DNA of 64,000 nt from Vicinamibacterales bacterium (GTDB lineage: Bacteria; Acidobacteriota; Vicinamibacteria; Vicinamibacterales; UBA823), in contig DASCOS010000004.1 of assembly GCA_036012125.1 (NCBI GenBank), positions 154,094 through 218,093 of the forward strand, written 5' to 3'. The notes below the pieces were generated by a model. It was not told the DNA's origin. It did not search any database and worked only from the letters and a program-made list of their open reading frames with translations. Shown piece by piece: positions 1 through 64,000 of this stretch (positions are counted from its first letter, which is position 1; each line of letters starts with the position of its first letter). A program made the position numbers and the translations under genes.

Positions 1-732
1 AACACTCGTGGAGATCGTGGTGCCGACGGTTGCGACCACGGCCATTGGGACGCATCCAGAAGCGCGATCTTCAGCTATAGCCTCGGCCAAAACTTCCGGT
101 CGCATTCGAAGGTCTGTATCGACTGGAATCTTTCGAAGCGCAGATTGACCGAGGCCGAGCAGGATCACGGCCTTGTCGAGCGAGGAATGCGCTTGTTCGG
201 AGCAATACACCCGAATGCCAGTTAGGTCGCTCCTGCCGACGAGGCCCTGGTCCCGGACATTGGGTATTACGGCCTCACGCGCAGCTGCCAGCGCGTGCAG
301 CGTGCTCACCGACGCCGTATCGTATATGACACCCTCGAAGCCGTCAGGCAGGCCTACAAGTTGCCGGAGCCAGTCGAGGGTAAGTGCTTCTAGCTCAGTC
401 GCGGCAGGTGATGTCCGCCACAGCATGGCATTCTGGTTGAGGGCCGCGGCAAGTAATTCTCCGATAATGCCCGGTGCACTGCTGCTAGTAGCGAAGTAGG
501 CGAAGAACCCTGGGTGATTCCAGTGAGTGAGGCCGGGCGTGATGATTTTTTCGAAGTCGTCGAAAATCGCCTCAAATGTTTCGCCCCGCTGCGGTGGCGT
601 TGCGGGTAGCGCGGCACGAACGTCGCCAGGGCCAACACGTGCCATCACCGGATAGCGCTCAGAGTCGCGAAGGTACTCAGCGATCCAGTCTAGGGTGCGC
701 TGTCCGTGGCGCCGGAAGGCGTCGGCATCCAT
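1..732 (-). CDS. Group II PLP-dependent decarboxylase (aromatic-L-amino-acid/tyrosine decarboxylase-like), N-terminal 244 codons; 3' end lies outside the window
   Basis: My own minus-strand translation from the ATG at 730-732 is open to position 1: MDADAFRRHGQRTLDWIAEYL...THWNHPGFFAYFATSSSAPGIIGELLAAALNQNAMLWRTSPAATELEALTLDWLRQL...VPMAVVATVGTT. The HPxFFAYF and SPAxTELE blocks are typical of DDC/TyrDC-type decarboxylases. The gene is missing from the ORF track because it runs off the edge. Confidence 0.8.
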   Translation of the reverse strand, partial: MDADAFRRHGQRTLDWIAEYLRDSERYPVMARVGPGDVRAALPATPPQRGETFEAIFDDFEKIITPGLTHWNHPGFFAYFATSSSAPGIIGELLAAALNQNAMLWRTSPAATELEALTLDWLRQLVGLPDGFEGVIYDTASVSTLHALAAAREAVIPNVRDQGLVGRSDLTGIRVYCSEQAHSSLDKAVILLGLGQSALRKIPVDTDLRMRPEVLAEAIAEDRASGCVPMAVVATVGTTISTSV

Positions 733-814
733 ATCTCCGAGGGCGGGCGGACTGACTTCAGGCGGACTTTTTGTTTCGGGTTCGTTCGAAACACTTCCGC
801 CCGTTAGGTCACGG

Positions 815-1351
815 TCACTGGCGGACATACTCAATGGCGAATTCTTTTAGCGCAGGGGACCGGAGACCAATCACCTCAGCTTCAGCCGTGGCGCTTTCAA
901 TATCCCAATTGTCAAGTTTGACCCGTTTGATCAACCACATTCCCCCAACGCGATTGGCTGACCCGCAGTGAATGAATGTCGGTTGATTATCCGGGTTGGC
1001 AATGACCTCAAGGAACTGTTCGGCAGCCCAAGCCCAGGTCTCAGAAGACCGAAATGGAATATGAAAATACTTCAATCCGAGTTCTGAGGCTTTTTCGGAT
1101 GCTTCACCAGGGTTGGTGGCGCCGTTTTCACCTTCGGTGCGGAAGTTGACAACGGATACAAACCCCCGCCGCCGCACTTCCTCGAGTGCTTCCAGTGTAG
1201 TGGCTCCAGCGCATGCGACTGTCGCATTCACTTGGGTGTAGTTTCGAATCCCCGGGATCTCTTCCTTTATCAGCTCTTGTGCGGTAAGGGAGATCGGGGT
1301 CATTAGAACGAGCATCAGAAACACGGAATGTGTAACGTTTTGAAATCGCAT
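815..1351 (-). CDS. Secreted DUF442-like / PTP-fold protein (putative phosphatase or sulfur-transferase-like)
   Basis: 178 aa. It has an N-terminal hydrophobic signal-like segment (VFLMLVLMTPISLTAQE) and a P-loop-like motif FIHCGSANRVGG. Overall it resembles the DUF442 'beta-lactamase hydrolase-like phosphatase domain' family. Confidence 0.5.
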   Translation of the reverse strand: MRFQNVTHSVFLMLVLMTPISLTAQELIKEEIPGIRNYTQVNATVACAGATTLEALEEVRRRGFVSVVNFRTEGENGATNPGEASEKASELGLKYFHIPFRSSETWAWAAEQFLEVIANPDNQPTFIHCGSANRVGGMWLIKRVKLDNWDIESATAEAEVIGLRSPALKEFAIEYVRQ

Positions 1352-1387
1352 AGCCTAGAATTATAACTCGATCATAAGGAGGGTAAT

Positions 1388-1852
1388 GTGGCCGAGCTCA
1401 TTCACACCAGCCGAATACGCTTAGAGAAGATTAAGGGTTCACTTCGGCACGCGTACGTCGAAAACTTTAAGGCCCCAATCCGCTTCGGTATTCATGGCGG
1501 CATCAAGAGGTTCTACGGTATCGAACCTGACGAGGAGTTGCCAGCCACCCTCGATCATCTAATTGCGGCGGTTGGTGGTTGACTGCTTGGCACCTTGGCC
1601 GGCGCACTGGAAGTGCGCCAGATCCCGTCTGGTGACGGCTGTCTCACGGCCGCCGTGGAAGGCGACATTGAAGCGGTCGACAAGATCCTGCGTATAACCG
1701 AGATCCGAGTTCGTTACACACTCAAGATTCCCGCAGGCACCCGCGCAGCGGCTGATCGTGCGCTGACAACTCACGAGAGTAAATGCCCGGCCGCCGTAAG
1801 CGTCCGTAGCTGTATTAAGATTGTGATCACAGCTGATGTGACAGAAGAATAG
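1388..1852 (+). CDS. OsmC/Ohr-family peroxiredoxin, candidate selenoprotein (in-frame UGA at 1580-1582 read as Sec)
   Basis: Track ORFs 1388..1582 and 1595..1852 are in the same frame, separated only by a TGA plus 4 sense codons. AGGAGG (1377-1382) lies 5 nt before the GTG start; the downstream piece has no RBS of its own. The joined product reads ...LDHLIAAVGG-U-LLGTLAGALEV...THESKCPAAVSV..., which is the two-Cys OsmC/Ohr layout with U at the first conserved Cys. Confidence 0.7.
1601..1619 (+). promoter_or_regulatory. SECIS-like stem-loop downstream of the OsmC UGA
   Basis: GGCGCAC-UGGAA-GUGCGCC forms a perfect 7-bp stem with a 5-nt G-containing loop. The stem starts 18 nt after the UGA, and the loop starts about 25 nt after it. 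This falls within the spacing I recall for bacterial SECIS elements. Confidence 0.5.
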
Positions 1853-1965
1853 AGAGGCATCCGATTTAGTAGTGGTAGAGGACTGCTGTAGGATTGCCTA
1901 TCATGTGGGCCCTGGATGCGATCGGAACTCGTCGTTCTCATTACGGGGACCTACGGCACTGATTT

Positions 1966-2253
1966 ATGGCTCGACTATCGGCCGCAGCGATCACCGAACA
2001 ACTTGCGTCGCTCTCCGCTTGGATTCGTGACGGCCAGGCCATCCAGAGGGAGTTTACGTTCCCGTCGTTTTTGGAGGCTGTAGCGTTTGCGAATCGTGTG
2101 GCGATGGAGGCCGAACGTGCAGATCATCACCCTGACATTGTGATTCGCTTTCGGAGTGTCATGCTGGTCTACGTGACACATAGCGAGTCTGGACTCACCC
2201 AGAAGGACTTCGATGGAGCGCGGGTGGCCGACCGGGTAGCCGAAGCTCGATGA
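1966..2253 (+). CDS. Pterin-4-alpha-carbinolamine dehydratase (PCD/DCoH family)
   Basis: 95 aa. The motif FANRVAMEAERADHHPDIVIRFRSVMLVYVTHS (HHPD core) and the size are typical of PCD. Confidence 0.85.
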   Translation: MARLSAAAITEQLASLSAWIRDGQAIQREFTFPSFLEAVAFANRVAMEAERADHHPDIVIRFRSVMLVYVTHSESGLTQKDFDGARVADRVAEAR

Positions 2254-2267
2254 GAGGCTGACTGACT

Positions 2268-2786
2268 GTGCGGCTAAAGAAGACCTACAGTTCCCGAGAA
2301 GTCGCCGCGCTGACGGGGCTTTCTGCCCGCCAACTGCAGTGGTGGGACGCACGGAAACTGCTGACATCAACAGTGGCATCGCAGCGAACTGCTGCTGGGG
2401 GCTTCACTGAGCGGAGGTACTCTCCCGTCGAGTTGTACGAGCTCCTTGTGCTCGCTGACTTGCGCCGCCACGGCTTTTCCGTTCAAAAAATTCGTGCGCT
2501 GCTCAAAACACTGAAACGGCAATTCGACATACGGCTCTACGACGCCATCCGCGGTGGTGGGGAGATTACGTTACTGACCGATGGACGCGAGGTGTACGCA
2601 CGTACTTTGAAGGGGGAGTTCTACAATCTGCTGCGCGCGCCGAGTCAGCCTTTGCTGGTGCTTGGTGAAGGAGAAGATTTGAAGGAGTTCAGTACGCGAG
2701 CTCGCCCACGACGGTCCAAGAAGCGCCTCGCTGCGAGGCGAAATGCGACAAAGCCGACCAAAAAAACGAAGCGTCAGCGTTCCTGA
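2268..2786 (+). CDS. MerR-family transcriptional regulator with a basic C-terminal tail
   Basis: N-terminal HTH YSSREVAALTGLSARQLQWWDARKLL. Lys/Arg-rich C-terminus (RRSKKRLAARRNATKPTKKTKRQRS). Confidence 0.65.
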   Translation: MRLKKTYSSREVAALTGLSARQLQWWDARKLLTSTVASQRTAAGGFTERRYSPVELYELLVLADLRRHGFSVQKIRALLKTLKRQFDIRLYDAIRGGGEITLLTDGREVYARTLKGEFYNLLRAPSQPLLVLGEGEDLKEFSTRARPRRSKKRLAARRNATKPTKKTKRQRS

Positions 2787-2808
2787 TGCGATGATCACGC
2801 ACTAACGT

Positions 2809-3933
2809 CTACACAATCTTCCCACGCGCCTCGACTGGGAGTGTCTCGATGACTGTCCATCCATCGACGAGTTGGACAGCATCCACTAGGTTCGATACAA
2901 CGCACGAATGATTCGGCAGAACGCGTACGCGGTCACCAGGTTCTAGGCCTGTAGCGCCATTCTGCACTTCTACGACCCCGTGTTCTTCCGAAAGCCGCGT
3001 GATCTGCAGTGAGTCGTCTGGTGTTGTCTCGTCGAGAGTGGAAAAAACGGCGCCGTAGCCCACCGGGCGGACCATTCCACGACCGGTGTCTGAGGTAAGT
3101 GTCTTGCTACCGCAGTCGAGAACGATGCGGTTGCTTGCCGGCTTACTGACCACGGTCGCCATCACGGAGAGTGCGCAATCGTCGAGTGAGGCAGAGCCAA
3201 TGGCAACCTGGCTACGATCGTAATAGACGTAGTTGCCTGGCCGAAGCTCCGTAAGGTCAGGCTCTGAAGCGCTTAGCATTGCTGTGGCGGTAGAGCCGAC
3301 GCTAATTTCGTCGATTTTGACTTCAGCCTGTCGTGCCCCGTCAGCCAGCGTTCGTAGCGTCTCGGCTTCGTCCTTCGCTACGGCGGCCAGTTCCTCTGCG
3401 GAACCTACGTCGTAACACTGGCCGGCGTGACTGAGGAGTCCACGGAGTCGTAGTCCTGGCAGGGTAGTTACGTGTGAAAGAAACGCGACGGCCTGAGTCA
3501 TCTCGGGAGCAATGCCACACCGCTGATACCCGACGTCAACCTTGACGAGGACGTCGAGTTGCCGGTCGTATGCACACATCGCCTCGGACCACTGTTCAGC
3601 CACTGTTGGATGATCGATTGCAAGTGAAAGTTTTACACGGTCCATCAGTGCCATGACACGTGTGGCACTGAACGGATTGATTGGATAGGGCAACCGGATG
3701 TCGGAGATACCCGCGTCGGCAAAAACTTCCGCCTCGCTGACTTTCGCGCAGCAGATCCCTGCCGCACCTTGTTCGAGTTGCCACTTTGCAATCCGAGGGC
3801 TCTTGTGGGTCTTGGTGTGCGGTCTAAGCGTCAGCCCCCCTGATGTTGCGACGGTTTGCATTCGCTTGATGTTGGCCATAAGCCGGTCCCGATCGATGAG
3901 GACTTGCGGTGTGGGGAGTTCGGTCAATTGCAT
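2809..3933 (-). CDS. D-threonine aldolase / D-serine dehydratase-like PLP enzyme (alanine racemase N-terminal fold)
   Basis: 374 aa. TPQVLIDRDRLMANIKRM...LRPHTKTHKSPRIAKWQLEQGAAGICCAKVSEAEVFA matches the PHxKTHK PLP-lysine block of the DTA/DSD1 family. Confidence 0.7.
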   Translation of the reverse strand: MQLTELPTPQVLIDRDRLMANIKRMQTVATSGGLTLRPHTKTHKSPRIAKWQLEQGAAGICCAKVSEAEVFADAGISDIRLPYPINPFSATRVMALMDRVKLSLAIDHPTVAEQWSEAMCAYDRQLDVLVKVDVGYQRCGIAPEMTQAVAFLSHVTTLPGLRLRGLLSHAGQCYDVGSAEELAAVAKDEAETLRTLADGARQAEVKIDEISVGSTATAMLSASEPDLTELRPGNYVYYDRSQVAIGSASLDDCALSVMATVVSKPASNRIVLDCGSKTLTSDTGRGMVRPVGYGAVFSTLDETTPDDSLQITRLSEEHGVVEVQNGATGLEPGDRVRVLPNHSCVVSNLVDAVQLVDGWTVIETLPVEARGKIV

Positions 3934-3964
3934 GATGGCAATTATCCATTTCAGTGAGTCAGTA

Positions 3965-5548
3965 TTAGTAGATCCTTACCCGGCTCTGCTCTTTCAGAAA
4001 CTGCTGGACGTAGTAGGGCCCACCAGCACCGCGACCAGACGAGCCACTTGCTTTCCAACCACCGAACGGATTGATACCTGGCCAGGCGCCAGTTGTCGCG
4101 CCAGCCTGCCGGTTGGCGTAAACGACGCCAGCTTGGATTTCGTCGAAGAAATTGGCTATTTCATCCTCATCGCTGCTAAAAATACCAGCCGTTAAACCGT
4201 ATTCGGTCTTGTTGGCGAGCCGTATTGCTTCGTCAAACGACGTTACTTTACCCACGACAGTGATCGGGACGAACAGCTCATCGGTGAATAATCGGTGGCC
4301 GTTCGGTAAGCCATCAATGACGGTCGGTTCGAGAAAGTAGCCATGTCGAAAGGGCTCTTCGGTAATTCGACGCCCCCCGGTGAGGACCCGCCCGCCGTCG
4401 CGCTTAGCCTCTTCAATTGCCCGTTCATAAGTCTTAACCGCCGCTTCGTTGATGACAGGTCCCATCCAGACATCGCGCTCAAGCGGGTTACCAATCTTGA
4501 TCTTTCTGGTTTTCTCCACAAGTTCCTCGACGAACCTATCGCAGACATCGGTCGCGACGTACACACGAGAGCATGCGGAACATTTCTGGCCTTGGGCACC
4601 GAACGCCGAGCGCCACACACCTTCGGTAGCTTTATCCAGGTCAGCTGATGACATGACTAGAGTGGGATTCTTGCCTCCCATCTCGGTGATGACCGGGCGC
4701 GGAGCTGGACGTCCGCCGTTCTCACGGGACAGCATCATTCCAACTTCTTTTGACCCGGTAAAAACGATGCCGTCGATGTGTGCATTTTCCGCAATTTCCT
4801 GGCCGACTGAGTTTCCAGGCCCGGTTACAACGTTGAATACACCTGGAGGTACGCCGGCCTCGGCGGCGATATCGTAAAGCCTCAAACCGAGCCTTGGCGT
4901 ATCGCTAGCTGGTTTCAGCACGACGGTGTTCCCCGCGACAAGTGCGCCGCCCGCCGGACCTGCGGCCAGCGCCATGGGAAAGTTAAACGGGGAGATGACT
5001 GCCCAGACCCCATGAGGACGCATGACACTGGTGTTCTCTTCATTCGGCTCTAGTTTGTCCATCGTCTGGCAAAAGCCGTCGTGTGCCTCTATCTGATCGC
5101 AATAGTAGGTCATGAAATCGGCGGCTTCTTCTATATCGCCTACGCATTCAAGGCGATTCTTGCCAGTCTCAAAACCCATCCAGGCTGCTAGTTCCCAACG
5201 CTGGGCTCGAATGCCGTCCCCAATCTTACGGACTATAGCCACCCGCTCTCTCCATGATCGCCCACCCCAATCAGCCGCGGCTACGCGAGCAGCACGAACC
5301 GCATCGCGCACATGGTCGGCGGTACCCTTTTGAAACCGCGCCAAAACAATCCGCGTATCGTTCGGGCTTAAGTCTTCAAACTGTTCGGCTGATTCGATGG
5401 CCTCACCGTCAATGTACATTGGATAAGTTTTGCCTAGCTGCGCTTTGACCTGTTCGATCGCCTCGTCAATTCCAAGGTGAAGCGCTTCCATCTGGTCGGC
5501 GCTCATCGTCGCGTAGGTGATTTTCATCTCGGGTTTACTACCGCTCAT
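3965..5548 (-). CDS. pruA: L-glutamate gamma-semialdehyde (1-pyrroline-5-carboxylate) dehydrogenase, aldehyde dehydrogenase superfamily
   Basis: 527 aa. ALDH motifs FTGSKEVG and EMGGKNP are present. FGAQGQKCSACSRVYV (GQKCSA) is the variant I associate with RocA/PruA-type P5C dehydrogenases. Confidence 0.7.
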   Translation of the reverse strand: MSGSKPEMKITYATMSADQMEALHLGIDEAIEQVKAQLGKTYPMYIDGEAIESAEQFEDLSPNDTRIVLARFQKGTADHVRDAVRAARVAAADWGGRSWRERVAIVRKIGDGIRAQRWELAAWMGFETGKNRLECVGDIEEAADFMTYYCDQIEAHDGFCQTMDKLEPNEENTSVMRPHGVWAVISPFNFPMALAAGPAGGALVAGNTVVLKPASDTPRLGLRLYDIAAEAGVPPGVFNVVTGPGNSVGQEIAENAHIDGIVFTGSKEVGMMLSRENGGRPAPRPVITEMGGKNPTLVMSSADLDKATEGVWRSAFGAQGQKCSACSRVYVATDVCDRFVEELVEKTRKIKIGNPLERDVWMGPVINEAAVKTYERAIEEAKRDGGRVLTGGRRITEEPFRHGYFLEPTVIDGLPNGHRLFTDELFVPITVVGKVTSFDEAIRLANKTEYGLTAGIFSSDEDEIANFFDEIQAGVVYANRQAGATTGAWPGINPFGGWKASGSSGRGAGGPYYVQQFLKEQSRVRIY

Positions 5549-5569
5549 CTTCAGTTTCTCCTCGTCCCG

Positions 5570-7180
5570 TTAGTTCTTCCGCAGGTCCTTTAGAATCTCG
5601 CGACTCGCATTCAATCCGCAAGCGCCGGTTACCCCGCCGCCAGGGTGGGTACCCGCGCCGCAAAGGTACAGGCCAGCAACCGGAGTCCGATATTGGGCCC
5701 AACCGAGTGCCGGCCGCATTGTGAAGAGTTGGTCCAAGGTATGCTCGCCATGAAAAATGTGGCCGCCGGTTAGACCGTAGACCGTTTCCAGATCGACAGG
5801 CGTCAAGATCTGCCGATGCAAAATCCGGTCTTCAAGTCCAGGCGCGTAAGCAGTGAGTACGCGAATAACCCTGTCGCCGAGACCATCGCGAGCTATGTGC
5901 CAGTTCTCGTCACGCAAATGGTACGGGGCGAATTGCGCGCAGATCGACATAACGTGTTGACCGTCAGGTGCCAAGGTCGAGTCATTAACCGTTGGGATCG
6001 TCACGTCGAGATATGGAGACTCAGAATAGCCTCCGTACTTGGAAGCATCGAATGCCCTCTCGAGGTACTCCACGCTAGGCCCAATGTGAATCCGCCCACC
6101 GAGCGCGTTTGTTCGCTCCGTAGAAGTTGCCGAAGCCAAGGCCGTGAATTCCGGAAGAGCGTCGAGTGCCAGGTTAATCTTAGCCATGGTGCCGGCCGCT
6201 CGATATCCCTTGATGGTGGCCACGAACGCAGGTTCAAGAGCGGCTGCTGAAATCAGTTTAAGAAAGGTTCGCTTGGGATCGGCGCCCGACACAACAGTGC
6301 GAGCAGTAATCACCGTCCCATCACTGAGGACCACGCCGGCAACTACACCCTGCTGGACATCGATGTGAGTTACCTCAGTGCCGGTCCTGATCTCGACGCC
6401 GACGGTCTGAGCAGCCTTCGCTAAGCCCTCGCTCAGTGAGCCGGGTCCACCTCTCGTGGTGGTCGCTGTAGGAAGCACGTGACCCCCAAGTGCCTGCTGC
6501 AGGAGGAAAGCCATACCCGAACCCGCCGATTTTGGACCCAGGTTCATGCCGTAAATGCCGCGGGCGGCCACGATGGCTTGCAGCGCTTCGGTTTCAAACC
6601 AGTCGGCGACTATGTCGGCCACTGGCATTGCTGACCACCTGAGTAGTCGGAACATGTTTTGTTTGCCGAGACCGCGAAACCGTCGGCCCGCTCTAATTAG
6701 CTGCCAGACGTCGCTAACCTTAGGATGCTCGGTTGATGGAGGTGTGCGCCACAGGAAATCACGTAGCACGCTACCGATTTCATCGAGGCATTCACTGAAG
6801 GCAAGGTACTGTTTGCTGTCGCGTTGTGAAAATGCACTGATTGAGTCTGCGGCGCGAACCGGGTCAGCATGAAGTAGAAGGGTGTGGTGGTCCGGTAGTG
6901 GCGCGAAAAGTCTCACCTCGGGTTCCGTGAAGCGAACGCCATGATGATGCAGGGCAAGGTCGTCGACCACTTTAGGATGCAGTGGGCCCACGGCGTGCGC
7001 CAAAGCAGGACATTTAAAACCTGGGTAGAGGTCTTCTGTTACCGCGGCACCACCGACTCCGTTTCGGCGCTCCAGCACGAGCGTTCGTACGCCTGCCCTA
7101 GCCAGATAAAACGCCGTAACGAGCGCGTTATGACCACCTCCTACAATAATTGCGTCGTACGACTTCACAGTGGAATTCAC
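5570..7180 (-). CDS. FAD-dependent oxidoreductase, PYROXD2/CrtI-like (COG1233 'phytoene dehydrogenase-related'), paralog 1
   Basis: 536 aa. N-terminal dinucleotide fold YDAIIVGGGHNALVTAFYLARAGVRTLVLERRNGVGGAAVTE. C-terminal LYLCGAGTHPGGGVTGACGLNASREIL. Confidence 0.75.
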   Translation of the reverse strand: MNSTVKSYDAIIVGGGHNALVTAFYLARAGVRTLVLERRNGVGGAAVTEDLYPGFKCPALAHAVGPLHPKVVDDLALHHHGVRFTEPEVRLFAPLPDHHTLLLHADPVRAADSISAFSQRDSKQYLAFSECLDEIGSVLRDFLWRTPPSTEHPKVSDVWQLIRAGRRFRGLGKQNMFRLLRWSAMPVADIVADWFETEALQAIVAARGIYGMNLGPKSAGSGMAFLLQQALGGHVLPTATTTRGGPGSLSEGLAKAAQTVGVEIRTGTEVTHIDVQQGVVAGVVLSDGTVITARTVVSGADPKRTFLKLISAAALEPAFVATIKGYRAAGTMAKINLALDALPEFTALASATSTERTNALGGRIHIGPSVEYLERAFDASKYGGYSESPYLDVTIPTVNDSTLAPDGQHVMSICAQFAPYHLRDENWHIARDGLGDRVIRVLTAYAPGLEDRILHRQILTPVDLETVYGLTGGHIFHGEHTLDQLFTMRPALGWAQYRTPVAGLYLCGAGTHPGGGVTGACGLNASREILKDLRKN

Positions 7181-8799
7181 CTACCTGGAAATCTCCATTC
7201 CTTGAGAATCCGCTGCGCCGCGTTGCGCCCTGAGGCACCCATGATGCCGCCGCCGGGATGCGTGGATGAGCCGCAGAGATACAGGCCTCGAACCGGTGTG
7301 CCATAACGAGCCCAACCCGGAACCGGTCGTAGGAAAAATAACTGCTCTAGGGTCAGCTCGCCTTGGAAAATATTGCCCTCAGTCAGGCCAAACTCACGCT
7401 CGAGATCAAGTGGAGTGATGACCTGTCGATGCAGGATGATGTCTTTGAGGTTCGGCGCGTAGTTAGCGAGCGTGTTAACCACACAGTCACCAAATTGCTC
7501 CCTTTGGTCATCCCAAGTGCCAGAACTTAAGTGGTATGGCGCGTACTGGACGAAGCAGGACAGGATGTGTTTGCCTGGAGGTGCCATTGACGGATCACTC
7601 AGAGTGGGAATGACCATGTCAATATAGGGATGCCGAGAATATTGTCCGTATTTGGCGTCGTCATAAGCACGTTCCATGTAGTCGACATCTGGCGAAATCG
7701 TAAGTCCTCCTCGCAAGTGCGGACCTGCGCCAGGCAGGCTCGTAAAATTGGGTAATGCGTCGAGTGCCAAATTGACCTTGCCGGACGAACCGCGCAGCTT
7801 GTAACGACTAACGTCTTCAACGAAGTCGTCCGGTAGCAGGTCTTTCCCGACCATCTTGAAGAATGTTAGGCGTGGGTCAACGCTCGATGCAACGATGTCA
7901 GCGCGTAATTCATCTCCGTTCTCTAACACTACCCCAGAGGCCTTTCCGCGCTTGACAAGTATCTGTGCGACTGGTGTTCCTGTACGGATCTCGGCTCCAG
8001 CTTCTCGAGCCGCGGCAGCGATCGCATTCGAGATTGCACCAGTGCCACCTCGAGGAAGGCCCCACGATCGAAAGGCACCGTCGATCTCTCCCATGTAATG
8101 ATGCAGGAGGACATAGGCCGTACCGGGTGAGCGCACACCGAGAAATGTCCCGGTTATTCCCGAGGCCGCCATTGTGGCCTTTAGGACGTCGGTTTCGAAC
8201 CATTGGTCTAGGAAGTCGACAGCGCTCATCGTCCCTAATTGCACCTGCATCTGCTGGAAGGAACGTGGAAGCTTTCGGAAACGGTTACCGATTGCCAGCA
8301 GTTGCAGAAGCGCTCGCGGGTCGCGTGACGTTGGATCGCGCGGCGCCATTTCAAGCATTGGCTTGACGAACCGACCCATGTCGACCATCGTCTTGCTGTA
8401 GTCCTCGTAAGCTTCGGCATCGCGTGGAGAATGACGAGCGATCTCCCTGTAGGTTTGGGCATGGTCATTGACGCGCCAGAGATAATCGCCGTTCGGCATT
8501 GGTGTGAACGTGCCATCGAGAGGAAGAATCTCGAGGCCGTGCCGCGCCAGTTCAAGTTCACGGATGATTTCGGGCCGAAGAAGTGAAACGACGTAGGAGC
8601 ACACTGAGAACCTAAAGCCTGGAAAGATTTCTTCAGTGACGGCCGCGCCACCCACTAATCGACGGCGCTCGAGAACTAGCGTTTTCTTTCCACTGCGCGC
8701 GAGGTAGGCTGCAGTGACTAAGCCATTGTGCCCACCACCGATGATGATTGCGTCGTATGTGCTTGCCATTGCTCGAGTCGACGGCTCGTGGGGAGCCAC
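7177..8799 (-). CDS. FAD-dependent oxidoreductase, PYROXD2/CrtI-like, paralog 2 (4-nt overlap with paralog 1)
   Basis: 540 aa. YDAIIIGGGHNGLVTAAYLARSGKKTLVLERRRLVGGAAVTEEIFPGFRFSVCSYVVSLLRPEI...LDQWFETDVLKATMAA...LYLCGSSTHPGGGIMGASGRNAAQ. As far as I can recall the human PYROXD2 sequence, this is collinear with it. Confidence 0.75.
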   Translation of the reverse strand: MAPHEPSTRAMASTYDAIIIGGGHNGLVTAAYLARSGKKTLVLERRRLVGGAAVTEEIFPGFRFSVCSYVVSLLRPEIIRELELARHGLEILPLDGTFTPMPNGDYLWRVNDHAQTYREIARHSPRDAEAYEDYSKTMVDMGRFVKPMLEMAPRDPTSRDPRALLQLLAIGNRFRKLPRSFQQMQVQLGTMSAVDFLDQWFETDVLKATMAASGITGTFLGVRSPGTAYVLLHHYMGEIDGAFRSWGLPRGGTGAISNAIAAAAREAGAEIRTGTPVAQILVKRGKASGVVLENGDELRADIVASSVDPRLTFFKMVGKDLLPDDFVEDVSRYKLRGSSGKVNLALDALPNFTSLPGAGPHLRGGLTISPDVDYMERAYDDAKYGQYSRHPYIDMVIPTLSDPSMAPPGKHILSCFVQYAPYHLSSGTWDDQREQFGDCVVNTLANYAPNLKDIILHRQVITPLDLEREFGLTEGNIFQGELTLEQLFFLRPVPGWARYGTPVRGLYLCGSSTHPGGGIMGASGRNAAQRILKEWRFPGR

Positions 8800-8830
8800 C
8801 GGAAGTTCGCATTGTAAGCGATTATAAAAC

Positions 8831-8860
8831 TTGTCGGAGTCGTTCGATGGTTTCTATAAT
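8831..8860 (+). promoter_or_regulatory. Candidate sigma70-type promoter for the GcvT-like gene; a mirror TATAAT on the minus strand at 8821-8826 could serve the flavoprotein operon
   Basis: TTGTCG (8831-8836), an 18-nt spacer, then TATAAT (8855-8860), 42 nt before the GTG at 8902. The minus strand reads TATAAT at 8821-8826, upstream of the start at 8799. This is a by-eye call in an AT-rich divergent spacer. Confidence 0.3.
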
Positions 8861-8901
8861 CCAAGGTTAACTGCTGCGCCTGTCGCAGAGTAGGAGTCGT
8901 T

Positions 8902-10116
8902 GTGCCTATCGGATCCGCGGTTCATGACCGCACTTTAGCGCTCTGCAAGAGCTTAAATTATCGCGAATGGTCTGGTTTTTTCTCCGTTAGCGCCTACGAA
9001 GCCCATCACGAACATGAGTATGCGGCCATCCGCACGTCTGCAGCGTTAATCGACATTTCACCCCTCTACAAGTACTTAATTACAGGCAAAGAGGCGACAG
9101 GGTTCGTCAATCGCTTAATCACCCGAGATGCAACAAAGCTTGCCGTAGGCCAGGTTGCGTATACCACTTGGTGCGACGAGGACGGTAAGGTCATTGATGA
9201 TGGGACGGTTTCGCGTCTCGGTGATGACCGGTATCGCTGGACTGCCGCCGATCCCAACCTCCGATGGTTTCAAGGGAACGCTGGCGGGTTCGACATGACT
9301 ATTCGCGACGTGTCGGAGGAGGTCGGTGCCCTCGCGTTACAGGGCCCGACATCAGCCGACGTGTTGAGGCAGGTTGCTGATGTGGACATCGACGCGCTGA
9401 AATACTTCCGCGTCACTAGTGGTGCTATTCGGAATGTGTCGGTCGATGTTTCCCGCACTGGATACACTGGCGACTTGGGCTACGAGATCTGGATGCCTTG
9501 GGAAGACGCAGGCAGGGTATGGGATGCACTGGTCGATCACTCGCAGGATTACCTCGTGCGGCCGGCCGGCATGCTAGCCTTGGACGTGGCTCGAATCGAG
9601 GCTGGTCTATTGCTGACCGAAGTCGATTTCTTTGGCAGCCGGAAGGCGCTCATTCCGTCACAGCGATATTCACCATTCGAGATGGGACTTGATAGGTTGG
9701 TAAGTTTAGACAAGTCTGAATTTGTTGGTCAGCCTGCACTTCGAAATGAGCGGCTTGCTGGACCACCACGAAGGATTGTGGGTCTCGAAATTGACTGGCC
9801 GGCGATTGAGGTGCTCTTTGAGGCAGTTGGACTTCCACCAGAGCCGCCAATAGTGGCATCTCGGGAGGCCGTCCCGGTCTACAGCGGCGGAGAACAGATT
9901 GGCAAGTTAACCTCGATGGTCTGGTCGCCTGTACTAAAAAAACTGATTGCCTTGGCGACAGTCCACCGTAACTACTCGGCTTCCGGCACCAAAATGCTGA
10001 TCGAATTCACCGTTCAGGCAGTTCGACACAAGGTGGAGGCAGTGGTGGTGCCGACGCCGTTCTTCAGTCCTTCGCGAAAAACTGCAACCCCACCGGCCAC
10101 CGCCGAATCGAGCTAG
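8902..10116 (+). CDS. GcvT-family aminomethyltransferase-like (folate-binding) protein
   Basis: 404 aa with a GTG start. HEHEYAAIRTSAALIDISPLYKYLITGKEATGFVNRLITRD...YTGDLGYEIWMPWEDA are typical GcvT/DmdA/sarcosine-oxidase-alpha-type blocks. Confidence 0.75.
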   Translation: MPIGSAVHDRTLALCKSLNYREWSGFFSVSAYEAHHEHEYAAIRTSAALIDISPLYKYLITGKEATGFVNRLITRDATKLAVGQVAYTTWCDEDGKVIDDGTVSRLGDDRYRWTAADPNLRWFQGNAGGFDMTIRDVSEEVGALALQGPTSADVLRQVADVDIDALKYFRVTSGAIRNVSVDVSRTGYTGDLGYEIWMPWEDAGRVWDALVDHSQDYLVRPAGMLALDVARIEAGLLLTEVDFFGSRKALIPSQRYSPFEMGLDRLVSLDKSEFVGQPALRNERLAGPPRRIVGLEIDWPAIEVLFEAVGLPPEPPIVASREAVPVYSGGEQIGKLTSMVWSPVLKKLIALATVHRNYSASGTKMLIEFTVQAVRHKVEAVVVPTPFFSPSRKTATPPATAESS

Positions 10117-10199
10117 AAGTTAGCCTGTCGGTCCCGCCAAGACGTAGCGATATAATGTAGAGTTGCGGCGTTGCACTCCACGCCTGTAAGGAGGAACTC

Positions 10200-10643
10200 A
10201 TGTCTCAAGCACAACCACAAAACTACGCCAATCACGCTCGGATGGTTCCGGCCTTTCACTTTGTCGCACTCCCGATTTTAGCGATCAACTTGTTTTGGTC
10301 CGTGGGTCAAGTCGTGACGGCCGGCCTTTCATTCGAGACCTTACTGGCGGTAGGCGTCGCACTCGCGCTTATAGTCATCGCGTTGTGCGCCAGACTGTTC
10401 GCTCTCTGGGCACAGGACCGCGTCATTCGCCTCGAGATGCGGTTAAAACTGACGGAAGTTCTTTCGGACGAACTTAAGCCGAGGATTGGTGACCTGTCGA
10501 CATCGCAACTTGTGGGACTGCGTTTTGCCAGTGACGCCGAGCTGCCGGGTCTCGTGCGCAAGGTGCTCGAGGGTAGCCTGAGTGACCAGAAAGCAATCAA
10601 GCAGGCAATCACGGCCTGGCAAGCAGACCATCAGCGGGTCTAA
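10200..10643 (+). CDS. Conserved membrane protein of unknown function (2 predicted TM helices)
   Basis: 147 aa. AAGGAGG lies upstream of the ATG. Two hydrophobic helices are followed by a soluble C-terminal domain. I recognise no catalytic motif. Confidence 0.45.
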   Translation: MSQAQPQNYANHARMVPAFHFVALPILAINLFWSVGQVVTAGLSFETLLAVGVALALIVIALCARLFALWAQDRVIRLEMRLKLTEVLSDELKPRIGDLSTSQLVGLRFASDAELPGLVRKVLEGSLSDQKAIKQAITAWQADHQRV

Positions 10644-10675
10644 GGACGGGTAAGGTGCACAAAGGAGTAATCTGA

Positions 10676-11482
10676 ATGACTCAGGTAACCATCACGGCAC
10701 CGGTGCGTCGTTTTGGAGGGACCTCACGGGGGGACGCGTGGTGGCTACAGCCCCTTGCGGTTGCGGCCGGGCTGGGCCTCTTCGTTGCGTATTCAACCTG
10801 GGCTGCCTTTCAGGCCGAGTACTATCACACGGGACCTTACTTATCGCCGTTTTACTCGCCCGAGCTATTTGGTGATTCTCCGCACTCGTGGCTTGGACCG
10901 AAGCCAGCCGCTTGGCCATCTTGGTTACCGTGGTCTCCAGCGTTCCTCATTCTCGGCGTCCCAGTGGGGTTCCGCCTGACCTGCTACTACTATCGCGGTG
11001 CTTACTACAAAGCATTCTGGGCCGACCCGCCGAACTGTGCTGTCGGCGAGCCACGGGAATCATACTTGGGCGAGCGCTCGTTTCCGCTCATTATCCAAAA
11101 CGTGCACCGATACTTTCTCTACCTCGCGCTGGCATTCATTTTGGTTTTAGCCTACGACGCCTGGCAGGGACTATGGTTCGTGGATCCAGCAACGGGCGCC
11201 ACTACCCTAGGTGTCGGCGTGGGCAGTCTCGTGCTTATTCTCAATGTCATCCTGCTTGGCGGCTACACGTTTGGTTGCCACTCGCTACGGCACCTTATCG
11301 GTGGGCACAGAGATCAGTTGTCAGGAATCAATCGATTGCGTCAATCAACGTATGACTGTGTGAGTTGCTTCAATCAACGACACATGCTATGGGCGTGGAT
11401 GAGTCTGGCGTGGGTCGGCTTTACTGATTTTTATATCCGGATGTGTGCAATGGGTATATGGGTTGATTTCCGGCTGTTGTGA
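10676..11482 (+). CDS. Succinate dehydrogenase/fumarate reductase membrane anchor, single large subunit
   Basis: 268 aa, multi-TM and His-rich (HRYFLYL, CHSLRHLIGGH). It sits immediately upstream of sdhA/sdhB. The gene order and size resemble my recollection of the mycobacterial Sdh1 anchor-flavoprotein-FeS arrangement. Confidence 0.6.
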   Translation: MTQVTITAPVRRFGGTSRGDAWWLQPLAVAAGLGLFVAYSTWAAFQAEYYHTGPYLSPFYSPELFGDSPHSWLGPKPAAWPSWLPWSPAFLILGVPVGFRLTCYYYRGAYYKAFWADPPNCAVGEPRESYLGERSFPLIIQNVHRYFLYLALAFILVLAYDAWQGLWFVDPATGATTLGVGVGSLVLILNVILLGGYTFGCHSLRHLIGGHRDQLSGINRLRQSTYDCVSCFNQRHMLWAWMSLAWVGFTDFYIRMCAMGIWVDFRLL

Positions 11483-11519
11483 TGAACCTACGATGCGCTA
11501 ACGTCGGCCAAGGTCGCTG

Positions 11520-13325
11520 ATGGACTATCAAACCTACGAACATGACGTGGTGGTGATTGGTGCGGGCGGTGCTGGGCTCCGGGCCGCGATCGAGTTATCG
11601 GCGTTGGGGGTTTCGGTTGGGGTGGTCTGCAAGTCACTGCTAGGTAAGGCGCACACGGTGATGGCTGAGGGTGGCGTAGCTGCTTCACTTGGCAACGTTG
11701 ATAATCGTGACGCGTGGGGTGTGCACTTCGCAGACACGATGCGTGGCGGGCAGTATATGAACAATGCGCGGATGGCGGAGCTTCACGCCAAGGAGGCCCC
11801 GGAGCGGGTCCGCGAGTTAGAAGCTTGGGGCGCCCTGTTTGACCGGACGGCAGACGGTCGTATTTTACAGCGCAATTTCGGCGGGCATAAATACCCTCGG
11901 CTCGCACATGTTGGTGACCGAACAGGCTTGGAGATGATCCGTACGCTCCAGGACCATGGGATACATCAAGGGATCGATGTGCATATGGAATGCACAGTCC
12001 TTGCTCTTCTTAAGGACGGCGATCGTGTTGTCGGGGCCGTAGCCTACGATCGTGAGCGGGGCCGTTTCCGCGTTTTCCATGCACGTGCAGTGGTGCTAGC
12101 CACTGGCGGTATCGGCAAGGCCTATCGTGTTACGAGTAACTCGTGGGAGTACACCGGGGATGGGCATGCCCTTGCTTACAATGCAGGTGCAGACCTTATC
12201 GACATGGAATTCGTCCAGTTCCATCCGACCGGGATGGTGTGGCCCCCAAGCGTAAGCGGCATCCTGGTAACGGAAGGTGTGCGCGGAGAAGGTGGCGTTC
12301 TGAAAAATAGGGACGGTCACCGTTTCATGTTCGATGAAATTCCTGATTTGTACAAGAATCAGACGGCCGACAACGAAGAGGAGGGTTGGCGCTACACCCA
12401 AGGCGACAAGGATGCGCGGCGTCCTCCTGAGCTGCTAACTCGAGACCACGTGGCGCGTTGTATTGTTCGCGAGATCCGGGAAGGACGAGGTAGTAAGCAC
12501 GGTGGCGTTTATCTCGACATTGCGTGGATTAAAGAGCGATTGTCGAACGGCACCGAACATATCAAGAAGAAGTTGCCGAGTATGTACCACCAATTCAAAC
12601 AGCTGGCGTCAATTGATATTACGCAGCAGCCGATGGAGGTTGGTCCAACCACCCATTACGTTATGGGCGGTGTGCGTGTCGATGCCGATACACAGATGTC
12701 AAACGTACCTGGTTTATTTGCTGCCGGCGAGTGTGCGGGCGGGTTACACGGCGCCAATCGTCTAGGCGGCAACTCACTGTCCGACCTACTTGTGTTTGGT
12801 AAGCGTGCGGGCGAGTACGCCGCAAAGTTTGCGAAAGAGCATAAGCCGGGCGCTGTGAACGCCGATCAGGTGGAGGAGGTAGCCCGGCGTGCGTTGGAGC
12901 CGTTCTCTAGAGAAGGCGAGAGCCCCTATAAGATTCAGCAGGACCTCCAGCAAACGATGCAAGATTTGGTTGGGATCAGTCGTCAGGACGTGGAGATGCG
13001 GAGAGCGCTGGATGAACTCGCAAACCTCCGGGCGCGTGCAGGTTCGGTTGGCGTCATAGGGAATCGAGAGTACAACGCTGGTTGGCACACCGCGCTTGAT
13101 TTACCGCATCTGTTAACCGTTGCGGAGGCTATTACCCGTGCTGCCGTGGAGCGTCGTGAGAGCCGTGGGGCGCACTTTCGCGAAGACTATCTTGCCAAGG
13201 ACGAAGGGTTGGGTCAGGTGAGTTTACTGGTTCGAAAGTTAGGCGATGGGTCGATGCAGGTTGTCCGCGAGCCTATTTCTGAACTGACGCCTGAGTTGGC
13301 CAAGATCGTTGACGACAACAAGTAG
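11520..13325 (+). CDS. sdhA: Succinate dehydrogenase/fumarate reductase flavoprotein subunit
   Basis: 601 aa. DVVVIGAGGAGLRAA, HTVMAEGG (FAD-His), HPTG, HYVMGGV and RESRGAHFRED. Confidence 0.9.
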   Translation: MDYQTYEHDVVVIGAGGAGLRAAIELSALGVSVGVVCKSLLGKAHTVMAEGGVAASLGNVDNRDAWGVHFADTMRGGQYMNNARMAELHAKEAPERVRELEAWGALFDRTADGRILQRNFGGHKYPRLAHVGDRTGLEMIRTLQDHGIHQGIDVHMECTVLALLKDGDRVVGAVAYDRERGRFRVFHARAVVLATGGIGKAYRVTSNSWEYTGDGHALAYNAGADLIDMEFVQFHPTGMVWPPSVSGILVTEGVRGEGGVLKNRDGHRFMFDEIPDLYKNQTADNEEEGWRYTQGDKDARRPPELLTRDHVARCIVREIREGRGSKHGGVYLDIAWIKERLSNGTEHIKKKLPSMYHQFKQLASIDITQQPMEVGPTTHYVMGGVRVDADTQMSNVPGLFAAGECAGGLHGANRLGGNSLSDLLVFGKRAGEYAAKFAKEHKPGAVNADQVEEVARRALEPFSREGESPYKIQQDLQQTMQDLVGISRQDVEMRRALDELANLRARAGSVGVIGNREYNAGWHTALDLPHLLTVAEAITRAAVERRESRGAHFREDYLAKDEGLGQVSLLVRKLGDGSMQVVREPISELTPELAKIVDDNK

Positions 13326-13340
13326 CTTGATGGAAACGAT

Positions 13341-14078
13341 ATGAGCACTGCGAGGTTCAAGATCTGGCGTGGCAACGCCGATGGTGGTGTATTCCAAGAG
13401 TATTCCGTTGAGGTTGCCGAAGGGATGGTTGTACTCGACGTTGTGCTCAAGATTCAGGCTGAGGAGGCGAACGACCTCGGGGTACGCTGGAACTGTAAGG
13501 CAGGGAAATGCGGCTCGTGCTCAGCCGAGGTCAACGGTAATCCTCGGCTCATGTGCATGACCGGCATGGACACGATTCCGACCGATCGACCGATCACGGT
13601 TGAACCAATGCAGACCTTTCCGTTAATCAAGGATCTGGTGACTGATGTCTCATGGAATTTTAGTGTCAAGCAGGGAATCACGCCGTTCACACCTCGGCCA
13701 GCCGATGCTCACGACGGAACCTGGCGGATGCAGCAGCGCGATGTGAATCGGGTTCAGGAATTTAGGAAGTGCATTGAGTGCTTTCTTTGCCAGGACGTCT
13801 GTCACGTCCTGCGCGACCACCGGAAGCATGATGAGTTCATCGGGCCGCGCTTCTTTGTCCACGCGGCGGCTTTGGAAATGCACCCGCTTGATGTTGCTGA
13901 CCGCGTTGAGGAGCTTGCTCAGACCGAGGGGATCGGCTACTGCAATATCACGAAGTGCTGCACCAAGGTCTGTCCTGAAGAGATTACGATCACTGATAAT
14001 GCAATCATACCGCTCAAGGAACGCGTGGTTGACCGCCTTTACGACCCACTTTCGAAACTCTTGCGGATATTTCGATAA
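13341..14078 (+). CDS. sdhB: Succinate dehydrogenase/fumarate reductase iron-sulfur subunit
   Basis: 245 aa with three Cys clusters: CKAGKCGSCSAEVNG...C, CIECFLCQDVC and CNITKCCTKVCP. Confidence 0.9.
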   Translation: MSTARFKIWRGNADGGVFQEYSVEVAEGMVVLDVVLKIQAEEANDLGVRWNCKAGKCGSCSAEVNGNPRLMCMTGMDTIPTDRPITVEPMQTFPLIKDLVTDVSWNFSVKQGITPFTPRPADAHDGTWRMQQRDVNRVQEFRKCIECFLCQDVCHVLRDHRKHDEFIGPRFFVHAAALEMHPLDVADRVEELAQTEGIGYCNITKCCTKVCPEEITITDNAIIPLKERVVDRLYDPLSKLLRIFR

Positions 14079-14101
14079 TGGGATTGTGATTGATCACTAG
14101 A

Positions 14102-14998
14102 CTAGTCCTCATCCCAGAACGCAGCTTCCTCTTCGTCCCATCGTTGCCGGCGAATTTTACGCTTCTGACGGTGACTCCAGATCGCCAGCAAAGCAAGTAG
14201 TGTCACGGCCGACCAAAGCGTGTAACCGCCGGTGAGAAATGGTAACCAGCGTTCAACGACAGACTGATTCATCATGAATTCCAGTTCTAGTGATGTCAGT
14301 GACCGTCCTGTCGCCACTTGAGTCGCTGCATCGAACGAGTGACCAGCGGCGACCGTCGACAGAATCTTAGCCGGTGCCGTGACCCCGTACTCGTGAATCA
14401 ATCGACGCACGAGCGCACCCGAAATAGCATAAGCTCGCTCGGCGGCGACACGGCCTTGGCCGAATCGGTGATTGAGGGATTCGAACGACATCTGGTGATC
14501 AACGACTCGGGTCCAGGCAAATCGAGTGCGGTCGGTAAGGCTCCAAGGCCGCTCAACCGTAATCGCTAATCCCTCGTCGAACCACCGGGGCAAGGGACGG
14601 CCGCGGGCGGCCCGCCCGATCAGTACGTGAGCGATCTCATGGCGCAATACAGATTCCAGCGAGTTATTCGGATAAGAAGGTGTTCTGGTAGGAAAGAGGG
14701 CAATCAGATTATGTTCGGTGACAGCATAACCAGCGACCCAATTTGGTATGCCATTTCGCCGTGCCACCGATTCGGTGACTAGTTCCACCAAGATAGGCGC
14801 TGCTAGGCCACGCACATCGGAAAGCCAGGGAGTCTCAAGTAATGGATTGGGGTCGTAATTTCTGATCTGTCTGGCGATCCCGCTGAACTCCTCCGGCGCC
14901 CTCACCTCAAGCCGTAGGGTCTGCGCGCTAACCGGTGTTGTGAATAAACAGACTGTGACCCACCAGAGGACGAACGTAGCACTCTGCCAAAGCCGCAT
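14102..14998 (-). CDS. Putative zinc metallopeptidase (HExxH) with signal peptide and C-terminal TM anchor
   Basis: LRHEIAHVLIG gives the HExxH motif, with a downstream FDEGLA. The start is moved to the internal Met (MRLWQSATFVLWWV..., 14998) to remove the overlap with the upstream gene. The C-terminal TM segment is followed by a KRKIRRQRWDEEE tail. Confidence 0.5.
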   Translation of the reverse strand: MRLWQSATFVLWWVTVCLFTTPVSAQTLRLEVRAPEEFSGIARQIRNYDPNPLLETPWLSDVRGLAAPILVELVTESVARRNGIPNWVAGYAVTEHNLIALFPTRTPSYPNNSLESVLRHEIAHVLIGRAARGRPLPRWFDEGLAITVERPWSLTDRTRFAWTRVVDHQMSFESLNHRFGQGRVAAERAYAISGALVRRLIHEYGVTAPAKILSTVAAGHSFDAATQVATGRSLTSLELEFMMNQSVVERWLPFLTGGYTLWSAVTLLALLAIWSHRQKRKIRRQRWDEEEAAFWDED

Positions 14999-15029
14999 AA
15001 TGGCCACCTTGTCGCTCGAGTAAAGATGG

Positions 15030-16100
15030 TCAGTGTCCGAGCACACTCGTGATTGCGTCACGGTCGGGTGTTTGGAGGGGAAGGGTGACACCGTTTGCTT
15101 CAATCGTTACACCTGCCGCTGCTGGTCGCACTTCAGCGATTACGACTGCTGGAATGTTCTGCAACTCCAGTGCTGCGATAATTCGATCCGTATCGTTCCC
15201 AGGTGCACCGATCAGTAATGCACCCGACGCAATGAGCCGCATTGGATCCACTTTGAACGGGCGGCAAATAGCAGCGGTTTCTGGAAAAATCGGAACCTGG
15301 TCAGATCGAAGATGAAGACCGGTCGACGAGGCCGCAGCCAACTCGCAGAGTCCACCAATTAAACCGCCTTCCGTGGGGTCGTGCATGGCATGCACAGAAC
15401 CGACTTCAAGCGCGGTGCGAACAGCATCGACCACACTGATGCCGGGATCGAACAGAAACTGCTCAGCGCGGGCGAGCACATCGTCGGTTACCTGCCCACG
15501 AAGAACGTCACGCTTCTCGCGTGCCAGGAGGGCAGTGCCTTCGATGGCGACCCCTTGCGTGAGAATAATCTGATCGCCGACTTCTAGTCCGGTCTTTGCT
15601 ACGAGTCGGTCACGCGTGACTTCACCCAGCATCTGGCCAATTACGATCGGCCGATCGAGGCCAGTGGTAATCTCAGTGTGTCCACCGCAGACGGTTATTC
15701 CGAGGGATTGAGCAGTGTCGTGCACGTCCCTCATGATTCCGTCGATAAGTGTCTCGGTGGTGTTGTGTTCGGGCAAGAGCAGCACGACAGAAAGCCACCG
15801 CGGAGTGGCACCCATAACCGCGATATCGTTGGCGTTAACATGGACGGTATACCAGCCAATGCGATCCGTAGCAAAGGTGACCGGGTCGGTCGTGACAACG
15901 AGGCAACGGTCAGCAAATGTAATTACTGACGCGTCTTCACCCACCTTCGGTCCGATGATTACACGGGGATCCTCCCGGCGTAGCCCCGCAAGTAGAGTTC
16001 GGAGCTTGTCGGCGGGAAGTTTCCCAGGTTGAACGCGCGGAAATTGATTATCTGAGGGCACGGGGGCGCCGAGGGTAGCACGCGGTAGAAGACCGGTCAA
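15030..16100 (-). CDS. AIR-synthase-related (PurM/ThiL/HypE/SelD superfamily) protein of unknown specific function
   Basis: 356 aa. GEDASVITF...VTTDP...HVNANDIAVMGATPRWL...GGHTE...HDPTEGGL is the PurM-superfamily ATP-binding pattern. It has no SelD-type N-terminal Cys/Sec-Gly-x-Lys loop. Confidence 0.7.
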   Translation of the reverse strand: MTGLLPRATLGAPVPSDNQFPRVQPGKLPADKLRTLLAGLRREDPRVIIGPKVGEDASVITFADRCLVVTTDPVTFATDRIGWYTVHVNANDIAVMGATPRWLSVVLLLPEHNTTETLIDGIMRDVHDTAQSLGITVCGGHTEITTGLDRPIVIGQMLGEVTRDRLVAKTGLEVGDQIILTQGVAIEGTALLAREKRDVLRGQVTDDVLARAEQFLFDPGISVVDAVRTALEVGSVHAMHDPTEGGLIGGLCELAAASSTGLHLRSDQVPIFPETAAICRPFKVDPMRLIASGALLIGAPGNDTDRIIAALELQNIPAVVIAEVRPAAAGVTIEANGVTLPLQTPDRDAITSVLGH

Positions 16101-16183
16101 TTCTCAGCTGGTGTGACCACCAGGGTCCTATTCAGGCGTTCTTTGTATAATGAAACGTTGGTCTGCGCATGGAAGAGTAGAGC

Positions 16184-16780
16184 ATGGTTAAACGCACTGT
16201 GACATCGCGGTTGCCGACGCGGTATGGAGAGTTCTTACTGCATGCTTACCTCGAGGAGCGTGAGGGCGAGGCAGCACGTGTACACCTCGCGTTGGTGCGC
16301 GGGTCGACCGACTCGGAATCAAAACCGCTGCTCCGCATACACTCGGAATGTCTAACCGGCGACCTGCTCGCTTCGATACGGTGTGATTGTGGCGAGCAAC
16401 TCGATCAGGCGCTAGCGGCCATCGGAGAGGCTCCTGCGGGCATCCTAATCTACCTACGGCAAGAAGGCCGTGGAATCGGACTTCTGAACAAACTGCGCGC
16501 CTATAACCTGCAGGATGATGGACTCGATACGGTCGAAGCTAATATCCATCTTGGCTTCGAACCTGATGAACGAGATTATTCAGTCGCTGTAGACATACTC
16601 GAGGACCTCGGTGTAATGGCTATTCGGTTGCTCACGAACAATCCGAATAAGGTTGCAGCTTTCGAGCGTTCGCGTGTGCGGGTTATTGAGCGGGTGCCGC
16701 TGGTGGTGAGCGAAACAGCGGAGAATGCAAACTATCTTGAAACAAAGCGGCGGCGACTCGGCCACATGCGTCGCGGGTGA
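16184..16780 (+). CDS. ribA: GTP cyclohydrolase II
   Basis: 198 aa. RIHSECLTGDLLASIRCDCGEQL...YLRQEGRGIGLLNKLRAYNLQDDGLDTVEAN...IRLLTNNPNK. Confidence 0.9.
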   Translation: MVKRTVTSRLPTRYGEFLLHAYLEEREGEAARVHLALVRGSTDSESKPLLRIHSECLTGDLLASIRCDCGEQLDQALAAIGEAPAGILIYLRQEGRGIGLLNKLRAYNLQDDGLDTVEANIHLGFEPDERDYSVAVDILEDLGVMAIRLLTNNPNKVAAFERSRVRVIERVPLVVSETAENANYLETKRRRLGHMRRG

Positions 16781-16853
16781 CCACTTGCGTAGAATCGTGA
16801 CACATCCGGTAGTTAAGGCGTGCCGCTGGAAATGGTAATCGGGCAGGTGCAAT

Positions 16854-17957
16854 ATGGAAGCTGCCTGGCTTAACCCACGCGAGCGATGTATTCCGACCGA
16901 CCCCGTTATTTCCTCTAAGGAACTCGGTTTGGTCGAGGCTTTCTATGGCGCTCGTCCCGAACTCAAACCGACACCCTTGCATCGGCTCAGAGGCATCGCT
17001 GAAGAGCTCAGCCTCGGCGAGGTTCTCATAAAAGACGAATCCAGTCGTTTTGGACTGAACGCGTTCAAGATTCTTGGTGTGTTGTACGCGTTCCACCGAA
17101 TCATGGAGAGTCGCGTCTCTAACGAGGCACCGATTGTGGTCTGTGCCTCAGCTGGAAACCATGGAAGGGCTGTCGCTTGGGCGGCGCGCGAGTTCGGCTT
17201 CACGGCAAGGGTGTATTTACCGGTTGGCACGGCTCCTGCGCGAGTTGACGCCATCGCGAATGAAGGCGCCGACGTCGTGGTTACGGATGTCGGCTACGAA
17301 GGTTCAATTCGGCGCGTGGTGCGTGATGCGAGGCGTGAGGGCTGGCTGATAATTTCCGACACCTCGTGGCCGGGTTATGACGAGGTGCCTCGATGGATTA
17401 TGGCGGGATACACATGGATGATGGCGGAGGTCCAGGCACAATGGTCTTCCGTGCCTGATGTGGTGATCGTACAGGGTGGCGTTGGCGGTCTAGTTTGTGC
17501 TGGGGCAAGCTGGTTCGCACAGCACCACGGCACGAGCCGACCGTTCTTTATTGCTGCCGAGCCGACGGTAGCGCCATGTTTACTTGAATCAGCACGGATT
17601 GGCCGTCCGACAGTTGTACCAGAACACGACACAATGATGGCCTGCCTCAAGTGTGCCGAGATTTCACCGATCATCTGGCCGGTACTCGCCGACGCGGTCG
17701 ATGCTGTTGTAACGATTGACGATGAAAGGGCTGCGTGGGCGATGCGGCGCCTTGCACATCCTTTAGCGGGTGACCCCGAAATTGTGGCGGGTGCTTCCGG
17801 TGCATGTGGACTCGGGGCCCTCCAGGCAATCATGAGTCATGATGTGTTCCAGTCCGTCCGCGACAGCGCCAACCTTGGTCCTCAGTCGAGTGTCCTTGTC
17901 GTCAATACCGAGGGGGCCACCGACCCCACGCTCTACCGTTCAATTGTTGGCGATTAA
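16854..17957 (+). CDS. dpaL: Diaminopropionate ammonia-lyase-like PLP enzyme (Trp-synthase beta fold)
   Basis: 367 aa. TPLHRL...IKDESSRFGLNAFKILGVLYAF...ASAGNHGRAVAWAA matches the DpaL signature DESxRFGLNAFKxLG. Confidence 0.65.
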   Translation: MEAAWLNPRERCIPTDPVISSKELGLVEAFYGARPELKPTPLHRLRGIAEELSLGEVLIKDESSRFGLNAFKILGVLYAFHRIMESRVSNEAPIVVCASAGNHGRAVAWAAREFGFTARVYLPVGTAPARVDAIANEGADVVVTDVGYEGSIRRVVRDARREGWLIISDTSWPGYDEVPRWIMAGYTWMMAEVQAQWSSVPDVVIVQGGVGGLVCAGASWFAQHHGTSRPFFIAAEPTVAPCLLESARIGRPTVVPEHDTMMACLKCAEISPIIWPVLADAVDAVVTIDDERAAWAMRRLAHPLAGDPEIVAGASGACGLGALQAIMSHDVFQSVRDSANLGPQSSVLVVNTEGATDPTLYRSIVGD

Positions 17958-18071
17958 GTGTCGCTGATAACCCCTGCCATCCTTTTAGTGAGCTCACTTG
18001 CTCGTGGTGCGAATCCCGGGGATGATACAGCCCCGTGATCAACTGACGCGGGTGAGCGCTGCGAAGACGAC

Positions 18072-19424
18072 ATGACGATTCCGGCCACCCTGCGACGCAC
18101 TCTCGGCAAATGGGACCTAGTGGCGATTGGTGTCAACCAGGTGATCGGCAGCGGCATCTTCCTGCTTCCGTCTCGCGTCACCGCGGAGCTCAATGCCTGG
18201 AGTGTTTTGGCCTTTATCTTAGCTGGCATAGCATCATTGCTCATCGCTCTCTGCTTTGCTGAGGTGGCTAGTCGTTTTGAGATCACGGGCGGACCCTACG
18301 TCTACACTCGCGCGGCGTTTGGCCGCCTCGTCGGGTTCGAAGTGGGTTGGATGCAGTGGGTGACACGGATCACAAGTTGGGCGGGCGTTGCCAATGGTAT
18401 TCCACTAGCGCTGGGATTCTACATTCCGGCGATGACCAGTGGTGTACCGCACGCGCTCTTTATCGTTGGGCTCTTCAGTCTGCTCGCGTATATCAATTTA
18501 TTGGGGGTGCGACAGAGCGCGTGGGCCATCAATTTTTTTACTATCAGCAAGCTGCTGCCGTTGGGAGTGTTCATCTTGGTTGGCCTGTTCTTCTTGAAGG
18601 CCGAGCCGTTCATGACTTACGCCCCAGTGTCGTGGCCTCAGGCTTCGGCTGCCGGCTTACTACTGATCTTCGCGTTTGGCGGTTTTGACGTCGTGACTGT
18701 CCCGGCGGGTGAAGCATCGAATCCACGCGGGCAGGTACCATTTGCCATGGTTACGACGATCATCACAGTTACTTTGGTTATGTTGTTGGCGCAAGTAGTA
18801 GCGATGGGGACCTTACCTGGGCTGAGCACATCCGCGACCCCTCTAGCTGACGCGGCTTTCGTCTTCTTAGGCGCTGGTGGTGCATTGATGATCGGACTTG
18901 GGTCAGTTGTATCGATGACAGGCAATAACGCCGGCCAGGTGCTCACCTCGTCTCGGATGCTGTTCGCCTTAGCCGAACACGGCGAGCTACCACCGCAGGT
19001 TGCGTATGTACACCCTCGCTATCGCACACCGTCAGTCTCGATTCTGGTCTCCACGGGGATTGCTATGACGCTGGCACTATCGGGCTCGTTCGTGGCGCTG
19101 GCAACGGCCAGTGCGGTAGCTAGGCTCATTACCTATACGGGGGTGGCGGCCGCCACCCTGCGTCTACGACGCCAGGAATTTCAGGGGAGTGTTCGTTCGC
19201 CGACTTTCCGCACACCGGTAGGCCCACTTGTCCCCGTCCTTGCCATTGTGGTGTCACTTGTAATTCTCGTTGGCGCATCGCGCGAACAGTTGATGGGTGG
19301 TGCTTTAGCGTTGGCCGTAGGGATGATTGTGTTCTTGTGGAACGACCGTATTAACGGCGGGCCGGGCGCACAGCAGACGGTATCTCACGAATCAGCGGTA
19401 ACGTGGAATCGTGGCTCGGAGTAA
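18072..19424 (+). CDS. APC-family amino acid permease
   Basis: 450 aa, about 12 TM segments, N-terminal LGKWDLVAIGVNQVIGSGIFLLP. Likely co-functional with the preceding dpaL-like gene. Confidence 0.85.
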   Translation: MTIPATLRRTLGKWDLVAIGVNQVIGSGIFLLPSRVTAELNAWSVLAFILAGIASLLIALCFAEVASRFEITGGPYVYTRAAFGRLVGFEVGWMQWVTRITSWAGVANGIPLALGFYIPAMTSGVPHALFIVGLFSLLAYINLLGVRQSAWAINFFTISKLLPLGVFILVGLFFLKAEPFMTYAPVSWPQASAAGLLLIFAFGGFDVVTVPAGEASNPRGQVPFAMVTTIITVTLVMLLAQVVAMGTLPGLSTSATPLADAAFVFLGAGGALMIGLGSVVSMTGNNAGQVLTSSRMLFALAEHGELPPQVAYVHPRYRTPSVSILVSTGIAMTLALSGSFVALATASAVARLITYTGVAAATLRLRRQEFQGSVRSPTFRTPVGPLVPVLAIVVSLVILVGASREQLMGGALALAVGMIVFLWNDRINGGPGAQQTVSHESAVTWNRGSE

Positions 19425-19461
19425 TCTCGTAAGTGGGAAGAGTTGTGTTGGAGGTAACTAG

Positions 19462-20001
19462 ATGATTTTCGTACTACGCTGTGTGTCCGTTGTGTGTTTA
19501 GTGGTCGTGGCTATGCCTTCGCCAGCCAGTGCCCAGGAAGCGATTTTTGTCGTCCGGCATGCCGAGCGTGTTGATGGATCGCCCGATGCGGCGCTGTCGG
19601 TGGAAGGTGAAGCGCGGGCGGAGATATTAGCTCGGCATCTGAGGGATGTTGGAATCGACGCTATCTACTCGACGACCTACCAGCGCACCCTTGGCACCGC
19701 TGCGCCGCTGGCTGAGGTGCTCGGCCTTGAGATACAGACCGGGCCGACCCATGACATAAGCACGATGATGAATTCAGACCCAGCCGTGAGCCGATACGTT
19801 GAAAGTCTTGCTGCGCAACTGGATGTCCAGCATGGCGCAGACCATGTTCTCGTGGTTGGACATTCGAACACGGTGCCGGCCTTACTCACTGCACTTGGTC
19901 ATCCGGAAGCGGTTCCGATCGGCAGCGACGAATACGACAATTTATTCATCGTAGTACCCCGGGAGCAAGGCTCCCCAACCGTAATTCGCATCCGTTTCTG
20001 A
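19462..20001 (+). CDS. Secreted histidine-phosphatase-family protein (SixA/PGAM-like)
   Basis: 179 aa. Signal peptide ...PSPASAQE, RHAER catalytic-His motif, and a second His in VVGHSNTV. Confidence 0.7.
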   Translation: MIFVLRCVSVVCLVVVAMPSPASAQEAIFVVRHAERVDGSPDAALSVEGEARAEILARHLRDVGIDAIYSTTYQRTLGTAAPLAEVLGLEIQTGPTHDISTMMNSDPAVSRYVESLAAQLDVQHGADHVLVVGHSNTVPALLTALGHPEAVPIGSDEYDNLFIVVPREQGSPTVIRIRF

Positions 20002-20082
20002 ACTCAGTCGGCGAGGAGGCTTACCCACCCACCCTACAGTCACTCAGTGTGCCTGGCGCTCGTTAGGGTCAGCACCAGTTTT

Positions 20083-20760
20083 CTACACAAAGCTAATGAA
20101 CTCTTCGAGTGATTTTTTCGTGATCTCGGGGACCTTGGCGTCACTGGCCGGATAGCCCACCACAAGTAACAGAAACGGCCGCTCGTGCGACGGACGGCCA
20201 AGGATCTCGTTCAAGAAACCCATCGGGCTCGGTGTATGCGTGAGCGATACCAGTCCGGCGTGATGTAGTGCGGTAATGAGCATTCCGGTTGCGATTCCTA
20301 CTGATTCCTGAACGTAGTAGTGCTTCACCTTGCGGCCATCAGGCAATACTCCGTAGGTTTCACCGAAAATGGCTATCAGAATGGGTGCTGTTTCCAAGAA
20401 TGGCTTCTGGTAGTCGGTGCCCAACGGGGCAAGGGCTTCCAGCCACTCCTGAGGCGCACGTCCACCGTAAAAGGCGCGCTCCTCTTCCTCCGCACTTTTC
20501 CGGATTTGGCTCTTCACGGCCGGGTCTGAGACAACAACGAAATGCCACGGCTGTAGGTTTGCCCCGCTAGGCGCTGTGCCCGCAGCACGGAGACAGTTCT
20601 CGATAACTTGTCGATCCACTGGACGATCAGAATACTCACGTACTGTTCGTCGCCGCCTGACGTCATCGTAGAATTCTTGGGCGCGGGAGCGCATCTCAGG
20701 CTCTGGGGTTTCGCGATAGTGGGTGAGCGGGAGAAACGTTGGAGTCGTCTTCTTCGTCAT
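20083..20760 (-). CDS. Nitroreductase-superfamily flavoprotein, iodotyrosine deiodinase (IYD)-like
   Basis: 225 aa. [35 protein letters not shown] and [14 protein letters not shown]...KHYYVQES...GLVSLTHTP are collinear with my recollection of animal/bacterial IYD. Confidence 0.7.
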
Positions 20761-20809
20761 TGTTCAATCTTTCCACGAAATGCGGGAGCCGGGGTAAGAT
20801 CATTCGCCG

Positions 20810-21766
20810 ATGATGAACACACCCCAAACAAAACACTTTGCAATTCTTGGATCGGGAGCCGTAGGTGGCTACTACGGCGCAAAACTGACACGAGTCGGGC
20901 ACCGCGTGAGTTTTCTCGCTCGTGGTGCTCATCTTGCGGCTATGCGTGAAGGCGGCCTGCAGATTCGTAGCCCTTTAGGCGACTTCACAGTGCCGGTTGA
21001 GGCCACCGACGATCCATCACTGGTTGGTTCGGTCGACGTGGTCCTCTTCACCGTAAAGAGCTATGACAACGACACGGCACTGCCGATGCTCGTGCCGCTT
21101 GTCGGAGACCGAACGGTCGTGCTCACACTGCAAAATGGTATCGACAGTGCGGATGAGGTCGCTGCAGTTGTGGGCGAATCCCATGTTCTTGGTGGAGCAA
21201 CATATATCGCTACCGGACTCGCCCAACCTGGACTCATTGAGCAAACTGGGACACACCGGAAAATCGTTTTTGGCGAAGTGTTCGGCCAACGGTCGCGCGT
21301 GTCGGACCGTGTGGTAGCCCTTGGGCGCCTTATGGAGCCTGCTGACATCGAGGTCGAGACAGTGGTTGATGCGCGACAACAGTTGTGGGAAAAACTCATC
21401 TACCTTTGTCCCTTTGCGGCTTTCACCGGCGCGGCGCGGTCACCGATTGGAGTGTTGTGGAACGATTTGGACACACAGGCGCGTTTCATGGCGGCTGTCG
21501 CCGAGGTTGAGGCTGTAGCGCGGGCCGAAGGTGTGAATGTGAGTGCAACGGTCACAGAGGAGGTTCGTGAATATATGGATTCACTCCCACCGGAGACTCG
21601 CTCGTCAATGCTTATCGACCTATCCCAAGGCAAGCGGATCGAACTAGAAGCGCTTCAGGGGACGATCGTCCGCCGGGGTCAAGCTTTGGGTATCGCGACG
21701 CCAATCATCGCGGCACTGTATGCGGAACTAAGGCCGCATGCCGGAGGAGCTTCGGCATGCGGATGA
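20810..21766 (+). CDS. panE: 2-dehydropantoate 2-reductase (ketopantoate reductase family)
   Basis: 318 aa. N-terminal FAILGSGAVGGYYGAKL Rossmann fold. The C-terminal SMLIDLSQGKRIELEAL block is typical of ApbA/PanE. Confidence 0.8.
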   Translation: MMNTPQTKHFAILGSGAVGGYYGAKLTRVGHRVSFLARGAHLAAMREGGLQIRSPLGDFTVPVEATDDPSLVGSVDVVLFTVKSYDNDTALPMLVPLVGDRTVVLTLQNGIDSADEVAAVVGESHVLGGATYIATGLAQPGLIEQTGTHRKIVFGEVFGQRSRVSDRVVALGRLMEPADIEVETVVDARQQLWEKLIYLCPFAAFTGAARSPIGVLWNDLDTQARFMAAVAEVEAVARAEGVNVSATVTEEVREYMDSLPPETRSSMLIDLSQGKRIELEALQGTIVRRGQALGIATPIIAALYAELRPHAGGASACG

Positions 21767-22550
21767 GCGTGTAGTGGGTATCATTTCCATCGGTTTTATT
21801 CTTGGCTTTCTCATCGGTCTGACTGGCGTCGGTGGCGGTGCCCTGCTCGCTCCAGCACTGTATGCGGTCTTGGGGTTGAGCTACCAGGCAGCTGTTTCCG
21901 TCACTCTCATTTATGCCTCTATCACGAAAGTTTTTGGTGCCGTGCAGCATGTGCGCCAGGGAACGGTGCTCTGGCGGCTTACATTACTCTACGGAGGCCT
22001 AGGGATTCCCGGCGCCATTCTAGGTGCGCGCATTGTCCACTGGACCGACGACTCTATCCAGCAGGTCTTCCCCTTTGTTATGAGCGGCTTGTTGATGCTG
22101 GTGGCCTCGTTGATTATTTGGGAGTCTGGAGAGAGCAGTCCGAGCGGTCGACGAAAGCCGTTTTCACCTTTCAACATCAAAACTCGGGGCGTGCTGGCGG
22201 TCGCTGTGGTGCAGTCCTTTGCCGGAGTTCTGCTTGGAGCGACTTCTGTGGGCGCAGGGAGTATCGTGATTCTCTCCATGCTCTACCTTTTTCGTATGCC
22301 CGCTCAGCAGGTGGTGGGTTCGAACATTGTCATCGCAATTATCATTGGCATTCCCGCTTGGCTTACGCACTTCGCCGTTGTTGGGGTTGACTGGAACCTT
22401 CTGGGATTGCTGGTGGTCGGCTCGGCGGCCGGCTCCGTTCTCGGTGCCAAGTGCACGATGCTTATTCCCGAGCGGCCACTCAAGCGAGTGGTGGCCGGTA
22501 TCATTTATCTCGGTGCGATCGCGACGTTGGTGAAAGCGTGGACGACGTAA
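21738..22550 (+). CDS. TauE/SafE (DUF81) family anion exporter membrane protein
   Basis: 270 aa, multi-TM, with GLTGVGGGALLAP and a repeated half. The start is uncertain because it overlaps the panE end by 29 nt. Confidence 0.75.
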   Translation: MPEELRHADERVVGIISIGFILGFLIGLTGVGGGALLAPALYAVLGLSYQAAVSVTLIYASITKVFGAVQHVRQGTVLWRLTLLYGGLGIPGAILGARIVHWTDDSIQQVFPFVMSGLLMLVASLIIWESGESSPSGRRKPFSPFNIKTRGVLAVAVVQSFAGVLLGATSVGAGSIVILSMLYLFRMPAQQVVGSNIVIAIIIGIPAWLTHFAVVGVDWNLLGLLVVGSAAGSVLGAKCTMLIPERPLKRVVAGIIYLGAIATLVKAWTT

Positions 22551-22653
22551 GAGAGAGCGTGATTCCACTTTTCGATTAAACACCGAAGGCCAATTTAACT
22601 ACTTGGTTCTAGGCACCTCTTGGAGGTTGAAGGGCACCGGGGTGGCTGTGGGG

Positions 22654-22986
22654 TTATGGCGTTCGTGGTCGAGATCCGCGTAATGTGGCGATAGTTGCTC
22701 CGAGGTGGCTTTCCGGTGCGTCTCTAAAGGTATCGACCAGAGGGTGCCGTTCCAAAGTCGCCTGGACAGCGCCTCGTTGTTTGCCTGTACCACGGCCGTG
22801 AATAAGCCTAATTTCCTCAAAACCGGCCTTATACGATTCCCGAACATACTCGTTTACGACAGCGCAGATGTCTCGTGGCTCGAACGGATGGAGGTCGAGA
22901 GTGCCCTCGATCGGCACAGGATGCGCCAGTTTGAGGGCTCCGGGGCGGTCGATGAAATATCTGTCTCCGGAGGTGTTACGTCGCAT
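22654..22986 (-). CDS. Smr-domain protein
   Basis: 110 aa. LDLHPF...EIRLIHGRGTGKQRGAV fits the Smr/MutS2 C-terminal domain pattern. Confidence 0.65.
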   Translation of the reverse strand: MRRNTSGDRYFIDRPGALKLAHPVPIEGTLDLHPFEPRDICAVVNEYVRESYKAGFEEIRLIHGRGTGKQRGAVQATLERHPLVDTFRDAPESHLGATIATLRGSRPRTP

Positions 22987-23362
22987 CAGACCGTTCGCTG
23001 GACGGGTCGTAGATAGTGGTGACCGACGTTGTGATCCCCCCGCGCACCGAGAAATTTCCGACCACCGTCATCCGTCTTGGGTGGCAGGCCGCAACGAGAT
23101 CGTCGAGGATCTGATTGGTCGCCGCTTCGTAAAAAATCCCGCGGTTCCGGTACTCGATGAGATAGTATTTCAGCGCTTTGAGTTCAACACACAGCTTGTC
23201 CGGCACGTAGGTGATCCTGATTTCGCCAAAGTCTGGTAGCCCTGTCTTGGGACATATTGACGTAAACTCTGGACAGTGAATGGCGATTTCGTAATTGCGC
23301 TCAGAGCGTGGGTTAGGAAATGTATCGATCGTGGCAGCTGGCATGTCAAGAGATTTTAGCAT
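22976..23362 (-). CDS. queF: NADPH-dependent 7-cyano-7-deazaguanine (preQ0) reductase
   Basis: 128 aa. The CPEFTSICPKTGLPDFGEIRITYVPDKLCVELKALKYYL motif is diagnostic for type-I QueF. Confidence 0.9.
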   Translation of the reverse strand: MLKSLDMPAATIDTFPNPRSERNYEIAIHCPEFTSICPKTGLPDFGEIRITYVPDKLCVELKALKYYLIEYRNRGIFYEAATNQILDDLVAACHPRRMTVVGNFSVRGGITTSVTTIYDPSSERSDAT

Positions 23363-23521
23363 TGTCGTGCCAGATGGTCCGTGATGGCAAAATCATGTCA
23401 TCATTGACACTGAGAGAACCACAGGCTAGGATGCCACGGTTTTTGGTTTTGGCTGCGACAGTCGCTCGCGCGCGCGACGGTCGTTGGGTGCTCTTCGCGC
23501 GCTTGAGTCAGGGGGACGCCG

Positions 23522-23824
23522 ATGGCCGATGCCCGAAGGATGGGTAAGTCTGAGCTCTTCTCGCATTTTGCGGAAAAGTTCGAGATCAAGCGAGCGCAGG
23601 CTCGTGAGTTTTTTGATGAGTTAAATTCACTCGCTGAGTCTGAACTAAAGCGAGCGAATGAGTTTGTGCTACCTGGGATGTGCAAGTTGGTGGTGCAGAA
23701 CCGGAAGGCCCGACAGGGACGTAATCCCGCCACGGGCGAGACCATCCAGATTCCCGCGAAGACCGTTGTTAAGGCTCGCATTGCGAAGCAGTTGAAAGAC
23801 TCCGTTCTGCCGGGAAAGAAATAA
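23522..23824 (+). CDS. hup: HU/IHF-family nucleoid-associated DNA-binding protein
   Basis: 100 aa. RKARQGRNPATGETIQIPAKTVVKARIAKQLKD is the beta-arm signature. Confidence 0.85.
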   Translation: MADARRMGKSELFSHFAEKFEIKRAQAREFFDELNSLAESELKRANEFVLPGMCKLVVQNRKARQGRNPATGETIQIPAKTVVKARIAKQLKDSVLPGKK

Positions 23825-24063
23825 CCGGGCGAGCGCTAGGATCCACCGCGACCCCCCCCCCATTTCAGCCGCTTTTTAAGGGTCTTGAGCTGGTTGGGGG
23901 CCGCGGCGCACTCGCGTCCTCACTACGTCCAGCCTAGCCTCGACCTTTGTTTGAGCAGCATTGAAACTTGGTCCGGTAGCCCTATCGCATCTGGGTCGGA
24001 CCCCACTGTTTCTGTCGAATGGTTGTGGCTCACAGATCCGACTCCGCTTTGTACTCATCACCC

Positions 24064-24729
24064 ATGAGACAACTTGAGGTGCGGTCCCTCGGCACCGTTG
24101 GCTATTGTGATGCGCTCACGTTGCAACACGCTCTAGTAGAGGAACGACGCCACGGTCGAGTCTCTGACCTGTTGTTGCTACTCGAGCATCCGCATGTCAT
24201 TACGCGCGGCGCTGGCGCGCGCGAGTCCAATGATCATGTCTTAGTCGATCGGTCTGCGCTGGATGCTGAGGCTATCGATATTGTCGATACAGGTCGTGGC
24301 GGCGACGTCACCTATCATGGTCCCGGGCAACTTATTGGTTACCCGATTCTCGACCTCAAGCCCGACCGATGCGACGTGCGGCGCTACGTCCGAGATCTCG
24401 AGGAAGTCATGATCCGCACGGCGGCTGCGTTCGGTATTGTTGCGGGGCGGGTTAACGGTCTCACTGGTGTGTGGGTGGGCGAAGCGAAGCTTGGTGCCAT
24501 TGGTGTCCGGATCTCACGCTGGATCACTAGTCACGGTTTTGCTTTCAATGTCTCTCCAGACCTGTCTCGATTCGAAATGATTGTGCCGTGTGGGATCGTT
24601 GATAAGAGTGTGACGTCGCTTTCTGCACTGCTCGACCAAGAGTTAGTTCTCGCTGATGTTGAAGCTGCGGTCGTGACCAGCTTCAGCGAGGTCTTCGGTC
24701 GAGCGGTCCGCACAACCGCCCTTGTATGA
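24064..24729 (+). CDS. lipB: Octanoyltransferase (lipoyl(octanoyl) transferase)
   Basis: The start is taken at the internal Met (MRQLEVRSLG...). Motifs include LLLLEHPHVIT, RGGDVTYHGPGQLIGYPI, KLGAIGVRISRWITSHG and PCGI. Confidence 0.9.
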   Translation: MRQLEVRSLGTVGYCDALTLQHALVEERRHGRVSDLLLLLEHPHVITRGAGARESNDHVLVDRSALDAEAIDIVDTGRGGDVTYHGPGQLIGYPILDLKPDRCDVRRYVRDLEEVMIRTAAAFGIVAGRVNGLTGVWVGEAKLGAIGVRISRWITSHGFAFNVSPDLSRFEMIVPCGIVDKSVTSLSALLDQELVLADVEAAVVTSFSEVFGRAVRTTALV

Positions 24730-24858
24730 TGATCCAAACGCCGTGAGTTTACTGGTCCGTATACCGTCTGTTATCCAATCTGGCCTCCGAGTGTGCATTA
24801 GTGCCGATGATGGCTAAGATGAGTATAGAGAGAGAGTTGGAGGCTGTAATCTAGTGAA

Positions 24859-25584
24859 ATGACTGACACACCGCAACTGACCGACAAGGTCGCTATCGTC
24901 ACGGGTGGTTCGAGTGGTATCGGCTTGGCCATTGCAGCGGCGTTTCAAGCTTGTGGCGCAAGCGTCATGATCGGCGCACGGGACGAAGCGAGGGTCGAAC
25001 GGGCGATACAGGACCTGTCGATGGGCACGGACCGCGTGTGTGGTGCGGCATTGGATGTACGCGACCCCCGTCAGGTCGAAGACTTTATAACGCAGGCGGT
25101 CAAGCATTTCGGAGGCCTCGATATCCTAATCAACAACGCGGGTGTTGGTGGCTATACGAAGATCGTCGATCAGTCACTGGAGGAATGGCGTAGCATCATC
25201 GACACCAATCTATCCGGTGTCTTTCACTGTTGCCGCTCAGCCATTCCACATCTCAGGCGACGCGGTGGCGGGTTCATTATCAACATTAGTAGTCTTGCAG
25301 GTAAGAACGCGTTTCCCATGGGGGGCGCTTACTGCTCCTCGAAAGCCGCCCTCAATATGTTCAGCGAAGTGTTGATGCAGGAGGTTCGGTACGACGATAT
25401 TCGAGTCAGTTATGTAATGCCTGGTTCGGTGACAACGGCTTTCGACGGAGGACGGGCGCATGCAGGCTCTGAATGGAAGATGACAGCCGAAGACGTTGCT
25501 GAAGTGGTGCTCGATATTGTGTCCATTAATCGGCGGACGCTGGCTAGCAGGGTAGAGATGCGACCTTCGAAGCCCAAGAAATGA
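24859..25584 (+). CDS. Short-chain dehydrogenase/reductase (SDR)
   Basis: 241 aa. TGGSSGIG, NNAG and YCSSKAAL (YxxxK). Confidence 0.85.
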   Translation: MTDTPQLTDKVAIVTGGSSGIGLAIAAAFQACGASVMIGARDEARVERAIQDLSMGTDRVCGAALDVRDPRQVEDFITQAVKHFGGLDILINNAGVGGYTKIVDQSLEEWRSIIDTNLSGVFHCCRSAIPHLRRRGGGFIINISSLAGKNAFPMGGAYCSSKAALNMFSEVLMQEVRYDDIRVSYVMPGSVTTAFDGGRAHAGSEWKMTAEDVAEVVLDIVSINRRTLASRVEMRPSKPKK

Positions 25585-25649
25585 GTTCCTGAGGCACAAC
25601 ATGGACGAACAGGGGGCATTGAGTTATTGCAGTTGACCTCGGTTCCTAG

Positions 25650-26642
25650 TTACTTCAGCCCTGCGTTATAGTTTCGCCCTTCCAATAAAATCTCCGTGAA
25701 CTGCTCAACGTCGATATTAGCACCCGACACAATCGCAACCACGGTTTTACCGACGGGCTTGACTGCGCCTTCAAGCAAAGCGGCCACAGCCGCAATGCCT
25801 GCACCCTCAGCGATCAGTTGCTCATTCGCGACAAGACCGTAGATGCCCCTACGCAATCCCTCCTCACTCACGACAACCGTGTTGTCGACGAGTTTCTTCA
25901 CAAGTGCGAATGTAATTGTGGTTGGGTCTAGATTGCCACTTAGGCCGTCGGCGATTGTCTCGCCAACGGTAATCTCAGTAATCCGACCAGCTTTCAGGCT
26001 GGTACGAAAGGGGTGCGATACTTCGAGTTCGACGCCAACCACCTGTGTCTCGGGTGCCGCTGCCTTGATGGCGATGGCGATTCCGCTCAGGAGTCCGCCC
26101 CCGCCAGTTGGCACCAGAATCGAATGTATGTTCGGGACCTCTTCGAGGATTTCCAGCACGACCGTTCCAGCACCCGCGATGATGTCGGGATGACTATAGG
26201 GAGAGATGTAAGTAGCGCCGCTCTCTATAGCGAATGTCTTGGCTAGCCGTTCCGCATCGTCGTAGGTCGGCGCCGTATCGCGTAGGTCGGCACCGTGGTG
26301 ACGAATTCCATCACGCTTGGTTTTGGGGGCGTCGTTTGAGGTAAACACCGTTAATGCGACGCCGAGGCGCTCAGCTGCCCATGCCATAGCTCGTCCATGG
26401 TTCCCGGCTGATGCCGTCACGACACGCGGTGCCACCGCGTCAGAATGTTCGAGTAGCGACGCGAGTGCGTTGACCGCACCGCGCAGCTTGAAGGAGCCAG
26501 TCGTTTGTAACGATTCGACTTTAAGCAGAATTCGCCCACCGGTTATTTCCGAGAGCCATGGTGATTGGGCCAACGGTGTTCGCCGGATATATTTAACGAT
26601 TCGATTTCTCGCCGCCGTAATGTCATCGAGTGAAATCGACAT
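25650..26642 (-). CDS. Threonine/serine dehydratase (PLP, Trp-synthase beta fold), short catabolic type
   Basis: 330 aa. ESLQTTGSFKLRGAVNAL (PLP Lys), ASAGNHG and GGGGLLSG. Confidence 0.75.
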   Translation of the reverse strand: MSISLDDITAARNRIVKYIRRTPLAQSPWLSEITGGRILLKVESLQTTGSFKLRGAVNALASLLEHSDAVAPRVVTASAGNHGRAMAWAAERLGVALTVFTSNDAPKTKRDGIRHHGADLRDTAPTYDDAERLAKTFAIESGATYISPYSHPDIIAGAGTVVLEILEEVPNIHSILVPTGGGGLLSGIAIAIKAAAPETQVVGVELEVSHPFRTSLKAGRITEITVGETIADGLSGNLDPTTITFALVKKLVDNTVVVSEEGLRRGIYGLVANEQLIAEGAGIAAVAALLEGAVKPVGKTVVAIVSGANIDVEQFTEILLEGRNYNAGLK

Positions 26643-26692
26643 GAAAGTGCCGCAATTCTATACTCTAAAGATGCGCGCGCGCGGAGTGACTT

Positions 26693-27340
26693 ATGCTACT
26701 GGAAAGCCGGACTGTTGAGCCGTTCTTTAAGAACGGGTTCGTGCTGGGATGTGAAACCTCCCAGGAAGGCGTCATCATCGATCCCGGCGATGAAGTAAAT
26801 GATCTATTGGCTATTGTTGAGCGAACCCAGTTGGCTATTAAATACATCCTACTGACTCACGCTCACGTCGACCACGTCACTGGGGTTGCGAAGTGCAAGG
26901 AAATGCTTGATGCTCCAGTCTGTCTGCATCGAGACGACCTGTTTTTGTACAACGGAGCCGTGCAGCAGGGTGCTCTGTTTGGTCTACGGGTCGACCCGCT
27001 GCCTCCGATTGACCACTATTACGACGAGGTCGGTCCCTTCCGCTTTGGCCGGTACGAGGCGGTCGTGCATCACACGCCGGGTCACTGTCCCGGCGGAGTC
27101 TGCCTGCAGGTGGGAGAGGCCGGCACGTCAGGGCAGATGTTGTTTGTTGGCGACACTCTTTTCGCTGGGTCAATTGGCCGGACCGACCTGCCTGGAGGCG
27201 ATCACGCGCTCCTGCTCAGGACGATTAGAGAAGTGTTGCTGCCGTTTGGCGATGAAGCTGAAGTCTACCCAGGTCACGGCCCGAAGACGACCATCGGGCA
27301 CGAACGCCAGACGAATCCATTTCTCGTTAGTAGGACCTGA
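26693..27340 (+). CDS. MBL-fold metallo-hydrolase (glyoxalase II-like)
   Basis: 215 aa. LLTHAHVDHV, HTPGHCPG, GDTLFAGSIGRTDLPGG. Confidence 0.8.
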   Translation: MLLESRTVEPFFKNGFVLGCETSQEGVIIDPGDEVNDLLAIVERTQLAIKYILLTHAHVDHVTGVAKCKEMLDAPVCLHRDDLFLYNGAVQQGALFGLRVDPLPPIDHYYDEVGPFRFGRYEAVVHHTPGHCPGGVCLQVGEAGTSGQMLFVGDTLFAGSIGRTDLPGGDHALLLRTIREVLLPFGDEAEVYPGHGPKTTIGHERQTNPFLVSRT

Positions 27341-27400
27341 CGTTTCTCAGTCTTTAGACTCGTTGTTGATGACTGATTAGTAGTAATAGACCAAGAAGCC

Positions 27401-27718
27401 CTAAGGTGCCGATTCCTCAGATATTGTTAGCTCAACTTGGCCGATGCGCAGCGTGTCACCCGAGGTAAGCATCTTACGTTTAACCTGCTGCTCGTTGACG
27501 AAGGTGCCGTTTGTGCTGTCGAGGTCTTCGACTTCAAGACGGTCGTTCGTGCTGATGAGCCGGCAGTGCAAACGAGATACAAGAGTGCAGTCGAGCGTAA
27601 AGTCTGCTGTTGGGGCGCGGCCGATTGTCTTCATCGCGCCGGGCATGACCCGCAAGGTGGCAGGAGTGGTTGTTGTGATTTCTGACAGCAACTCCACTTT
27701 GACTTTCAGTAACCACAT
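27401..27718 (-). CDS. FHA-domain protein
   Basis: 105 aa. TIGRAPTADFTL...VSRLHCRL...DLDSTNGTFVNEQ are the classic FHA blocks. It lies 13 nt downstream of pntB. Confidence 0.75.
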   Translation of the reverse strand: MWLLKVKVELLSEITTTTPATLRVMPGAMKTIGRAPTADFTLDCTLVSRLHCRLISTNDRLEVEDLDSTNGTFVNEQQVKRKMLTSGDTLRIGQVELTISEESAP

Positions 27719-27731
27719 CGACTGAACCCGC

Positions 27732-29198
27732 TCAGGCCTCCTTAATGGCCGAGATTAGATCCAAAGCTGCTTTCTTACCGTCAGAAAAGAGCATGAGTGT
27801 CTTGTCAGCAGCGAAGAGTGGATTTGGAATACCAGCGAAGCCAGGGCTAAGGCTACGCTTGATGACAACCACAGTACGCGCCTTGTCTACTTCGAGAATC
27901 GGCATTCCAGCGATTGGGCTAGCTGGGTCGGTGTTCGCGACCGGATTGACTACATCGTTGGCTCCGATGACGATAACAACATCAGTCTCAGCGAAGGTAG
28001 GGTTGACGTCATCCATTTCACGAAGTTTGTCGTAAGCGACGTCGGCTTCGGCTAACAGGACGTTCATGTGACCGGGCATCCGACCAGCCACTGGATGAAT
28101 CGCGAACTCCACCTCGGCACCTTGCGACTCGAGTAGATTCGCGAGATCGCGAATGGCATGCTGGGCCTGTGAGACCGCAAGACCGTACCCGGGGACGATC
28201 ACCACCCGCCGTGCTGAGTCAAACAACATCGCGACTTCCTCGGGTGACGCCGACTTGACCCGGCCCGCGTAGACTTCATCTGCCGAGGTGCCGCCGCCTT
28301 CGACTTCTGGCCCGATTGCGCCTGTGAGGACGTTGGTTAGGGATCGATTCATTGCTTTGCACATGATCCGCGTGAGAATTAGACCAGACGCGCCAACGAG
28401 CGATCCCGTAATGATGAGCACGTTATTATCGAGGACGAAACCGGTCGAGGCTGCCGCTAACCCGGAGTAAGAGTTGAGCAACGCGATCGCAACCGGCATG
28501 TCAGCACCGCCGATTGGAATAGTGAGCAGTATCCCACCGACCGAGGCAAGCGCGACAAGCACCCAATAGAGATTCGTCATCGCCGGGTTGTTCACGATCA
28601 GGACGCCTACGGTGAGTGCGCCAATTCCAAGCAATAGGTTCACAAACTGCTGACCAGGGAAGTGCATCGGCTTACCGGGCAGTACCAACTCCTGCAGTTT
28701 GTCGAATGCGACGAGACTGCCGAAGAAAGTAATGCCGCCAATGATCCCGCAAGCGACCGTTGCAACCGTCATTTGGGTGGTTGGTTCGGTTGCGTCAAAG
28801 AGCGCCGCGCCAGCGACGAAGACCGAGGCGCCGCCCCCAAACCCGTTCAACAGTGCGACCATTTGTGGCATCGCGGTCATCTGAATCTTTAACGCGAGCG
28901 TGGCGCCGATCCCACCACCGATGACGATACCAGTGAGGATTACGCCAATCCCCTGGAGACCGCTCCCAAAAACATCGCGGGTTGCCAGTGTGGCGATTAT
29001 TGCCAGCAACATGCCAGTCGCGCCGTAAAGATTCCCACGAACGGCGGTGCGCGGGTGGGTTAACCCTTTGATGCCAAGGATGAACAGAACCGACGCGGCG
29101 AGGTATGTCAGGTTAATAACAGACGAATCCAAAGCGTCAATCCTTCTTCTTAAACATTTCAAGCATACGGTGGGTGACGAGGAAACCGCCGACGACAT
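27732..29198 (-). CDS. pntB: NAD(P) transhydrogenase subunit beta
   Basis: 488 aa, with multi-TM N-terminal and dIII C-terminal domains (VIVPGYGLAVSQAQH, VIGANDVVNP). The listed start overlaps pntAB by 62 nt. A TTG at about 29132, preceded by AAGGA, is a plausible true start. Confidence 0.9.
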   Translation of the reverse strand: MSSAVSSSPTVCLKCLRRRIDALDSSVINLTYLAASVLFILGIKGLTHPRTAVRGNLYGATGMLLAIIATLATRDVFGSGLQGIGVILTGIVIGGGIGATLALKIQMTAMPQMVALLNGFGGGASVFVAGAALFDATEPTTQMTVATVACGIIGGITFFGSLVAFDKLQELVLPGKPMHFPGQQFVNLLLGIGALTVGVLIVNNPAMTNLYWVLVALASVGGILLTIPIGGADMPVAIALLNSYSGLAAASTGFVLDNNVLIITGSLVGASGLILTRIMCKAMNRSLTNVLTGAIGPEVEGGGTSADEVYAGRVKSASPEEVAMLFDSARRVVIVPGYGLAVSQAQHAIRDLANLLESQGAEVEFAIHPVAGRMPGHMNVLLAEADVAYDKLREMDDVNPTFAETDVVIVIGANDVVNPVANTDPASPIAGMPILEVDKARTVVVIKRSLSPGFAGIPNPLFAADKTLMLFSDGKKAALDLISAIKEA

Positions 29199-29415
29199 TC
29201 GTGGCGGCCAGCACGAGTGCGCAGAAGCCGAGGGCGGTCGTTAGCGTGTTTGGTGTTGTAGCAGCGATCATCGCGCCGATAATCGTGATGCCCGAGATCG
29301 CGTTAGAACCAGACATTAGCGGCGTGTGAAGTAGCGGAGGCACCTTCGTAATGATCTCGAAGCCGACAAAAACCGCGAGCAGGAAGATGGTAAGGAGCGG
29401 AATGAAAGCGTCCAT
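29137..29415 (-). CDS. pntAB: NAD(P) transhydrogenase subunit alpha part 2 (membrane)
   Basis: 92 aa, 3 TM segments, PLMSGSNAISGI motif. Positioned between pntAA and pntB. Confidence 0.8.
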   Translation of the reverse strand: MDAFIPLLTIFLLAVFVGFEIITKVPPLLHTPLMSGSNAISGITIIGAMIAATTPNTLTTALGFCALVLAATNVVGGFLVTHRMLEMFKKKD

Positions 29416-30602
29416 CAGGCGCCGGTCCTTTCGTTGTCAATCGCGGGAGTGATAGTGCCGAGGAGTTCACGCAGTCTTGAGTTGACAACCTCGCCATCGC
29501 GCGACACCAGCGTCTCCTTGGTAATTTGATCCTCCAGGTCCAAGACGAACTTTCCGTCGTCGATTAAGTGAAGCAGAAAGGACGTGATGTTTTTTGCATA
29601 CATCTGACTAGCGTGATACGGCACGCTGGCAGCCACATTCGTCGGACCGAGTAAGGTCACACCGCGGTGCACCGTCGGTTGGCCAGCCTTGGTCAGTTCA
29701 CAGTTGCCACCTTGCTCGGCTGCGAGGTCGACAACGACAGACCCGGGTGCCATTCCATCGACCATCTCCCTAGTGATGAGGATGGGAGCTTTTTTCCCCG
29801 GGACTAGCGCAGTGGTAACCACCACATCAGCACCAGCGACCACTGCAGCCATTGCCTCTTGCTGGCGTTGATAGAACGCTTTGTCCTGAGTTTTAGCGTA
29901 GCCGCGTTTGTCCTCGCTATCCGCAGTCTTAAGATCAAGTTCGACGAATTTTGCGCCAAGGCTCTCGACCTGTTCCTTGACTGCCGGACGAACGTCATAC
30001 GCCTCGACGTTGGCTCCGAGCCGCCGGGCGGTGGCGATTGCCTGTAAGCCAGCTACACCCGCGCCGAGAATAAGGACCCGTGCTGGTTTGACTGTACCGG
30101 CAGCAGTCATCAGCATCGGGAACATGCGAGGTGCTGTATCTGCTGCGAGCAACACGGCTTTGTAACCGCTCACCGTAGCCATCGATGACAGCACATCCAT
30201 GCTTTGGGCACGCGTGATGCGCGGGATCAACTCGAGCGAAAATGCCGTTACCTGACGCTCAGCGAGTGCCTGGGCCGAGTCAAGTGCGGTGAGTGGCTCC
30301 GAGAGTCCGATGATGACTTGACCCTGCCGCAACAGATCGAGGTCTACTCGGCCTGCTTCTGGGTTTGCACCCAGAGTACGAACCTGGAGCACGATGTCGG
30401 CATCGGCGAACAGCTGGCCGCGATCACTTGCTAGCTGTGCGCCCTTGTCAAGGAACGCTGCATCAGGAAATCCTGCCTCGTCGCCGGCGGAGGCCTCAGT
30501 AAGGATGTGAAGGCCAGCTTTTGTGAGTGAGGGAATGACTGAGGGAACGATGGCAACACGCCGTTCGCCAGGAAACGTTTCTTTAGGGATTCCGACGATC
30601 AT
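29415..30602 (-). CDS. pntAA: NAD(P) transhydrogenase subunit alpha part 1 (dI)
   Basis: 395 aa. IGIPKETFPGERRVA, LGAGVAGLQAIATARRLGA; alanine-dehydrogenase-like fold. Confidence 0.9.
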   Translation of the reverse strand: MIVGIPKETFPGERRVAIVPSVIPSLTKAGLHILTEASAGDEAGFPDAAFLDKGAQLASDRGQLFADADIVLQVRTLGANPEAGRVDLDLLRQGQVIIGLSEPLTALDSAQALAERQVTAFSLELIPRITRAQSMDVLSSMATVSGYKAVLLAADTAPRMFPMLMTAAGTVKPARVLILGAGVAGLQAIATARRLGANVEAYDVRPAVKEQVESLGAKFVELDLKTADSEDKRGYAKTQDKAFYQRQQEAMAAVVAGADVVVTTALVPGKKAPILITREMVDGMAPGSVVVDLAAEQGGNCELTKAGQPTVHRGVTLLGPTNVAASVPYHASQMYAKNITSFLLHLIDDGKFVLDLEDQITKETLVSRDGEVVNSRLRELLGTITPAIDNERTGA

Positions 30603-30698
30603 GAATTTGTGATCTCATACGTTAAAGATGCGACCAACTTCAACCAAGCATTATACGCGCCTTCCAATCCCGAGGGCCACTCGTTCGTCGCCTACGCG

Positions 30699-32408
30699 TC
30701 AACGGCGAGAGGGCATGACCTTGTGTAACTTCTCACCGAGGGCGGCAATTAACTCAGCACTGACCGACCGTGTCTCAAGCGTTGGATATCCGTTAACCTC
30801 ACCCGTCACGGCTGGGACCAAAAGGTGGTTTAGGGCGTCGAAGCGGACCAATTCAGTTGCTACCCTCCGGTCCCGTGCTAGGCCCATCTCGAGCAGGCGG
30901 TCTGCGTGTCCTGGAACGATTTGCCGGTCGAGACCGCCGTGAATGACCACCATTGGCTGGCGTAGGTCCTGAATGACGTCGGCCGGCCAGAAGTTGAGGT
31001 AACTCGAAAACCACGGCGTGTCAGCCTGCTTGCGCATGTCAGGCGGAATATCATCCCAGCCATCGCCCGTCAGGACCGCATCGTGAATCCGTCGCTGTAG
31101 CTCCATCTTACTCAGTCGCTCCTCGTCGCTGATCTCCATGCGTACGAGCGTTTGTCGCTGCTGTTCGAGGACGAACTCCACACCGCGTGTCGACGGAACC
31201 GCCACCAATCCGAGGGCAGTAATCCTGCGCTCCTTCGCTGCGGTTAGCATGGCGACCCAACCGCTTTCACCGTAGCCCACTACGGCAATTCGACGCTCGT
31301 CTACGTCAGCCCGGTCACGAAGATGACGAATCACCGACCTAACATCTTCAGCGTATTCCGCGAGTGTGATGCTTTCGATCCGGCCGCCGCTCTGGCCGAC
31401 CCCTCGTTTATCGTAACGGACGACGATGAAACCGGCGTCGGAGAGGCCGCCCGCCAAGTTGCCATAGATTGGCACGCCCGAAGATGTTTCGTCCCTATCG
31501 GTTGAATTGGGTCCTGGCACAAGGACAACGGCGGGCCACTCACGGTCGTTATCGGTTTCAGGCGAGGCCGCGGGAGAGAGCTGTGGCCTGGTGAGTGTCG
31601 CTGCTAGATTGAAACCCGAAGCGGGGATGTACAGGTCTTCGTCCCCTTCATTTCGCACGGTTTCCTGCCGAGCTGATAGCGAGACGATTTCCTGCCTCGC
31701 AATGTCGAGCCCGATCGTTGGCATACTGATACGTAGTAATCGATGCCCAGCATCAGACCAAATTTCGGCATCAAAGGGATTACGACTGTTGAGAAAGGTC
31801 ACATGATGCCGCTGTGCTTCGACCGTGCCGGCACTTGTGGTGATCCGCTGCTCACTCGTTCGGTTTAATCGGATAGTAATCTCAGCTTGTGGTGCGATAT
31901 AGGCAGGAATAGCGGTGCCAACCTCGGCTACTGATAGGCGTGCCGCGAGGGCTTCGTACGACGCAAAAAAGTTCGTTGGGAGGACGATAGTCCCGGCTGA
32001 TAAAGCGTCTACTTTACTGCTGGTCTCGCTACCTACGAGTATATCGCTCGTCGCACTGGTTTCCGTGAATGTTGTCTGCACCCTGTAAGGCTCACCGGCA
32101 AGCGTGGCATCAATGAACAGAGTCTCCGGCCGCCACAAATCGTCGTAACGAATCTCAAACTGTCGAATGGCTAGGTCGAGCGGACCCGACACTCGGCCCG
32201 TTGAGTTGATTGTCCAGCCTGACTCGGTCTCCTCCACCCGGATCTCCTCGGTTCCCACGAGAGTGAGCTGAAAAAAGATATTGAACGTAGACTGACCTGG
32301 GGTTGGTCTGGGAACTGACTGGTCAGCAGCCGCGAGTGAACACATTGCCGTCGCCAGGAAGGCGACGGTACAATAGGCCGGCACACGCATCACTTCCCAG
32401 CATACCAT
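30699..32408 (-). CDS. Secreted alpha/beta hydrolase (S9/dienelactone-hydrolase-like) with a ~300-aa N-terminal domain of unknown function
   Basis: 569 aa with a signal peptide. Nucleophile elbow VVGYGESGW (GxSxG) and a C-terminal VIHGGLD block. Confidence 0.65.
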   Translation of the reverse strand: MVCWEVMRVPAYCTVAFLATAMCSLAAADQSVPRPTPGQSTFNIFFQLTLVGTEEIRVEETESGWTINSTGRVSGPLDLAIRQFEIRYDDLWRPETLFIDATLAGEPYRVQTTFTETSATSDILVGSETSSKVDALSAGTIVLPTNFFASYEALAARLSVAEVGTAIPAYIAPQAEITIRLNRTSEQRITTSAGTVEAQRHHVTFLNSRNPFDAEIWSDAGHRLLRISMPTIGLDIARQEIVSLSARQETVRNEGDEDLYIPASGFNLAATLTRPQLSPAASPETDNDREWPAVVLVPGPNSTDRDETSSGVPIYGNLAGGLSDAGFIVVRYDKRGVGQSGGRIESITLAEYAEDVRSVIRHLRDRADVDERRIAVVGYGESGWVAMLTAAKERRITALGLVAVPSTRGVEFVLEQQRQTLVRMEISDEERLSKMELQRRIHDAVLTGDGWDDIPPDMRKQADTPWFSSYLNFWPADVIQDLRQPMVVIHGGLDRQIVPGHADRLLEMGLARDRRVATELVRFDALNHLLVPAVTGEVNGYPTLETRSVSAELIAALGEKLHKVMPSRR

Positions 32409-32434
32409 CCTGTGTGTGCGAACTGGTTGGTTAC

Positions 32435-33472
32435 ATGGTCAGCGCAACGCTAATCCAGTCCTACGAAAAGCTCCGTGAAACGGCTGGGCTCGTGAGTCTC
32501 AGTAATCGGGGCGCGATAAATATGAAGGGCAGCGACTGTGCTTCGTACTTGCAGGGGCTTCTTACGAACGACATCTCGGGGCTGACAACTGGCGCAGGTT
32601 GTTACGCTGCTTACCTCACGCCGCAGGGGCGCATGATCGCCGACATGAGGGTTCTGAATCTCGGAGATCGGTTACTGCTGGACGTTGATTCTGCGATGTC
32701 TGACACCCTGACCTCTCGGTTCTCAATGCTGGTTTTTTCTGAGGATGTCCAAGTCAACGACGAATCTTCAACTTGGTATTGGGTTGGTGTGCGTGGGCCG
32801 GGTGCGGCAGCTTGCCTGGAGCCAATTTTACGGCCGGAGGGAACCCTGTCAGGAAAGAAGGCTGTAACGGCCTATCAAGGTCTCGACAACGGATGGTGGG
32901 TGCTCGACGGAAAGCCAGTGCTGGCCGTGAGCAACGATGAGTTGGGTATTCCTGGCATTGACCTCGGTGTTTCAAGTGCTTACAGCGGGCAAATAAATGC
33001 GCAGCTTGAGGGTTTAGGTCTTGAGTGGGGGAGTGCTGGCGCAGTGGAGGCGCTCCGGGTCGAGGCCGGCACGCCTCGGTTCGGCGCCGATATGGACCAA
33101 GACACGATTCCGCTTGAGGCCGGTATTGAGGCACGGGCCATCAGTGAAACGAAGGGCTGCTATGTCGGTCAGGAGGTTATCATTCGAATCCTGCATCGTG
33201 GCAAAGGACGCGTCGCACGACGTCTAGTCGGCCTGATATTCTCACAGGACCACACGACGGAATCCTTGTCGGGCCAGTCCGTCTACGACGGTCATGAAAC
33301 AATTGGTCGAGTGAGGAGCGCAATCTCGTCGCCGCGACTCGGTCGACAGATTGCCTTAGCTTATGTTCAGCGTGCGTACACGGCGCCGGGTGCACGTGTC
33401 GAGGTAGCGGACGGTGAGCGTCGGGTCGCTGCTGAGGTTACGGAACTTCCGTTCCCACCTTCGTTAGCCTGA
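32435..33472 (+). CDS. ygfZ: YgfZ/CAF17-type folate-binding protein (GcvT-like)
   Basis: Signature ETKGCYVGQEVIIRI (KGCYxGQE). The start is moved to Met45 of the track ORF (ATG 32435) to avoid overlap with the convergently read upstream gene. Confidence 0.75.
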   Translation: MVSATLIQSYEKLRETAGLVSLSNRGAINMKGSDCASYLQGLLTNDISGLTTGAGCYAAYLTPQGRMIADMRVLNLGDRLLLDVDSAMSDTLTSRFSMLVFSEDVQVNDESSTWYWVGVRGPGAAACLEPILRPEGTLSGKKAVTAYQGLDNGWWVLDGKPVLAVSNDELGIPGIDLGVSSAYSGQINAQLEGLGLEWGSAGAVEALRVEAGTPRFGADMDQDTIPLEAGIEARAISETKGCYVGQEVIIRILHRGKGRVARRLVGLIFSQDHTTESLSGQSVYDGHETIGRVRSAISSPRLGRQIALAYVQRAYTAPGARVEVADGERRVAAEVTELPFPPSLA

Positions 33473-33842
33473 CGATTAATGCTTTATCGGCGAGTGGAAA
33501 CTCCAGTGTGGCTAGTTCACGTCGTTTGACCCAACGGATCCGCTGCTTCAGCATCGAACGTGGTTTCCCCTTTAGTTGGCAATGGTAAAAGTGTAGACAT
33601 ACGGTCCTGTCGGGATAGGCGTGTTCCACGCAGTCGATTTTTTTGCCAATCTCAACCTCAACGCCTAGCTCCTCGCGCATTTCCCGTCGCAGTGCATCTG
33701 TGAGCGATTCTCCAGATTCCAGTTTTCCGCCAGGAAACTCCCAACACCCCCCTAGATGATCGCCCGCCGCACGTTGCGTAACCAGGAAGTGATCACGTTG
33801 TTCAACAACCGCCGCTACCACATCAAGGGGTACGCTACTCAT
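33438..33842 (-). CDS. mutT: MutT-type Nudix hydrolase (8-oxo-dGTP diphosphatase-like)
   Basis: Complete Nudix box GGKLESGESLTDALRREMREELGV. The start is taken at MSSVPLDVVAAVV (33842), which gives an ATGA 4-nt overlap with mutY. Confidence 0.75.
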   Translation of the reverse strand: MSSVPLDVVAAVVEQRDHFLVTQRAAGDHLGGCWEFPGGKLESGESLTDALRREMREELGVEVEIGKKIDCVEHAYPDRTVCLHFYHCQLKGKPRSMLKQRIRWVKRRELATLEFPLADKALIVRLTKVGTEVP

Positions 33843-34552
33843 TTCTTGCGTTGTCCCGCAGGACGACTGTCGATTGGCCCGGTACGACATGCGGTGGCCA
33901 TGGGGCAGGAACGGCATCGAGGCCGTCGCGCTGTACACACTGTTGCGCCAAAATCCATAAGGCCCTGGTTGAAATCGAATACGTGTCGCCGAGGTAGCAG
34001 CACCCTAGCCAGACTCCAGAGATGGCGCTGCAAGGCATGGGCACGCAGGTCGCCCGTGCCGACAAAGAACCGGTACAGGACGCGCGCCACGTTGGTGTCA
34101 AGAATCGCCGCCCGGCGGCCGAAGGCGAAACTTAGGATCGCGCCGGTTGTGTAGGCACCTATCCCTTTGAAAGATCGAAGCGTCGTCTCGTCATCGGGCA
34201 GGGCACCTCCGTACCGTAGCACCGATTCCCGTGCGATAGCGTGCAACCGCCTGGGCCGAATGTTATATCCGAGTGGATACCAAGTGCGGATTACGTCCCG
34301 GGGTCTTGCCGCCGCGAGTGCTTTAAGCGTCGGATATTTCTTGAGCCACTCCTTATACTTCGGCATCACTCGGTCGACTTGCGTCTGCTGCAGCATGATC
34401 TCCGATACGAGAATGCGATACGGATCGCGCGTTCGACGCCAGGGCAGGTCGCGGCCGTGTTTCCAGTACCATGTGAGAAGCTGACGCCGGAACTTCTGTC
34501 GGTCCACTGGGGCCGGCAAGGTCAAACGCAAGAGGCTACGCTCACTGGTCAT
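33839..34552 (-). CDS. mutY: A/G-specific adenine glycosylase, catalytic (HhH-GPD + 4Fe-4S) domain only
   Basis: 237 aa. LLTWYWKHGRDLPWRRTRDPYRILVSEIMLQQTQV, GIGAYTTGAILSFAF, and FeS loop CTARRPRCRSCP...C. The protein ends right after the cluster, with no C-terminal MutT-like domain. Confidence 0.8.
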   Translation of the reverse strand: MTSERSLLRLTLPAPVDRQKFRRQLLTWYWKHGRDLPWRRTRDPYRILVSEIMLQQTQVDRVMPKYKEWLKKYPTLKALAAARPRDVIRTWYPLGYNIRPRRLHAIARESVLRYGGALPDDETTLRSFKGIGAYTTGAILSFAFGRRAAILDTNVARVLYRFFVGTGDLRAHALQRHLWSLARVLLPRRHVFDFNQGLMDFGATVCTARRPRCRSCPMATACRTGPIDSRPAGQRKK

Positions 34553-34571
34553 CGTTTTCGGTGGCCGGTCG

Positions 34572-35141
34572 ATGTGCCAACGCTGGCACTATAATTGCGC
34601 TGTGTCGATCTACACCCGTAGCGGTGATGACGGAGAGACCGGTCTTTTTGATGGTGCCCGTCTGTCGAAGTCCGATCCGCGGATTGAGGCCTGCGGGGAG
34701 GTTGACGAGTTGGACGCAGTACTTGGGCTGGTGCTCGCCCACCTGACTGAGCCAGACCTGATTGAGATCACCACGCATGTGCAGCGCGACCTTTTTGCGA
34801 TTGGTGCGCGATTGGCCGACCCGCGACGCCGGATAGCCGAGCGGATTACGAAGGTCGATTTGGATGGTCGAGCCGTGGAACGGCTGGAGTCGTGGATTGA
34901 TCGTTTCGACGAAGAATTGCCTGAGATGCGGCAATTCATTCTGCCTGGCGGCACGCCGGCTGGAGCAGCACTGCACTTGGCGCGCTCCGTATGCCGCAGA
35001 GTAGAGCGCCGGATTGTTGCATTGGGAAGCGATGTTGTCGAGCGAGCGGTACGGGTCTACATTAACCGACTGTCCGACCTTCTCTTCATGCTCGCCCGGG
35101 CCGTGAACACACGTGCGAAGATGCAGGAGATCGAGTGGTAA
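34572..35141 (+). CDS. PduO-type ATP:cob(I)alamin adenosyltransferase
   Basis: IYTRSGDDGETGLFDGARLSKSDPRIEACGEVDELDAVLG is the family N-terminus. A GTG at 34602 (VSIYTR...), 6 nt after a TATAAT at 34590-34595, may be the real and possibly leaderless start. Confidence 0.85.
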   Translation: MCQRWHYNCAVSIYTRSGDDGETGLFDGARLSKSDPRIEACGEVDELDAVLGLVLAHLTEPDLIEITTHVQRDLFAIGARLADPRRRIAERITKVDLDGRAVERLESWIDRFDEELPEMRQFILPGGTPAGAALHLARSVCRRVERRIVALGSDVVERAVRVYINRLSDLLFMLARAVNTRAKMQEIEW

Positions 35142-35145
35142 GCGT

Positions 35146-35655
35146 TCAAACGGGCCCGGTTGCGTCATCCCGCTCCACGAGATCCAGCTTCACGCAATCG
35201 AAAATTCGTCGGGCTAACTCTTGAGAAATCCGTTCTCGGATTGCGCCGCATTCTACAAGCGTTGTCTCACCGATTGTCTCGATGGCTACGTCCCATCGAT
35301 CATGCGCGATACCCTCAGAGCGGTCCTCAAAGGCAGTCGGCATTGCCTTCAGCGACGATTGAAACCGTTTAGATTCGTAGGCCGCGATCGGAGATCCGTT
35401 AATCAGCATGCGCACAGCCGTAGTGCGTCGTTTGTCGATCGTTGCATCGCGGTAGAAAAAGGCATTGTCATCTTCACTGAAGAGCGTCATGTCGGTGCCG
35501 GATGGAAGTTCAGCAACAACGCGCCGGCCGTGCTGGTGCTCGCGCCGGCGTTGCGCCTGACGGCGTTTACGCAACATGTGGAGTGTTGAGCCGAGGCTCA
35601 CTGCGGTGACGAGCAGCAGTGCGGCGAAAGCGGCGGCAATGAGATCTCGCATCAA
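35146..35655 (-). CDS. Hypothetical membrane-anchored protein (last gene of the prenyl-synthase operon)
   Basis: 169 aa. One N-terminal TM helix, then a basic stretch (RKRRQAQRRREHQHGRR). I recognise no motif. Confidence 0.4.
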   Translation of the reverse strand: MMRDLIAAAFAALLLVTAVSLGSTLHMLRKRRQAQRRREHQHGRRVVAELPSGTDMTLFSEDDNAFFYRDATIDKRRTTAVRMLINGSPIAAYESKRFQSSLKAMPTAFEDRSEGIAHDRWDVAIETIGETTLVECGAIRERISQELARRIFDCVKLDLVERDDATGPV

Positions 35656-35669
35656 TGTTTGCCGTAGAT

Positions 35670-36689
35670 TTAAATTTCTGCCGCACTGGTCTCGGCCGCA
35701 ACCGTCAGCCCGAGCCGCTCTTTGTCGGCATCGGTTAAAAGGTGATGTTCGGTCATGGGATCAAAATCACACACCGCGATCTTTTCCAGTGTTGCCATGT
35801 AGAGCCGGATAATCAACTGCAGCACAAACATTCGGTCGGCAGGCAGTTGTCCTTTGAGAGGTGTAAGTTGTGCTTCACCCGCACGTCGCCATGAGTCTGC
35901 CCGTCCCGCCAGGTCCTCGACTAACGCCTTAAGGGCCGGGCTAGCATGTTCCCGTCCTAGGTCTTCTAGCAGTGTTGCCTCGGTCACGCGGTGCGTCGCC
36001 ATGTCGTCGCCGGCCAGATAGACTAGCCCTCGCTTACCAGTGGTTAAGTCTTGGCGGAGATCTCGCAGTACATGGCTCACATACGCGAACAGCCCGAGAT
36101 TGTAGCCGCAGCCCTGTAGGTCGAAGTCTGCCGGGATGCGAAAGACTCCATCAGTGCCCTGTTCCGCTGTGATCAGGTAGAGGTAAATGGTTGTCGGTGC
36201 CACCGTCGCGCCACGGGCATAACGTAAGAATTCCTCAAAGGTTTGAAATCTGTCACGCTCGAGATCCCTCTTCATAGCATCGAAAAAAGCACTCCAAAGC
36301 GAAGGTTCTACTGGGAACCGTGCGATGCCCCGCCCGAAAGCGTCTAGAACATCAGCTGCACGCGGCTCTTTGGTCGCCTGGAGCGCGGCACGGTTTGGTG
36401 GCCGATCGGTTAGCGCCGCAGAGACCGTGTCCTCCCATGCGAGAAGAATCCGCTGTGTATGAGGCACAGCATTGCTATTCAGGCCCTCGGAAAGGACTGC
36501 ATCGACGCAATCGTCGACGAGTCTCATCACCGCGTAAAGTGCACAGAACGCTCGGTAACGTTCGATCTCGGTGAAGAAACAGCTTGCCCGATAGAGGTTG
36601 TTAAGGTCCTTGGCGGCGATCGTCTCGGCGATACTGTCCGTACCGGTCAGCGAACCCGGGCGCCAGAACTGTTGAGGGATTCTGGTCAT
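35670..36689 (-). CDS. Squalene/phytoene synthase family protein (head-to-head prenyl synthase)
   Basis: 339 aa. First Asp-rich motif YAVMRLVDDCVD and second VLRDLRQDL...GLVYLAGDD. 4-nt overlap with the upstream FAD gene. Confidence 0.75.
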   Translation of the reverse strand: MTRIPQQFWRPGSLTGTDSIAETIAAKDLNNLYRASCFFTEIERYRAFCALYAVMRLVDDCVDAVLSEGLNSNAVPHTQRILLAWEDTVSAALTDRPPNRAALQATKEPRAADVLDAFGRGIARFPVEPSLWSAFFDAMKRDLERDRFQTFEEFLRYARGATVAPTTIYLYLITAEQGTDGVFRIPADFDLQGCGYNLGLFAYVSHVLRDLRQDLTTGKRGLVYLAGDDMATHRVTEATLLEDLGREHASPALKALVEDLAGRADSWRRAGEAQLTPLKGQLPADRMFVLQLIIRLYMATLEKIAVCDFDPMTEHHLLTDADKERLGLTVAAETSAAEI

Positions 36690-37987
36690 GCAGGATCACT
36701 CCACGCAGGTAACGCGTCAGGCCGTCCGAAACTCGACTGGAGCAGTTGCCAAAGAAATCTTGGATTTAACAGGTGATTTCTTGGACCGGCGTGGCCGATA
36801 AGCCCCATGAGTTGTCCAGCCCAGCGGCTATCATGCTTGGCGCGCGCAACTAGGTTCTCCAGTAGTCGCTGATTTCCGTGGACATGCTGCAGGAGTCTGC
36901 CGGTTCCGAAGTCAACCATGAATCGTCGCCGCCACGCCAGCTCGTAACCACGTAGTGCCTGGCTCGTCGCACGCCAATCAGCTCTAGTGATTGCATCATG
37001 AACCGCGCGGGCAGCTAGAAGCCCGCTGGTAAGTGCGTTATGAATCCCATGCCCGGTAAACGGATCGACGAATCCCGCCGCGTCACCGACGAGCAGAACT
37101 CCATCGGCTACAGTTCGACGCCTCAGGCTGGCCGATGGCAATTGCCAACCCTTTAGCTCTTGGGTACAAGAAAGGCTAATTCGGGAACCAATCATCCGGG
37201 TCAGATGCTGAATTAGCTCACCACGGGTCGGACGGTGGCGTGCGTCGAAGAGCCCGACGCCAACGTTAGCGCGATGTGTCGACACTGGCACGATCCAACA
37301 GCAACCGCGCTCGAACTGGCCGTTGGTAATCACTTCGAACCGAGGTGCTGACGCTGTGTGGTCGGTGTAGGCGCGCAGCGCAACGCTATAGCGGGGCTGT
37401 GTGCCGAACATGGGCGCGAGACCCCGACTTGCCGCGACTCGACTAAAGGCACCATCTGCGCCAACGACAACGGGAGCACAATAGGTAACACGATGGCCAC
37501 GCTGCTTCACCTGCAGCACGTTCAGTTGCTTGGTGGAGTCCCAGTCGACCCGCTCTAGGAGTTGATTCTCTCGTAGTTGAGCCCCACAGCGCTCAGCGTA
37601 TCGAGCTAGGCGTTCATCAAGGATGCGCCGGGGCAGGATTCGCCACAGGTGTTTCCGTCCGTGTAAATCAACAAAATCAGCACCTACTCGAAGCCCGCTA
37701 CCCGTAGTGAAGTTGCACCCCTCGATGGTGAACGCGTCTGGGGCCAGTTCGTCTAGACTCGTGCCCAGCATCGTCATCGCTGTGGCAACTTCTGGAAGTA
37801 GAACGTCACCGCAGACTTTGTCACGAGGAAACCGTCCTGCCTCGAGTAAGAGGACCCTGTGTCCCAACTGGGCGAGCGCTGCCGCCGTGCCGCTGCCGGC
37901 CGGTCCAGCGCCAACCACGACGGCGTCAGCGTCCCACGTTGAGGAGGATGAAGCAGATTGTGGCATTTGGGACACGGCTGCACACAA
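36686..37987 (-). CDS. Geranylgeranyl-reductase-family FAD-dependent oxidoreductase
   Basis: 433 aa. DAVVVGAGPAGSGTAAALAQLGHRVLLLEAGRFPRDKVCGD and LLVGDAAGFVDPFTGHGI. Confidence 0.75.
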   Translation of the reverse strand: MCAAVSQMPQSASSSSTWDADAVVVGAGPAGSGTAAALAQLGHRVLLLEAGRFPRDKVCGDVLLPEVATAMTMLGTSLDELAPDAFTIEGCNFTTGSGLRVGADFVDLHGRKHLWRILPRRILDERLARYAERCGAQLRENQLLERVDWDSTKQLNVLQVKQRGHRVTYCAPVVVGADGAFSRVAASRGLAPMFGTQPRYSVALRAYTDHTASAPRFEVITNGQFERGCCWIVPVSTHRANVGVGLFDARHRPTRGELIQHLTRMIGSRISLSCTQELKGWQLPSASLRRRTVADGVLLVGDAAGFVDPFTGHGIHNALTSGLLAARAVHDAITRADWRATSQALRGYELAWRRRFMVDFGTGRLLQHVHGNQRLLENLVARAKHDSRWAGQLMGLIGHAGPRNHLLNPRFLWQLLQSSFGRPDALPAWSDPA

Positions 37988-38095
37988 GGGAGAAAGCCGT
38001 GCCTGAGTTTCCCATGATTTACTTGTGTTGACAACGATCGGCAGTGGGCGACCGGATAGCGTTTGTTACTTATTGAGTAGCCAGTTACGATTTGT

Positions 38096-39292
38096 ATGAA
38101 TCAGGTAAACATTTCAATGAAGTCAGTCATTATTCACTACCAGGAAATTGCACTCAAGGGCGGCAACCGTCCTTGGTTCATTGCACGACTGGTGCGCAAT
38201 CTCCGTGCACTCACAGCCGATTTAGGAGTCACGAAAGTGCGGTCCCTTATGGGTCGTATCAAGCTGGAACTCGGTCCGACAGCCGAGTGGGAACCGTTAG
38301 CTGAACAGTTGCGCTTAGTATTCGGGATTGCCAACTTTGCCCAAGCTGGGCACGTGCTGGGGGGTGACCTGGACAAGATTGCGGATGCAGTAGTGGCCGA
38401 CCTGGGCGATCGGCAACCCGGGTCGTTTAGAGTATCGGCGCGCCGTGCTGACAAGCGGTATCCGCTCACCTCGCCGCAGATCGAGCGAGAAGTTGGGGGC
38501 AGGATCAAGGAAGCGAAGGGTTGGACGGTAAATCTGTCGGCGCCAGACCTGACAGTATATCTGGAAATGCTGACTGACGAAGTGTACTACTCGTTCGGCA
38601 AGCAGCAGGGCGCAGGGGGGCTTCCGAGTGGCGTGAGTGGTCGCGTCGCGTGCCTTCTTTCAGGCGGCATTGATTCACCCGTCGCGGCCTACCGCATGAT
38701 GAAGCGTGGCTGTGAAGTTCATTTCATCCACTTTCACAGCTATCCGATTCTTTCGAAGGCATCGCAGGACAAGGTGCGTGAAATCGCTAGGCTGTTCACG
38801 CGGTCGCAGTTGCGATCCCGCCTCACCATGGTTGCCTTCGGAGAAATCCAACGGCAGGTCGTTCTTACCGTCCCGCCTCCTCTACGGGTGATCATCTATC
38901 GTCGTCTGATGTTACGTATTGCGGATCGCTTGGCGCATAAGACACGCGCTCGCGCAATCGTGACTGGCGAGGTTGTAGGGCAGGTTGCGTCACAGACTCT
39001 TGAGAACTTAGCGGTGATCAACGCAGTGACTCGCTTGCCCGTACTCCGACCGCTAGTTGGCCTCGATAAGAACGAGATCACGGACGAGGCACGGTCTCTT
39101 GGCACATACCCAATCTCAATCATACCTGACCAGGATTGCTGTCAACTTTTCACACCAAAGCACCCAGCGACCCGGGCTACAGTGGTAGAGACTGAGGCTG
39201 CGGAAGCTACTCTACCGATCGATGAGATTGTCGAGAGTGCTATTGCTGAAGCGATGGTTGAACATCTGAGCTTTCCGTCGAAACAACCTTAG
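38096..39292 (+). CDS. thiI: tRNA 4-thiouridine synthase ThiI (THUMP + PP-loop, no rhodanese domain)
   Basis: HYQEIALKGGNRPWF is the N-terminus and LLSGGIDSPVAAY is the PP-loop. An alternative start at Met8 (38117) is equally plausible. Confidence 0.85.
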   Translation: MNQVNISMKSVIIHYQEIALKGGNRPWFIARLVRNLRALTADLGVTKVRSLMGRIKLELGPTAEWEPLAEQLRLVFGIANFAQAGHVLGGDLDKIADAVVADLGDRQPGSFRVSARRADKRYPLTSPQIEREVGGRIKEAKGWTVNLSAPDLTVYLEMLTDEVYYSFGKQQGAGGLPSGVSGRVACLLSGGIDSPVAAYRMMKRGCEVHFIHFHSYPILSKASQDKVREIARLFTRSQLRSRLTMVAFGEIQRQVVLTVPPPLRVIIYRRLMLRIADRLAHKTRARAIVTGEVVGQVASQTLENLAVINAVTRLPVLRPLVGLDKNEITDEARSLGTYPISIIPDQDCCQLFTPKHPATRATVVETEAAEATLPIDEIVESAIAEAMVEHLSFPSKQP

Positions 39293-39305
39293 GGATGCGC
39301 TCAAC

Positions 39306-39848
39306 CTATTTTTCATCAAATCCGTGGCGATAGAGATGCCCATCGAAATAATCGCGCAGTGCTTCTTGGGTACTGCGAAATGCCAAATTGTGCCATGGGA
39401 TCTCGTTCCGTGAGAAGCGGCCGATTTCGAGCGACTCCTCGCAATGGCGTAGAACGCCGCTGACCACTGTGGCAGCGTAGACGATGATGACAGGCGTGCG
39501 GCCGGTGTAAGAATAGATATTAATTAATCCGACGAGCCGCACATTGAGATTCGTTTCCTCGAGCGCCTCCCGAGTGGCGGCGGCCGTCATCTCCTCACCA
39601 CGATCTACGTAGCCACCCGGAAACACCCATTTTCCAAAGCCTGGCTCGATCGCGCGGCGCACGAGTATGATTCGGTCATCTTCCATCCTAATGATCGTGC
39701 CGACCGCCACCTTCGGATCGAGGTAGACCACGTGTTCGCACTCCCCGCAAACGAGTCGTTCCGGTTCACCGGCCTTTATTAGTTTCGCTGTAAGCACACT
39801 GCTGCACAGAGGGCAGTAACGGTAGGCGTGTTCTTGTGACGGAGTCAT
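39306..39848 (-). CDS. Nudix hydrolase with N-terminal zinc-ribbon
   Basis: 180 aa. CPLCSS...CGECEH, and Nudix box GGYVDRGEEMTAAATREALEETNL. Confidence 0.8.
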   Translation of the reverse strand: MTPSQEHAYRYCPLCSSVLTAKLIKAGEPERLVCGECEHVVYLDPKVAVGTIIRMEDDRIILVRRAIEPGFGKWVFPGGYVDRGEEMTAAATREALEETNLNVRLVGLINIYSYTGRTPVIIVYAATVVSGVLRHCEESLEIGRFSRNEIPWHNLAFRSTQEALRDYFDGHLYRHGFDEK

Positions 39849-39889
39849 CGTCTCAGTGTCTCACCTATTGCTCACGTATAATCGAGGGA

Positions 39890-40414
39890 ATGTCTATCCT
39901 CAATGTTGCGCGTATGGGCAACCCCGTGCTTCGTGAGAAAGCTCGGCCCGTTGAACGTTCGGAGTTGTTGACACCAGTCATACAGAAGTTAATCGATGAC
40001 ATGATCCAGACGATGGTTGAGTACCAAGGGATTGGATTAGCCGGACCACAAGTGCACGAGCAGCGGCAAATCTTCGTTGCTGGTATTGAGAATGGCGACG
40101 ACCCGATGCCTCTCATAGTTGTCGTTAATCCTGTCCTTACGTTGCTTGGTAGTCCGACCGTCGAGGACTGGGAGGGTTGCTTGAGCATTCCGGATCTACG
40201 GGGACGGGTACCACGCGCGCCTGAAGTGGAATTGCGTGCACTCGACCGTTATGGTGAACCAATGCAACTTACCGCTCACGGCCTCGCCGCGCGTGTTATC
40301 CAGCACGAGACCGACCATCTTAACGGCGTGCTGTTTGTTGATCGAATGCAATCCTTCGACTCGCTCACTCATCTCAATGAGTTCTCTCGATTTTGGAACA
40401 CAGAGAGAGACTAA
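39890..40414 (+). CDS. def: Peptide deformylase
   Basis: The start is taken at MSILNVARMGNPVLR. Three motifs are present: GIGLAGPQV, EGCLSIP and HETDHL. Confidence 0.9.
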   Translation: MSILNVARMGNPVLREKARPVERSELLTPVIQKLIDDMIQTMVEYQGIGLAGPQVHEQRQIFVAGIENGDDPMPLIVVVNPVLTLLGSPTVEDWEGCLSIPDLRGRVPRAPEVELRALDRYGEPMQLTAHGLAARVIQHETDHLNGVLFVDRMQSFDSLTHLNEFSRFWNTERD

Positions 40415-40456
40415 TCACCACTTTCCTGCTTCTTGGCTTCTGGACCAAAAATAATT

Positions 40457-42097
40457 CTAGGACCGGAGCCGCTTTTTCTCTGAAGCCCGTTCAGCTTGGA
40501 GACGTTCGAGGTCCACGGCCGAATGATCAGCGAATCGCATCGCGGCCGCGATAGCCCGGTGACCTGCCTTTTCGGCAATTAGTCGATGCATTGCTTGACA
40601 GACACGTCGATACGCTGGATGTCCCTGCGGGGCACTCCTGAGCTCAATCACGTGCATGGCTTCTCGCGCGTTCATGTGCATGTAAAAGCGGATACGGTAT
40701 GCCATGGCGACTGCATACGGTGCCACCGCGCCGAGGGTCGCCTTCTGCAGAGCTTCGTGTAGCTCAACCGATGACTCCATGACCTGCCGCCAGTCGGCAA
40801 GGGCACCGGCTTCTTCGATTGCTGCTGGTTCGTTGAAGCCGTGGTCGGTTGTCAGATCCTGCCATTCAATGCTGAGCAAACGATGTCTTTGGAGATCGCG
40901 AAATGCGCCGTAGTCCGATAGCACATCGAAACGGTAACCAGTGCGCTCAAATGCGCGGCCCGGCTTATGGCGGCGGTTTGTCCTGGCGCCGATGTAGGCT
41001 TTTAAGATTGACGCCCGCTCGCTGGCCGACATCTGCCTCGCCATGGCGAGTAGCTGAGAATCTGGCAGGTTTGACACCGCATAGAGTGCGGCAGCGACCA
41101 CTTTGACCTCGCCGTCTGGATCAAAATCGACCAACGACACCTCATCTCGTAGTTGGGGGTCGATGTCAGCCAATACGGTCATTGATGTTTGTTTTAGGTC
41201 AGTCTGCGTAGTGCTTAGATAGTCGCTCCACAGAACGCCTCGGTTGGGCAGGTCAACACGTGTCAGGAACGCAGGGATCACCTTGCGCAGTTCAATTAGC
41301 ATCATCTCCGCATATCGCTGCATCTCGGTCAGTGGATGTGCGCGCATTTGTAGAAGCAATCTTTCATATGCCTGCCCAGACCCGAAAATGCCCACGTTGG
41401 ATTGCGTTGCCGCCGGTAAGAGGCCACGTAATGTATCAAGGGCCTTCGCACGGATCGCTGCCCGGTAGACACCGTCCGAATCCTCTGGATCCTTCGGATG
41501 CTTGGCCTTGTAGTAATCCTGCATCGGTTCGATCCACCGGTTATAAATTTCGAAAGCGCGATCGAGGGTCCGGACGTACTGAGCGCGCAGTGTCGTCCCG
41601 TTAAGTTCTTCCGGGATTAAGTATTTCCAGTGGCCTTGCGGGCGGTCGGTGTAGGGTATGTAGCGTGTTGATTGTTCGAGATACGCTGCGAGCCTACCCC
41701 GCTCCAGCACCTTCGTTAGGAGGTTTGAGGCACCCTCACAGGCGATGTGCGCCCCGCCCAACTGAGCGACCGAGTCATCGCCGTACTCGTGGAAAACGCG
41801 TGTGTAGAGTCGCTCGGCACGCTCGACGCCAACATCTGGCGCCTGACGGTCGGCTCCGGAAACTTTGTCGGTGAATTCATCGAGAAACAGTCGACGCAGC
41901 GATTTTGCGGATCGCGAGTATCGGGCAAAGAGTGCTCCCTTGACGACGTCCGGTAAATTTGTCAGCGCGAACACTGGTCCCTCGAGATTCGTGAAATACG
42001 GTTCGAGGAGCCGTCGTTCCTCTGGGGTGAATGATTCGGCAGATGGGCGTTCGTCGGGCACGCCGTATAATAGTCGGGCGGTGCGAGGTTCCGTCAA
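40457..42097 (-). CDS. Long (tandem-domain) ThyX/Thy1-like flavin-dependent thymidylate synthase homolog
   Basis: 546 aa. The C-terminal half has FRDLQRHRLLS (RHRxxS). The N-terminal half has only the degenerate GALFARYSRS. Confidence 0.6.
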   Translation of the reverse strand: MTEPRTARLLYGVPDERPSAESFTPEERRLLEPYFTNLEGPVFALTNLPDVVKGALFARYSRSAKSLRRLFLDEFTDKVSGADRQAPDVGVERAERLYTRVFHEYGDDSVAQLGGAHIACEGASNLLTKVLERGRLAAYLEQSTRYIPYTDRPQGHWKYLIPEELNGTTLRAQYVRTLDRAFEIYNRWIEPMQDYYKAKHPKDPEDSDGVYRAAIRAKALDTLRGLLPAATQSNVGIFGSGQAYERLLLQMRAHPLTEMQRYAEMMLIELRKVIPAFLTRVDLPNRGVLWSDYLSTTQTDLKQTSMTVLADIDPQLRDEVSLVDFDPDGEVKVVAAALYAVSNLPDSQLLAMARQMSASERASILKAYIGARTNRRHKPGRAFERTGYRFDVLSDYGAFRDLQRHRLLSIEWQDLTTDHGFNEPAAIEEAGALADWRQVMESSVELHEALQKATLGAVAPYAVAMAYRIRFYMHMNAREAMHVIELRSAPQGHPAYRRVCQAMHRLIAEKAGHRAIAAAMRFADHSAVDLERLQAERASEKKRLRS

Positions 42098-42122
42098 CCT
42101 TCCTTCCTCCCCGCGCTAGGTC

Positions 42123-42557
42123 ATGGGTAGTAGCTTTCATCACTCAATCGACGTCAGGTTTCGAGATTGTGATGAGTTTGGCCACGTGAACAACGCGGTT
42201 TACTTCACTTACCTCGAAGAAGCACGCTGGGTGTTTTTACGCCACTTGCAGGGCCGGTCCCGCGATCACGGCTTGACCGATAGCGACAGAGTGCCGAAGC
42301 AGCCGGGAACGATCCTGGCGCACGCCGAATGTGACTTCCGATCGGAGGCTAAGTATGGTGACGTCCTTGATGTGTTGGTGAAGGTTTCCGCAGTTGGGCG
42401 TTCGAGTTTCAGTTACGAATACGAGGTCATCGAAAAATCGAGCAGCCGACTGATAGCAACAGCGAAATCCGTGCAGGTGTCCTACGACGCCGTAGCCAAA
42501 CGGCCGGTCCCCATTCCCAATGCATTACGCGTTGTACTCGAGGAAACGTTACGGTGA
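42123..42557 (+). CDS. Hotdog-fold acyl-CoA thioesterase (4HBT/YbgC-like)
   Basis: 144 aa. VRFRDCDEFGHVNNAVYFTYLEEAR is the catalytic Asp/His-Val-Asn block. Confidence 0.75.
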   Translation: MGSSFHHSIDVRFRDCDEFGHVNNAVYFTYLEEARWVFLRHLQGRSRDHGLTDSDRVPKQPGTILAHAECDFRSEAKYGDVLDVLVKVSAVGRSSFSYEYEVIEKSSSRLIATAKSVQVSYDAVAKRPVPIPNALRVVLEETLR

Positions 42558-42581
42558 TTCCGCAAGAGAGGAATGAGTAGC

Positions 42582-42797
42582 ATGAATCAGATCGTCTACA
42601 TCTTCGGCAAAGACACGTGACCTTATACCACTGCTGCCCGTGAGGACTATGCCAAGCGGAACATTGAGGTCGATTATGTCAACGTTAAGGAGGACGCTGA
42701 CGGGTTGCGTCGCATGCTGGAGTACACTGGCGGTCGACGTAAGGTTCCAGTGATTGTTGAGAATGACACGGTCACGACAGGATTTGGCGGCACATGA
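42582..42797 (+). CDS. Glutaredoxin-like (YruB/NrdH-size) thioredoxin-fold protein, candidate selenoprotein (UGA at 42618-42620 read as Sec)
   Basis: Not in the ORF track. My own translation is MNQIVYIFGKDT-U-PYTTAAREDYAKRNIEVDYVNVKEDADGLRRMLEYTGGRRKVPVIVENDTVTTGFGGT*. U sits where small glutaredoxins have the first Cys of CPYC. The VPVI...GF cis-Pro/beta-strand block is conserved. The 58 codons after the TGA contain no usable start of their own. Confidence 0.6.
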
Positions 42798-42807
42798 GGG
42801 GTATGAT

Positions 42808-42832
42808 GGCTGCCGGTGGCAGCTTTATTATT
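42808..42832 (+). terminator. Intrinsic (rho-independent) terminator after the Grx-like gene
   Basis: GCUGCC-GGU-GGCAGC (42809-42823) followed by UUUAUUAUU. It starts 11 nt after the stop codon. Confidence 0.55.
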
Positions 42833-43138
42833 GGGCGCCGAAGGGATTAAACGGTGCGTGTCTCTGTCAGTCAAGATTGACAGCTGGCGCGCGCGGCACG
42901 ATAATTGCCGCTCGGAATCTCGGACCGTCGTAATTATCCTCAGTTGGGAGTCAGGCGCTTTTGTTCTTCAGTCGCATTTTTTCGATCCGCAAGGCGTCGT
43001 CGTTTACCCTGTTCACTCAGCATTAGTTCTTCCGCCTACGTCGTTACTCTTCTCAGTCATCTCATTCTGCTTCATAAGCTCGGGGTTCCACTTCCATTCT
43101 GTGCTAGTGAATCCCGGTTTGTTTCATGACGAGGTGGT

Positions 43139-43939
43139 ATGCACTATGAGCTGATTCCTGCGCACAACCCCGGGTCCTACACCGGGTCTGGTAACAATAC
43201 CTATCTCCTTAACGGAAAATCACCTGTGCTGATTGATGCGGGCACCGGTGATTCTCGGCATGTTACAGGCGTCGCCGACGCGTTAGTGCAGTCGCCGAGC
43301 ACTTCGCTAACGAAGGTTCTCGTGACTCATGGGCACGCCGACCACGCTTCCGGCATTAGCGCACTCATGACAAGGTGGCCAGAGGTTGTGGCCGCTAAGA
43401 TGCCTTGGCCGGAACGCGACGATCGCTATTCGGTGTTCTGGACTCCAATCGCCGACGGTGATTTGATCCCAGCCGGTGATACAACACTCCAGGCTGTGCA
43501 CACGCCAGGTCATGCGCCAGACCATCTGTGCTTCTTGGATAGCACTTCCAGGGTTTTATTTACTGGCGACCTTGTGGTTAGCGGAAGTACCGTGATGATT
43601 CCAGGAAGTTCCGGGGGCGACCTAGTCGCATATCTCGCGTCACTTCAGCGCGTGCTTTCGCTCAAGCCAACCCGGCTGCTCCCGGCGCATGGGCCCGCAA
43701 TTGACGATCCAGTAACTCTTGTGCGGCACTACCTTGATCATCGCCAATCGCGTGAAGATCAAATCTTGGCGGCAATCCGAGCCGGTATTGACACAGTGGA
43801 CGGGCTAGTGTCGCGTGTCTATGGGTTTCTGGAGCCGCAACTCATTCCGGCAGCTCATGAAAGCGTTTTGGCACATCTAAAGAAGCTCCGCGTCGAAGAT
43901 CGAATCCAAACCGACGCGAACCGTTGGACATCGACCTAA
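43139..43939 (+). CDS. MBL-fold metallo-hydrolase (LACTB2-like)
   Basis: 266 aa. VLVTHGHADHASG, HTPGHAPDH, and a winged-helix-like C-terminal part. Confidence 0.8.
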   Translation: MHYELIPAHNPGSYTGSGNNTYLLNGKSPVLIDAGTGDSRHVTGVADALVQSPSTSLTKVLVTHGHADHASGISALMTRWPEVVAAKMPWPERDDRYSVFWTPIADGDLIPAGDTTLQAVHTPGHAPDHLCFLDSTSRVLFTGDLVVSGSTVMIPGSSGGDLVAYLASLQRVLSLKPTRLLPAHGPAIDDPVTLVRHYLDHRQSREDQILAAIRAGIDTVDGLVSRVYGFLEPQLIPAAHESVLAHLKKLRVEDRIQTDANRWTST

Positions 43940-43983
43940 GGTTGTTTGTCCGCTGTTGACTGAACGGCATCACGAAGGTCTAT

Positions 43984-45387
43984 ATGAACACCATCATCGA
44001 TTTTATTCACACGAACCGAGATCGTTACATTGACGAGTTGAAAGCCTACCTAGCGATTCCAAGTATCAGCGCGTTACCCGAGCACGCTGCGGACGTAAGA
44101 CGCTGTGCAGAATGGACGGCGGAAGAAATGCAACGGGTCGGCTTGGATCACGTTCAGCTTTACGAGACACCCGGCAATCCGATCGTTTGCGGAGAATGGT
44201 TGAAGGCTGAGGGTGCGCCCACCATTCTTTATTACGGACACTACGACGTCCAACCAGTCGACCCGCTAGAGCTTTGGGAATCGCCGCCTTTTGAAGCCAC
44301 GGTGCGAAGTGGCGAGATCTATGCGCGTGGCGCAGCCGACGACAAAGGCCAGGTGTTCATGCACCTTAAGGCGATCGAGGCGCACCTGAGACAAACCTCT
44401 AGGTTGCCGGTGAACATGAAGATCGTTCTAGAGGGTGAAGAGGAGGTTGGTAGCGAGAACCTTGATGCCTTCATCCGCGATCGGCGTGATGAGTTGTCCG
44501 CCGACGTGGTCGTAATTTCCGATTCCCCGATGTTCGATCGCGGCGTACCGTCCATTTGTTACGGTCTCCGAGGACTCACGTATTTCCAGATTGACCTCCG
44601 TGGTACGGCGAGCGACTTACACTCTGGCTCGTTCGGTGGTGCGGTTGCCAATCCGGCTTTCGTATTGAGCCAGGTGCTCGCACAGATGAAAGACCGCGGC
44701 GGTCGGGTGAAGGTCCCAGGCTTCTATGATGCTGTACGTCCGTTGCGAGAGGAAGAGCGTGCCGAATTCAAGAAACTACCGTTCAACGAAAAGCATTACC
44801 GCAAGGAAATAGGGGCACCCAAATTGTTTGGCGAGAGGGATTACACAACGCTCGAACGTGTATGGGCTAGGCCGACGTTCGAAGTCAATGGTCTTCAGTC
44901 GGGCTTCACTGGTGATGGAGCTAAGACTGTTATTCCGGCGACCGCGACGGCGAAGGTAAGTATGCGGCTTGTGCCGGATCAGGAGCCTGATACGATCGCC
45001 GAACAGTTTGAGGACTATCTTCGCAAAGTTACGCCGAAGACGGTTACGTTAGCCGTTACACGCATGCATGGTGGGAGGCCTTGGATGACCGAATTTGACA
45101 ATCCTTATGTGCAGGCCGCCGCCCGTGCGGTCGAGCGAGGCTTCGGACAACAACCTGTGTTTAACCGTGAAGGTGGTTCGATTCCGGTCGTGGCGACTTT
45201 CCAGGAGGTGCTTGATCTACCATCGGTGCTGTTTGGGATTGGCCTACCAGACGAAAATGCACACGCGCCAAATGAAAGATTGGATCTCGGTAATTTTTTT
45301 AACGGCATCATTGCCTCAGCTTGTTTGTACGATGAGATTGGCCAGCTAACTGGTCACGCGGCAACCGCGGAATCGGGTGGTGGATGA
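43984..45387 (+). CDS. M20-family dipeptidase/deacylase
   Basis: 467 aa. YGHYDVQP, ARGAADDKGQ, EGEEEVGS and HAPNE. Confidence 0.85.
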   Translation: MNTIIDFIHTNRDRYIDELKAYLAIPSISALPEHAADVRRCAEWTAEEMQRVGLDHVQLYETPGNPIVCGEWLKAEGAPTILYYGHYDVQPVDPLELWESPPFEATVRSGEIYARGAADDKGQVFMHLKAIEAHLRQTSRLPVNMKIVLEGEEEVGSENLDAFIRDRRDELSADVVVISDSPMFDRGVPSICYGLRGLTYFQIDLRGTASDLHSGSFGGAVANPAFVLSQVLAQMKDRGGRVKVPGFYDAVRPLREEERAEFKKLPFNEKHYRKEIGAPKLFGERDYTTLERVWARPTFEVNGLQSGFTGDGAKTVIPATATAKVSMRLVPDQEPDTIAEQFEDYLRKVTPKTVTLAVTRMHGGRPWMTEFDNPYVQAAARAVERGFGQQPVFNREGGSIPVVATFQEVLDLPSVLFGIGLPDENAHAPNERLDLGNFFNGIIASACLYDEIGQLTGHAATAESGGG

Positions 45388-45600
45388 CACCAGTCGATAG
45401 GTTATGAAGCAAGGCCTGTGCTGATGGTCAAAGGTATCGACCTGCAGCGACTAAGAAGAGCCAATATACCTTCTATAACCCTTTAGTTATTCTAAGTAGG
45501 GTCGAAGGCGAAGATGCAACCTCAATCTAACAGCAGCGCCGAGACAAACGTTTCTCGGAGAGAATGGTGGCAAGGTTCGCTACACTAACCGCAGTGGTAG

Positions 45601-46485
45601 TTAGTTCAAACTTGCCACTCGCCTTCGCAACATCTTGATGTGTTCCCAGATCTGCTCGTGTTCCGTCTGGCGATCCACTGGGACGTCACCGTTTCTGGTT
45701 CGCCCCGTAATGTGCAGGTATGCTTCGAGGTCTCTCAGGGCGCCCGAGAAGTCTCGCAGGTGATAGGCCAGCAAGCCACGGTCGCGAAGATCGACGGCGC
45801 CAGATGGTTTAATGGCGAGGAGTAATTCAGTCACGTCACGCGCCTGTGGGAAAGAACGTAACCTGACGTACATTCGTTTCAAGTTTTCGAGGACTCGGAC
45901 GATGATCTGTTTATCACTTGCCGGCTTGAGAAGTCGAAGGTCGAATTCGGCGTCGTCACCGAGATGTTGGTGGAGTAGTTCACGGCAGTCACCCTCGGCC
46001 ATTATCCTGCCGTTATTGGATGGGTCGATGACAAGTGGCATCTGTTTCCACTCCGATGATTCCGCTTGTAATCGTACTAGGAAGTGACTTGGAAAATTGA
46101 CTCCCGCCGCACGAACTCCAGCTCGTTGAGCCACTTCAAGGAAGACAATCCCTAGTGTTACCGGAATGCCTGTCCGTCGATCGAGCACCTGATTCAGACA
46201 ACTGTTTCTGGGATCTTCGTTGTCTGCAGGGTTGCTAGTAAAGCCCCGCTCCCGAAACAGGTAACGGCTGAGGATTTCGAACTGCGCTTGCTGAGTTTTG
46301 CCATCTCCGTCCGCTAGCCGCTTCCGTGCCTCGCTACCCATGCGGTCAAGACACTCGAGGGATGGCGTGGGGTTGAGGTGCGGGTGTTCGAGCCTGGCGA
46401 TGAGCAGTGCTGCGCGTGCGAGGTCTGGAGCTTGGCCGCTGACCGTGTCAGCAAACTCGCGCGCCAGCTTATCAACATTGATCAT
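45601..46485 (-). CDS. SirB1/YchA-like protein (transglutaminase-like N-domain + TPR-like C-domain)
   Basis: 294 aa. NSCLNQVLDRRTGIPVTLGIVFLEVAQRAG fits the family core. The C-terminus is TPR-like (DRGLLAYHLRDFSGALRDLEAYL). Confidence 0.6.
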   Translation of the reverse strand: MINVDKLAREFADTVSGQAPDLARAALLIARLEHPHLNPTPSLECLDRMGSEARKRLADGDGKTQQAQFEILSRYLFRERGFTSNPADNEDPRNSCLNQVLDRRTGIPVTLGIVFLEVAQRAGVRAAGVNFPSHFLVRLQAESSEWKQMPLVIDPSNNGRIMAEGDCRELLHQHLGDDAEFDLRLLKPASDKQIIVRVLENLKRMYVRLRSFPQARDVTELLLAIKPSGAVDLRDRGLLAYHLRDFSGALRDLEAYLHITGRTRNGDVPVDRQTEHEQIWEHIKMLRRRVASLN

Positions 46486-46509
46486 CTGATTCGAAGTCCA
46501 TGCATTTCT

Positions 46510-47133
46510 TTAATTATCCCATTCTCCCGGGAGCCGCTCCCCAGCGAGGACCGCTAATGCCAACTGGTTCTCGAGTGGCGGGAACGGGCAGTCGAAGCGC
46601 ACGTCATAGTAGCAAAATGGGTGATAGGCGGTATTGAAGTCGAGGTCGTAGATTCCCGTTGGTGTCACCACCAGGTCAAGGTAACGTCCAGCAGGATAAG
46701 TCTCCCTGCCATTCGTCAGATCGCCAAATGGCACGAACAGGCTGTTGTTGTTGGATGCTAAGACTTCGACAAAAGCTGACAGCGTGACAGGATTTCCCTC
46801 GAGTTGAAATTCTAGGACTCCCACGCGGCGCATTGACCTCCGCTTGCCCGTCGATGTGGGGATTTCGAAGATTGTTTGTTCACTGTCAACGCGGAGCGAT
46901 GCAGGGATTCGGTAATCGACATCAGGTAAGAAGTAACTTAGTGGAAGAAGGTCTTGACGGCGAGAAACAGGGACTGGGGAATCCGCACTATTTTCAAACG
47001 CCTGGTCCTTGGCTGTCCGCGATGCGAGGAGTGTGTCGACGTAGGACAGATCATCCGGTGGAGGAGCACTACAGGCGCTCACCGCAATAAGCACGGCCGC
47101 ACTCCAGGGTGCGGTGGTTGACCCTCTAGTCAT
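46510..47133 (-). CDS. DUF1684-domain lipoprotein
   Basis: 207 aa. Lipobox-like AVSACSA. The C-terminal AYHPFCYYDVRFDCPFPPLENQLALAVLAGE is the DUF1684 signature. Confidence 0.7.
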   Translation of the reverse strand: MTRGSTTAPWSAAVLIAVSACSAPPPDDLSYVDTLLASRTAKDQAFENSADSPVPVSRRQDLLPLSYFLPDVDYRIPASLRVDSEQTIFEIPTSTGKRRSMRRVGVLEFQLEGNPVTLSAFVEVLASNNNSLFVPFGDLTNGRETYPAGRYLDLVVTPTGIYDLDFNTAYHPFCYYDVRFDCPFPPLENQLALAVLAGERLPGEWDN

Positions 47134-47135
47134 TG

Positions 47136-47987
47136 CTAAGGCTGAGACAATTGCTTGAGCATCGCGGTTGCGACGGACTGCTCTTTGGAGCCTGGTTCGG
47201 CCTCGATGGCCATTTGCAGGTATCGCCGCCCTTCAGACTGGTCACCTGCGGCGAGTGCGATCTCGCCCAGCTTGAGAAGAGGTTTGCTCCATGCTGGATC
47301 GGTCTCGTGGGCGCGCCAGTACCAGCCGACCGCACGTTCGGCGCCCTCTAAGGCTAATTGTGTTTCGCCGAAGTTGTAAAGCAACTCACGGTTCAGGCTA
47401 AGGTCAAGGTCTAGCTCAGCCGCAAGCACGCCCTGATAGGCTTCTTGTGCCTCGGCGTACTGCGCGATGTTGAGGTAAGAATCACCAATTATTAGCTTAA
47501 GTGTTGTGAGTGCCGGGACCATTACGGACAATTTCTCGTAGGCGGCAACTGCTTCCAGGTAGCGCTCAGCAGAATATAGCTCCTCGGCCTGTTGCAACTG
47601 TTCCTGCAGATCGGTCGACTTTACATTTGCTAAGGCCCCGAACCGCTCACCATAAGCGCCGCGGGCTAGGAACAAATTTATCTCGGGGTTACGGGCTATC
47701 TCTCTGACGCGCCGATGCAGTTGTGCTGGTGTGAAGCCAAGCGCTTTCGCAGTGAACATCCAATTGCCTGGCCGCAGGGTAACAAAGCCAAAATTCCCCC
47801 CGGAATCAGTTGTAGCAGTGAAGCTACGGTTACCGTTCTCAGCGGTGACTGATGCGCCTTGGATCGGTCTATTGCTCTCGTCGCGCACTGTGCCAACGAC
47901 TCGTGTTTGCCCAAAAGCTACCGTGCTAGTGGTAAGCCAGAAGGCCACGCATACAGAGAACAAACAGAAATTCGCTATGGTTTGCAT
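47136..47987 (-). CDS. Secreted carboxypeptidase-regulatory-like domain + TPR repeat protein
   Basis: The start is moved to MQTIANFCLFSV... (47987). VVGTVRDESNRPIQGASVTAENG is CarboxypepD_reg-like, followed by TPR-like repeats. Confidence 0.6.
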   Translation of the reverse strand: MQTIANFCLFSVCVAFWLTTSTVAFGQTRVVGTVRDESNRPIQGASVTAENGNRSFTATTDSGGNFGFVTLRPGNWMFTAKALGFTPAQLHRRVREIARNPEINLFLARGAYGERFGALANVKSTDLQEQLQQAEELYSAERYLEAVAAYEKLSVMVPALTTLKLIIGDSYLNIAQYAEAQEAYQGVLAAELDLDLSLNRELLYNFGETQLALEGAERAVGWYWRAHETDPAWSKPLLKLGEIALAAGDQSEGRRYLQMAIEAEPGSKEQSVATAMLKQLSQP

Positions 47988-48104
47988 ATAACACCTTGAT
48001 GATATTGGATATCCGACCCCAACCCGTCGGGCGGTTTCACTCAAGGCATCGTGTCTGCCAGTATAATCCAGAACTCTGGTGCCTGTCGGCACCCGAGTAT
48101 TGCT

Positions 48105-50489
48105 ATGAACCAACGTGGTGTTGTGATCGGACTTCTGCTCGGTGTACTGCTGAACACATCTGAGCTTATTGCTGGCCAGCGTACTGACGAAGCCAGGCTG
48201 GCACGAGTCGGTGTACTCGTGCGCGAGGCCATCGATGCGGGACAACTCCCCGGCGCGGTTGTTTTGGTCGGCCGTGGGGACGAGGTCGTCTATTTCGAAG
48301 CGTTCGGCGATCGTGCCCTAGTGCCGGCCCGCGAGCAGTTGACGCGTAACACCATCTTCGATCTCGCTTCACTTACCAAGGTCGTTGCCACGACGACTAG
48401 CGTAATGCAGTTGGTCGAAGCGGGCCAAATCCGCCTGACCGATCGCGTCGGGACGTTTATTCCAGAGTTTTCACGGTATGGCAAAGAGGGTGTCACCATT
48501 AGACACCTTCTAACGCACATGTCTGGTTTGAGGCCAGACCTCGATTTGGCAGATGAGTTTGAGGGTTACGACGAGGCGATTCATCGCGCCACCGAAGAAG
48601 TGCTGTTGGCGCCGCCGGGCAGACAGTTCGTTTACAGCGACATAAACTTTTTTCTACTTGGAGAGATTGTTGCGCGAGTTTCCGGACTACCACTTGACCA
48701 GTACGTACGAGAACGGATCTTCGTACCGCTCGGAATGGTTGACACGATGTTTAACCCACCAGTTGACGTCGTGCCGAGGATTGCACCGACTGAAGCCTGC
48801 CCACCCCTCGGGTGGCCTTGCAACGGACCCAGTTCGGTGATGCTACGTGGAATAGTGCACGATCCGACAGCCCGCCGGATGGGGGGCGTAGCTGGACACG
48901 CGGGTCTCTTCAGTACTGCACACGATTTAGCTATTTTTTGCCGCATGTTGCTAGGCAGGGTCGCGATTGGCGGTACGCGTTTACTCGCACCACTTACCCT
49001 GGCAAAGATGACCACTGTCGCGACCCCGCAGCACGAACGGAACCGGAGGGGCCTTGGTTGGGACATCGACTCGGTTTTCGCATCGAACCGAGGAGAACTC
49101 TTACCCGTCGGTTCGTTTGGTCACACCGGCTTCACTGGGACATCACTCTGGCTTGATCCCACGACCGATACCTACATCATCTTCCTGTCGAACCGCGTGC
49201 ATCCAGATGGCAAGGGCAATGTTGTTGCTCTCCGTGCTCGCGTGGCTACGGCAGTCGCGGCCGCACTCACCGATGTGCCCCCAACCATAGGCTTCCAAGG
49301 GGGTGGCATGACCGGCGTCGACTTTGGTGCGTCCGGAGGCCCTCCTTCGTCGACACCGCGGTCGGTGATGTCAGGTATTGACGTGCTTCGTGCCGACGGC
49401 TTCGCTGCGTTACAAGGCCAACGGGTCGGTCTACTGACGAACCACACAGGTCTTGCGCAAGACGGGACCACGACGATTGATCTCTTACATGGTGCTGACA
49501 AAGTCGAGCTCGTAGCGTTATTCAGCCCTGAACATGGTATCCGGGGGGTAGAAGATTCGGCCGTGGCCTCTGGCCGTGACAAGCGTACCGGACTGGCGAT
49601 CCACTCGCTTTATGGTGAGACGCGGCGACCGCTGTCAAGGATGCTCGAAGATCTCGACACCATCGTTGTTGATATCCAGGGCATTGGTGCCAGGTTCTAC
49701 ACCTACATGACCACAATGGCTTATGTCATGGAGGCTGCGGCTCTACATAATCTGACGATCGTCGTATTGGACCGGCCTAATCCAATTGGCGGCGTGGCGA
49801 TCGAAGGGCCTATTCAGGACGATACGGCGGTGGGTTTCACCGGTTATTTTCCAATGCCCATCCGTCACGGACTAACACTCGGTGAACTAGCTCGTCTCTT
49901 CAACGAGCAGCTAGAGATCGGTGCCGAGCTGACTGTTATTGAAATGACGGGCTGGATGCGGGACGCTTGGTTCGATTGGACCGGCTTGCGATGGGTGAAC
50001 CCATCACCGAACATGCGTAACCTAAATCAGGCGGCACTCTATCCGGGTATTGGTGCGATCGAAGGCACGAACGTCTCGGTAGGACGCGGCACAGATGCGC
50101 CCTTTGAGCAAATCGGTGCGCCCTGGATTGACGGTGTTGAACTAGCAGAACATCTCAACGCACGGAGTCTCTCGGGCATCCGTTTCTATCCTGTGGCGTT
50201 CACGCCAGAGAGTAGTAAGTACGCCGACCAACAGTGCGGCGGTATTTACATGATTGTTACGAATCGAGACCTGCTGCGGCCTGTACGTGTGGGTCTCGAA
50301 GTGGCAGCCGCACTGTACCAACGCTATGGTGACATTTTTGAAATTGACGCAGCTGCCCGTCTCTTTGGATCGCGTGACACGCTAAACCGTGTTAAGGCCA
50401 ATGAAGACCTTTCGGCTATCGCGCAAAGTTGGGTCGCTGACGAAGCCGCCTGGCGCCGACTACGAGCGCCGTATCTACTGTATTACTGA
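48105..50489 (+). CDS. Fusion protein: serine beta-lactamase-fold hydrolase (AmpH/AmiE-like) + DUF1343 (NamZ-type exo-beta-N-acetylmuramidase)
   Basis: The N-terminal half has FDLASLTKVV (SxxK), YSD and FGHTGFTG. The C-terminal half has VGLLTNHTG, ALFSPEHGIRG and VVDIQGIGARFYTY. The start is taken at MNQRGVVIGLLLGVLL (signal-like). Confidence 0.75.
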   Translation: MNQRGVVIGLLLGVLLNTSELIAGQRTDEARLARVGVLVREAIDAGQLPGAVVLVGRGDEVVYFEAFGDRALVPAREQLTRNTIFDLASLTKVVATTTSVMQLVEAGQIRLTDRVGTFIPEFSRYGKEGVTIRHLLTHMSGLRPDLDLADEFEGYDEAIHRATEEVLLAPPGRQFVYSDINFFLLGEIVARVSGLPLDQYVRERIFVPLGMVDTMFNPPVDVVPRIAPTEACPPLGWPCNGPSSVMLRGIVHDPTARRMGGVAGHAGLFSTAHDLAIFCRMLLGRVAIGGTRLLAPLTLAKMTTVATPQHERNRRGLGWDIDSVFASNRGELLPVGSFGHTGFTGTSLWLDPTTDTYIIFLSNRVHPDGKGNVVALRARVATAVAAALTDVPPTIGFQGGGMTGVDFGASGGPPSSTPRSVMSGIDVLRADGFAALQGQRVGLLTNHTGLAQDGTTTIDLLHGADKVELVALFSPEHGIRGVEDSAVASGRDKRTGLAIHSLYGETRRPLSRMLEDLDTIVVDIQGIGARFYTYMTTMAYVMEAAALHNLTIVVLDRPNPIGGVAIEGPIQDDTAVGFTGYFPMPIRHGLTLGELARLFNEQLEIGAELTVIEMTGWMRDAWFDWTGLRWVNPSPNMRNLNQAALYPGIGAIEGTNVSVGRGTDAPFEQIGAPWIDGVELAEHLNARSLSGIRFYPVAFTPESSKYADQQCGGIYMIVTNRDLLRPVRVGLEVAAALYQRYGDIFEIDAAARLFGSRDTLNRVKANEDLSAIAQSWVADEAAWRRLRAPYLLYY

Positions 50490-50573
50490 GCTGCTAGTAG
50501 CTTGGTACCTACTCTTGGAATCAAGTATCGGTCTTGGAACAACAGCAAAGAAGGGTGCCTGGAGCACGGCGGC

Positions 50574-50996
50574 TTAGGTCGGTAGCATGTATAGCATTCC
50601 ATAAACGACGACCCCGGTAACCGAAACGTAAAGCCAGATCGGAAACGTCCAGCGCGCGATCGCTTTGTGACCTATATCATCGCGCCGGAGGCCGCGGCGT
50701 AGAGTCACGACCGCCATCGGCACGACGGCGATGGCTAGGACAACGTGGGTTGCCAGAATAACAAAATACACGACACGAATTATCCCGGTACCCGTGAATG
50801 CCCGAGATCCTATGTTCACGTGGTAGATGACGTATGAGACCAAGAACAGCACTGACATTGAGAAGGCGGCTAACATTAGGGCGCGATGCCTGACGACATT
50901 ACCCTTACGGATCATGACATAAGCAGAGACCAGCAGTATCCCCGCGAGGGCGTTCAACGTGGCGTTGAGCAACGGGAGATCTGAAATCTCTAACAT
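50574..50996 (-). CDS. DUF420 membrane protein (oxidase-assembly associated)
   Basis: 140 aa, 4 TM. LLNATLNALAGILLVSAYVMIRKG...HRALMLAAF is the typical DUF420 N-terminus. Confidence 0.7.
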   Translation of the reverse strand: MLEISDLPLLNATLNALAGILLVSAYVMIRKGNVVRHRALMLAAFSMSVLFLVSYVIYHVNIGSRAFTGTGIIRVVYFVILATHVVLAIAVVPMAVVTLRRGLRRDDIGHKAIARWTFPIWLYVSVTGVVVYGMLYMLPT

Positions 50997-51015
50997 CGAT
51001 GGTTTCCTCTACAGA

Positions 51016-51789
51016 TTAGCGGCCTCGTTTGCTGCGCACGAACAGAATGCCTATTGCAGCTGTTGCGCAACCAAACACGAAGACTACGATCAAAGACATC
51101 GCGAATGACGGTAGCCCTCCCCCTGTTACGGAGGTCCCTCCTGTCAGAACTACCCGTAATGCCGTGACTCCGTAAGTCATTGGATTGGCCCACATGATTG
51201 CGCGGATCCACCATGAGGCGCCCTCTGCAGGAAAGACTGCTCCCGACAAGAGCCACATCGGTACCAGCACTAGATTCATGACGGCGTGAAAACCCTGCGT
51301 AGAATCAAGCTGCCACGCAACCAGAAAGCCTAAACCGGTCAGTGCGAAAGCCAGCGTGAGTAGTGCCACGACGAGGGGCAGTATCAAGTCGGCTCGGAGA
51401 TCAATGCCAGTGGCAGGTGCGAGCAACAGAAAAAGCATCGCTTGTATTACAGCGAGCGTGGTGCCGCTGAGAATTTTACCCACGACGATGGTTGTCCTCG
51501 GCACCGGCGCCACCAGCACTCCTTGTAAAAAGCCTTCACGTCGGTCTTCAATGACTGAAATCGTTGAGAAAATGGCGGTGAAGAGCACAATGAGCGCAAG
51601 CGTGCCTGGAAAGAAGTATTGCAGATAGTTCACTGGTGCGTCGGCGTTGACGCGAAATGACGACCCTAGTCCGGAACCCAGCAGCAGCCAGAAGACGACC
51701 GGGGTACCGAGTGCGCCGATAACTCGACTGCGCTGCCGGTAGAATCGGATAATGTCGCGGGCCCACAAGCTATAGGTGGCAAGTAGCAT
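51016..51789 (-). CDS. ABC-2-type transporter permease
   Basis: 257 aa, 6 TM, ABC-2 topology. It sits directly downstream of the ATPase. Confidence 0.8.
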   Translation of the reverse strand: MLLATYSLWARDIIRFYRQRSRVIGALGTPVVFWLLLGSGLGSSFRVNADAPVNYLQYFFPGTLALIVLFTAIFSTISVIEDRREGFLQGVLVAPVPRTTIVVGKILSGTTLAVIQAMLFLLLAPATGIDLRADLILPLVVALLTLAFALTGLGFLVAWQLDSTQGFHAVMNLVLVPMWLLSGAVFPAEGASWWIRAIMWANPMTYGVTALRVVLTGGTSVTGGGLPSFAMSLIVVFVFGCATAAIGILFVRSKRGR

Positions 51790-51798
51790 TGCGTTGGC

Positions 51799-52758
51799 TT
51801 AATGCAATTGCTCGCCGGTGTAGTGAATGAACACGTCTTCAAGCGTTGGTTTGCCGAAGGTGATCGTATCAATCTCACCGGGAAATGCTTCGACGAGCTC
51901 CGGGACAAATTCATGCGCTTGCGCGCGTTCCAACCGGAGAGCTTCATCGATGATCTCTACGTGCTGGTCAAAGCGTTGGGTAACTTTCTGCGCTAGTGAC
52001 GAGAGGTCCTTACCGGTGACGAGAATCATATCGCCCCCGATCTCTGATACCAGCGCTTCCGGAGTACCTGATGCGACTAATCGACCTTTATGAAAAATTC
52101 CTACACGGTCGCACTGCGCGGCTTCGTCCATCAAGTGCGTGGCCACGATAATAGTCGTCGACTCAGTCTGGCGCAGATGTCGTAGATGCTCCCAGACCTC
52201 GTGCCGTGCACCAGGGTCGAGACCATTACTCGGCTCATCAAGGAGAAGAAGTAGTGGTTTGGTGAGTAGCGTCTTAGCCAATTCCACACGCCGTTGCAGT
52301 CCGCCGGACAAGGTGCTCACCAGGTCGCTCGCGCGGTCGGTTAGGTTGACGAGCGAGAGCACCTCGTCAATTCTTTGGTTGAGTGATTTACCGTACAGGC
52401 CATATAAATGGCCGTGGTAATAGAGATTTTCAACAACACGGAGGCGATCGTCGAGCGCCGGTGACTGGAAGGTCATACCGATGCAACGACGCACAGCGTC
52501 GGGGTTGGTAGCTACGTCGTGTCCGAATACGCGGACCGTTCCGTTGATAGGGGTCAGCAGTGTGGCAGCAATCCGAAAGAAAGTCGTCTTGCCACCCCCG
52601 TTCGGACCCAGAAGTCCAAAACTTTCGCCAGGCGCTACATCGAAGCTGACCGATTGGAGCACTTGACGGTCACCGTAGCGGTGATTCAGGCCGATGACGT
52701 TTAATGCCGATTGAAGGCCTGGACGGGACGCCGGGGTAGGCGAAATCGGTTCAGCCAC
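51799..52758 (-). CDS. ABC transporter ATP-binding protein (DrrA/ABC-2 type)
   Basis: Walker A GPNGGGKTT, signature LSGGLQRR, Walker B LLLLDEP. 8-nt overlap with ctaB. Confidence 0.9.
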   Translation of the reverse strand: MAEPISPTPASRPGLQSALNVIGLNHRYGDRQVLQSVSFDVAPGESFGLLGPNGGGKTTFFRIAATLLTPINGTVRVFGHDVATNPDAVRRCIGMTFQSPALDDRLRVVENLYYHGHLYGLYGKSLNQRIDEVLSLVNLTDRASDLVSTLSGGLQRRVELAKTLLTKPLLLLLDEPSNGLDPGARHEVWEHLRHLRQTESTTIIVATHLMDEAAQCDRVGIFHKGRLVASGTPEALVSEIGGDMILVTGKDLSSLAQKVTQRFDQHVEIIDEALRLERAQAHEFVPELVEAFPGEIDTITFGKPTLEDVFIHYTGEQLH

Positions 52759-53644
52759 CTAACAACCGCGAGGAAATCAGGAGCACCCACAGGAGGGGCA
52801 GATAGACGAGCGATCCGAAGAAAAGATTGCGGGCGTTCTGCGTGGACCGGTGCCAGGCGAACCGTACAGAGAGCGCGGCGAAGCCGAAGCCGAGAAAGGC
52901 CGTACCAAGCAAATATGGGGTGCCAGCCATACCGACCCACACCGGAGCGAGACTAACTGGCAACAGGCCGGCGAGAAAAAGAAGCACGTGCCTAGCTGTA
53001 CGCCGTCCGCTTGGTTCAACGACTGGCAAAACCTGAAATCCCGCACGAGCGAAATCCTCACGGTAGATCCACGCGATTGCGAGAAAGTGTGGGATCTGCC
53101 AGAGGAAGACGATGCCGAATAACACCCACGCCTCAAGAGTCATCGAGCCATTTGCTGCCACCCAGCCTAGCGCAGCCGGTAAAGCGCCAGGCACAGCACC
53201 AACCACGGTGGCGAAAGGAGTGCGGCACTTCAGTGGTGTGTAAATCAGAACGTAAGTGACTATTGTCGCTAGAGCGAGGCCGGCGGCAAGTGGACGCGTA
53301 TAGGTCAGGACAGCCAATCCGATCAGAGAAAGTGCGATGCCAAATCCCCGCGCCTCCGCTGGTAACAGTCGACCGCTAGGTAGCGGCCGATGCCGGGTCC
53401 TAAGCATCAGGCCGTCTGCCTTCCTCTCGTAAACCTGGTTGAGTGCGGAGGCACCACCGGCGACCAGCGCTGTTCCAATTATCGTTGGTCCGATAAGCCA
53501 CACTACACCGGCGTCAGGGGCCGCCAGATAGAAACAGACGGTCGTTGTAACTAAGACGAGGGAGTTCAAACGTGGCTTCGTAAGTGCAATGAAGTCGGCG
53601 ATGCGACTTCCCGGAACAGCTATTGCCACCGCACTGATTTTCAC
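52751..53644 (-). CDS. ctaB: Protoheme IX farnesyltransferase (heme O synthase)
   Basis: 297 aa. FIALTKPRLNSLV, NQVYERKADGLMLRTRHRPLPSG, UbiA fold. Confidence 0.9.
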   Translation of the reverse strand: MKISAVAIAVPGSRIADFIALTKPRLNSLVLVTTTVCFYLAAPDAGVVWLIGPTIIGTALVAGGASALNQVYERKADGLMLRTRHRPLPSGRLLPAEARGFGIALSLIGLAVLTYTRPLAAGLALATIVTYVLIYTPLKCRTPFATVVGAVPGALPAALGWVAANGSMTLEAWVLFGIVFLWQIPHFLAIAWIYREDFARAGFQVLPVVEPSGRRTARHVLLFLAGLLPVSLAPVWVGMAGTPYLLGTAFLGFGFAALSVRFAWHRSTQNARNLFFGSLVYLPLLWVLLISSRLLGG

Positions 53645-54606
53645 CTAACTACCCCTGCTGACGACGTCTCGGGCAGTGCTACTGAGGTGTTGCTTAAGGG
53701 CATATCCGAGAGTCGGTGGCGGTGCACCAAGAGTGTCAAGAGGACAACCGTTGCCAGAAGTGCCGCTCCAGTCGCGACATGTGCCGTGTTGATACCCACT
53801 TGACGTTCTGAAAGCACAGTGAGAGCACCCAGCGTGAACTGAACCGTCACGAGCCCAATGAGCAGCCAGGCCAGTCGCCGTAGTTCCAATCGGTGCCGGT
53901 GATGCACCAGCACGTGCCCCGCTGTTGCTACGACCGCCAATGTTACAAGGACGGCACCAATCCGATGCCCGAAGTGAATGGCGATTGGCCAACTCCATTC
54001 AGGTGGGACAAGATGCCCAAAAGCTAAGGGAAAATCTGGAATCGCCAATCCGGCGCCGGTGTGTCGCATTATGGCCCCGACAAGGACCTGCACGTAGACC
54101 ACAGCCACCGTTCCGATGGTCAACCGCGCTAGCATCCGATCGGCAATGGGTGCGGCCGTCCCGGTGTGCCAACGTGGTGACGTGAACAATGCGAGGGCCA
54201 CTGTCAGGCAGAAGACAAGCTGAGCGAGCCCAGCGTGTGCGACGGAGATGGGTGTTGGTAAAAAGTAGAGCACCGTGACACCTCCGAGCGTGCCCTGCAG
54301 TATAACCGCGCCGAGAGCAACCCAAGCTAGATATCGCACCCAGCGACGACCATCAACACGTGAGAACCACACAGCCAATCCGATCATCAGGATTCCTACA
54401 GCACTCGCGATTAGCCGGTGTCCATGCTCGTACAAGATCCCGCCTACCATCTTCGACAGCGGGAAGCTGAACATGAAGTAACCATAAGTATTTGGCCAGT
54501 CTGGGACCGCCAGCCCAGAGTCTGTGCTAGTGACCAAGGCGCCGGCCGTGATGAGTAGCAACGTAGCTGTGGCGACGAAAATTGTGAACCTATGGAGCGA
54601 GGCCAT
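53641..54606 (-). CDS. ctaA: Heme A synthase (CtaA/COX15 family)
   Basis: 321 aa, 8 TM, with paired His motifs (YEHGHRL, HFGHRIGA). 4-nt overlap with ctaB. Confidence 0.8.
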   Translation of the reverse strand: MASLHRFTIFVATATLLLITAGALVTSTDSGLAVPDWPNTYGYFMFSFPLSKMVGGILYEHGHRLIASAVGILMIGLAVWFSRVDGRRWVRYLAWVALGAVILQGTLGGVTVLYFLPTPISVAHAGLAQLVFCLTVALALFTSPRWHTGTAAPIADRMLARLTIGTVAVVYVQVLVGAIMRHTGAGLAIPDFPLAFGHLVPPEWSWPIAIHFGHRIGAVLVTLAVVATAGHVLVHHRHRLELRRLAWLLIGLVTVQFTLGALTVLSERQVGINTAHVATGAALLATVVLLTLLVHRHRLSDMPLSNTSVALPETSSAGVVR

Positions 54607-54674
54607 ACGTCGTTAAACAGGCGGGATGTGAAAACGACGGAGGGATCCTCCCTCCGCCGCGCCCACTTAAAATG

Positions 54675-55448
54675 CTAGCTAACCGTAAAGGTAAACGAGA
54701 CCTCAACGGTTTCGTTCTCAACCACGGTGACGTTCTGAGTCTGAGTACCTAACATTTCATGCCAAGCCTCGATCGTGTAGTCGCCCGGGGGTAGTGTGTT
54801 CAATGCAAACGCACCACCGTTACCGCTCACGCCGAAGTACGGGTGATCCAACACGCCCACATAGGCGTTCATCCAACCGTGCACGTCGCACTTAAACGGC
54901 ACCATAACCTCAACTGTTTCGAATGCGGTGTCGTAGGTCATGCCTTCGATCGGTTGGCCGGTGTTGAATTCACGGTTATTTGCTGGCATTGCGTGAATGT
55001 TGTGCAGCGTTGGGTCACCGTTGCTCACTGTCAGGGTCTGGCCCGCCTGGATCCCGAAGACATGCGGCGTATAGCGGCAACCATTTTGGTCAAGCATAAC
55101 GGGTTCAGAGGGAGTAGGAAACGACCGGCTACCAAGACCTTCCTTAACGTAGACAAACACGTTATTGAGTGAACCGTCCTCCCCGACGACGTAGTATTCC
55201 GTACTGGTGTTGTTGCCAGACTCCTGTGCGCAAACAGGATCAGAATTCATCCGAATAGTTTCGGCCTCAGGGGGTGTGCCTTCAAGCATGACCGTGCCGG
55301 TTATGTTGCCTTCAGCAGCGCTGTCGACCGCAGACGCAACCGGCGCTTCAGGTTCAGATTCGGCCGGGGCTTCCGAGCCACCACCACACGCCACTGTTAG
55401 GACCAACGCCATTATCGAAACCAGCAGCCACGACTTTCGTACATCCAT
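54675..55448 (-). CDS. Cupredoxin-like lipoprotein (putative type-1 copper site) with a CarboxypepD_reg-like N-domain
   Basis: The start is moved to MDVRKSWLLVSIMALVLTVACGG (lipobox). Candidate Cu ligands are HNIH...KCDVHGWM (C-x2-H-x2-M). Confidence 0.55.
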   Translation of the reverse strand: MDVRKSWLLVSIMALVLTVACGGGSEAPAESEPEAPVASAVDSAAEGNITGTVMLEGTPPEAETIRMNSDPVCAQESGNNTSTEYYVVGEDGSLNNVFVYVKEGLGSRSFPTPSEPVMLDQNGCRYTPHVFGIQAGQTLTVSNGDPTLHNIHAMPANNREFNTGQPIEGMTYDTAFETVEVMVPFKCDVHGWMNAYVGVLDHPYFGVSGNGGAFALNTLPPGDYTIEAWHEMLGTQTQNVTVVENETVEVSFTFTVS

Positions 55449-55613
55449 TGAAACTCTCCTGACACGAAGTAAGGGGAAAAACACCGCAGGCCGCTCAGTT
55501 CGTCGTCTCGCGGCAACCTCCAAAACCAGATCAATATCACACGCACCGACCGCAGTAAATGGTTGAAACACTTTAGCGGAGCTTATCTAGCCTATGTGCG
55601 AACGCAATGTCAG

Positions 55614-57005
55614 TTACCGCGCGCTGGCACGAGCAATTTTTCGAGTAATTCGGTCCCCTATCCAGTGCGGGTCCCACCATTCGATCGGTGTGACCGGGTG
55701 GCCGTGCAGCAGCGTCGTGAAGTGCAAATGGTCGCCGCCGGCTAGGCCGGTTCTCCCGCTACGGCCAATTTCCTGCCCCTGTTGAACAGCATCTCCGACC
55801 TGGACACCGATGGATGAGAGATGGGCGTAGAGGGACTGGAGTCCCATGCCATGGTCGATCACCACGCAATTGCCATAGATACCTAGGAAGTCAGCATGGA
55901 CAACGATACCGTGGTTTGACGCCAGAATTGCTACATTGGCGGTGGCAGCAAGGTCAAATCCAAGGTGCACTTGTTGATCGATCGCCTGACCGTTGTACAG
56001 GTAGGTCCGGTGATCGGCAAAGCTTGATTCAACCTGAGAGTTACCGAGTTGGCGAAACGAACCCTGCCACAATAAGCGCGGCTGAGTTTGTTTTGCGAGC
56101 GCCAGTAGGTAGGTTGCATTTTCTTGCCGGAGGTCGGCGTTAATGCGGCTGTACTGGGCAACTAGGTCATCCTTCGGTATACCTTCGAGTAACACCCGCG
56201 CAGCATCCGATTGCTCAGCAATTGCTGGAACGACACGCTGTATGAAATTGTTTCCCACCGTGATTTGACGCCGGCGGAAGACCTTCGGGAACGTCCGGCG
56301 ATTGAAGTCGGCCCGCACTTCGTTACCCGCTGGGTCACGAGCGAAGAGCTGCATCGGTGCATTCAACTCTTGGTCGTGTAAAAGGGCAAAGAACGCGACA
56401 CGCATCGCCTCGTTCGCCCCTGTAATACCTGCTCCGGCAGCGGGGAACCCCGGATAAATTTGATTGTCCACAATAACGCCAGACTCGACGTCGTTTGGAG
56501 TCACCCGGTACACGATCATCTCAGTGCCACCGTGGTTTACATAATGCTGAGTTGATAGCACGGTCAGCCGTGGGGGTTCGAATCGTAGTTCAAGTGAATG
56601 GGTTCTCGAGGTCGAGGCTTGGCGAAGACCGTAGAGCACCGGACGGACTGCGGTCACTATGAGGTGTGCCGGTCCTTCAGTTGCCCCTGGAAGGTCGTTC
56701 AGGTCGAAGGTTCGCACGATGCGAATTCGCTCGTGAGTTTCTTGCTCGACCCTGGCTTCGCGTGGAGCCGCGAGTGAGAAGAGTGAGATCCGCGTGTCAC
56801 CTTGCTCGAGAACAGCATCAACTCCGGCAATTGTCCCTCCGGGAGTCTCAACCGAAAAGTCGAGCACGCTGGTCCGCCCGACATAGCGCTCCGGATTATT
56901 GACCTCGACCGTGGGACCGAGAGCCCGTCCGGCCCAACGATACGCTCCAACCACGGAGAAAGCCGCGAGTACGATCACTAGCAGCACTTTTGAGAATAGT
57001 GACAT
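55614..57005 (-). CDS. M23-family metalloendopeptidase (peptidoglycan hydrolase-like)
   Basis: C-terminal HGMGLQSLYAHLS...GRSGRTGLAGGDHLHF. The start is moved to MSLFSKVLLVIVLAAF (TM/signal). Confidence 0.8.
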   Translation of the reverse strand: MSLFSKVLLVIVLAAFSVVGAYRWAGRALGPTVEVNNPERYVGRTSVLDFSVETPGGTIAGVDAVLEQGDTRISLFSLAAPREARVEQETHERIRIVRTFDLNDLPGATEGPAHLIVTAVRPVLYGLRQASTSRTHSLELRFEPPRLTVLSTQHYVNHGGTEMIVYRVTPNDVESGVIVDNQIYPGFPAAGAGITGANEAMRVAFFALLHDQELNAPMQLFARDPAGNEVRADFNRRTFPKVFRRRQITVGNNFIQRVVPAIAEQSDAARVLLEGIPKDDLVAQYSRINADLRQENATYLLALAKQTQPRLLWQGSFRQLGNSQVESSFADHRTYLYNGQAIDQQVHLGFDLAATANVAILASNHGIVVHADFLGIYGNCVVIDHGMGLQSLYAHLSSIGVQVGDAVQQGQEIGRSGRTGLAGGDHLHFTTLLHGHPVTPIEWWDPHWIGDRITRKIARASAR

Positions 57006-57136
57006 TGGTTGTTTCCTCCCATCCCGTTCGTGGTCGCGAATCCCTCGACCTTTGGTATCGGACTTGGGGAGCATAGAGTTCAACGCAAATCACCTGTCTC
57101 CCCTGAAATTTGATGCTGGTTCGACACATCGGTTCA

Positions 57137-57166
57137 TTGACCCACTTGCTCGCCAGTTGCTAGAAT
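57137..57166 (+). promoter_or_regulatory. Candidate sigma70-type promoter for tRNA-Glu
   Basis: TTGACC (57137-57142), an 18-nt spacer, then TAGAAT (57161-57166), 21 nt before the tRNA 5' end. Confidence 0.45.
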
Positions 57167-57187
57167 CCAAAGTTTCGGTCGGCCCGT

Positions 57188-57262
57188 GGCGGTATCGTCT
57201 AGGGGTCAGGATGCGTGGTTCTCAGCCACGAGACCGGGGTTCGAATCCCCGTACCGCTACCA
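57188..57262 (+). tRNA. tRNA-Glu (anticodon CUC), CCA encoded
   Basis: Hand-folded cloverleaf. Acceptor GGCGGTA/TACCGCT (G1:U72 wobble), D-arm GTCT-AGGGGTC-AGGA, anticodon stem CGTGG/CCACG with loop TT-CTC-AG, T-arm CGGGG-TTCGAAT-CCCCG, and 3' ACCA. Confidence 0.85.
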
Positions 57263-57279
57263 AGCTATGGTTTTCTAAT

Positions 57280-58242
57280 ATGCGAGCGCTCGTCCTAACC
57301 GCGCTTATCGTCGGTCTTCCCATTTCTCACCTTGACACCGTTTTGGAGCGGGGCGAGATTCTCATTGGCACGACCGGCGATTATCGCCCTTTTACTTATC
57401 AGCGCCCTGATGGGACATTTGAGGGTTTTGATATCGACGCTGCGCGCCGACTTGGTGCGGATCTGGGAGTCAAGGTGCGTTTCGTTTCCACGAGTTGGCC
57501 CCAACTCGTGGAGGGGCTTCGCGCAGGACGCTACGACATCGCAATGTCTGGGATTACACGTAATCTCGAGCGCCAGAAAATCGTCTCGCTGTCGGACCCC
57601 TATCTCTCGATCGGAAAGTGTCTTCTTATTCGAAGAGCAGACCGTGCGCGTTTCACGGACCTTAGGGCCATCGATCGCCTCGGTGTTCGTATCGGTGTTA
57701 ATCCTGGTGGAACAAACGAGAGTTTCGTGAGAGAACGTATCAACACGGCTGACGTTGTCGTTATTGAGGACAATCTCTCCATCCCCGATGCCGTTGCTGA
57801 AGGACGAGTCGACGTGATGCTGACTGACAACGTCGAAGCCGTGCTAGTCGCGAACGAGGACCCGCGTCTCTTCGCCGTCCAGCCAAGCTCTCCGTTGAGT
57901 CGTGACGAACTCAGTTACATGCTCCCGCGAGATGCCCCCGCTTTCTTGAACTGGGTAAACCTGTGGGTTCACCGTATGGCGCTCAACGGCGAGTTCGAAC
58001 GCCTCCGAGAGAAGTGGATCGACGGTGTTTCTGCTTCTCCGGGAAAGCGTAGCGAGAACTCTTCAGAGGGTGCGGGCCTACGCCTTCTGGAACCTTTGGG
58101 CAACATCAGCCGTCCCGCGGTGGGTCGTCTCTTCGCCCGAGATGAATCGTGGAGCGTAATTGAAAGCTGGTTTCAAGGATGGGATTCGTTGTTTGTTAAA
58201 CGAACTCGGTCCTTGGGCGTGAGTTCAGCTGAATCGTTTTAA
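57280..58242 (+). CDS. Periplasmic substrate-binding protein, family 3 (polar amino acid / cyclohexadienyl-dehydratase-like)
   Basis: The track ORF 56899..58242 runs through the tRNA, so the real start is taken at ATG 57280 (MRALVLTALIVGL...). ILIGTTGDYRPFTY...GFDIDAARRLGADLGVKVRFV...YDIAMSGIT. It carries an unusually long ~60-aa C-terminal tail. Confidence 0.7.
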   Translation: MRALVLTALIVGLPISHLDTVLERGEILIGTTGDYRPFTYQRPDGTFEGFDIDAARRLGADLGVKVRFVSTSWPQLVEGLRAGRYDIAMSGITRNLERQKIVSLSDPYLSIGKCLLIRRADRARFTDLRAIDRLGVRIGVNPGGTNESFVRERINTADVVVIEDNLSIPDAVAEGRVDVMLTDNVEAVLVANEDPRLFAVQPSSPLSRDELSYMLPRDAPAFLNWVNLWVHRMALNGEFERLREKWIDGVSASPGKRSENSSEGAGLRLLEPLGNISRPAVGRLFARDESWSVIESWFQGWDSLFVKRTRSLGVSSAESF

Positions 58243-58258
58243 GATTAAGGAGCCCTTC

Positions 58259-59524
58259 TTGAAACATCCATTCGTGCTGGTGCTGTGTCTGATAGCAGCC
58301 ACCTCCTCCGTAAGCTTCGCCCAAATCTACGATCTCGGCGGTATGTATACCTACCACTACAGAGATGGTCGGTACTCCGACTGGGGTGATTTCAGCCTGC
58401 ACGGTTCTCGGATTGCTATTGCGGAAATTAACGAATCCGGCATGTTGGGGGACGCACTCATTCGCATGACGGACGAGAACACGATCGACTACCACTGCTG
58501 GCCAGAGAACGCGGCGCTTATGGCGGAGACACTCATGAAGAAGGGCATTCTTGTGCTCACCGGAGCGGATTGCAGTGGGCCTGCCGTCGACATTGCCCGC
58601 GTCGCTGAGAAGTACAAAATCCCAGTTGTCTCGAATGGCTCCAACGCGTCCATGCTGTCGTCAGTCGAGGAGTTTCCTTATTTCGTACGCGTGGTCAGTC
58701 CGAGTGAACAGTATGAAGGTTATTTGATTAATGTTGCTGAGCACTTTGGTGTCGAAGAGATTGCGTATTTTTATACGACGGATGCATGGGGTCTCGGAGC
58801 CAGAGACGTCATTCACGAATCTACACTGCAACGGAATATCAATATCGTGCAGGAATACAGTTATCCGCGAGACACGTCCTACGACGAGATCAGGTTGTAT
58901 ATGACCAAGGTTAAACAGGCCGGCATTAGGCATATTGTGAATACGAGTCCAACGCCGGACACAGTGAGGATATTTCGTGCGCTCCATGAGCTTGAGATGA
59001 ATGAGCCGGGCTATTCGTTCTATGCCGCCGAGATGGTTTCGGCGGATGAGGCTCCCGAGGCGGTTGCGGGCAGCCTCGGCTATTTCGCGCCCATGGTCGA
59101 GCTCATGCCATCACCGAAGTTGTCACAATTCCGGGACGCGCTTGAAAAACGATTAGGCAGGCCTGTCGACCCGAGTTCAAAAGCCTTTTTCTATGGAGCC
59201 TTAAGCTACGACCACATGTTGGCGGTGGGCTACGCCATTCGTGATATTCAAGAGGCGGGTGAGCGTGTGACCAGCCAGAACATGTTGGCATATCTCAGAA
59301 GAATGGATTTTGATGGAGCGACGGGTCATGTCGCGCTAGTGCCGGGCACCAACGATCGGGCGAACATGCCGATTCAGATCGTCAACAGTCATGGTTACAA
59401 AGATGATGGCAACACCGTGGACTTCGTGTCTGTTGGCACCGTGGATCCCGTAAGCGGTCGACTGGTATTGAACGAAGACGCTATACTGTGGCCTGGCAGT
59501 GTTACGAGCCCACCTAACCAATAA
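58259..59524 (+). CDS. Periplasmic binding protein type 1 (LivK/ANF-receptor-like ligand-binding domain)
   Basis: 421 aa with a signal peptide. FPYFVRVVSPSEQY...HFGVEEIAYFYTTDAWG...FDGATGHVAL...ILWPGSVTSPP resembles the ANF_receptor/LIVBP family. Confidence 0.7.
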   Translation: MKHPFVLVLCLIAATSSVSFAQIYDLGGMYTYHYRDGRYSDWGDFSLHGSRIAIAEINESGMLGDALIRMTDENTIDYHCWPENAALMAETLMKKGILVLTGADCSGPAVDIARVAEKYKIPVVSNGSNASMLSSVEEFPYFVRVVSPSEQYEGYLINVAEHFGVEEIAYFYTTDAWGLGARDVIHESTLQRNINIVQEYSYPRDTSYDEIRLYMTKVKQAGIRHIVNTSPTPDTVRIFRALHELEMNEPGYSFYAAEMVSADEAPEAVAGSLGYFAPMVELMPSPKLSQFRDALEKRLGRPVDPSSKAFFYGALSYDHMLAVGYAIRDIQEAGERVTSQNMLAYLRRMDFDGATGHVALVPGTNDRANMPIQIVNSHGYKDDGNTVDFVSVGTVDPVSGRLVLNEDAILWPGSVTSPPNQ

Positions 59525-59580
59525 CGAGGGAAGCGAAAAAGAGGAACGCGCGCGTTCATCAACTATAGGAAGATTCTAGG

Positions 59581-60549
59581 ATGGTGTTAAAGAGAATCGC
59601 GAAGCTTACGTTCTTGGCAACGGTAGTTTTGAGCTTGGCTTGTGGGTCCCCAGCGCCGAAAAGTTCGCCGATGGAGATCTCGGAGTTGGTAAACCAGATG
59701 CGTGACATGGCTTGGGCCGAAGAGGTTGATGCGGCGCAGACGCTTCTACAGCAGCAACGTGGGCACCATGACCAGACATCACCTGAGTGGCTGGTCGCGG
59801 CATCCTGGCTCGGTCGCGGCGCGAGTTTTGCCCAGCGCTGGGATGTAGCCGAGCAATATGCGCGTGAGGCGTACGATGGTAGCTCTGCACTTCTCAACGA
59901 TCGAGAAGTGGACTTGGAACGGCAACTTCCAACTGCACTGGGTGCTGGAATTGAAGTGCTCGGACGCGTTCAAGATGCGCGTGGTGACCGAAGCGGAGCG
60001 GTGGAGTTCTTACGTGCGCAACATGAGACTTATATGGGAACCTCAATTGAGACCCGTCTTCAGAAGAACATCTTGCTTCTTAGTCTGGAAGGACTGCCTT
60101 TCCCGGTGATTGATGTCGAGCATTACCTCGGTGAACGAGTGTTGTCGCCTGATAGCTTGAAGGGAAAGGTTGTTGTGGCATATTTCTGGGCCCACTGGTG
60201 TCCGGACTGCAAACAGCAATTGCCGATCTTGGATCAGTTGTACGAGCAATACGGTGAGCGCGATCTCGCTATCATCGGCCCGACGCAACTGTATGGCTAT
60301 ATAGCCCGTGGACAAAACGCTACGCCGGCGGAAGAACTCGAGTATTTGCGAGGCGCCTATCAGGAGCAATTTCCGGTCCCGGAATGGATGAGTGTGCCCG
60401 TGAGTCAGCAGAGCTTTCTCGACTTTGGCGTCAGCACAACGCCGACACTAGTCATCATCGACCGTGAAGGGGTCGTTGAGCTATACAACCCGGGGACACT
60501 TTCGTACGAGGAGCTATCGGCACAGGTAGAGCGCCTGCTAGCCACGTAG
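59581..60549 (+). CDS. TlpA-like thiol:disulfide oxidoreductase lipoprotein with a helical N-terminal domain
   Basis: Lipobox LSLACGS. Redoxin domain VVAYFWAHWCPDCKQQLP (WCxxC) and TTPTLVIID (cis-Pro). Confidence 0.75.
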   Translation: MVLKRIAKLTFLATVVLSLACGSPAPKSSPMEISELVNQMRDMAWAEEVDAAQTLLQQQRGHHDQTSPEWLVAASWLGRGASFAQRWDVAEQYAREAYDGSSALLNDREVDLERQLPTALGAGIEVLGRVQDARGDRSGAVEFLRAQHETYMGTSIETRLQKNILLLSLEGLPFPVIDVEHYLGERVLSPDSLKGKVVVAYFWAHWCPDCKQQLPILDQLYEQYGERDLAIIGPTQLYGYIARGQNATPAEELEYLRGAYQEQFPVPEWMSVPVSQQSFLDFGVSTTPTLVIIDREGVVELYNPGTLSYEELSAQVERLLAT

Positions 60550-60770
60550 CTGCTGCTCATTTAGACCGGTCGATTGGCCGAGGGTCCACTGGCTCTATTG
60601 CTCTGTCTTCACTACGGCGGTTTTCATCAGGTAGTAGTGACGGCAAAGGCTCTCGGTATTTGTGCTGAAGTTTCCGTCTGTCCGGAAGCGCTGGTTCTGA
60701 CAGGGGAGTCTGCTAGATGGACAAGGCTGGATACGGTTGAGATGATGTTCTGGGAATTTTAGGGGGGACT

Positions 60771-61889
60771 ATGCCTAATCGAGATCGCCTGAGAGGAATA
60801 CTGGTTGGTGCTGCATCGGCGCTTGTGATGATTGGCTTGGTGGCCTGTGGCCAGCCGGAGGCTCCGACGGCGGAGGTCGAACCGGAGCCAACGGTAATTG
60901 AGCCGATTAATGAGCTACCTAATCCCTATACCACAGAGGATGGATGGGTGATGCTGCCAGACGCGCGTGAGTGGGGTTCAACGGCTGGGGTCGACATCGA
61001 TCCCGATGGGGAACACATCTGGGCAATTGATCGCTGTGGTTCGAATTCCTGTGCTACCTCCGATCTAGATCCGATCCTCAAGATCGACCCTACAGGGAAC
61101 GTGGTCGCTAGCTTCGGCGGAGGGCTGATGCTCTTTCCGCACGGCATTCATGTCGACCCAGTGGGTAACGTGTGGATTAGCGATGCGCGAGGGCCTGACG
61201 GGGAGGACCCAAGCCAAGCCGGCAAGGGCCACGTGGTCATCAAATTCAGTCCGGAAGGTGAAGTTCTGCTGACGCTGGGTGAGGGCGGAGTGGCTGGTGA
61301 TGGCACGGGTGCTGCGCTGAACACACCGTGCGACGTGGCCGTTGGTCCGGATGGTAGCGTTTATGTTGGTGATGGCCACGAGGGGCAGAACACGGATGAC
61401 CCGAACACCGTGGCTCGCATAGCAAAATTCTCGGCTGATGGAGAGTTCATTGCCTCTTGGGGGCGGTGGGGTTCCGAGCCGGGCGAACTTAAAACACCCC
61501 ACGCGCTAGCGTTTGACTCGCTGGGCCGTCTTGTTGTTGCCGACCGTGGGAATAACCGGTTGCAGATTTTCGATGAAGAGGGCAATGCTGTTGAGGAGTT
61601 CAATCAATTCAGCCGGCCGAGCGACGTACATTTCGGCCCTGATGGGATGGTCTACGTAGCTGACTCTGAGTCCGCGTTCGACGAGGTGCGGAATCCAGGT
61701 TGGACCCCGGGTATTAGAGTCGGTAGCTTAGAAGACGGCTCGGTCAGCTATTTCATCGACGGAGCAATCGAAGGCCACGACAGGTACTCCGATGGATCGA
61801 ACCCTGAGGGGGTGGCTGTGGATGCTGCGGGTAATGTGTATGGTGCTGTAGTGTCCGGTGGCGGCGCGATGGTGCGGTCCAGTAGATAG
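60771..61889 (+). CDS. NHL-repeat six-bladed beta-propeller lipoprotein (peptidyl-alpha-hydroxyglycine lyase-like)
   Basis: Lipobox GLVACGQ. Repeated xPxxVAVxPDGxVYVxD and GNNRLQIFD units. Confidence 0.7.
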   Translation: MPNRDRLRGILVGAASALVMIGLVACGQPEAPTAEVEPEPTVIEPINELPNPYTTEDGWVMLPDAREWGSTAGVDIDPDGEHIWAIDRCGSNSCATSDLDPILKIDPTGNVVASFGGGLMLFPHGIHVDPVGNVWISDARGPDGEDPSQAGKGHVVIKFSPEGEVLLTLGEGGVAGDGTGAALNTPCDVAVGPDGSVYVGDGHEGQNTDDPNTVARIAKFSADGEFIASWGRWGSEPGELKTPHALAFDSLGRLVVADRGNNRLQIFDEEGNAVEEFNQFSRPSDVHFGPDGMVYVADSESAFDEVRNPGWTPGIRVGSLEDGSVSYFIDGAIEGHDRYSDGSNPEGVAVDAAGNVYGAVVSGGGAMVRSSR

Positions 61890-61989
61890 TAGTGCGGAAC
61901 GAAAATCGTGGCTGTCTCCGAGGTCGGCTGGTCGCGTAACCCAGGAAAACGGGATGGCGCAATCGTCTTCGATGTGATTTGGTTCAATT

Positions 61990-62199
61990 GTGGGCGCGTT
62001 TCTCGAGAGGAAAACACTATCGCGGCTCGTAACCGTGAACGATCTCTATGCGTTTGATCCGAATGCCAAGGTGTCGATCGAACCGTTCATCGACGTCATG
62101 GGACGCCACTTTAAGCAGCCGAAGGAAGGTCTCGGATGGGATAACAGTCCGTCGTCTCACATGTGGCGAACGATGATCATGCCCGACCGGCGGCTGTAA
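61990..62199 (+). CDS. Hypothetical small protein (weak call)
   Basis: 69-aa GTG-start ORF in an otherwise empty 367-bp gap. No recognisable motif and no clear RBS. Confidence 0.2.
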   Translation: MGAFLERKTLSRLVTVNDLYAFDPNAKVSIEPFIDVMGRHFKQPKEGLGWDNSPSSHMWRTMIMPDRRL

Positions 62200-62256
62200 A
62201 CGTCAATCATCGCGAAGTTCCGTTCGAACTGTGGAGTAAGCACGAAAAGGGTTGCT

Positions 62257-63258
62257 CTACAACTTTATGACCGTTCCCCGTCCTTGTTCGACGGCACGGG
62301 TGTAGGCGAGGTGGGCTGTGGCGACGTCCTCGACGGCCATGCCTAGTGACTTGAAAATGGTCACTTCTCCGGGGTGGGTCCGACCCTGATTCTGTCCGCT
62401 TACGACCTCGCCAATCTCGGCCACAAGGTGGTTCTCACTAAAGAATCCGTCTGCAATTCCTTGAACGATATCGCCGGACTCAGCGAGAGCTCCGATTCTG
62501 GAATCAACGATAACCCGTGCACGCGCGACCAGTCGTGGGTCCATCTCCCGCTGATGAGGGATTGGAGCGCCAATGGAGGTTACGTGGGCACCGTCCGCCA
62601 CCCAGTCGTTTTCGACGACAGACTCGGTAGACGACGTGGCAAGAACGATTAAGGTTGCGCCACGAATCGCTTCTTCAGCGGAGGATGTTGCCGCAAGCGG
62701 GACGTCCGTGGATGTAGACATCGTGTTCACGAATCGCCGGCGGTGGCTTTCGGTCGGACTCCAAACCCGTACGTCTCTAACGGAGAGCGCGTGGACGAAC
62801 GCGTCGAGATGACTCCGTGCCTGCACCCCGGATCCGACGATTGCCAGCTTGTGTCCGTCGGTTGGAACTTCGAGATGCTGCGCGGCCATTGCCGAGGCAG
62901 CCGCAGTCCGCGCCTCAGTGATGTAGGTTCCGTCTAGCACGGCCAGAAGTGCACCGGTCTCAGGGTTGAGCAGCACGACGGTGGCGAGGTGTGAGGGAAG
63001 GCCGTGCAGGTGATTGTGCTCGAAGATCGTGACCAGTTTGGTGCCCACCGCAGCTGGGTTCGAGAGGGCCGCTGGCATCACGCCGCAATAGGCCTTGTCA
63101 GGACCGATGCTAAATACGTTGCGGAGCGGTTGTTCAACCTTGCCCTGCGAGAATTGGGCCAAGGTCCGCTCCATTAGTGGCACCAGGTCGGGGATTGTGA
63201 CAAGGGCGCGGACGTCAGAACTATTGAGAATTAGTGGCATCGGTGCGAGTAGTGTCAT
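62257..63258 (-). CDS. Ornithine cyclodeaminase / mu-crystallin family NAD(P) enzyme
   Basis: The LAIVGSGVQARSHLDAF Rossmann fold, ITEARTAAASAMAA and IFKSLGMAVEDV are typical of the OCD/ketimine-reductase family. The start is taken at Met31 (63258); Met37 (63240) is also possible. Confidence 0.8.
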   Translation of the reverse strand: MTLLAPMPLILNSSDVRALVTIPDLVPLMERTLAQFSQGKVEQPLRNVFSIGPDKAYCGVMPAALSNPAAVGTKLVTIFEHNHLHGLPSHLATVVLLNPETGALLAVLDGTYITEARTAAASAMAAQHLEVPTDGHKLAIVGSGVQARSHLDAFVHALSVRDVRVWSPTESHRRRFVNTMSTSTDVPLAATSSAEEAIRGATLIVLATSSTESVVENDWVADGAHVTSIGAPIPHQREMDPRLVARARVIVDSRIGALAESGDIVQGIADGFFSENHLVAEIGEVVSGQNQGRTHPGEVTIFKSLGMAVEDVATAHLAYTRAVEQGRGTVIKL

Positions 63259-63315
63259 GTGGGAGCTTATAATCGTCTTACTGCTAGCCGCAACCGAAGC
63301 CACTTTAATAGCGAG

Positions 63316-64000
63316 ATGATCCATCGCCTCCGTACGATCGACGCCCACGCCGCAGGTGAGCCACTGCGTTTAATCGTCGAAGGATATCCGAGCCCTGTTG
63401 GTCGGACGATGCTTGAGAAGCGATCCTGGGTTATGGAACATCATGACGCGCTCCGACGTGCACTCATGTTCGAGCCCCGTGGGCACCTCGACATGTACGG
63501 CGCCGTACTTACCGAACCGGTAACCTCCGGCTCACATGCTGGTGTTCTCTTCATGCACAACGAGGGTTACAGCACGATGTGCGGCCACGGTATTCTAGCC
63601 GTTGTTACGATCGCGCTTGAACGTGGGCTCCTGCACTTACCTGACAGCAAAACAGAGGTTGTGCTCGACTCACCGGCTGGGCCTATCCGGGCGCGTGCGG
63701 CCGTGACTGAACGTGACGGCGTTCCGCGCGTTGAGCGGGTCACGTTCGTCAACGTGCCATCGTTTGTCTTACACCCAGGGTTGACTGTAAAGCTTGGAAA
63801 CCGCGAAGTGCCCGTCGATGTTGCTTTCGGTGGCGCTTTCTATGCCATCGTGGATGCCGAGGCGGCCGGTCTAAGAATCGGTGCTGGTGACTTAGGCTCG
63901 TTGCGGGACGTTGGCATGTTAATTAAGCGCTCAGTTGAATCCCAGGCGGTCATTGTGCATCCGGTCGATGAAGGATTAACGGGAATTTATGGGACGATCT
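63316..64000 (+). CDS. Proline racemase / hydroxyproline 2-epimerase / 3-hydroxyproline dehydratase family protein, N-terminal 228 codons (runs off the window)
   Basis: My own translation from the ATG at 63316 is MIHRLRTIDAHAAGEPLRLIVEGYP...MFEPRGHLDMYGAVLTEP...FMHNEGYSTMCGHGILAV... These are the family signature blocks, including the first catalytic Cys. Confidence 0.85.
   Translation, partial: MIHRLRTIDAHAAGEPLRLIVEGYPSPVGRTMLEKRSWVMEHHDALRRALMFEPRGHLDMYGAVLTEPVTSGSHAGVLFMHNEGYSTMCGHGILAVVTIALERGLLHLPDSKTEVVLDSPAGPIRARAAVTERDGVPRVERVTFVNVPSFVLHPGLTVKLGNREVPVDVAFGGAFYAIVDAEAAGLRIGAGDLGSLRDVGMLIKRSVESQAVIVHPVDEGLTGIYGTI

Follow-up and report, generated by a model that had tools for sequence, protein, structure and literature searches.

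A glutaredoxin-fold gene of the UXX-star family with two probable selenocysteine codons in a marine acidobacterial genome

Within the 64-kb stretch of DNA that was analysed (referred to here as the window), the list of open reading frames contains no plus-strand ORF of at least 40 aa over positions 42582-42797, in agreement with the original prediction of an unannotated gene at this place. The start codon (ATG 42582) and the in-frame TGA at 42618-42620, which lies in the motif U-P-Y-T, were found where they had been predicted, and the translation, MNQIVYIFGKDT*PYTT...GFGGT*, is the same. The gene had been thought to end at 42797, with a TGA at 42795-42797. We interpret this latter TGA as a second selenocysteine (Sec) codon, and the feature as running to 42806 (Table 1). 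Positions 42795-42806 read TGA GGG GTA TGA, and the product of the complete frame is MNQIVYIFGKDT-U-PYTTAAREDYAKRNIEVDYVNVKEDADGLRRMLEYTGGRRKVPVIVENDTVTTGFGGT-U-GV, a protein of 74 residues ending in U-G-V. An alternative start codon, ATG 42573, abuts the ribosome-binding site and is absent from L001, a closely related locus described below, which reads ...GISSMNQ. It had also been stated that no internal start follows the first UGA. There is in fact an in-frame ATG (Met45, at 42714), though the ORF beginning there has only 27 codons. Taken together, 42582-42806 very probably encodes a 74-residue glutaredoxin-fold selenoprotein with two Sec residues, which is an ordinary member of the NCBIfam family NF041114. 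The original prediction is thus partly supported: it was right in calling a selenoprotein, and wrong about the gene end and the terminator.

Table 1. Features assigned to the two-Sec gene and its flanks (window coordinates; Sec and SECIS assignments are predictions)
Feature	Positions	Strand	Basis or remark
Ribosome-binding site GAGAGGA	42566-42572	+	Ends 9 nt upstream of ATG 42582; read directly
Complete coding sequence, 74 codons and stop	42582-42806	+	NF041114 match; frame kept in 80 loci
UGA-1, predicted Sec13, motif U-P-Y-T (T-U-P-Y-T)	42618-42620	+	Position of the nucleophilic Cys of CxxC
Candidate SECIS for UGA-1, within the coding region	42632-42653	+	Loop CGUGA; family covariation
UGA-2, predicted Sec72, antepenultimate residue, corresponding to the U in UXX-star	42795-42797	+	Codon comparison
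True stop, TGA	42804-42806	+	TGA, TAA and TAG all used by relatives
Predicted SECIS for UGA-2, 3' untranslated region	42808-42824	+	7-bp stem, covariation, spacing

Profile scores were computed with U written as C. The 74-residue product matches NF041114 ('UXX-star selenoprotein family 1') with 117.1 bits (cutoff 72), its residues 5-74 covering positions 1-70 of the 70-position profile. The 71-residue version, which ends before UGA-2, reaches 108.1 bits, its match being confined to positions 1-67 of the profile; adding U-G-V raises the score by 9 bits. With the glutaredoxin model of Pfam (PF00462), the 71-residue protein scores 39 bits (cutoff 22.9). These two matches bear out the earlier assignment to glutaredoxin-fold selenoproteins with Sec at the nucleophile of a CxxC-type motif, and they are also the outcome of the family search with the U-to-C sequence that had been proposed as a check, in which NrdH remained below its cutoff. 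The narrower placement in the NrdH/YruB type did not hold: NrdH (TIGR02194) scores 24.7 against a cutoff of 85.75, and YruB (TIGR02196) 37.0 against 88.55. The cutoff of TIGR02181 (GRX_bact, Grx3) is not reached either (34.6 bits versus 90), and the dithiol motif C-P-Y-C is not present in the protein, in which the motif is U-P-Y-T.

The gene had been presented as a candidate selenoprotein. As a candidate it is not new: it belongs to a curated selenoprotein family. NF041114 appears in a 2026 review (PMC13188914) as 'Distant Grx-like protein 1', with the motif UxxT and two Sec. The GOS paper which that review cites for the family gives 'Grx-like' in its main table only as UxxC, therefore the description 'UxxT, two Sec' rests on PMC13188914 and on the present data. 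The family, its motif and its two Sec are already on record, and the gene is low in novelty.

A scan using one genome per species yielded 326 relatives, of which the best 80 loci were retained, and 81 sequences were compared. They were sampled from Acidobacteriota, Desulfobacterota, Methylomirabilota, Gemmatimonadota, Latescibacterota, Nitrospinota, Armatimonadota, Planctomycetota, Bacillota and other phyla. At site 1 the codon is TGA in 73 sequences, TGC in 6 and TGT in 2 (81 sequences, best 80 of 326 relatives), the pattern by which site 1 is classified, at the codon level, as a classical Sec/Cys pair. A homologous frame interrupted by TGA in 73 of 81 sequences is, as judged from this alignment, far beyond chance. 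The rest of the protein is under strong purifying selection in these 81 sequences from many phyla, and no frameshifts were seen. In L001 (PAWT01000036.1), a locus from a marine Acidobacteria MAG, 12.2 kb are collinear with the window at 95.3% identity, and both TGAs are present; as a separate assembly, it provides an independent check against sequencing error.

Site 2 behaves differently from the codon that follows three positions later. Among the best 80 of the 326 relatives, site 2 is TGA in 78 of 80 loci, with a single TCA and a single GGA, whereas the codon three further on is TGA in 32, TAA in 30 and TAG in 17, i.e. a stop of one kind or another in 79 of 80. Such a mixture of TGA, TAA and TAG indicates that the latter position acts as the real stop, unlike site 2, which is TGA only. 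Between UGA-2 and this stop lie two codons that specify Gly-Val in 55 of 80 sequences; elsewhere the first is Ala, Ser, Arg or Glu and the second Val or Ile, with Ala in one locus. Their third positions vary freely (entropy of 1.9 bits for Val and 1.5 bits for Gly) while Gly-Val is kept, which argues for selection at the protein level and hence for translation of these codons. Cys was found at site 2 neither in the 81 loci (best 80 of 326 relatives) nor in 82 close public protein clusters. In the same 82 clusters site 1 is Cys in 69, the proteins stopping at GFGGT, and Trp in 7, where TGA had been read with code 4/25. Tails of the form Cys-X-X-stop were found by a wider profile search only in a few distant relatives, namely P0153 (YCGI), P0179 (CAV) and P0207 (CFV).

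Each of the two UGA codons is followed by a hairpin, and the one after UGA-2 is the stronger. It consists of the stem GGCUGCC/GGCAGCU, closed by the loop GGU (42815-42817) 17 nt after UGA-2, with a predicted energy of -10.5 kcal/mol, and its full sequence, GGCUGCC-GGU-GGCAGCU, is followed by UUAUUAUU. Bacterial SECIS elements are described by the bSECISearch model, in the form quoted in the Fig. 2 legend of PMC13188914, as a hairpin just past the UGA with a loop starting with G and then G/U, at a distance of 16-37 nt from UGA to loop; the hairpin at 42808-42824 agrees with this published model on all four of the points quoted there. It starts 1 nt past the stop at 42804-42806, which is too close for it to recode that TGA.

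The hairpin is also conserved at this location, although not in sequence. A perfect stem of at least 7 bp, with its start 12-18 nt after UGA-2, is present in 56 of 75 distinct loci, compared with a frequency of 11% in dinucleotide shuffles. The loops in these 75 loci mostly start at +20 to +24 and read GGU, GUC, GGUC, GGC or GGA, and the stems are wholly different between lineages. In the 43 loci with 3-nt loops, compensatory changes occur in all eight pairs (8/8) and 96% of cells are paired, with the qualification that this alignment was ungapped and anchored on the loops of detected hairpins, which inflates the paired fraction, so that the fair control is the 11% shuffle frequency. Covariation in these 43 loci amounts to 1.01; shuffles give 0.21, and slid controls do not exceed 0.20. 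A T-rich tail follows the hairpin in only 8 of 75 loci, and TTTT in 2 of 75, which indicates that its conserved function is not intrinsic termination. On this comparative evidence, we assign the hairpin at 42808-42824 as the putative SECIS of UGA-2 and not mainly as a terminator. The original prediction had described it as a clean intrinsic terminator, and part of that claim stands: the hairpin with its tail UUAUUAUU is picked up by a terminator scan that uses a loose pattern, and a promoter-like site for the next gene lies at 42877-42905. The part that fails is its exclusiveness, as the element is conserved as a SECIS and most relatives lack the T-run. Given the U-rich stretch that follows it, the hairpin may act as a terminator as well in this particular genome.

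The hairpin after UGA-1 had been noted from the start as weak, and it is indeed (-2.4 kcal/mol in the window). Its apical loop, CGUGA at 42639-42643, lies 18 nt after UGA-1; the closing pairs are C20-G28 and C21-G27, and the lower stem pairs columns 15-18 with 33-36. The upper stem has 2-3 bp in most members, and the energy in the window is between -2.4 and -7.0 kcal/mol, whereas the strict bSECIS model, as far as it is quoted, asks for at least 4 bp and for -7.5 kcal/mol or lower. The two energies belong to two registers: -2.4 kcal/mol to that with the CGUGA loop, and -7.0 kcal/mol to an alternative minimum-energy register with the loop AGGAC. The AGGAC register was rejected: 90% of it is paired across the family, yet its covariation does not exceed that of shuffles, for which reason the CGUGA register is preferred.

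Conservation of the CGUGA register is evident at the family level. Its covariation is 0.202, compared with 0.112 in shuffles, and none of 500 shuffles reached the observed value. Pair 21-27 is CG in 51 sequences and UA in 13, the exchange proceeding via paired synonymous changes (GCC/GAG to GCU/GAA), and pairs 18-33 and 15-36 covary too. The Ala codon at +6 after UGA-1 is GCC or GCU. The Arg codon at +7 is CGU in 67 of 72 sequences, with a third-position entropy of 0.36 bit as against 1.2-1.9 at other four-fold sites. The loop bases G23 and U24, counted from UGA-1, occupy what we take to be the positions of the essential loop bases in the E. coli fdhF SECIS. Pair 21-27 together with G23 and U24 is retained in 65 of 73 Sec forms and in 1 of 8 Cys forms (Fisher p = 1.3e-5, for lineages that are not independent); the Cys forms mostly have CGC or CGA as the Arg codon after site 1. 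These data support a putative SECIS at UGA-1, in which the constraint on the RNA is weaker than in the UGA-2 hairpin but real across the family. RNAalifold predicted no pairs when applied to MAFFT alignments that span the first 45 nt downstream of either UGA; MAFFT scrambled the variable spacer at UGA-2, and the helix at UGA-1 is too short. In its place, pairs were counted explicitly, and one alignment in codon register without gaps and one anchored on the loops were used. A search of Rfam found nothing in this region, whether at gathering scores or at E values up to 10; neither hairpin is therefore covered by an Rfam family.

Three other explanations of the TGA codons can be set against a gene with two Sec residues. 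A glutaredoxin pseudogene in decay, or TGAs that stem from an error of sequencing or assembly, would explain why gene callers skip the locus and why public annotations of close relatives are truncated, as in the 55-residue 'glutaredoxin family protein' P0004. It is hardly conceivable, however, when TGAs occupy the same two codons in many phyla in a frame without frameshifts and under strong purifying selection, when the independent L001 assembly, at 95% identity, agrees, and when the protein matches a curated selenoprotein model over its full length. We attach equally little probability to a reassignment of TGA to Trp or Gly (codes 4/25) in place of selenocysteine. This is how some public pipelines came to place Trp at both positions (e.g. 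in P0001 and P0008), but the TGA codons align with Cys, not with Trp, of the homologues, and among the 50 longest open frames of the window, 20 end in TGA, including that of the thioesterase gene directly upstream, which indicates that the codon has not been reassigned in this genome.

The reading that remains closest to the original prediction, namely a single-Sec glutaredoxin of 71 residues that ends at TGA 42795-42797 and is followed by nothing other than an intrinsic terminator at 42808-42824, appears very unlikely. It would account for the terminator scan, which flags the hairpin and its tail UUAUUAUU, and for the promoter-like site of the next gene that follows, and it has in its favour that failed Sec insertion at UGA-2 would release a nearly complete product of just these 71 residues. 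It does not account for site 2 being TGA in 78 of 80 loci (best 80 of 326) when the codon three later uses TGA, TAA and TAG, nor for the retention of Gly-Val past UGA-2 despite synonymous variation. The curated profile extends over the last three residues, which increase the score from 108 to 117 bits. Moreover, the hairpin is conserved through covariation, yet a T-rich tail follows it in only 8 of 75 loci, and it matches the SECIS model in loop and spacing. We therefore retain the two-Sec gene as the preferred interpretation.

The structure of the protein was approached through an AlphaFold model of a close full-length homologue, P0025, which was aligned with 50 relatives. The model has a mean pLDDT of 83 and the order of elements E-H-E-H-E-E, without the usual last helix, and residues 72-74 fall below 50. 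Its best structural matches are glutaredoxins and NrdH (TM 0.72-0.77), and the best sequence matches among solved structures are glutaredoxins (E about 1e-7). According to the model, the protein is a minimal beta-alpha-beta-alpha-beta-beta glutaredoxin core. Thr stands in place of the second Cys of CxxC, and the second predicted Sec is located on a Gly-rich C-terminal tail.

For the decoding, the conserved anatomy of the locus suggests the following. UGA-1 and UGA-2 would each be decoded as Sec by SelB and Sec-tRNA(Sec), directed by a downstream hairpin of its own: at UGA-1 a short hairpin within the coding region, presenting positions G23 and U24 in its CGUGA loop, and at UGA-2, three codons before the stop, the strong hairpin of the 3' UTR, with its 7-bp stem and GGU loop. 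As Thr replaces the second Cys of CxxC, Sec13 would be the attacking residue. Sec72, on the flexible Gly-rich tail, might then serve as its resolving partner and form an intramolecular diselenide with Sec13; in variants with Cys13, pairing with Sec72 would give a selenenylsulfide. Such an arrangement would resemble the C-terminal GCUG arm of thioredoxin reductase. The searchable literature yielded no protein-level evidence for Sec insertion in the NF041114 family.

We tentatively propose that Sec72 is irreplaceable and forms a diselenide with Sec13, and that one and the same hairpin serves as the UGA-2 SECIS and as a terminator in this genome. This combined proposal seems to us possible rather than probable. 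The irreplaceability of Sec72 is suggested because no Cys is seen at site 2 in the 81 loci and the 82 close protein clusters, while Sec13 toggles with Cys. If the diselenide exists, the protein would be among the smallest dedicated diselenide redox proteins, and if the hairpin has both functions, the supply of selenium would decide between a 71- and a 74-residue product. The same two-Sec gene could also be read otherwise, with the selenols acting not as a diselenide couple but as a pair of ligands for soft metals or metalloids (Hg, As, Cu), or as a carrier of persulfide or perselenide. Metal or other ligand binding has been suggested as an alternative role for the NF041114 family (PMC13188914). 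The presence of Thr instead of the resolving Cys of CxxC is compatible with such a role, and the fact that site 2 is never Cys in close relatives would fit selenium chemistry beyond simple disulfide exchange. On the other hand, the fold and the cis-Pro motif VPVI are typical of thiol-disulfide oxidoreductases, and there are no conserved adjoining genes for metal resistance or transport, the window having a thioesterase and an MBL hydrolase instead. We regard the ligand or carrier role as unlikely, though worth consideration, and keep the Sec13-Sec72 couple as our working proposal.

The genetic context gives no clue to the function. The neighbours in the window are ThiI, Nudix, Def, a ThyX-like gene, a 4HBT thioesterase, an MBL hydrolase and an M20 peptidase; those of the relatives vary from lineage to lineage and have housekeeping roles (PTS EI/HPr, SmpB, Ndk, endonuclease III), and no gene neighbour conserved across phyla was found among the compared loci. 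The largest 'cluster' of neighbours turned out to be a spurious antisense ORF over the gene itself. No selA, selB, selD or tRNA-Sec lies within the 64-kb window, whose sole tRNA is tRNA-Glu. An AIRS-family gene (15030-16100) was considered as SelD and rejected, since its score of 85.8 bits falls short of the SelD cutoff of 125, and it is about as similar to HypE as to ThiL. There is, however, a second TGA-interrupted gene in the window (1367-1849), probably the one that had earlier been counted as the first selenoprotein candidate. Its product is OsmC-like (42.8 bits with U as C) and contains the motif GG-U-LLGT, and its TGA is followed by an 8-bp hairpin with a GGA loop. This gene indirectly supports the use of Sec by the organism, and together with the gene at 42582 it points to selenocysteine use in this lineage of marine Acidobacteriota.

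The value of the locus as a discovery is small, given the curated NCBI model of the family and its entry in the 2026 review (PMC13188914). Its practical use lies rather in annotation. The gene escapes standard gene callers altogether, the ORF list is blank here, and public records contain truncated 'glutaredoxin' versions of 55 to 72 residues or Trp at the Sec positions; whoever ends the frame at the TGA that directly follows GFGGT misses the second Sec. The gene might also serve as a teaching case in two respects: the true stop varies among TGA, TAA and TAG from species to species while the Sec codon stays TGA, and a hairpin with the appearance of a terminator can be a SECIS.

Compared with the NF041114 family as a whole, the gene shares the full-length match, the N-terminal UxxT, a Sec third from the C-terminus, a length of about 70 residues and the glutaredoxin fold, and we found no difference except for the U-rich tail after the UGA-2 hairpin, which is rare in relatives (8/75). 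UXX-star families 2 and 3 and the HUGP/GUXX-star fusion belong to the same superfamily (NF041212, 94.5 bits, cutoff 66) and share the C-terminal U-X-X-stop, but the protein remains below the cutoffs of NF041211 (54 versus 100), NF047338 (46 versus 97) and NF045501 (50 versus 325). Distant UXX-star relatives include Cys-X-X-stop forms, whereas none was seen among the close relatives of this gene.

With the classical dithiol glutaredoxins and the Sec-containing glutaredoxins of Clostridia, the protein has in common the fold, a redox motif that opens helix 1 and the cis-Pro 'VP'. The nearest solved structures are 7c10/7c12 cGrx1, 3grx Grx3 and 3ic4, and identity is only approximately 25-32%. The protein differs from these glutaredoxins in having UPYT instead of C/U-P-Y-C, and thus no second Cys in the motif, in lacking, according to the model, the C-terminal helix, and in carrying an extra predicted Sec on its C-terminal tail; it also remains below the cutoffs of all the named Grx, NrdH and YruB models. 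In comparison with the E. coli fdhF SECIS and the bacterial consensus, the putative UGA-2 element shares all criteria but lies wholly in the 3' UTR, and the UGA-1 candidate has the loop CGUGA at a spacing of 18 nt with an upper stem of only 2-3 bp in most members.

A parallel to the proposed mechanism is found outside the family. In the Gly-Cys-Sec-Gly arm of mammalian thioredoxin reductase, and in monothiol glutaredoxins with a resolving Cys after GG, the C-terminal segment is flexible and Gly-rich, and a redox-active Sec or Cys on such a segment can reach the active-site nucleophile. As with the thioredoxin reductase arm, the SECIS of the present gene would lie beyond the stop codon because the Sec is located at the very end of the protein. 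These systems differ from ours in family and size, and here the partner of the C-terminal Sec would be the Sec or Cys of a glutaredoxin fold within the same small chain.

The two Sec positions of the UXX-star gene, the glutaredoxin-like selenoprotein gene of the window, differ in how strictly Sec is kept. At site 2 (the C-terminal Sec72) no Cys was found in 81 loci, i.e. the window and the best 80 of 326 relatives, nor in the 82 protein clusters closely related to the gene. Site 1 (Sec13, in the UPYT motif), in contrast, alternates between Sec and Cys, and seven of the eight loci with Cys at site 1 retain the TGA at site 2. Among the public proteins P0001-P0231, Cys-X-X-stop tails are confined to a few distant relatives (P0153, P0179 and P0207).

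Proteins of this UXX-star family are mis-handled in public records, as seen in P0001, P0004, P0008 and P0047. P0004, a 55-residue "glutaredoxin family protein" present on 56 contigs, is N-terminally truncated. P0001 and P0008 were translated with code 4/25; they carry Trp in place of both Sec residues and continue beyond the stop. Two wider hits, P0089 and P0098, are likewise code-4/25 translations with Trp for Sec that run past the stop. The majority of the Cys forms in public records end at GFGGT.

SECIS-2, the 3' UTR hairpin assigned to the UGA of site 2, is directly followed in the window by the tail UUAUUAUU and is flagged by the terminator scan; further downstream, ahead of the MBL-hydrolase gene that starts at 43139, lies a promoter-like site. 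In this genome, then, the hairpin may serve as SECIS and terminator alike. Within the family such a T-rich tail is rare (8 of 75 distinct loci).

Features of the window discussed in this section
Feature	Position	Strand	Basis or remark
OsmC-like ORF with in-frame TGA at 1580-1582	1367-1849	+	Pfam PF02566
AIR-synthase-family protein, AIRS and AIRS_C domains	15030-16100	-	domain matches
ThyX-like (Thy1) protein, 546 residues	40457-42097	-	two matched stretches
Antisense ORF overlapping the UXX-star gene	42674-42874	-	equivalents at the same place in 38 loci
SECIS-2 hairpin with tail UUAUUAUU, terminator-like	42808-42832	+	terminator scan
Promoter-like site TTGACA-17-GATAAT	42877-42905		near-consensus, 11/12

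In an all-against-all comparison the antisense ORF forms one cluster over these 38 loci. The clustering is a by-product of sense-gene conservation and does not count as evidence of a second gene.

An OPT-family oligopeptide transporter gene lies directly 3' of the UXX-star gene in six Acidobacteriota loci (L022, L012 and four others), an adjacency not conserved beyond that lineage. ThyX proteins are usually about half as long as the ThyX-like protein of the window, whose size thus points to a tandem or fusion.

The AIR-synthase-family protein is about equally similar to HypE, ThiL and SelD, with every score below its cutoff (110 vs 252, 87 vs 184 and 86 vs 125, respectively). It is a PurM-like superfamily member without a narrower assignment, and on its SelD score was rejected as evidence of SelD.

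A second sign of Sec decoding by this genome is the OsmC-like ORF, which matches its Pfam family at 42.8 bits (U written as C). Its in-frame TGA falls in the motif AAVGG-U-LLGT and is followed, from +22, by the 8-bp hairpin GGCGCACU-GGA-AGUGCGCC. The ORF probably encodes an OsmC-like selenoprotein, a family that is already known.
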